From Octopus bimaculoides (taxonomy: Eukaryota): a stretch of DNA of 32,899 nt. Under the pieces are notes generated by a model. That model worked only from the letters and a program-made list of their open reading frames with translations. It had not been told where the DNA came from and searched no databases. The number at the start of each line of letters is the position of its first letter. The stretch's first letter is position 1. The translations under genes were made by a program, and so were the position numbers. The stretch lies in assembly GCF_001194135.2 (NCBI RefSeq), contig NC_068985.1, positions 34,594,314-34,627,212 of the forward strand, read 5' to 3'. Of the stretch, positions 1 to 32,899 are shown in pieces.

Positions 1-386
1 CACCCGTATTGTTAACCAGGTGATACACGAAGGAGTCATACCCAATGACTGGTGTAGCAGCACCATAGTCAACTGCTACAAAGGTAAAGGTGACGCTTTA
101 GATACAAATAATTACAGAGGTATCAAGTTGTTAGATCAGGTAATGAAGGTCACAGAGAGGATCATAGCCCAACTAATTAGGGAGAGAGTCAGTTTAGATG
201 AGATGTAGTTTGGGTTCATGCCAAAGAAAAGCACCACTGATGCTATACTTCTGGTAAGACAGCTGCAGGAGAAATACCTAGCCAAAATAAACCTCTGTAC
301 CTGGCTTTTGTTGACATGGAGAAAGCCTTTGACAGGGTACCCTGATCCCTTAACTGGTGGTCAATGAGGAAACTAGGGATAGAAAA
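1..386 (+). mobile_element. RTE-clade LINE reverse transcriptase fragment (decayed)
   Basis: Reads IPNDWCSSTIVNCYKGKGDALDTNNYRGIKLLDQVMKVTERII, then an in-frame stop, then FGFMP..STTDA and AFVDMEKAFDRV. These are RTE RT N-terminal motifs. Confidence 0.85.
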
Positions 387-1082
387 ATGGCGTCATAGCC
401 CCTATGAAAATTTATATATTTTTGCTGTTGATGAAATTTTAACCATTGAAGTAATATTTCTAAAATTTCATCTTCTCACAAGTTAGAAAGACTCCGTCAT
501 GGGGACTTAACACCCACAGTTTAGTCATTTTATCTAAGCAAAGATTAATACAGTTGTACTCTTGGAAGCTGTAGGGTCACTCGTGCATAAAATATGAGCA
601 TTATTTGTAATTCAATGGTACAACAGTGTAAGAGTTTGCTTTCAGATATACTTAGATTGTGATTTCTGCAATGTGGTGCATAAATTGTCAAATAAATGAG
701 AGGCATCTTTCCATCCACTGATTCAGTTGCAAAATGTTCAGTAAAGTTATTTGGTTGCAGCCTCCTTTGAGTCATTTTATTATCACTAGGTCAGAGATAG
801 TCCCCCGATGGTAACATTGAGTTCAAGGCCTTCCCAGATGAGTGACTGGTTATTGAAATACATTTATATATTGTAAATTTATTCTGTCCAGTTACCTATC
901 GGTATTGTGGTCATTTGCAAACTCCAGAAGTGACACTTTCATTTCCCCTTAGCCCTCACATTACACAGTTGTTAATGTTTCATATACTGGGTGCTTAGGA
1001 CACAAGCATTGTACGCAGCCATCTTTACATTGTTTACATTATTTATATTTGACGGATATTTATCCTCATCTTGTTTGATGTT

Positions 1083-1128
1083 AACACAATGTTTCGGCTG
1101 ATATACCCTCCAGCCTTCTTCAGGTTTC
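1083..1128 (-). ncRNA. Minimal type I hammerhead ribozyme motif (degenerate)
   Basis: Reverse complement reads GAAAC-CUGAAGA-A-GGCUG(gaggguauau)CAGCC-GAAAC-AUU-GUGUU: core boxes, 5-bp stem II, partial stem I. C.A mismatch in stem III. Confidence 0.6.
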
Positions 1129-1271
1129 TTGGGGAAATTTCAAACCTGGGTTCTCATTCCTAAGGTATTTTTTTAAATGTTATTATTATTACTATTATTA
1201 TTAAAGCCACTGCCTGGAATCAAATTTGGAATTTTGGGGTTAGTAGCCCGCGCTCTTAACCACTATACCAT

Positions 1272-1340
1272 ATGGTGTAGTGGTTAAGAGCGCGGGCTAC
1301 TGACCCCAAGATTCTGATTTCGATTCCAGGCAGTGACCTG
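1272..1340 (+). promoter_or_regulatory. tRNA-derived internal Pol III promoter (A box and B box); mirror copy on - strand at about 1205-1271
   Basis: A-box-like TGGTGTAGTGG at 1273-1283, anticodon-arm-like GGG-CTACTGA-CCC, B-box-like ATTTCGATTCC at 1317-1327. The 5' acceptor strand is missing. Confidence 0.6.
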
Positions 1341-1408
1341 AATAATAATAATAATAACATAAAAAAATATACCTTAGGAATGAGAACACAGGTTCAAAAT
1401 TTTCTTAA

Positions 1409-1454
1409 GCCACCTGATGAAGGCTGGAGGGTATATCAGCCGAAACATTGTGTT
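1409..1454 (+). ncRNA. Minimal type I hammerhead ribozyme motif (degenerate)
   Basis: GCCAC-CUGAUGA(1414-1420)-A-GGCUG(gaggguauau)CAGCC-GAAAC-AUU-GUGUU. Stem I CAC/GUG. C.A mismatch in stem III. Confidence 0.65.
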
Positions 1455-1769
1455 AACAACAAACAAGATGAGGACAAATATCTGTCAAATATAAATAATG
1501 TAAATAATGTACATAATTCCTCATCTCTTAAATATAGAACTGTACAGCCATCTTTGTTTTCACTGTCAACTTTGGGTTTGTCCACACTCTTGAAGTGAGG
1601 TGCGTGAGCATAATGGCTGCCTTCCCAATTCTTTTGTCAATCTTGGCATCAAGAGAGAGGTTGTCAGTAATGGTGGACCCAAGGTAGGTGAATTGAGGAA
1701 CAACTTCAAGTTCGTAGTTATTGATTGTGACGGCTGGTTGTGCTGGTGTGCTTTGTCAAATACCTTCAT

Positions 1770-2960
1770 TGACTATGTGCCCAAGAAACACAAGGGAGGA
1801 TACACCAAAAACACATTTAGCCGGGTTAATCTACACTTTATACAGGGTAAGTCATTGGAAAACAACCTTAAATGATGAGCATGTTCTTCCACTGAAAAAA
1901 CTGGCAATGAGATCATCAATATAAGCATATACGAAATCCAATCCATGAATGACTTTGTCTATGAACCACTGAAATGTGCTGAAAAGCATTTTGGAGGCCG
2001 AATGGTATAGTCAAGAATTCGAAAGAGCCAAAAAGAGTTGTTACTGCTGTCTTTGGAATGTCTTCATAGTAGACAGGGGTCTGGTGATAAGCCTTGATGA
2101 GATTGAGCTTGGAAAATACAGTTCAGCCATGCAGTGAGGAAGCAAAATCTTGAAGGTGAGGAATCAGATACCTATCAGGAACAGTGATAGCATTGAGACA
2201 CCTAAAATCCCCCATAGATTACCAATTGCCAGTTCTTGGGCACCACGTGCAGTGGTGAGGCCCACTGACTAGTGTAAAGGCAGATAATTATGAGCTGCAG
2301 CATGTGATTAAACTCAGCTTTTGCTGCCTTTAACTTTTCTGGAGGCAGATGATGAGGACATGAAAACACTGGAACACCATTTGTTGTGATGAAATGTTCT
2401 GTAGAGTGAGCAGGATTATTCAGTTGGAAATTCAGGCTGGAGAGCTCTGGAAAAGAGTCTGAAATTGATTGGTATTAGTTTTCTGTCGCTGTAATAAAGA
2501 ATACTGGGTTAACCAACGAAATACTTGACTTTTGGCCAAAGATGGCTAGATCTGAATTGTTGTCTAAAATCCACTGTTTGTGCACATTAGCCATGAAAGA
2601 GTAGTGGTGGAGAAAATCTGCACTGAGGATCAAATAAAGCAGGACGGCTATGATGAAAATCCATTTGAAATCATTTCACAGGGCCAAATCCAATGAAAGA
2701 GAGAGTTGGCCATACTTCAGTATAAGTGAGTGGTTCACAACTTGCAAGGTAATCAAAGAAAGAGGGAGTTTTTCTTTGATGAATTTCACTGGCCAAATAC
2801 TCTAGGCAGCACCAGAATCAATTAGAAAAAGTTTGTGCAACAAAAAGTCCTCAACAAAGAATGCACGATTATGCAGGAATGAACTGGGAGCAGTTGTCAT
2901 GCTCAGTGTCCCACTGTAACATTTGCCTGACTCGAGTAAGAACACGGTGGAGTACATTTC
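1770..2960 (-). mobile_element. Ty3/Gypsy LTR retrotransposon pol relic (protease and RT)
   Basis: Minus-strand frames give the protease motif FLIDSGAA*SIWP and RT motifs LNAITVPDRYLIPHLQDF, FSKLNLIKAYHQ, DIPKTAVTTLFG..PFGLQNA. Many stops and frameshifts. Confidence 0.75.
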
Positions 2961-3357
2961 TGACTGGCTGGAGTCTGCCATGGTACAACTGAATTATGCC
3001 ACGAAGATAAAATAGATCCTTCCTGACTTACTACAAATACACTTCCTAACCTCTGTGTACCAAGTTATCATTAAAAGCATTTGTAAATGATATTGTGTTG
3101 TCACTTGACAAACCTCCCTTGTTATTTACCTATGATTCTTGCTCACAACCACTCTACTTGGCCCATTCATCCATAAAATATCTTCAAATCTGTTTCAGCA
3201 AATTTAGATTTGTGTTCTGCAAAATAAAAGAAATCTTATTTTTCAAGTAATATTTGTTTTATATTATGAGTTTTTTAAAATACAAGTGGAATATGATCAA
3301 ACAGACTTGCAGTCATTTGATAATACTTGATTAATTTTGTAATATTTTTTCTTTCAG

Positions 3358-3669
3358 ATGACAATGGGAATCTTTACCCAATTTCTGGAACACCATATGT
3401 CATAAAAGATAAAAAATTCACATTGAAATGTAATGAAGATGGTAGTGGTACTTCAACAACTTGGTATACTGGAAATGGAACAGTTATTGCTAAATACAGT
3501 GGAGCATCCAACCAAAATTATTCTAAATATTTTGGTAGCCGTCAAGAAACTAGTTGCCAAAACAAAAGCTGCACATTGAGTATAACCAATGTCAGTTTAG
3601 ATGAAGATGACATGAGCATTATTTGCAGAAGCAGTTTCCATATAAGCATGTTCAATATAAAAGTAATTG
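3358..3669 (+). CDS. Ig receptor exon A: V-set-like Ig domain
   Basis: Acceptor ttttctttcag, donor G|gtaagt, phase 1-1, 312 nt open. Translation includes FTLKC..TTWY..SCTLSITNV..DED..IIC. Confidence 0.85.
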
Positions 3670-3924
3670 GTAAGTAATTATTTTTGCACAGTTAAGTGTG
3701 TGATTTTATTCTATTATTTTTTATATTTCAGTCATTGGACTGTGGCCATACTGTCCGTCCAATTGAAGGGTTTAGTCAATTGGACGGATCCCAATACTTA
3801 CCTTTTTAGTTTTTCACATTGTACTATGTCCCTTTTTGCAAAATTGCTATGTAACTGGGTGGTAAACAAATCTGCACTGGTTGTAAAATGGTGAGAAACA
3901 AACAAAGACGCACACATAGATATG

Positions 3925-4090
3925 TACGAGGGTGAGTCAAAAACTAATGCCATTTTGTTTAGGACAGGTATAATTACCAACACAGAAACATGTATCATAC
4001 ATCAAATTGAAGTTGGTCTTCTGTGGATCACATCCCTACTTCTCAGCATAGCCACCATTTTTCTCACTGTTATAGCAATGTTCCACCTTT
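3925..4090. mobile_element. Mariner-like terminal fragment
   Basis: TA followed by CGAGGGTGAGTCAAAAACTAATGCC, a Tc1/mariner-type terminus. No partner end found. Confidence 0.5.
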
Positions 4091-4094
4091 GAAT

Positions 4095-4838
4095 GAGAGC
4101 AATCTGCCTTTCACTCTGAAGAAGAGGCCCTTGAGGCTTTCCCCAGCATATTCTTATCCTAACTACAACACTTTTAGAGTATCCTTCTCCACTACTAATT
4201 AAGTCACCTGGATAACAGAAACTATCTACTATCTCTAAAGACTCTCCTGAGCATTTGAGGAAATCTATTTTCTGTGTGTCCTTAATGTTTATTGTATCTG
4301 CACATCTACCAAACACAAAGACTACTTTCTCTATTAATTCTTCTGTAATTACCTCCGCAACTTTTATGTGTCCATAGCTTGCACTGGGTATAATGTATGG
4401 AATTTCTATCTCCACATTTCTACATATTGAGCAGGGCTATTTCCCAGAAGGGATTAGTAATTTCTTTCCTTCCCTGCTTATTGGGACTTTGGGCTTTGCT
4501 GTTTCCAACCCTGAAATTTCTTATCTACTTCTACTATAAATCCAGCCATAAGAATAAGGTTATTGGCATAAAGGATCATCCATATGCAACCAGTCTTAAA
4601 CTCCTCTGAAATGGCTTGGAGATCTATGACAAACAGAAGGGGACTGAGAATCAATTATCTGGTGGTCAATGTGGAAACTAGGGATTGACAAGTGGTTGGT
4701 GAGAGCTGTAAAAGCAATATACAGGGATGCTGTCAATAAGGTGAGGATTGGTAATGAGTGTAGTGAAGAATTCTGGGTAGTGGTAAGTGTCCACCAAGGA
4801 TCATTCCTTAGCCCACTCTTATTCATCATAGTCCTGGT
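4095..4838 (-). mobile_element. RTE LINE fragment with an inverted 5' segment
   Basis: Minus 4621 to 4095 reads LQAISEEFKTGC.W.ILYANNL...LEIVDSFCYPGDLISSG. Plus 4655-4838 reads WWSMWKLGIDKWLVRAV...HQGSFLSPLLFIIVL, the directly preceding part of the RT. Confidence 0.8.
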
Positions 4839-5081
4839 GATGGTTTGCTAAGTTAGATCACTCAGTGAGTATTGTGCAATGCCGCCTGATTGTTGATATC
4901 AACAAAAATATAATACTGTTTTATTTTTCATCTAACTAAAATTATATAAACAATATTCATGAAATTGTTGCAATCTCAACCCCCAACTATCCAGCAAAAA
5001 TAGAGCTATATTTTCAAAACACACACACACACACATTCCATTCATTTATCAATATAATTTTTGTCACTTTTCCTATTTCAG

Positions 5082-5402
5082 TTTTACCAAAATCAGTCAC
5101 AATCAAGAATATTTCTAACACAGTTCCTGTGGAAAATCAGAACAAAAGTTATGAATGCCTTATTAAAGACACCAACCCTACATTTTCAGTCTTTTGGTTG
5201 ATTACTATGAAAGATGGAACACCAAAAAATGCTACAAAGTATATTTCAAACAGGCCAAGCAAATCTGGAAAGCTGACCACTTTATCATCAAAACTAACAT
5301 TAACTCTTAATAAGAATTTTCAGAAATTACAGTGTGTTGCATATTTTCCGGGTAAAAATGAATTTGTTAACTATTCAAAGGAACTCGATTTGCATATAAA
5401 AT
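5082..5402 (+). CDS. Ig receptor exon B: C2-set (CD80/nephrin-like) Ig domain
   Basis: Acceptor tttcctatttcag, donor T|gtaagt, phase 1-1, 321 nt open. Reads VLPKSVTI..YEC..TNPTFSVFW..SSKLTLTL..KLQCVA. Confidence 0.85.
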
Positions 5403-6282
5403 GTAAGTTTTATTTTTCATTTCTATTATTTGTGTCTCTCACACATCTATGATTTGTGTCTCTCACACATCTTTGTTGTAACCTGTTGTATTTATTTTGT
5501 TTCAAGTATGGCAATCATTGTATTTTATAATGGAGAATAAATCGTCACTTAACCAGTTCATTTCATCTCAAGTCATTTATCATTTCCACATTTTCTTCAT
5601 TTACCATCTTGATTGTAACATTTTAGTACGTCCTTGTAAATTGGCCAGACTCGCTTGCTAAGATCACATGGAGTACCAAATATTGGGCATTCAATATCAT
5701 GATGTGTTATTGGCTTATGAGTCTTCACTAAATGAAAACAACACTAAATTTAACACGGTCATTAATTTTAATACAATAGCTTAAAGTCAAGGTACAAAGC
5801 AGAAAACTTCACACACATACGATGTACGTCCACACACAATGACTGTTGAAGCAGCACTGGAGAGAAGTTTACACTCCCTTTCTCTTGATAGTCAATGCAG
5901 AACCTCAAGATATAAGTCAGTTGTATTGAAACTTGACATGCAACAGCTTAAAGATACTATGTTTACTGTTTTGCATTCTGCTATGTAGAAATATTTATTC
6001 GTTATGACTTATAATCCATGAAATCCAAAATTCAACCAAAAATAGTGATTTCTAAAATTTTCAATTGCGGTGAAGAGCCTGAAAAAATAGTCAATCACAA
6101 AGTTCTTTATACACCTTTCTTTTAACCCTAATTCATAACAAAATAACGATTCTTGGTTACCTATTTCGAAAGTTGCTTTTTTCGCTCCACTCTAACGTTC
6201 ATGATAGCACTTCCAATAAGTTAAGATCAAAAGCCATGAGAGTCACTACCTGGTACTGCATCAGAATTCTGCACCATTTTTA

Positions 6283-6288
6283 TCATCA

Positions 6289-6350
<62 letters not shown>

Positions 6351-6400
6351 GTCGTCGTTGTCTTCATCGTCGTCGTCATCGTCATCGTCATCATTGTCAT
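6283..6400. repeat. (CGT/CAT)n trinucleotide microsatellite
   Basis: Directly visible. Source of the poly-R, poly-D and poly-T ORFs. Confidence 0.95.
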
Positions 6401-6479
6401 CAATAGGTAAGCTGGCATAATCATTAAAACAAGTGTCAGAAAAAAATTTCTCATGCATTTGTTCTGGATCTTTATGTCC

Positions 6480-6640
6480 TGTGTTCAGATCCTGCTATGG
6501 TCTACTGTGCTTTTCATCCTTTTGTGCTCAATAAAATACAGTACCAATCAAGTACTGGTGTTGATGATATTGATTTAACCCCTCAACTCAAAATTTGCTG
6601 GTTTTATGCCTGAATTATAAATCATTATCATTATTATTAT
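6480..6640 (+). mobile_element. Degenerate SINE 3' part ending in (ATT)n
   Basis: ataaaatacagtaccaatcaagtactggtgttgatg... followed by an (ATT)n tail; resembles cephalopod SINE bodies (from memory). Confidence 0.4.
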
Positions 6641-6664
6641 TATATTTCATTGTACAGTATACAT

Positions 6665-6943
6665 TTGAGTGAGGTCATTGCCAGTGCAGCTGGACTGGCT
6701 CCTGTGCAGGTGGCACATAAAATACACCATTTTGAGAGTGGCCATTGCCAGTACCACCTGATTGACCTTCGTGCTGGTGGCACGTAAATGCACCCACTAG
6801 ACTCTCAGAGTGGTTGGCGTTAGGAAGGGCATCCAGCTGTAGAAACTCTTCCAGATCAGATTGGAGCCTGGTGCAGCCTTCTGGTTTGATAGTCCTCAGT
6901 CAAATCGTCTAACCCATGCTAGCATAGAAGGTGGACATTAAAC

Positions 6944-6992
<49 letters not shown>
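6665..6992 (+). mobile_element. SINE / RTE-derived 3' end with (GAT)n tail
   Basis: gttggcgttaggaagggcatccagctgtagaaac...aacccatgctagcatagaaggtggacattaaacg(atg)n. The same 3' end recurs at 17970, 26085 and 26875. Confidence 0.8.
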
Positions 6993-6993
<1 letters not shown>

Positions 6994-7289
6994 GTATACA
7001 TATAAAATATTGGTTTTCGTTGCTTTTTCTTTTTGACTGTTGACTGTCAAGTCTTAGCAAAAAGTAGTGAGAATATAAGCTGATCCAAAGACGACAAGTT
7101 TTTGGAGTACTCATACACCTGTCTTGATACCTAACTATAACAGGTGGTTTGATTGTTTTTTTCTTTCTTTTTGTTTTTGATTGAATGTAATGCTCTGATG
7201 ATAACTGGTATTACTTTTACATTTCCAACTGAGCATCCTCATATTCTTGATATTTTTACTTTTAAATCAGCATTATTTGAAATCATTTC

Positions 7290-8290
7290 AACTTCATTGT
7301 AAGTATCACTTTTGTCAAAATGAATTGCAATGATTATGACAAAGCATTCCTTTTGTTTTATAACATGCATACTGATATCTGGTCAGGATCATTTGCAGCC
7401 TTTTCTGATACATGATTGTATCACTTGCCTGAAGTATTAGAGCCATATTTTTGACTAAATGACCAGTCTAAACTGAGGCAAAATTTATTATACTGTTGCT
7501 TGTATTCCTTCTGAGCTAACATTTAACAGCCTACTGCAATATGCTCAATATATTCCACTTCCTGATTACAGACTTAGCATTTGTTATTTGAAACAATGGA
7601 ATAAATGTTCTTGCTGACTGAACTAGTATTCAGAGGTTGATCTTGAACAACCGCCAACAAATGTTCAGTTTCTCTCTTTAAACCTTCACACCAAATCCAT
7701 TCCCATGACAAGTTATGATTTTTCACATTCTCGATCTTTGTGTAATTGTCCATGTATTTCTTCTAGTACTTCCTCTCATTCACAAATCATCTTGCTTTGG
7801 TATACTTTCTTCTCTTCATCTTCTTTACACATGACTCCTATTGAAGTATGCATAAATATTTCTTCACTCTTTGCAAGGCTGTTTACTAAATTTTTGCTTA
7901 TTCACACAATCAGAAATGCTAATAAGTCTTCTCTCTCCAGGCTTCTGTTTCACATATAACTGACTGACTTTTGCCTTTGAATGAAGTACTTCATACATAG
8001 TATTCTTTCAAAAGTCTCTCTGTCAATTTCCATCCAATTCACTAATCCTGCATTGTAACACATGATAGTAATCTTGAGGTAAGATTGGACTTCAGTTCAA
8101 GCATAATATCATTGAGTTCTAGTATGCCTAGATACTAGTGTCCATTGCCATCAAGTTCCTAAAATTTGTTCTTCCAGAAAGTTTATTCCATTAAAATGGA
8201 GTGCCTTCCTTCTCTTCATGGCTGATGTCACATTTTGAAACATCAAACTCATTCCAGTATCACTATAACATATCTTTACTGCATGAATAA
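7290..8290 (-). mobile_element. R4/Dong-like (restriction-like endonuclease clade) LINE C-terminal relic
   Basis: Minus strand gives YLGILE, NAGLVNW, EGLKRETE..VQDQ, the zinc knuckle C*VC..EYIEHIAVGC and a downstream PD motif. Heavily decayed. Confidence 0.6.
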
Positions 8291-8439
8291 GTGAAATGAT
8301 ATAACTTTAAAATGTTAATATCTTTAAGTTATCCATGAAGAATTGATGACTTAGAGAAGGTGTATTTTATCCTAGTTTGTAGCCCATGTTGATATGCCTA
8401 AGTGATCATGAGTTGAGTATGAGCATAATGACAAATAAC

Positions 8440-8730
8440 AAAGAGAGGAAAAGGTTGCCTTGGATGATAGTTCTTTCCGTGCTCATTTGATTTGGATAGG
8501 ACCTGTAGACAGGGACCTGGTTACTGGAAGTTGAACACATCCCAACCCTTAAAGATTACAGGGAATGGATTAGTGAAGTAATTAAGCAGCAGTTGGCAGG
8601 AGAAATCATCAACCATTAGTGGTGGGGTGCCCTGAAGAGGGCAATTAGAATACAGTTGATAGTGCCTAGCAAAAAGTTAGTGCCAGAAAGAAATTAGAGA
8701 GAGAACTAGAAGAGGAAATTAATAAAGGTA
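8440..8730 (+). mobile_element. Tx1/L1-like LINE fragment
   Basis: Reads LDRTCRQGPGYWKLNTS and later WWGALKRAIR..SKKL, matching the post-endonuclease region of Tx1/L1 ORF2. Confidence 0.55.
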
Positions 8731-8744
8731 TCACAACCAACATG

Positions 8745-10403
8745 CTAGCAGTGAGAATGTTCATTTTGAAGGTGTATAAGCTCTTTGGTGGTAAGCTCAG
8801 TACCCTGGTCTTTCACCAGCTCTTCAATATTTTCACTGTCGATATCCAAGCCCATAGTTTTTCCCATAGAGAAAATAACATCAACAATAGCAATTTTCCT
8901 TGACAGAAGCAGTACTTGTAGCTGTTTCAAAGCCCTCAAAGTCTCGTTCTAGTACACAGTCTGGCCATAGTTTCCTCCATGCTGAATTCATGGTTCTGTG
9001 ACTCACTTGGTTCCATGCTTCATCAACAAGATTAACACAATTCAGTATATTGAAATGATTTTTCCAAAATTCTCTGAGAATTAACTGAGTGTCATTAGTG
9101 ACTTGTAAACGCTTTTGAAACAGGGCTTTTGTGTAAAGTTTCTTAAAGTTTGCAATGACCTGTTGGTCCATTAGTTGTATTAGGGGAGTTGTGTTAGGTG
9201 GCAGGTATTTGACCTGAATAAAATCAAACTCTTCAACTAAGTCATCCTCCAAACCTGGAGGGTGAGCAGGAGCATTGTCTAACACGAGAAAGCATTTTAG
9301 TGGCAAGCTTTTTTCTTGCAGATATTTTTTAACACTCGGGGCAAAAAATTAATGAATCCATTCAATAAAAAATTGTCTGGTTACCCAAGCCTTTGTATTA
9401 GCCCACCACATAACAGACAATTTACTCTTCATAACATTGTTTCATTTGAAAACCCTCAGATTATCAGAATGGTAAACAAGCAATGGCTTGACCTTGAAAT
9501 CGCCACTTACATTGCCGCATAGCAAAAGAGTGAGTCTATTTTTCATTGGCTTGTGATTGGCAACGCTTTTACCTCCTTAGGATTATTCATTTCTAAAATA
9601 ATCCTGTTTCATCCCCGTTGAACACCTGTTGGGAGAGATAACCTCCTGCCTTTATCAAGTCACTAAACTCAATCATAAATTTCTCAGCTGCTTCCCTATT
9701 TGAACTCACCACCACTCCATACCTAATTACACTGTGTATTTCACTTCTCTTCTTAAATTTCTCAAACCAGCCACTACTAGCTTTGAATCTAAAAGTATCA
9801 CTTTCAGCACTTGTACCAGGGGTTTGCTTTATTAGATCATTTTAAATTTCTAATGCTTTCTCACAAATAAACACTTTACTGATACTGTCACTTGGTAACT
9901 GTTTCTCATTTATGAAAATAAGCAATAACTTTTTCACTCCTTCAAGTATCTTTGGTCTTTGTTTATTAATAACAGTCACTCCTTTTATCACTTCCTTGTT
10001 TTTTAGAATAGTAGATATTGTTGATTTAGGTATACTGTACTGCACAGCAAGATCTGACACACAAACGCCATTTTCGTGTTTTGCGATGATTTCTTTCTTC
10101 ACTTCAATTATTTTTCTCTCAACTTTTCTTTTTCCTCTACCAGCTAGCTTTGGAGCCAGACTAAGGTTTAATGAAGGGAAAAAAAGGCACAGTACAATAG
10201 AATTGGAAAAGAAAAGCACAGCACAAAGCATGAATGTATACAATACAGCAGTCAACTCAGAAATGATTCCGTTCAGGTTAACTCAGTTCAGTTTGGTTTG
10301 GCAATGTTGTTCGAGAACCAAAATTTTGTTTGATAACTGAGGCATTTTCATCTCAAAATTTTCTGTTTGACATGTGAGATGTTTGAGAACTGAGGTTCCT
10401 CTG
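8745..10403 (-). mobile_element. Tigger/pogo DNA transposon (TIGD1-like transposase, frameshifted)
   Basis: ORF 9842-10255 has a CENP-B-type HTH (KKEIIAKHENG..SDLAVQYSIPKSTISTILKNK). ORF 8881-9306 has the DDE_1 region (LVLDNAPAHP..LPPNTTPLIQLMDQQVIANFK). The 5' end on - reads TA|CAGAGGAACCTCAG at 10405-10390. Other TIR not found. Confidence 0.85.
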
Positions 10404-10797
10404 TACTCTGCATTATTTAGTTAGGCCTGTTTACATTCTGAGTTCAATTCCAATGAAAGTGACTGACTTTCATCTCTCCAAGGCCAATAAAAGAGAGAAC
10501 CCATCTTGAGTCATTGATATTGACTCAGCTTCACTTCTCAAAGTGGTGGATCTTTTGTCTAATTCATTACAAATGTGCTTTGCTCCTAAAATTTATCCTT
10601 TTTTGCCCATGTTCAAATCTTTATTATTAGAATTAAATTAACAAAAGTTTTGAAAATTACTGATTTTATTTAAAATATACTTCTGTTTGTTTTGTTCTTT
10701 TTTTATTTCTTATGTTTTTTTTATAAAGTGCACAAATTTGATGTTGCTTGGAATAATATTTTTTCTTCTTTTAACTATTATATTCTGAAATTCATAG

Positions 10798-11055
10798 ATC
10801 CTCCAGAAAGAGATAACATGATATTAAATGTTTTTGGAGGAAAAGTATGCATTGATACCCCAGCCAAATTTCAGTGCAGTTGGGAAGGTGGTAATCCACC
10901 AGCAAGTGTAACCCTGATGTATAAAGATATATCATACACTACTAAAGAAAATGTTGAACTTAATGTTGAACCTTCTGAATCTCATCAAACAGTCAAGTGT
11001 CTGGGGACTCATATTGTTGCAAATGTATCTTGTGAAAAGAATTTAACTTTTTATT
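10798..11055 (+). CDS. Ig receptor exon C: Ig domain with two extra cysteines
   Basis: Acceptor ttcatag, donor T|gtgagt, phase 1-1, 258 nt. Reads YPP..VCIDTPAKFQCSWEGGNPPASVTL..VKCLGTHIVANVSC. Confidence 0.85.
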
Positions 11056-11439
11056 GTGAGTATAAATGAAGCATCTTTTGAACATTTTTATGCTTCGGTT
11101 TTAATCATTAAATCTTTTTTTATGGCAATTCAAATATGAGTAAATTATTAAAATGTAAGATTTTAGTCTTTTGTATATGTTGGTTTGGCTGTAGGTTTTT
11201 GAATGAAGGAAACAATAAATAATATTCTGTGATACTAAAATGGGTGAGAGTTATTCTATTCTTCTGGAACCATGTATCTAATTGTATTGTTGAATATTCA
11301 GAGACAGTGAACTCAGGGTCAAATTCTGGTGGCTAAACATTTGGGAGCTCTTTAAGTTTTATTTAAGAATAGGAATAAGTAATTAGAGAGATATCAAATT
11401 GGTTGACTAGGTCATCAAAGTCAGAAAAAGAGTTATAAC

Positions 11440-12080
11440 TCAATTGATTGGGAAGAGGGTTAACCTCGATGAGATTCAGTTAAGCATAGTACCAGAAAGA
11501 AGTACTACTGATGTCATTTTCCTAGTGAGACAACTACTGGTAAAATATTTGGCAAAAAACGTAAGCTACTATACCTGGCATTTGTTGACCTGGAGGAAGA
11601 CACTGACAGAGTTTACTCATTCGGTGATCAATAATCACTGATGAAGCTAGGAGTAGAGGAATGGCCTGTGTGAGCCACACAAGTCATATACAGGGGTGCT
11701 GTCAGCAAGATGAGAATTAGCAATAAATATAGTGATGAGTTTATTGTGTAGGTAGGATACAACCAAGGTTTAGTACCTTTCTACTTATCAAAGACCTCCA
11801 GTGGTGTTTAAAACTAGGTGTCCATTGGAACTCTTATATGCTGATATTCTTGTTTTAATAGCCGAAGCTGTATTAGCATTAGAAAAAAATTACAGGTGTG
11901 AAAGCAAAGCTTGGAATCAAATGGCCTCAACGTTAACTTTGGAAACATTAAAATGTTAATAAATCAGAAAACATACAAGACTCTTCTTCCATCTGGAAAA
12001 TTGCCTTATTTGATATGTAAAACAGGGATGGGTGGAAATTTGATACAATGTACTCAGTGAAGGTACATCTCACTGTAGTA
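11440..12080 (+). mobile_element. RTE LINE RT fragment (decayed)
   Basis: Reads RVNLDEIQ..STTDVIFLVRQL, then CPLELLYAD.LV and VNFGNIKML. Colinear with the other RTE copies. Confidence 0.75.
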
Positions 12081-12373
12081 ACCCCTGAAAAATTGATGAG
12101 TGTTTCATTTCCTATATGGTCAAGCTCAAATTACCCCAAGATTATGGATTTGTGGTGGTTTACATTCCTAATTGTGTATTGCTATGATATTCTGAATGAG
12201 AAAACATGTTCAATAACAAACTTAGAATCTGAAAGATTTACAAAATACTTTCATATATTGCTATAACTATGTTCCTTTAAAATTTATTTTTGAAATGTTT
12301 ATGGAACTGAAGTTTTGTACTAATTTTTATTGAATTTTCTGAATTGAAACTGTGTTTTCTGATTTTTTTGAAG

Positions 12374-12622
12374 ATCCTCCTCAAATAAACATGCATATTT
12401 TAGAAGAAAAAAATGCTACAGTAATTAATTGCACTCTATTTGATATGAATCCAGCAACTAATAAATACATACTGAAGCAAAAATGGGGAAATACTACCAA
12501 GAATACTTATGATACAAATGTATTTATAAAAAATCCTTCTTTTAATAATGCTGGTACATGGGAGTGTCATATAAGCAATGAAAATTTTTGTATGAGTAAA
12601 CCATTAAACTACAAAATTCCAG
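12374..12622 (+). CDS. Ig receptor exon D: Ig domain ending at a non-canonical GC donor
   Basis: Acceptor ttttttgaag, phase 1-1, 249 nt. Reads YPPQI..VINC..NAGTWECHISN. Ends CAG|GCAAGT, and no in-phase GT donor was seen at the domain end. Confidence 0.75.
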
Positions 12623-12733
12623 GCAAGTATTTTACAAAGCCACAATTTATTTTTAAAAAACATTTACGAGTTAATTGTTATTTTTAGAAGGTAAAATTGT
12701 TCAGTTATTTAATAAATTTCATCCCATTAGAAG

Positions 12734-14596
12734 GGTGTTAGGACAGTATTTCGTTGTAGGACAGTTATTTCATTGTTGGTTAATTTGTTCCTAGTCAATT
12801 CGTCATTTATCAATTCATCCCCAGGTCAATTTGTTGCTGGCCAATTCATCCCAAAATACTCTTAAACACTCTTAAATGTGATTTTCAAGGGAAAGTTTAG
12901 AACAATCACTTTAGAATCAAAATTGTTGTTGGACAGTTTTAGATATTTTTTCCTTTCTTTACACCCCACCTCTCTTTTAAGTATTTGCACTGAACAGTTT
13001 ATGAAAAAAGATTTTCAACCAAACCGAATTAAATTTATTCCCTACGCCTACCCATCAACATGACTATCTCCAAGATCATAACTTCAAAGTGGTCAATCAA
13101 TAAAATTATATATATACAAAAAATAAGCAGAATGCAGATGGATTGAAGATATATTGGAGGTGCAAAAATTGTGTGTGAAAGGTGAAACTTAAGAAGATTG
13201 GGATCTATAATCACACTTCAGCTGCTGCAGAGGTAAATGCAAGGATAATAGTTTCAAATATTAAAGTAAAGTTTATTTCATCTTGTGGTGCCCATCGCTC
13301 AGTTATCGCTAGTGGAGTTCAGAATTTAAACAACTGTACATTGTCACAAACACCTCTGTTTGCACAGCTTAATAGGAATATTAGACGTTGGAAGCAAGCT
13401 GATTCCAACTACCCTGCCACCTCACTTACAAATGTTGGGTTTTCCATTCCAAGTGAATACTCCTACCTTCACAATGAAACGCTTTTACAGTATGACAGTG
13501 GAATGGAAAATTCAAAATGCATACTAATATTTGCAAGTGACAAAGCATTTCAAAAGTTAAAACAACATAAGAGCTGGGCAGCAGATGGAACATTTAAGTG
13601 CTGCTCTCGTATATTTTTTCAGTTATGCATACTTCACATTCAAATTGATAATTTTAATGCCCCACAATTGTGTGCATTGCTCTCTGACAAAAGTCAAGAC
13701 ACATATAGTAGACTTTTTGCTAAAATAAATGAATTACTGCAGAATGAGGGACCTAACAATATGATTATGGATTTTGAAAAAGCAGCCCATAACAGACTTC
13801 TGGAATCGCTTCCTGGGTCGAATTTGGTATTCTGCTTGTTTCATTTAGGACAAAATGTGTACAAGCATGTCATGCAAGAAGGACCTAAATGCAGATATCA
13901 TGAAGGTGGTAGTTTTAGTCTAAAAATGCGGTGTTTTGTTGTCCTTGCCTTCCTGACAGTTGATGTTGTAGTAGATGGATATGAACAACTTGTAGATGAT
14001 GATGATATTCCACAGTCACTTGTATCCTATTTTGAAAATAATTTTATAGGACCACCTGGAGGAAGAGGACAGAAGGGATAATGCTTTGAACCTCCATTTT
14101 CATTGCCTATATGAAATGTTTGGGATCTATGTATGACAGGGATTGCTCATACTACAAATAGTTTAGAAGCCTACCACAACATGCTGAAAAACATAGTGAA
14201 TATTAGTCATCCAAATATTTGGAAACTTATTGATGTGATTAAATATGAGGAAAGGTTTGCTAGTACTAAACTGCAGAAGTTCATGCAAGGAGAAGAACCA
14301 AGCCAAAAGAAATAATACAGAGATTTGAATCTGTGTATAAAAAATGTCATGGAAAAATATGATTCAAGCCCCAAAATTATTTTTCTACAAATAATTCCAC
14401 ACAATCTTAAATTTTTAAGAAAAAATAACTATGTAATACAGCAGACCTTAAAATAAGCATTTTAAAATTTAGATATTCATTCTTCCATTTTTCCTATGAT
14501 CTCAATGGATTAACTGACAACAAATTGACCTAGGGGCAAACTGACCAACTATAAATTAAACCATAACAAATTGCCATTGACGAATTGACAGACACC
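12734..14596 (+). mobile_element. Mutator/MULE DNA transposon, near full length, transposase disrupted
   Basis: ORF 13182-14081 has the MULE domain (WAADGTF..MDFEKA..CLFHLGQ), continued by 14133-14315 (TTNSLEAYHN). FLYWCH-like YWRC lies upstream. Termini GGTG..CACC with related gtcaatt/ccaggtcaatttgttg subterminal repeats. ATTAGAAG flanks at 12726-12733 and 14597-14604. Confidence 0.8.
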
Positions 14597-16465
14597 ATTA
14601 GAAGAGTGTTGGATTTTGTTTCTTTTTATGTATATCAATAAAATTGATAATTTTTAACTATAACCTTCAGGAAAGGTTTAATATGTAAATACTTAAGAAT
14701 TGTAGTTTTAATAAATTCATTTCATCAAATTTTCTCCAAAAGAACTGAAACTGTTTACAAGTAAATTTTAAGCATTCATATTATATATTGAAGTAGTTGC
14801 CTTGTTGAGTTTTCTTATTATTTAGTTTGTTCCATTTTAACTGTCTATTGTATGCCAAAACAAAGAATATATAGCAAATTAATTTACCAGGCAAGAACAA
14901 CAAATATTTCTTGTTACAGTATTACAAATTATAAAGATATACAATTTTGGCTACTAAATTATTTATTTTTTAAATGTTACAATAGACCTTTCCAAAAACT
15001 TACCTAAAACTTTTAGTAGCATGGAGTTTTCATTTAAATTCTATATCATGTTATATTTGTTAGCTTCAGAAAGAAAAGAAATATCTATATCATGTTTATA
15101 TCTTTATGAATGACACTGTAACATAAAAGTGATGGTTTCTAGAATGTCTACCACTTCAGATGCTTTGTGGTATTATCACTATATTGACTGTTTCTGAGTA
15201 GTATTGGAGAGATTGTTTTTATTGGAGGTGGCACATATTTTGATTTAAGTGAACTTTGAAAAGAGAAAATTCAAAACTTGTAGCGAATTTGTCAATTTGC
15301 AAGAACTATTTCAGGTGATATCTATGACAATATCAGATAATAAAAATTGCTTCCTAAATTATGATAAATCTCAAAATCTCTAAAGTGAGATATAATACAA
15401 TATAAATATAAATATAATTCCAGCTTCTTTGAAAATATTTCTTTTTATGTTACATATTGGACTCTTATCTCTGATCAAATATATGAAACTAATCAACAAG
15501 TAAAATTACCTTTTAAATAACATTTGAGACTATTAACCTGACTTGCTAATTTAAGTGATCAAGGCCTGTTTTATACTTAAAAGCGATAATGGTAACATCT
15601 TAAGTAATGAGTAGAATTGAAAAGTAACTGATTGAATGTCTGTTATGTATAGGAAGTTAAACTGGATATGATATAGGTAGCTAGTATGACAGATTTGACT
15701 GCTGTATGCATATGTCCATATTATTGGGTTAGTTAAAAAGTGGTGAATAAGACTCTTTGACAAAGTTGCCAGATGTCTAATAAGTAAGAGTTTGTGTTAC
15801 TAGAATTGAGAGTGATAAAAACTTATATTGTGTAAAGGTGTATTTTACTCTATTATTGATTTTCATATTGAAGTCTCATATGTATGAATTTCTTTCAGGT
15901 GATGTATTATTGTTTGTATTATAGTAGAACAGATTGCTGTAAAGCATTCACTGGTAGATAATGTACATGGTTTAGTGGTGTGTAAAATTGAGAGGGTCTT
16001 TCACAAGAATCCAAATTGTGTTTGGCATTTGACAGGTTATTCAGATATTTTACATACTTACTACAACAGATTGTTAAAATAAAATTTAGAGTAATGCAGG
16101 TAGTTGGGTGACTTGATCAGGTGGAATGTGATAAGACAATGTTAGAGGATCCTCTGGGACCATACACTGTAAAATATACTATGGTTGCTGTGTAGAGTTT
16201 GTATTTAAATAGGATGGTAAGCAAGAGTTAGTTTGAGTTCTAGGGATTCTAATTTGAAGGTGAAATGGTACAGATACTTAGAATTGTCAATATTTTAGCC
16301 CTAAATACTAGCTGAATCAGTCTGGAAGTAAATTTCTGTCATCAGATTGTTTGGTTTACATTTTATTATTTTCATTTATATTTTGAAAATTTAGAAATCT
16401 TCTATTCCAAATTTACATAATATATTATTTTCTCTTTCACTATTTTTTTTATTTTTTCCCACTAG

Positions 16466-16758
16466 TGAGACCTATTCTCAGTTCAATAGCAAGTGATCCT
16501 AAAAAGAGAAGTGTTTCAAATGGAGAATCTGTAATTTTGAAACAGTGTTTTTATTCTCATCCAAAATCTGATGTAAAATGGCAAAAGAATGAGGAATTAA
16601 TTGACTCAAACAAATATTTAACAAGTGGTTTTGTATCAAGTGAGTTTCCTTTCAAAAGAAGCTGTACTAGTTTAAAGATAATGATTTTGGTACTTATACC
16701 TTAACAGTGGAAAACTCCAAAGGAAAAGAAATAATTACTTTTGCCTTGAGATCTAAAG
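16466..16758 (+). CDS. Ig receptor exon E: I-set-like Ig domain with a frameshift near 16677-16680 (possible pseudo-exon or assembly error)
   Basis: Acceptor ttttttcccactag, donor G|gtaaat, 293 nt (not 3n). Frame 1 reads VRP..LKQCFYSHPKSDVKWQK..SCTSLKI and stops at 16702-16704. The -1 frame carries DNDFGTYTLTVENSKGKEIITFALRSK up to the donor. Confidence 0.75.
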
Positions 16759-17283
16759 GTAAATTGTTAAATGTTTTAATATTCTTTAATCACTTATTGA
16801 ATATTGTTTTATATAGAATTATTTAGAATTCATTAATTCATTGTAAAGTATTTAAGATTCTGCTTTTAGTTCATGTGTTAAAATTAACTGTATGTTATGA
16901 AGATGGATGGTCAATTTTAGCTTTGTTTCTTCTTTAAGCACTTTTAGGTAAACATTTGTAGGTAAACATTTGTAGGTAAGCATAATTTCCTTTCCAGAAA
17001 TATTTTAGAAAATTGCTGGTAGCAAAACTTCCACACGAAAACCATACTCTGAACTCTGATAATGAAGTTTTCTGGTCAATTAAATATTTAATTTTATTCA
17101 TTTAACTAATTTCTACATAATTAGAGTGGAGTTGATTTGGATGTGGTTAAACTTCCAGTTGAAATATGAAAACAGTGAATTGATGCATGTAAATAATAAA
17201 ATTTTATGTCTTTTTGGCCCTTTTCTGGTCCAAATTGGCTAAACCTGTTAAGTTATTTTTTTTATAAGATTCCCTATGCCTCC

Positions 17284-17495
17284 TTAACCATTTTGTTACC
17301 ATATTTCTGTTGAGATACTCTGTCTTTCAATTGATTTTAAATATAACAAAGAATTTAGTAAAATAACTTAGTTATCATTAAGCTAGTGTTATGAACATAA
17401 ATTGTGACTAAGGTTTGATTGAAGATTTTAATTCAGAACTTCTGAAAATAAGATATTTGTACTACAGATACAGAGGCAGTTTCAGACAGGGTTAA
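17284..17495. mobile_element. piggyBac-like MITE
   Basis: Begins TTAA-CCATTT and ends CAGGG-TTAA; 212 bp, non-coding and AT-rich. TTAA plus CCC/GGG termini are the piggyBac hallmark (one mismatch at the left end). Confidence 0.55.
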
Positions 17496-17967
17496 AGAAT
17501 ATTTGACAAATTTGTCAGTTGTAGACATATATTTGGATTGCTGTAGTATAGTGAATTAAATGATGACAAGTGACACCAAAGCAACACTAAGGAGGAAAAT
17601 TTACAAAAATTATATCGGAACCAGTCTGAGACAGGATACAACTGACTACAGTAAATTAGAGTTGATTACTTGAAGATTATGGTTAATCTGTGATTTCATT
17701 AGTTAAATAAGAAGGTTGAGAGCAGAACTGGGGGAAACTTTCATTATGAAGGATGAATTGAGATGTAAAGAATCTGTGGGACACATCTGCACTGAGTAAA
17801 ATAACAAATCTTTAAATTTGCAAATTGATAAGTGTGCTACACGTAGTAAATTACTGTTTTGGTCTTCAGTTTGAATTAATTTTTTTTCATATAACTTTTT
17901 ATAAGCATTGTCACTGAGCAATTTCAAAATTGAATGTTGGTGGAAAGTTCTCCAACCCAATCAAGAC

Positions 17968-18170
17968 CATCATCATTTAGTGTCCAGTTTTCATACTGGC
18001 ATGGGCTGAACAGTTTAACAGATTCTGACAACCTGTAGAGCTGTGTCAGGCCCCAATATCAACTTTGGTACAGTTTCTGCTGCTGGATGCCCTTTCTAAC
18101 ACCAGTCACTTTACAGTGTGTACTGGGTGCTTTTTTGTTTTCATGATATCAGCACAAATGAGGTCACCAA
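17968..18170 (-). mobile_element. SINE / RTE-derived 3' end
   Basis: (CAT)n tail then reverse complement of the 6665-6992 3' end (ggatgccctttctaacacc). Confidence 0.7.
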
Positions 18171-18639
18171 GTAACATACAAGGCAATGTAAAGAAAGGAA
18201 AGATAAAAAACTCCCTCTTTTGCATAGGGATGTATCACAGAGAGGTGGGGGGGGATAGTTTTATTTCAGGTGTTCATAAAGGAACAGGCACAAGTGTCTT
18301 GCTGTAGAGGAGAATGCAGACTATGAATCAGGGGTAAAGGAAAAAGCAAATAATTTCATAAGAGTATGAGAAGAGAATGACAGATGATTTGACATTGGAC
18401 TAGAGGTAGACTGGTGAAAAAGGAAAAGGTGAATTTGATGGTATATATATCAGTATGGAGGAGGAGATGAGAGATAAAAGTGACTCAGGAAGGAAGAGGT
18501 GACAAACAGTAACACAGGAGGTGAGGAGAGTAGTGGTATCATATATCTAGGGTTAGATCTGAAAGTAGGGTGATGTGCTGCAGTTGATCCCTGTCTTGAA
18601 CAGACTGCAGCTGTCATATTGACCTTCAGACCTTTTGTC

Positions 18640-19105
18640 TCTTGAATGGTGCTTTTTACATGCCACTAGGGCCGGAGCCAGTCAGGTGGCACTGACAACG
18701 ACTATGCTCAGATGGTGCTTTTTACATGCTATCGGCATGGGACCAATCAGCTGGCATTGGCATCAACCATGCTTAAATGGTGTTTTTTATGTGCCACCAG
18801 CATGGGAGCCAGTCAGGCAGTACTGGCATTGACTACATTCGAATGGTGCTTTTTACATGCCACCAGCACAGGTGCCAATCAGGCTGTACTGGCATTGACT
18901 ATGACAATGACTCCACTTGACTCAACAGGTCTTCGCAAGTGCAGTTTATTGCCCAATGATTGAAGGGTACTCTTAAATGGACTGGTTATGCTGCGCTGGT
19001 ATAGGCCATGGTTACAGTCTCACTTGGCTTGCCAGATTTTCTCAAGCACAGCATATCTCTAAAGGTCTCAGTCACTTGTCATCACCTCCGTGAGGCCCAA
19101 CATTT
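18640..19105 (-). repeat. RTE/SINE 3'-UTR segment containing four tandem 65-66-bp units
   Basis: The unit start atggtgctttttacatgcc (with variants) recurs at 18646, 18712, 18777 and 18843. It is followed by sequence shared with 25180-25400. Confidence 0.75.
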
Positions 19106-19711
19106 CTTCCTTTATTAAAAGCAAAAGAATTTGTAGCTTCCTATGAAAGACAGATGGTATAGTGCATTTATGAGGAGTTGAAATGATGCATGGAAGAATG
19201 ATATGAACATTGGTTAGGAATGGAATTAATATCATTTGATGGATACTGAGAGCTGAGAAATTGATTGTTTTTAGTGGGTGTATTAAGGAAAACCATTTTT
19301 TGTTGGATTAGGTGTGAGATGGAAAGGAAAATGGAAGTGGAATGAAATGGTGGTATAATAAGGACACCCTGAGGAAAAACTATAAAGAAATTTTCAGGTA
19401 TGACCTGAAAACAGTGAGCTTTATAATGCATTACTATTATGCAACATAGGTCATATCTATAAATTTTTTAGCCAAGATTTTGTGTTACAATGATTGTAAA
19501 CAAATTGTCTGTACAATATCTGTGCTGATATAAAAAAAAAGGTGCACAACTGTATGTGCATTTTTATTGTTTTTGAAGTTTTCAGCTGCAACTGTGTACC
19601 CCAGTATCTATTGATCTTACAATATTGGACAAATAATTAGTGAAAAATTTTTCATAACCCTTTATCTTTTTAAAGTATTTAATACAGGGTCTTTTTAATA
19701 TATCTTTTCAG

Positions 19712-19816
19712 AAGTAACAGAAATTCCTTTGAAAACAATTATTGGTTGCACTGTAGGAATTGTATTATTATTAATAATTTTGGGGCTTCTTGCTTATAAA
19801 TGCTACAAAATAAGAG
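19712..19816 (+). CDS. Ig receptor transmembrane exon
   Basis: Acceptor atcttttcag, phase 1. Reads EVTEIPLKT-IIGCTVGIVLLLIILGLLAY-KCYKIR, a 20-aa hydrophobic helix followed by basic residues. Donor G|gttggt (alternative gtatgt at 19821). Confidence 0.8.
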
Positions 19817-19926
19817 GTTGGTATGTTTCACACATTATTAAGATTTGTTAATTACATTGAGATATCTATTCTTAAAACTCTTCTACCTGACTGGACATGG
19901 TTAAATAGATGTTGGAATTTGTGTTT

Positions 19927-20075
19927 ATGTATGTATGTATGTATGTGTGTATGTATGTATGTATGTATGTATGTATGTATGTATGTATTATGTATTATGT
20001 ATGTATGTATGTATGTATGTATGTATGTATGTGTGTGTGTTGTGTGTGTCTGTATTGTGTGTGTGTGTGTGTGTG
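19927..20075. repeat. (TATG)n / (TG)n microsatellite
   Basis: Directly visible. Confidence 0.95.
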
Positions 20076-20144
20076 AATCTATGTATTTAGTGTTGACTGT
20101 TGGAAGTATCATAGTAGGGATTGAATATACTTCTATTTTAATCA

Positions 20145-20220
20145 AGTCAGTTTCTTACTACTCTGGAGTTTTGCCGCTGAATACACATGGGTGAAATTCT
20201 AGAGTAGCAAGAAACTGACT
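20145..20220. repeat. Hairpin with 27-bp inverted arms and a 22-nt loop
   Basis: agtcagtttcttactactctggagttt versus aaattctagagtagcaagaaactgact; 3 mismatches. Confidence 0.8.
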
Positions 20221-20861
20221 GAAGTAATATACACATATAAACATACATACACACTTCATCAGTACAACATCTATACACACACACATACACACACACACAC
20301 TCACATACACATACACACACACATACAGACACACATATGTATGTGTGTGTGTATATATATATATATATATAAATATAGGATAGTGGTACAACAATGCTCC
20401 AATATTTACTGGAAATAGCAGTTGATAATATAAGACGCTATAGTAAAGCTTTACTGTGTGTATATGTATATATATATATATATATAAAATACAAAATGGG
20501 ACAAGAATGCAAAACATCCAGACAGTTAGGTGATACAAAAAAGGGACAACAAAACATCCAGAAAGACGATACAAAGAAAACAAGGACGGGTCATTCAGAT
20601 TTTTCTTTCCTCAGTCAAGTTCCAGATTATCTTTGCAATTTCGGCTGGTTATATTCGAGATTGCTCCAATCTGGCCAGCTCCAAGGAAAAACTAAGCTAA
20701 GAGCATTAGATTCCTTGGAAGAAAGCAGTGAATGTATACGAAAACAAGGATGGAAAAAAAACTCAGAGAATGTTACACAGATACAAGTACAAATAACAGG
20801 ACATAACAATAGATGTCTTTCGACTAAGGACAAATGAAATTAAGCTGGTGTGTGTGGAAGT

Positions 20862-20962
20862 AAAGCCTTATGGCAGGTTGTCCAAGGTGCCGTGCAGTAG
20901 GACTGAACCCAGAACCATGTGGTTTGTAAGCAAGCTACTTACAACACAACCATTCCTATGCC
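20862..20962 (-). mobile_element. tRNA-derived SINE 5' head
   Basis: Reverse complement reads aggcataggaatggttgtgttgtaagtagcttgc...ggttctgggttcagtcc..ggcaccttgg, with A/B-box-like motifs. Same family as 22059-22171. Confidence 0.7.
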
Positions 20963-20965
20963 TAT

Positions 20966-21010
<45 letters not shown>

Positions 21011-21025
21011 ATATATATATATGTG

Positions 21026-21072
<47 letters not shown>

Positions 21073-21162
21073 TAGCAAAAATGTTTGCAGGCAGTGAACA
21101 TAAAAAAATTTCATCTTACCTGTAGGAAGAACATTAAATAAATGTACAACCCAGATGTGGAT

Positions 21163-21238
21163 AATCTAAGACCTAGGTTCTGAACTTCCCAAATCACATT
21201 TGTTAACGTAAATTTTATTAGTTCTCATCAGCTAGATT
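21163..21238 (-). ncRNA. Type I hammerhead motif, family 2 (degenerate)
   Basis: Reverse complement reads AAUCUAG-CUGAUGA-GAACU..AGUUC-AGAAC-CUAG-GUC-UUAGAUU. The GAAAC box is mutated. Confidence 0.6.
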
Positions 21239-21438
21239 CACCTAGACAAAAATTTTCAACTGTCACTACTTTAATCTGATGGTGCTTTGTTTTACTGGGA
21301 AGCAATACTACTGTATTGCCTTATTTAATGATTTTTTCTTTGAAAACTTTTTCACTGTTCTCAGTTTTTTAATGTCTAGGTGTTCAGACAAGTAAATACT
21401 GGCATTGATGTAGGAACTGTTGAAATTTTCACTAGGTG

Positions 21439-21514
21439 AATCTAGCCAATGAGAACTAATCAAATTTATGTTAACAAACGTAATTTGAAAAGTTCAAAAC
21501 CTAGGTCCTAGATT
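21439..21514 (+). ncRNA. Type I hammerhead motif, family 2 (degenerate)
   Basis: AAUCUAG-CCAAUGA-GAACU..AGUUC-AAAAC-CUAG-GUC-CUAGAUU. Perfect 7-bp stem I, but both core boxes are mutated. Confidence 0.55.
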
Positions 21515-21603
21515 ATCCACATCTGGGTTGTACATTTATTTAATATTCTTCCTATAGGTAGGATGGAATTTTTCAAGTTCACTGCTTGCAAACATTTTTG
21601 TCA

Positions 21604-21641
<38 letters not shown>

Positions 21642-21794
21642 GAAAGCTTTACTATAGTGTCATATATTATCGACTGCTATTTCTAGTAAATATTGGTGCG
21701 TTATTGTACCACTACCCTATGTTAATGCTTTAACCTGATGGTGCTTTATTTTACTGGGAAGCAATACTACTGTATTGCACTACTCAATAATTTT

Positions 21795-22018
21795 ATTTAC
21801 TCTTTTACTCTTTTACTTGTTTCAGTCATTTGACTGTGGCCTTGCTGGAGCACTGCCTTTAGTCAAGCAAATCGACCCCAGGACTTAATCCTTGTAAGCC
21901 TAGTACTTATTCTATTGGTCCCTTTTGCTGAACCATTAAGTCACGGGGACGTAAACACACCAGCATCGGTTTTCAAGTGATGTTGGGGGAACAAACACAG
22001 ACACAAACATATATACAT

Positions 22019-22051
<33 letters not shown>

Positions 22052-22171
22052 CATATATACGACGCGCTTCTTTCAGTTTCTGTCTACCAAATCTACTCAC
22101 AAGTCTTTGGTCAGCCTGAGGCTATAGAAAACACTTGCCCAAGGTGCCATGCAGTGGGACTGAACCCGGAA
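21795..22171 (-). mobile_element. tRNA-derived SINE (head truncated by the gap), internal (CA/TA)n, (AAAAGAGT)n-like tail
   Basis: Head and core at 22059-22171 (ggcaccttgggcaagtg on -), body at 21815-21995, tail tttactcttttactc. Confidence 0.75.
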
Positions 22172-22181
22172 NNNNNNNNNN
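22172..22181. other. Assembly gap (10 N)
   Basis: Run of n between a SINE head and a (TA)/(TG) microsatellite. Confidence 1.
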
Positions 22182-22268
<87 letters not shown>

Positions 22269-22284
22269 CATACACATACATATA

Positions 22285-22515
22285 TATTCCTTTATTCCTT
22301 TATTCTTTTATTCTTTTATTTGTTTCAGTCATTTGACTGTGGCCATGCTGGAGCACCACCTTTTAGTTGAAGAAACCAACCCCAGGAATTATTCTTAGTA
22401 AGGCTGGTACTTATTCTATCGGTCTCTTTTGTTGACCAATGAGGACGTAAACACTCCAACATCGGTTGTCATGTAATGATGGGGTGGGGGAAACACACTC
22501 ACAAAGACACGCACA
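22285..22515 (-). mobile_element. Second copy of the same SINE 3' half
   Basis: tttgtttcagtcatttgactgtggccatgctggagcacc... is colinear with 21815-21995. Confidence 0.75.
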
Positions 22516-22523
22516 TAAATATA

Positions 22524-22620
22524 TACAGTAATCCCTCAACTATCCAAAACCCCACACAAAAGGTGAAAATCCGCAAAGTAGAAGCAGTACTGTATTGTAT
22601 ATTTTTTGTTATTATTATAA
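22524..22620. mobile_element. Tigger-like terminal fragment
   Basis: TA|CAGTAATCCCTC, a pogo/Tigger-type terminus. No partner end found. Confidence 0.4.
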
Positions 22621-22709
22621 TTTGTATATATGCATTTTATTATAAATCCAAAACAACACCACAGAGGAATCGACATAAGCTTAAATAATAAAGTGTGATA
22701 GGTGAACAG

Positions 22710-24297
22710 TGGATATGGCGAAGGATTGAGGCTCTGGTTTTGGTTCCCACAATGAGGGGGAACTAGGCTGCTGGAGTTCTGCATTGCAAATGACCTTATG
22801 GTTTGCAATACTAACTTCAGGAAACCTGCCAGTCACCTAGTCACCTACCGTTCTGGCAAACACACTAACCAAATTGACTACATCCTTGCCAGAAAAAGGG
22901 AAAGATGACTGCTTATAAATGCCAAATCCTTCCCAGGCAAAGAATGTACCCCACAACATAGACTGGTAGTTAATGACTTCAGGATCAGAGCTAAGTAGTT
23001 GCCCAGAAGATGACTAGCATGGAGGAGAAGGGTCTGGAAGCTTAAAGATCCTGCGAATGGACAGAGATTTAGAGACATATTACTCGAAGCCTTTGATGAA
23101 ATAGAAGGGGATATAGCCAGGGGAGAAGCAGAAAGAAGGAAGTTTTTCAATGTTCTATGTCATGAAGATCAGAGGCATGAAATGTTGCGGATTGCTAGAC
23201 AATGTGTCAGAGAAAACCATGATGTGGTAAGAAAGAAATCTATTTGCATGGATGATGGCTCACTTGCAGTTAGTAATTCTGCAAAGAAGGAGGCTTGAAA
23301 GTGTCATTATGAAAGGCTGCTAAATGTAGAGAATGCATGGGAGAAGGAGAGCTTGCTTAATGTTGACACAACAATCAAAGGTGATGTCCTAGTCAAATAA
23401 TCACAGAGGTATCAAATTACTGGACCAAGTGATGAAAGTTACTGAAAGGGTCATAGCTCAAATTAATTAGGAGGAAAGTTAGCATAGCTGAAATGCAGTT
23501 CAGGTTTATTTGGATTTGTGCCTATGCAGTCTTTATGGTGAGGCAACTGTAGGAGAAATACTTGGCCAAGAATAAACCTCTGTTTCTGGCTTTTAGTGAC
23601 ATGGAGAAAGCCTTTAACAGAGTCCCCCATTCCTTTATATGATGGGCAATATGGAAGTTAGGGATAATGAGTGGTTAGTGAGAGCTGTAGAAGACATGTA
23701 CAGTGATGCCGTTAGTAAGGTGAGAGTCACCAATGAGTATAGCAATGAATTAAGTGTACAAGTCGGAGTCCACCAGGAGTTGGTTTTTAGCACCCTATCA
23801 TTTATCATGGTCCTCCAAACTACAACTGCTGAATTTAAGACTGGCTGCCCCAGGGAGCTCCTCTATGCTGATGACCTTGTTCTCATTGATGAATCACTAC
23901 CCCAAAAAATTTTCAAGTATGAAAGAAAAGTCTAGAATCAAAGGGCCTTAGAGTTAACATAGCAAAGACCAAAGTATTGATAAGTAGGAAAATAGACAAA
24001 TTACAGGTGCCTTCAGGGAGATGGCTCTGCTTGATATGTAGACAAAGAGTCTGGAAAAACTCCATAAAGTGTACCCAGTGCAAGCTATGGTCACATAACA
24101 GGTGCAGCTATCACTGGACAACTACCAATGAAAGTAGTCTTTATATGTGGCATATATAAAAATTGGACTCCCTCATATGCCTGTGGGGATCCCTAGAAGT
24201 AGTAGACAATTTCTGTTACGTAATAGTGGGGTAGGACGGTTTGTTCTGCAAGCATAGCTGCTAGAACAAGAATAGGCTGGGAAAAATACAGAGAGAT
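22710..24297 (+). mobile_element. RTE LINE: endonuclease C-terminus through RT, internally deleted
   Basis: Reads EFCIANDLMVCNTNFRKP..LVTYRSG..QIDYIL, later EFKTGCPRELLYADDLVL (about 23830-23885), the Cys-rich CLIC..C..C segment and VVDNFCY. Confidence 0.85.
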
Positions 24298-24713
24298 AAC
24301 AGGGTAACACGGTAGTAGAATGGTGAGAGGAGGTGCTATGATAAGAGAAGTAAAACTAAGTTAGGAGAAATGAGCAGGTAGAAGGAAGTAATACTTGAGA
24401 AGTTAGCAATTAGTGATGGGGAAACCAAAAGCTAAGAATGAAAGATGACAGAATTGAAGAATGAAGAAAAATTGATGGAAATGTAAAATGTAGAAAATGA
24501 CAACATGAAAAATTTAAGATTAAAAAATTAAAAAATTTAAAAAGTTTAAAAATGAAAAGATGATGAGAAGCTGAAGTAGTGTGAAAGGCTTTAATATATT
24601 ACATGAACAGTGAACAGTGAGGACGCCTATGGAAATCCTCATTTGAAAATTCCAGAAAGTTTTTTTATTTGTTCAAATTTTCAAAAGTGTAAAAGGTCTA
24701 ATGGTGTTTTGAG

Positions 24714-24714
<1 letters not shown>

Positions 24715-24773
<59 letters not shown>

Positions 24774-24774
24774 G

Positions 24775-24815
<41 letters not shown>

Positions 24816-24848
24816 GTAGGTAGGTAGATAGGTAGGTAGGTAGGTAGG

Positions 24849-24915
<67 letters not shown>
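24715..24915. repeat. (GATA)n / (GGTA)n tetranucleotide microsatellite
   Basis: Directly visible. Source of the YLSI ORFs. Confidence 0.95.
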
Positions 24916-24916
<1 letters not shown>

Positions 24917-25014
24917 GCAAAAGTTCAGAGGTTCAAAGGTATTCTCCACCTGGATACTGGCAAGGGGAACAGATGTGGTCAACCTTTGAATAAAGGTGGT
25001 ACGTTTCATCAGGA

Positions 25015-25770
25015 AGAAGGTGCTGGATGCCCTTCCTAACACCAACCTCTCTGAGATTGTAGTGGGTGCTTTTTATGTGCCACTGGCACGGATGCCATTT
25101 ACATGATGCTAGCAATAGCCAGGACTACAATTCCCCAGGTGCCATTTACATGACACTGGCAACAGCCACAACTACAGTTTTACTTGGCTTGATGAGTGTT
25201 CTCAATCACAGCATATCATGAAAGGTCTCAATCACTTGTTACCACCTTCATGAGGCCCGACATTCACAGATCATGCTACCAGTAATGACCACGATTACAA
25301 TTTCATGGTAACATGACATTGGTTATAGCTACAACTATTATTTCACTTGGCTTGATGAATCTTCTGAAGCACAGCTTATCACCAAAGGTCTCAATCACTA
25401 TTCTTCACCTCTATTAGGCTCAACATTTGAAGACTATGCTTTACGACCTCGTCCCATGTCTTCCTGGGTCTACTTCTTCCACAGGACATGCCTGTACATA
25501 TGGATGGCCATGGTTTTATTTAGCTTGACATGTCTTCTCAAGCATAGAAAATTGCCAGAAGTCTCAGTCTCTTTCCCTCTCCTCTGTGAAGCTCAACCTC
25601 TGTAGATCATTTCTCACCATTTTGTCCCCTGTCTTCATGGGTCTACCTCTTCCATAGGTTCCTTCCACAGTTAGAGCTCAGCACTTCTTTACACAACTAT
25701 TCTAGGCCATATGCATCACATGAACAAACCAGTCTCTCTTGCGCACCACATCTGATGCCTCTTATGCCCA
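25015..25770 (-). mobile_element. RTE LINE ORF end plus repetitive 3' UTR
   Basis: Minus strand reads GIRCGAQER..LTVEGTYGRGRP.K, the RTE C-terminal RGRP motif. It is followed by several copies of the cttggcttga..tctcaa..cacagcatat..aaggtctca unit. Confidence 0.7.
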
Positions 25771-26084
25771 GTTTTTTTTCTTAAGACATTTACACTCTGT
25801 AATCCATGCACACTGACATTGCTCATCCAGTAATTTTAATGATTTTCTTACACCATAACATGGTAAAATTACCAGTCTAGGGTGCAAAAGTAATTGAAAT
25901 TGTATATTAGACAGGAAGCCCCCTAAAACTATGAAGCCTAAACTCCTACAAAGCTGACTGGAAATCGGTTCAAAATGAGATCCTGAAACAAAAATTGGCA
26001 TGCTGAGTAAAATCGTGGTTATCCATGCATACAGGCAGGTCCTCTACAGCTCTATCTCAGCTGAGTCTTGCAGGCTTGTGGGTG

Positions 26085-26357
26085 CCAGTGCCATGTAAAA
26101 GTGCTTGTGCTAATGCCATGTGAAAGCACCCATGTTGCTGCCAGATAAAAGCATTTGTGACAGTGCTGTATAAAAGTTCTCATGTGAGTGTCACTTATAA
26201 GTGCCCAGTACACTTCGAGTTAGGAAGGGCCTCCAATTATAGAAACATGCCAAAACGGACATGGACTTGAACAGCCCGACAGCTAGTCAGCCCCTGTAAA
26301 ACTGTTTAGCCCTTGCTAGCATGGAAAGCAGACACTGAATGATGATGATGATGATGA
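26085..26357 (+). mobile_element. SINE / RTE-derived 3' end with short tandem units and a (GAT)n tail
   Basis: Repeated gtgcca..taaaagc units, then gttaggaagggc and gctagcatggaaagcagacactgaa(tga)n. Confidence 0.65.
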
Positions 26358-26505
26358 CTCACGCACATACTCACCTCATCACATAGATGCATTTACACTA
26401 CCTACCTAATAATTACACACACATACCAACATCCTGCAACCTAAATAACGAACACCAATATACTACTACACTAGCATACATCTATATATCTATACAGACA
26501 CCACA

Positions 26506-26506
<1 letters not shown>

Positions 26507-26602
<96 letters not shown>

Positions 26603-26612
26603 CACACACAAA
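26507..26612. repeat. (CA)n microsatellite
   Basis: Directly visible. Confidence 0.95.
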
Positions 26613-26874
26613 CATGAGGAGGATGGTGGGGGATAGAGAGCAAGAGAGAAAGGAAATTTATCATAAATTTGTTTGCAATCCATGGCACAAAAGACAGAAA
26701 AATGAAAAATCACAAGTAAATCATTATTTTGCACATTTTTGAACTTATATCTGATCATATTCTGATTTTGGCCATATCTCATTTTTATGTTTTGCTTTAT
26801 CCCTTGATAAGAAGGAAATCTAATTATTAAAACTATCTTCTGTTATAATATGTTGTCGTTTGTGTTCTGAGTTC

Positions 26875-27080
26875 ATCATCATCATCATCATTTAAGTTCC
26901 TCCTTCGATGCTGGCATGGATTGGATAGTTTAACAGGAGCTGGAAAGTCAGAAGACTGCACCATGCCCCACTGTCTGCTTTGACATGGTTTCTATGGCTG
27001 GATGTCCTTCCTAATGCCAACCACTTTACAGAGTGTACTGAGTCCTTTTTACTTGGTACTAGCAACAGTGAGATCACCAA
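26875..27080 (-). mobile_element. SINE / RTE-derived 3' end
   Basis: (CAT)n tail then atgctggcatggattggatag...ggatgtccttcctaatgccaacc. Confidence 0.7.
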
Positions 27081-27548
27081 GTAGCTGGCAAGACAAGACC
27101 CCTTCAGCTGTTGGGAGGAGTAATATTGAGGGAGGTGGCTTTGTACCAGGTGATGAGAGGTTAGAGTATGAATGGTGTTACAGAAATAAGTGTTTTGTAG
27201 TAGAGAAGATACATTGGTTACTTCAGTTGGAGAGAGAGAGAGAAAGATGTTGAAGATGTGATGGTGGAGGACACACAAGGTACAAGGAGGTATATATAAG
27301 TGACATGGAATCAAGGATTGGATCAGACAAGTAGGTAGGTAAGTTCATGAGAAGGTAGAAGGAGAGTGGGAGATGGAAGAGAAGAGCTGTATTTCATGAG
27401 AGTGTGATGGGAGAATGTAAGAGGTGTTTCTAAATATCAACATCAAGGAAAATTGCTTCTGATAAAACTACTGCTGTAACTAATGGTAGTCTTGTTTGAT
27501 ATAGAAAATTGTTACTCATACTATACACATCACTTTTTACTTTTTCAG

Positions 27549-27567
27549 GTGTGAAACGCAATAAAGG
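27549..27567 (+). CDS. Candidate 19-nt cytoplasmic micro-exon of the Ig receptor
   Basis: Strong acceptor ctttttactttttcag and donor GG|gtaagt. In phase 1 it reads G-V-K-R-N-K-G, a basic juxtamembrane sequence. Confidence 0.45.
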
Positions 27568-28244
27568 GTAAGTATATAACATTTTTATCTGCTGTTTACT
27601 TGAAAAGTAGACAGAAAATTTTTATCAAAAGATTAACTTCTATCTTTCATCAATCAGTAAGTTTACCTCATAATATACCTGCTAATGCTTTGAAAATTTA
27701 TAGAAAGATGGCAATTTAGCTGAGGTTTAAATGCAACTGAAATTTTATTCCATGGATATTGCTGAAAATGATATTAGCTATCAACTAATAACAGTTTTCT
27801 TTAGTGCTTGCCTAAATACACTTATGCATTTCAATATATTAATAATTAAATAAGCGTTCAACTACATATTTGCGTAATTGTCACCTGGATGGTATTTGCA
27901 TTGAGTTTAATCAGTCAGTATATAGTTTAGGGTGTTTAGTATTATATTAGAAAAGCTCTTATTTGCTTTGAAATTTGCTTTAGCTACTTTTTTAATACGA
28001 TTTCTATTTAAAAAAAACTATTCATTGTTTCTTGCTATATGTAGTAGGACAAAAAATGTATATTGTAAAAGAAAATTGGCAGGTCTCTTTTGTGAGAGAT
28101 GTGACATACAGTGACAGGAGTGTATGCTTTCACAATAAATGACTATTTACAGGGAAAAGTGAAAAATTGGGTTGCAGTAGAAGGTAATTCTGGTGTGCAT
28201 CAATGATGACAATATAGTAATTCTGGGTATCAAACTTGTGAGAT

Positions 28245-28457
28245 TGTTGAATACAGAAGACCGTAAATAGGTTTTACTCTTCTAAGAATGAGGGTATGAT
28301 ATCTGTCATTAGTTTTTTTAGTTATGAACCTCACTGTTCAGGAGTCAGCCATGTTTAAATATCACTCCAAATCCTTGTTTTCAACTCGCTGGTGAGATGA
28401 TGGAAATAACTGTGAGTAGTAATAATAATAGTAATTATTACTACATTCTCCCCTGCT
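28245..28457 (-). mobile_element. Candidate Gypsy 3' LTR (28245-28445) and polypurine tract (28446-28457)
   Basis: On -, AGCAGGGGAGAA directly precedes TGTAGTAATA. The distal end reads TATTCAACA, an imperfect TG..CA inverted terminus. It lies just downstream of the integrase end. Confidence 0.5.
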
Positions 28458-28539
28458 GAAGAATCTGAGTACTATATGGTAAGTTCTCAAAGTTCTTAGT
28501 CATCACACTATATGTGTGTGTGAGTAGTGAATGTATGTA

Positions 28540-29900
28540 TCCAGGGAATGGTGAGAATAATATGGAACATTTCAGTATTTTGGATAGTTCACACCTTCTG
28601 GTTTCTCAAGCTGTATGAGTGTAGATGTTGTTGACCAGCTTTCAATTGCTCAATATTATCAAGTTTTGCACTGTTGGCTTCTTCTTCAGGGTCGATAACA
28701 CTGGTTCCAGTCTCAACTGACTGTGTTTCTGCTTCAGAGTGGTCTACAGGATCCTGGTTGCATGATGAGGTGTTAAGCTCATATGGTGTATCGGAAAATT
28801 GCGCATCTTTCCCTGGAATCAAATGTTTCAATGAAACTGTTTCCTCCTTGCCACTTGATAAGCATATATGAGTGTATTGTGGATTGCATTCAAGTAACAC
28901 AACCTCTTCTACTGCTGGGTTGTATTTGAAAACCATGGTTGTTTCTTCAGGAGCACAGATCCACCCTTCTCTAGCCATTCTGGTAGTGATGTCCCAGAAG
29001 TTGAGCAGCAGTGAAAACTGAGCAGCCTCTCATGGTGTTAGTGGCTGTACAAAAAAGGGAACAAATAGAATGCAGAGCATCAAAGAGTACTCACTGCCAG
29101 TGACTCACACTCAATTCCTTAGGCTTCAACACCAAAGTAATGGTTATCTATAAGGTTGAATTGAGCATTTTGACCTGACCATTCCCTGCTAGATTGTATG
29201 AGGTCATCCTACTGGTCACTATACCTTTATCATTGAGGAATTGTCTCAGTTCAGCTGATATGAAGTTAGATGGATGAAGTTAGAATGGATGAAAGAAAGG
29301 AGTCCAAAAATCGAAACAGTTGGCAGAAACAATGAATGACAGTATGCATGTGAATGCAAACAGAAAGTGAGAAAGTTCATCAGTAATTGAGAGAATGTAT
29401 TTGTTATGATTAGTGGATGGGAGTGGACCTTGAAGTCTATACTTAATCTCTTAAGTGGCTGAGTGGCCCTCATAAGTTTTTTTGTCGTTGTTGTATATGT
29501 TGGTTAGCTATTCCTAGAAGCTCTCTGCTCTGGTGCTGCCAAGATGGAGAGATATTAATGTTGAAAGTGTTATTACCTACAAATCTGGATAAGAAAGCTC
29601 GTATCTAATGGTTAGGGTTTTGCATGGTATTTGTGACAAACATGATTTTGGTAAGGCTTTCAGTGGACTGCATGCCTTCATATCACTAACTACATTACAT
29701 CATGGTGTATGCTATCATATCAGTGGCACTGGAAAGCTGGTCTTTCTGGATTCAGATGTGCCCTCTACATTTTATCAGTTCTTAATTCAGAGTTACTGCT
29801 CTCCTAGTCAGGTTGTTGTTGTTCCAGCTTACAAAGTTCTTGCCTTCTCCATGTGTAGTCTAGAAATCATTTTGCTAAATGTTGAGTTTGTTCAGATTTC
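28540..29900 (-). mobile_element. Ty3/Gypsy pol relic (integrase)
   Basis: Reads ATQPLKRLSIDFK (start of the integrase core) and PAVEEVVLLECNPQYTHICLSSGKEETVSLKHL (C-terminal region typical of Gypsy integrases). Internally deleted. Confidence 0.7.
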
Positions 29901-29999
29901 CCACTTTTTAGATGTATCTTCTTACTAAGCTGTGAAATCACATCCCTCCATGACTTCCACAAATTACTTAGCATCTTCATGATAGTATCTGTTTGTCTA

Positions 30000-30950
30000 T
30001 GAGCAGGTAGGAGATTCCAAACAAAAGGTCATTATCCTGGAAAGGATTGGGTATAGTGTTTAGTGTGGAGACAACAAAGGTGGTTTGGTGAAGAGAGGAG
30101 TGGATTGGAGGAAGTCTGAATGATGGAATTAAAGGCCAGCAAACTCTGAGGAGCAGAGATTATGTGGCCCTTCTCTGGATGTGGTTCAAAATATCTGTGC
30201 ATAGTAGCAACCCTGTCCCAGATGTGAGTGTGTTACTCTATGTATTGTGGGACTTATTTGAACCTCGTGGAGACTCAGCAGCTGCTGGAGTCTGAAATAT
30301 TCCAATCCTGAAGAGAGAGACTACTCTGAGTTGCATTCCTACACCTGCTCAGAATGTGCTTTCACCTGGAAATGTCTTGAGCGGTAACGAAACCCAGTAT
30401 TTGGAGTGATGGTAAGTTAGCTGTGTATAACACATGAGTAGTGAGTGCAGTGTTGTATTCTTGTTATGCATAGTGCTAAAATATTTTCTTTCCTTTTTTT
30501 CTTTTTTTTTGTTATTAAAAGAAATGAGGCTGGCATGAACCCACTGGAGGCTGTTCAGCAGGTCTCTGTTTATGGAAGCAATGCAAGTTTGGCAGAAGGT
30601 AAGATTGTGTGTGGATGATGCATGGTCAGGGAAAGATAGGAAGGAATAAAGATTCATATCATTTGCATAAGGATGGGTGTTGCTAGATGTGGTAGATAAG
30701 TCATTGATGTATAGCAGGAAGAGAGTGGTGGGGTAAAACTGAACCCTAGGAAACATCAGGTTTGATTAAGAGTGGAACAGTAAGGTCTCTTATCAGCATA
30801 TGCTGCAATGGTGCAATCTGTTAGAAGCTACCAGTCAAAGAGAAGAAAATGTGTGGAAGTTTTGGTTTGATGCATCACTGATGTCTAGAGCAACATTTAT
30901 TCTGTTGGACTTCTTTAAAGCAAGAGCCCACTGATGAGCATCCTAAAAGT
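30000..30950 (-). mobile_element. CR1/L2/Jockey-superfamily LINE RT fragment
   Basis: Reads VALDISDA, a V(P)QGSVL-like region then PTTLFLLYINDL..HPYAND, and a downstream HIW/Q.RA-like segment. Confidence 0.65.
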
Positions 30951-31129
30951 GTGGGTCTCTAATAGACCCGTCATTATGGAAGCTGTACTGGTGAATGGTA
31001 GAAAGTGCATACAACAACAAAAGCAAATACACATCACACCAAATAAAAAGGCATCTAGCATAGAATAACAGGCAGGAAACAACTAATATCTAGTGAGTAA
31101 ACTTTTCAGAGTGTTCCCACCTCTGCTAG

Positions 31130-32243
31130 CAAAAAAGGTCTTCTCACTCAGAATGAAACACAGACTGTATGAACTCATATTATTGAACTCATATTTTACT
31201 TTATGAGTTCAATAAAGGCCACAACACAATGGAAAATGTGAGGCATATTAATGCAGTATACGGGGATTGGACAATAAGCATAAGCCAATGTTAATGGAGG
31301 TTCCAGAAATTCCGAGTCAGAAATTACTGCCTAGAAGATGAGCCTCATCCTGGAAGATCTGGAGAGCTCAACGAGAACGTGCTGCAAACACTGGTGGAAC
31401 AAAATCCCTTTTTGCTGTTGAGGAACTAGCAGAGAAGCTTGGATTTGGTCATTCAACCATTCATGGACGCCTGCATACCATCAGAAAAGTCATCAAATTG
31501 GGTCAATAGTTTTCTAAAATTTTCTGAGACTAATCACACGCAGAGAGTGAATGCATGCTCTTCTTTGTTGTTATATTGTTACGTCTCACGAATGATTTTT
31601 TTTTGCACCAAATATTGACTGGTGATGAGAAATGGGTTCTCTTTAAAAATGTCAAGTGCTGAAGATAGTGGATAGAGAAAGCAGAAACACTGGCACCCCC
31701 AGGCTAAAGAAAGTCTTCACCCATATTAGATGTTGTCATCTGTTTGATGGGATGTGAAAGGTTTAGTCCACTTTGAACTTTTAAACCTAAACCAAAGGAA
31801 GTCTACTGAGAGCAGCCTGAGCAGTTTAAGTCAGCACTTAAGTTAATGCTTTTGTTTCAAGATGAAAGGTGTTCTTCCATCAGGATAATGCTCAGTCATA
31901 TACAGTGAGGATAACATCCAAAAGCTGGAACAGTTTGAATGGTAACCGATGCCCCACCCAGCATACTCAGTAGATATTGCCTCATCTGATTATCATTTAT
32001 TTCATAGTCTTCAAAATCATTTGGATGGAGAAAAATATGAATTCTGTAGACAAGGTCAGAACGGTAGTGGAGGAGTATTTTTCCTCACAGACAAGTGAAT
32101 TAGGGAGAGGAGTCTTGCAAGTCTACCAGATAGAGGGAAGAGTATTGTAGAAAATGAAGGAGAGTATATTTTAGATTAAAAAAGAACTAAATTTTGAAAA
32201 ATAAAAGTATAAAAAAACTGCATTATTTCTGGGATGAGCCAAT
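31130..32243 (+). mobile_element. Mariner (DD34D-type, SETMAR/Hsmar-like) transposon relic with right TIR
   Basis: Reads LEDEPHPGRS..LVEQNP, ILTGDEKWV, HQDNAQSH, HPAYS.DIASSDYHLF and ENEGEYILD*. Right terminus ctgcattatttctgggatgagccaat at 32218-32243. Confidence 0.85.
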
Positions 32244-32383
32244 GTGTGTGTGTGTGTGTGTGTGTACATATATATTTATAGTCAATTCATAAAACAGAAA
32301 AGAGAAAAAAAACAAAAAACAAACGTGAGGATGTAGCACAAGCAATGTATTAATATGAAGCTTGGTGAAAGAAGAGAGTTGTC

Positions 32384-32418
32384 GTTTTACATTTTGAGCA
32401 TAGCTCTTCGTCAGAAAC
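32384..32418 (-). ncRNA. Minimal type I hammerhead motif, family 3 (degenerate), inside a probable Penelope-like terminal repeat (about 32290-32550)
   Basis: Reverse complement reads GUUU-CUGACGA-A-GAGC(uau)GCUC-AAAAU-GUA-AAAC. Stems I and II are intact; GAAAC reads AAAAU. Confidence 0.6.
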
Positions 32419-32554
32419 AGGAAAGTCTGAGGGAAACGAAAGAAGAATGAGGGAAAATCACCAACAGTCCATGTGCAGTTACATTTCTGAAGTGACCGAA
32501 AGTAGGTGGAAGAGAAAGAGCTTTTTGAGACAGGAGAATGACAAAATAATCGGT

Positions 32555-32868
32555 ATGTGTGTGTCTGTTTGTATGTGGTATCACGTGTGTGTGTGTGTAT
32601 GTATGTATGTATGGTAGTATGGCAGTAATGGTATGTGTGTGTGCTCATAAGGTAGCATGTGTGTGTGGAAGTAATTGCATGTTTGTGTGCATGGTAGTCT
32701 GTGTACATGTGGTGGTAACTGTGTGTGGTATTAACTTTGTGTGTGTTTGTGTGATCAGTCTGTGTGTGTATCTGCGTGTTTGTGGTAGGATCTGTATGCG
32801 TATGTGTTAATGTCGCTCTGAGAGGTCAGTAACTATAGTGGCTGGTGTGATATGTATGTTTATACATA

Positions 32869-32899
<31 letters not shown>
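32555..32899. repeat. Degenerate (TG)n/(TATG)n tract and terminal (TA)n
   Basis: Directly visible. Confidence 0.85.

What the first reader, a model, noticed from the sequence alone, without database searches (positions are those of the whole stretch)
1016..1555. Exactly delimited 518-bp palindromic insertion with an 11-bp target-site duplication
Seen: 1027-1271 is the reverse complement of 1272-1511, and the right arm runs 33 nt further to 1544. CAGCCATCTTT flanks both sides. Removing the insert and one repeat restores the host RTE frame (TVKTKMA-AYNACVLST). Established: Penelope-like elements often insert as an inverted, truncated terminal repeat joined to a forward copy. Inference: this is a complete single insertion of a non-coding element mobilised in trans, with both junctions readable.
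Basis: partly seen in the sequence, partly recalled or inferred. Interest (0 to 1): 0.7.

Follow-up and report, generated by a model that had tools for sequence, protein, structure and literature searches.

The report
Inverted-dimer hammerhead SINE insertion, Penelope-style
A short non-coding jumping element in an octopus genome was inserted once as a head-to-head double copy. Its anatomy matches the known insertion style of Penelope-like retrotransposons, so it is a tidy example of a known process rather than a new kind of system.

Summary
A 518-bp near-palindrome (1027-1544) is flanked by an exact 11-bp duplication, CAGCCATCTTT. Removing the insert and one repeat restores a LINE reverse-transcriptase reading frame.

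The window is Octopus bimaculoides, and the insert lies in an intron of an Ig-like gene.

The repeated unit is a roughly 286-nt non-coding SINE-like element with these features:
- a 5' head with tRNA-type box A and box B;
- a minimal type-I hammerhead core of the Penelope type: CUGAUGA, a bulged A, a 6-bp helix II starting G-C, then GAAA;
- two alternative 3' ends 33-34 nt apart.

Two O. sinensis copies of the unit are monomers. Both start at least 13 nt further 5' than the palindrome centre. Both stop exactly where the inverted arm stops, with no tail. About half of the translated relatives carry the 33-nt tail.

Related copies inferred from ORFs also occur as head-to-head dimers (12 of 144) and as partial tandems (18 of 144).

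Head-to-head inversion, a 30-40-bp tail at one end, a short TSD and a minimal hammerhead together are the published Penelope-like element (PLE) signature.

Two caveats remain: no autonomous partner was identified, and the inverted form is occasional rather than the rule. This is a new member of a known kind, of moderate interest.

The parts
1016..1026 (.). Left copy of the 11-bp target-site duplication, CAGCCATCTTT
   Evidence: Exact direct repeat and the only two occurrences in the window (0.02 expected by chance).
1027..1271 (-). Inverted arm: antisense copy of the unit. It runs from 'site b' (outer end, no tail) to the shared 5'-truncation point at the centre.
   Evidence: 89% identical to the reverse complement of 1272-1510. 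Its outer end coincides with the 3' end of the independent monomer copies in L006.
1092..1123 (-). Hammerhead-like core in the inverted arm: CTGAAGA-A-GGCTGG...TCAGCC-GAAA
   Evidence: Descriptor hit; sequence.
1272..1544 (+). Forward arm: sense copy of the unit from the same 5'-truncation point to 'site a' (full 3' end, with tail)
   Evidence: Its 3' end agrees with O. bimaculoides protein P0001 (...SSSLKYRTI, then stop).
1273..1327 (+). tRNA-like head with box A (TGGTGTAGTGG, 1273-1283) and box B (ATTTCGATTCC, 1317-1327), 33 nt apart. It lacks the first 13 or more nt seen in monomer copies.
   Evidence: Pattern scan: 9 hits in 308 kb against 1.05 in shuffles. Relaxed ARAGORN finds a cloverleaf only on the 4-copy consensus. 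Rfam tRNA gives no hit.
1414..1445 (+). Minimal type-I hammerhead core: CUGAUGA, bulged A, 6-bp helix II starting G10.1-C11.1, then GAAA. It is followed by ACAU, probably decayed from ACGU.
   Evidence: Descriptor: 4 hits in 147 kb against 0.015 in shuffles. Features match the PLE min-HHR description (PMC4209133). Copy 2 keeps GAAACG, and relatives encode K-R-C = AAACGNUG.
1511..1544 (+). The 'tail': a 33-34-nt 3' extension present only on the forward arm
   Evidence: It is absent from L006 copies 2 and 3. It is present in roughly half of family-A relatives and most family-B modules. It matches the 30-40-bp PLE tail.
1545..1555 (.). Right copy of the 11-bp target-site duplication
975..1760 (-). 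Host: degenerate LINE reverse-transcriptase C-terminal fragment interrupted by the insertion (context, not part of the element)
   Evidence: Frame restored on removal. Homologues carry RVT_1. Colinear alignment with L001 and L002.

Best explanation
This is one retrotransposition event of a short non-autonomous element. The element has a tRNA-like pol III head, a minimal hammerhead motif and a 3' module with two alternative ends. The integration machinery of a Penelope-like element (PLE) inserted it into an old LINE fragment in an intron of an Octopus bimaculoides Ig-like gene.

Proposed mechanism:
1. The target was nicked on both strands, 11 bp apart.
2. The bottom-strand 3'-OH primed reverse transcription at the very 3' end of the element RNA ('site a', giving the arm with the tail).
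3. The top-strand 3'-OH primed at the internal start 33-34 nt upstream ('site b', giving the arm without the tail).
4. Both cDNAs ran towards the 5' end and were joined head-to-head. The join may use a 2-nt TA microhomology. It lies at least 13 nt short of the full-length 5' end.
5. Fill-in of the 11-bp stagger produced the TSD.

Shown directly: the anatomy, the TSD, the restored empty site, monomer copies elsewhere, the family-wide dual 3' termini, the hammerhead core, and recurrent head-to-head and tandem forms among relatives.

Inferred: that a PLE enzyme did the work, that both strands primed, and that the arms were joined by microhomology.

If the arms were identical at birth, their 11% divergence (JC 0.118) puts the event very roughly 16 million years ago.
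For: - Exact palindrome and TSD; empty site restored and colinear with related LINEs.
- Species and intronic position.
- Monomer copies in O. sinensis L006, plus the orthologue of one of them in O. vulgaris L007. They extend at least 13 nt further 5' than the palindrome centre and end at ...AAATAATGTA, the same point as the outer end of the inverted arm. A random stop would land at that point (within a base or two) only about 1% of the time.
- Dual 3' termini 33 nt apart in relatives: family A has about 8-11 copies with the tail and 8-12 without; family B has about 82 modules with it and 13 without.
- The hammerhead core descriptor is far above the shuffle expectation (4 hits against 0.015). 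It also hits a genuine PLE 3' end in L004, about 265 nt after a GIY-YIG-type ORF end. The hammerhead-to-element-end distance there is about 90 nt, against 87 nt in this unit.
- 12 of 144 ORF-inferred relatives are antisense-then-sense and none are sense-then-antisense; 18 are tandem.
- Literature: PLE protein nicks and extends both strands and starts reverse transcription at two internal sites whose spacing equals the tail (PMC11167929). Inverted pLTR plus a 31-bp tail plus 8-10-bp TSDs are described in rotifer Penelope, along with trans-mobilisation by pLTR sequences (PMC3846280). Min-HHR features are described, and pairs of min-HHRs on opposite strands 100-700 bp apart are reported (PMC4209133).
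Against: - No autonomous PLE sharing the 3' module was found. The one PLE 3' end available aligns weakly (z 2.6 and 1.7).
- A profile of the open frame found only short ORFs and no long RT/EN protein.
- The hammerhead is incomplete in this copy. Position 16.2 reads A rather than G, and helix I is only 3 bp, or 3+4 bp with a bulge.
- Rfam hammerhead models gave no hit at E<=10.
- A helix II covariation test was not significant.
- Only two other distinct DNA copies could be examined (a third is an orthologue of one of them), and their TSDs are unreadable.
- The species of most ORF-inferred relatives is unknown.
- The sequence alone cannot separate dual priming from self-priming.
Confidence: 0.65

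Rival explanations
1. Single-strand TPRT followed by self-priming (snap-back). One cDNA primed at site a reached the 5' region, folded back on itself and copied itself back towards the tail. It was then ligated to the upstream target end.
For: The centre is a perfect palindrome and both arms are truncated at the same nucleotide. Arkhipova et al. infer self-priming from palindromes at the inverted junctions of Penelope insertions (PMC3846280). Some ORF-inferred dimers have unequal arms, as if there were a loop.
Against: The copy-back would have had to stop exactly at site b, the terminus used independently by the monomer copies and by many relatives. A hairpin with no loop is not physically possible, although the central TA/ATAT could hide a short loop. 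In vitro, the PLE protein extends both strands.
Confidence: 0.2
2. An ordinary LINE-dependent tRNA SINE (partner of L2/CR1/RTE type) inserted with twin priming. The hammerhead-like motif is a coincidence or a relic.
For: tRNA-like head with A and B boxes. The 11-bp TSD is typical of TPRT. Both termini end in TGTA, reminiscent of the short terminal repeats of L2-type tails (own knowledge). Octopus genomes are rich in LINE-dependent SINEs.
Against: Classical twin priming joins non-overlapping parts of the RNA, not two full copies (own knowledge). Two discrete termini 33 nt apart, partial tandems of the 3' module and recurrent head-to-head dimers are PLE traits. The hammerhead core carries the PLE-specific bulged nucleotide, and this descriptor is expected only 0.015 times by chance in the sequence scanned. 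There are no terminal simple repeats or A-tail.
Confidence: 0.08
3. A monomer was inserted first, and its 5' part was later duplicated in inverted orientation by a replication or repair error (fold-back at a break).
For: Palindromic duplications can arise at breaks. The arm divergence cannot tell simultaneous from slightly later formation.
Against: The inverted arm sits exactly between the left TSD copy and the unit, with no host DNA duplicated. Its outer end is the family's site b. Differences between the arms are spread evenly over both.
Confidence: 0.03
4. Two independent insertions of the same SINE in opposite orientation, or a foldback/MITE DNA transposon whose arms are long TIRs with an 11-bp TSD.
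For: Inverted arms with a TSD superficially resemble a foldback element. MULE-type transposons make 9-11-bp TSDs (own knowledge), and a MULE ORF lies in the window.
Against: One arm-length unit exists alone elsewhere, with its own defined ends. The arms are asymmetric by 33-34 nt. There is no separate TSD for either arm. Both arms are truncated at the same base. No second copy of the whole palindrome was found in about 400 kb of octopus DNA.
Confidence: 0.03

Closest known systems
Penelope-like element insertions with an inverted pLTR and a 'tail' (e.g. Pen2a_Av of Adineta vaga; D. virilis Penelope; Poseidon of Anolis)
   Same: Head-to-head inverted 5'-truncated copy next to a forward copy. 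A 30-40-bp extension at one end only (31 bp in Pen2a_Av, 33-34 here). A short TSD (8-10 bp there, 11 here). A minimal type-I hammerhead about 90 nt from the 3' end. A palindrome at the inverted junction.
   Different: No RT/GIY-YIG ORF at all. The unit is about 286 nt with a tRNA-like pol III head instead of a pLTR-ORF-pLTR body. No sequence-matched autonomous PLE was found.
Animal non-LTR retrozymes (hammerhead-bearing tandem repeats, proposed PLE non-autonomous derivatives)
   Same: Short, non-coding, carrying a type-I hammerhead and presumed PLE-dependent. Translated relatives of this element form tandem arrays of a 129-nt hammerhead-plus-tail module.
   Different: This copy is an inverted dimer, not a tandem. 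It is dispersed with a TSD and has a tRNA-like head. The hammerhead is the minimal PLE type rather than the canonical type with loop-loop contacts. Circular RNA was not tested.
Sm-alpha / Sj-alpha SINE-like retroposons of schistosomes (recalled from own knowledge; Ferbeyre 1998 is cited in PMC4209133)
   Same: Short dispersed SINE-like repeats that carry a hammerhead ribozyme, in a genome rich in PLEs.
   Different: Different phylum and sequence. Those carry canonical hammerheads. The comparison rests on memory and was not tested here.
tRNA-derived SINEs of octopus (OK, OR1, OR2; Ohshima and Okada 1994, listed in PMC4758252) and other octopus SINEs seen in L003 and L006
   Same: tRNA-type box A and box B head, length of 250-300 nt, dispersed in introns.
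   Different: Beyond generic tRNA motifs there is no sequence similarity to the abundant SINE in L003/L006. This family adds a hammerhead core and dual 3' termini. Identity with OK/OR1/OR2 could not be checked because no sequences were held.
L1 twin-priming inversions (own knowledge: Ostertag and Kazazian 2001)
   Same: Both target strands prime reverse transcription, giving an inverted 5' part, a direct 3' part and one TSD.
   Different: In L1 the two segments come from different parts of one RNA. Here both arms cover the same sequence, and the second primer sits at a fixed internal start site.

Membership tests
PLE-type insertion architecture | Inverted 5'-truncated copy immediately adjacent to the 5' end of a forward copy (head-to-head) | tested here: met
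   Arms abut with 0 nt between them. Both are truncated at least 13 nt short of the 5' end seen in the monomers.
PLE-type insertion architecture | Optional 30-40-bp 'tail' at one end, reflecting two RT start sites | tested here: met
   A 33-34-nt extension on the forward arm only. Both termini recur in independent copies and in relatives.
PLE-type insertion architecture | Short TSD flanking the whole composite insert | tested here: met
   11-bp exact TSD; 8-10 bp in rotifer Penelope.
PLE-type insertion architecture | [quoted passage not shown] | tested here: inconclusive
   The core, the bulge, the G-C pair and a 6-bp helix II are present in both arms. Positions 15.2-16.2 read CA, not CG, in this copy. 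CG is kept in L006 copy 2 and implied in relatives. Helix I is weak. There is no Rfam hit. Cleavage was not testable.
Autonomous Penelope-like element | ORF with a telomerase-like RT and a GIY-YIG endonuclease | tested here: not met
   No such ORF in the insert. A GIY-YIG regex found nothing in the loci held at that point — the window and L001-L004. A profile search found only short ORFs.
Non-autonomous partner relationship (SINE/LINE-style shared 3' end, here with a PLE) | The 3' module shares sequence with an autonomous element in the same genome | tested here: inconclusive
   Only one PLE 3' end was available (L004). It has the same layout but weak similarity (z 2.6). A whole-genome search was not possible.
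tRNA-derived SINE | Internal pol III promoter: box A and box B at tRNA-like spacing at the 5' end | tested here: met
   TGGTGTAGTGG, then 33 nt, then ATTTCGATTCC. The pattern is enriched about 9-fold over shuffles.
tRNA-derived SINE | Recognisable tRNA cloverleaf or homology in the head | tested here: inconclusive
   ARAGORN finds nothing at default settings. At a relaxed threshold it finds a cloverleaf only on the 4-copy consensus. Rfam tRNA gives no hit.
tRNA-derived SINE | Discrete short unit with a defined 5' end, occurring dispersed | tested here: met
   Two independent monomers in L006 have unrelated upstream flanks and begin near CCCACGGGCTTATGG. This rests on only two copies.
Non-LTR retrozyme | Head-to-tail tandem repeats, each with a type-I hammerhead | tested here: not met
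   This locus is inverted, not tandem. Tandem 129-nt modules occur only in translated relatives.
Foldback / MITE DNA transposon | TIRs bounding an element that transposes as a whole, with a fixed TSD length | tested here: not met
   The arm unit exists alone. The arms are asymmetric. No second copy of the palindrome was found in about 400 kb.

The most novel reading that the evidence does not exclude
The locus is a natural fossil of dual-strand target-primed reverse transcription, with each arm starting at one of the two RT initiation sites that were defined in vitro for a lizard PLE. The element would belong to a large, so far unnamed class of invertebrate SINEs: a tRNA-type promoter joined to a PLE hammerhead-and-tail module, depending on Penelope-like elements rather than LINEs. 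Such a class could account for part of the 'unclassified SINE' fraction of octopus genomes (about 250 Mb in O. vulgaris).
Probability: 0.3. Interest if true: 0.65.

Novelty: new member of a known kind. Interest (0 to 1): 0.4.

Why it matters
It is still unresolved how Penelope-like elements make their odd inverted and tandem structures and the 30-40-bp tail. The only mechanistic data are in vitro, from one lizard element.

This locus is a simple case with both junctions, an intact TSD and a reconstructable empty site. One arm begins at each of the two alternative 3' termini that the family also uses in monomers. That pattern is what dual-strand priming predicts, and it gives a concrete, countable test for a genome-wide census.

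It also suggests that some octopus repeats labelled 'SINE' may depend on PLEs rather than LINEs. PLEs make up 6.8% of the O. vulgaris genome. This matters for repeat annotation in cephalopods.

If the intron is transcribed, the insert forms a hairpin with a stem of about 240 bp. This has no demonstrated function.

Tried and rejected
No read-level copy-number, polymorphism or empty-allele test was possible.
- Exact 20-mer scans of metagenome, prokaryote-genome and viral collections for the hammerhead hairpin found nothing.
- Full-text search for element sequence strings found no paper. The supplement of the O. vulgaris repeat paper holds no sequences.
- Contig look-ups that failed: P0001 and a window ORF are not on record, nor is P0096. 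P0098 and P0102 span too long a range to return DNA.
- LINE homologues from ENA assemblies (L001, L002) are from distant species. They share nothing with the window except the LINE itself. They were useful only for the empty-site alignment.
- The orthologous site in O. sinensis or O. vulgaris was not captured. L005-L007 are paralogous Ig-gene loci.
- Type-III hammerhead idea: I considered pairing the head (GUA|GUGGUUAAG) with the core across a 117-nt loop. I dropped it because the stem-I partner is not conserved in the other arm, and the type-I reading with a decayed CpG fits the relatives.
- Truncated-PLE idea: the open 55-codon frame might have been the N-terminus of a PLE ORF, making the unit a truncated PLE. 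No long protein matched, and the monomers have a defined 5' end, so I rejected this in favour of a discrete non-autonomous element.
- Helix II covariation from W/R...Q/R residue pairs was not significant.
- No TSDs of 6 nt or more were found for L006 copies 2 and 3.
- Rfam at permissive thresholds returned only generic miRNA-hairpin matches caused by the palindrome.

Full report
**Observation.**
- The region reads as described. The repeat finder reports inverted arms that meet with no spacer (1186-1271 / 1272-1357) and continue outwards (1026-1196 / 1341-1511). It also reports the 11-nt direct repeat CAGCCATCTTT at 1016-1026 and 1545-1555.
- A global alignment of the forward arm with the reverse complement of the other arm gives 213 matches, 26 mismatches and one 6-nt indel in an (AAT)n run.
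- Because of the indel, 1027 pairs with 1510. One base (1026/1511) is ambiguous, so the extra piece on the forward arm is 33-34 nt.
- The 11-mer occurs only at these two places in the window, against 0.02 expected.
- The 518 nt fold into a single hairpin (-341 kcal/mol, z = -45).
- Joining the flanks with one repeat restores ...KLTVKTKMAAYNACVLST... on the minus strand. The joined DNA aligns straight across the junction with two related LINE copies fetched from other assemblies.
The RTE label for the host was not tested.

**Where it is.**
- A translated frame of the unit hit one 51-aa Octopus bimaculoides protein.
- Five Ig-like exons on the + strand (3330-3668, 5081-5401, 10800-11054, 12367-12627, 16465-16701) match the O. 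bimaculoides protein A0A0L8GVD7 over residues 104-571. Three exons match at 100% and the other two at 93-95%. Residues 1-103 are encoded upstream of the window.
- The window is therefore O. bimaculoides, and the insert lies in an intron, with the forward arm in the gene's orientation.

**What the unit is.** The forward arm has three notable features.
- *A tRNA-type head.* It starts with TGGTGTAGTGG and, 33 nt later, ATTTCGATTCC, matching tRNA box A and box B. That combined pattern gives 9 hits in 308 kb of octopus DNA against 1.05 in shuffles. The other hits are this family and other octopus SINEs. ARAGORN and Rfam do not call a tRNA. A relaxed ARAGORN run folds only the four-copy consensus into a cloverleaf. 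I therefore call the head tRNA-like, not proven tRNA-derived.
- *A hammerhead core.* At 1414-1445, and mirrored at 1123-1092, lies CUGAUGA-A-GGCUGG-(8 nt)-UCAGCC-GAAA. A descriptor for this core finds 4 hits in 147 kb against 0.015 in shuffles. Cervera and de la Pena list four recurrent traits of the minimal hammerheads of metazoan PLEs. [quoted passage not shown] The fourth, a palindromic 15.2-16.2, is missing. This copy reads ACAU where ACGU is expected. An O. sinensis copy keeps GAAACG, and translated relatives encode K-R-C, that is AAACGNUG. A CpG decay is therefore likely. Helix I is short, and activity cannot be judged.
- *A 3' layout like a real PLE.* One other descriptor hit, L004 39900 (-), lies about 265 nt after the end of a GIY-YIG-type ORF (...LRIKEALLIHRLGPRINNRLEIGNQYII*) and about 90 nt before the element ends in a (TA)n tract. 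In the present unit the same distance is 87 nt. Sequence similarity between the two 3' regions is weak (z 2.6).

**Other copies.**
- None occurs in the window or in 114 kb of paralogous O. bimaculoides DNA.
- An O. sinensis locus (L006) holds two copies, both monomers. One is full-bodied (11241-10995). The other lacks unit positions 61-155 (53573-53416) and is shared at the orthologous site with O. vulgaris.
- Both monomers extend at least 13 nt further 5' (...CCCACGGGCTTATGGCATAGTGG), and their upstream flanks are unrelated. The family is therefore a discrete short element, and both arms of the palindrome are truncated at the same nucleotide.
- Both monomers end at ...AAATAATGTA and lack the tail. 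That is the same point as the outer end of the inverted arm.
- No TSDs could be read on these old copies.

**Relatives seen as translated ORFs.** A profile of the open frame was searched against 1.84 billion representative proteins. It gave 146 hits, two of them spurious. All the rest are short ORFs on ENA or Logan contigs of unnamed species, and none is a long RT protein.
- They fall into an octopus-like group and two further groups that share the hammerhead-plus-tail module.
- In the octopus-like group about 8-11 carry the tail (...HNSSSLKYRT, then flank) and about 8-12 stop before it (...NVNN, then flank).
- In the largest group about 82 modules carry an 11-aa (33-nt) tail and about 13 stop just before it.
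- Twelve ORFs contain an antisense-translated segment followed by a sense one, with varying inversion points, and none has the reverse order. Eighteen contain tandem sense modules with a 129-nt period.
- These counts come from ORF calls and are biased, but they show that dual termini, head-to-head dimers and partial tandems recur.

**Comparison with what is known.**
- PLE insertions are described as partial tandems, often with an adjacent inverted 5'-truncated copy and a 30-40-bp tail at one end (PMC8557442).
- In the rotifer Adineta vaga one insert has an inverted pLTR, a 31-bp tail and a 9-bp TSD. Other inserts there have 8- and 10-bp TSDs. Palindromes sit at inverted junctions, and pLTR sequences suffice for mobilisation in trans (PMC3846280).
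- In vitro, a lizard PLE protein nicks and extends both DNA strands. It starts reverse transcription at two internal sites whose spacing equals the tail, without homology to the target (PMC11167929).
- Pairs of minimal hammerheads on opposite strands 100-700 bp apart were noted in Schistosoma.
- Animal retrozymes are argued to be non-autonomous PLE derivatives.
- PLEs make up 6.8% of the O. vulgaris genome, and 'unclassified SINEs' about 250 Mb.

**Mechanism.**
- The best reading is a single event by PLE machinery with priming on both strands. The forward arm started at the 3' end (site a) and the inverted arm at the internal start (site b). The two cDNAs were joined head-to-head, and fill-in of an 11-bp stagger made the TSD.
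- The centre CCA-TA-TGG is compatible with a 2-nt TA overlap between two arms that each reach TATGG.
- The main argument for dual priming over snap-back is that the outer end of the inverted arm coincides with a terminus used independently by other copies.
- The differences between the arms (17 transitions, 9 transversions) are spread evenly over both arms, as expected for decay after a common origin.
- JC 0.118 corresponds to roughly 16 My on the scale used for O. vulgaris repeats. This is a rough figure.
- With that much divergence, an intact 11/11 TSD is expected about 28% of the time.

**Limits.**
- The partner element is unidentified and the orthologous empty site was not obtained.
- Only two other distinct DNA copies were seen.

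**Verdict.** This is a new family-level example of a known kind: a non-autonomous, hammerhead-bearing element inserted in the Penelope manner. It adds a tRNA-like head and gives a useful natural illustration of the two RT start sites.

Noticed in passing
window 3330-3668, 5081-5401, 10800-11054, 12367-12627, 16465-16701 (+): Five exons of an Ig-like multidomain gene (O. bimaculoides A0A0L8GVD7, residues 104-571). It belongs to a fast-evolving paralogue cluster on CM046605.1, with relatives in O. sinensis and O. vulgaris at only 46-77% identity.
   Followed up: partly
L004 39780-40300 (-): The 3' end of a genuine Penelope-like element. A GIY-YIG-type ORF end is followed by about 265 nt, then a minimal hammerhead (CTGAAGA-A-GGAAT..ATTCC-GAAATATC), then about 90 nt, ending in a (TA)n microsatellite.
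   Followed up: partly
L004 15174-15279 and 15819-16109: A 52-nt-arm near-palindrome (81%, 2-nt spacer) and 252/342-nt direct repeats lie next to a second hammerhead-like core at 15894 (-). This may be another PLE-type composite.
   Followed up: no
proteins P0108-P0252 (search): A very large family of short ORFs reads MANGIRTGDPRGFNKGRSSKFREGSRVRQTPEEGRRTYRPKRCGNNNKDEDNSPKTLNDKNHQASSQKFRQL, often with tandem 129-nt modules. By back-translation, the GIRTGDP stretch fits a canonical box B (GGTTCGAATCC) better on the opposite strand, so the tRNA-like piece may be antisense to the hammerhead in that family. Species unknown.
   Followed up: partly
window 8881-10255 (-) and 13182-14081 (+): Remnants of a pogo/Tigger-type transposase (DDE_1, CENP-B_N) and a 299-aa MULE transposase ORF.
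   Followed up: no
window 1-390 and 23377-24155: An RT-bearing repeat at the window start (TRIVNQVIHEGVIPNDW...GKGDALDTNNYRGIKLL...) recurs many times at 70-95% identity in every octopus locus fetched. It is an abundant, fairly young LINE family shared by three Octopus species.
   Followed up: no
window ~1760-2700 (-): An LTR-retrotransposon-type RT fragment (...IPKTAVTTLFGSFEFLTIPFGLQNA...YIDDLI...FLGHIVNEGI) directly abuts the host LINE fragment, so the insertion sits in a nest of older elements.
   Followed up: no
L006 10356-11241: The O. sinensis monomer copy 2 lies immediately beside, and slightly overlaps in the alignment, the region homologous to the window's first Ig exon (window 3087-3727). 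This is a different insertion site in a paralogous gene.
   Followed up: no
window 19800-22700, with an N run at 22172-22181: Long (TG/CA)n and (TA)n-rich microsatellite tracts and a 10-N assembly gap.
   Followed up: no
L001 gene calls: All 18 called genes in L001 end in TAA or TAG and never TGA, as if the caller used a code in which TGA is not a stop. This is a gene-calling quirk on eukaryotic DNA.
   Followed up: no
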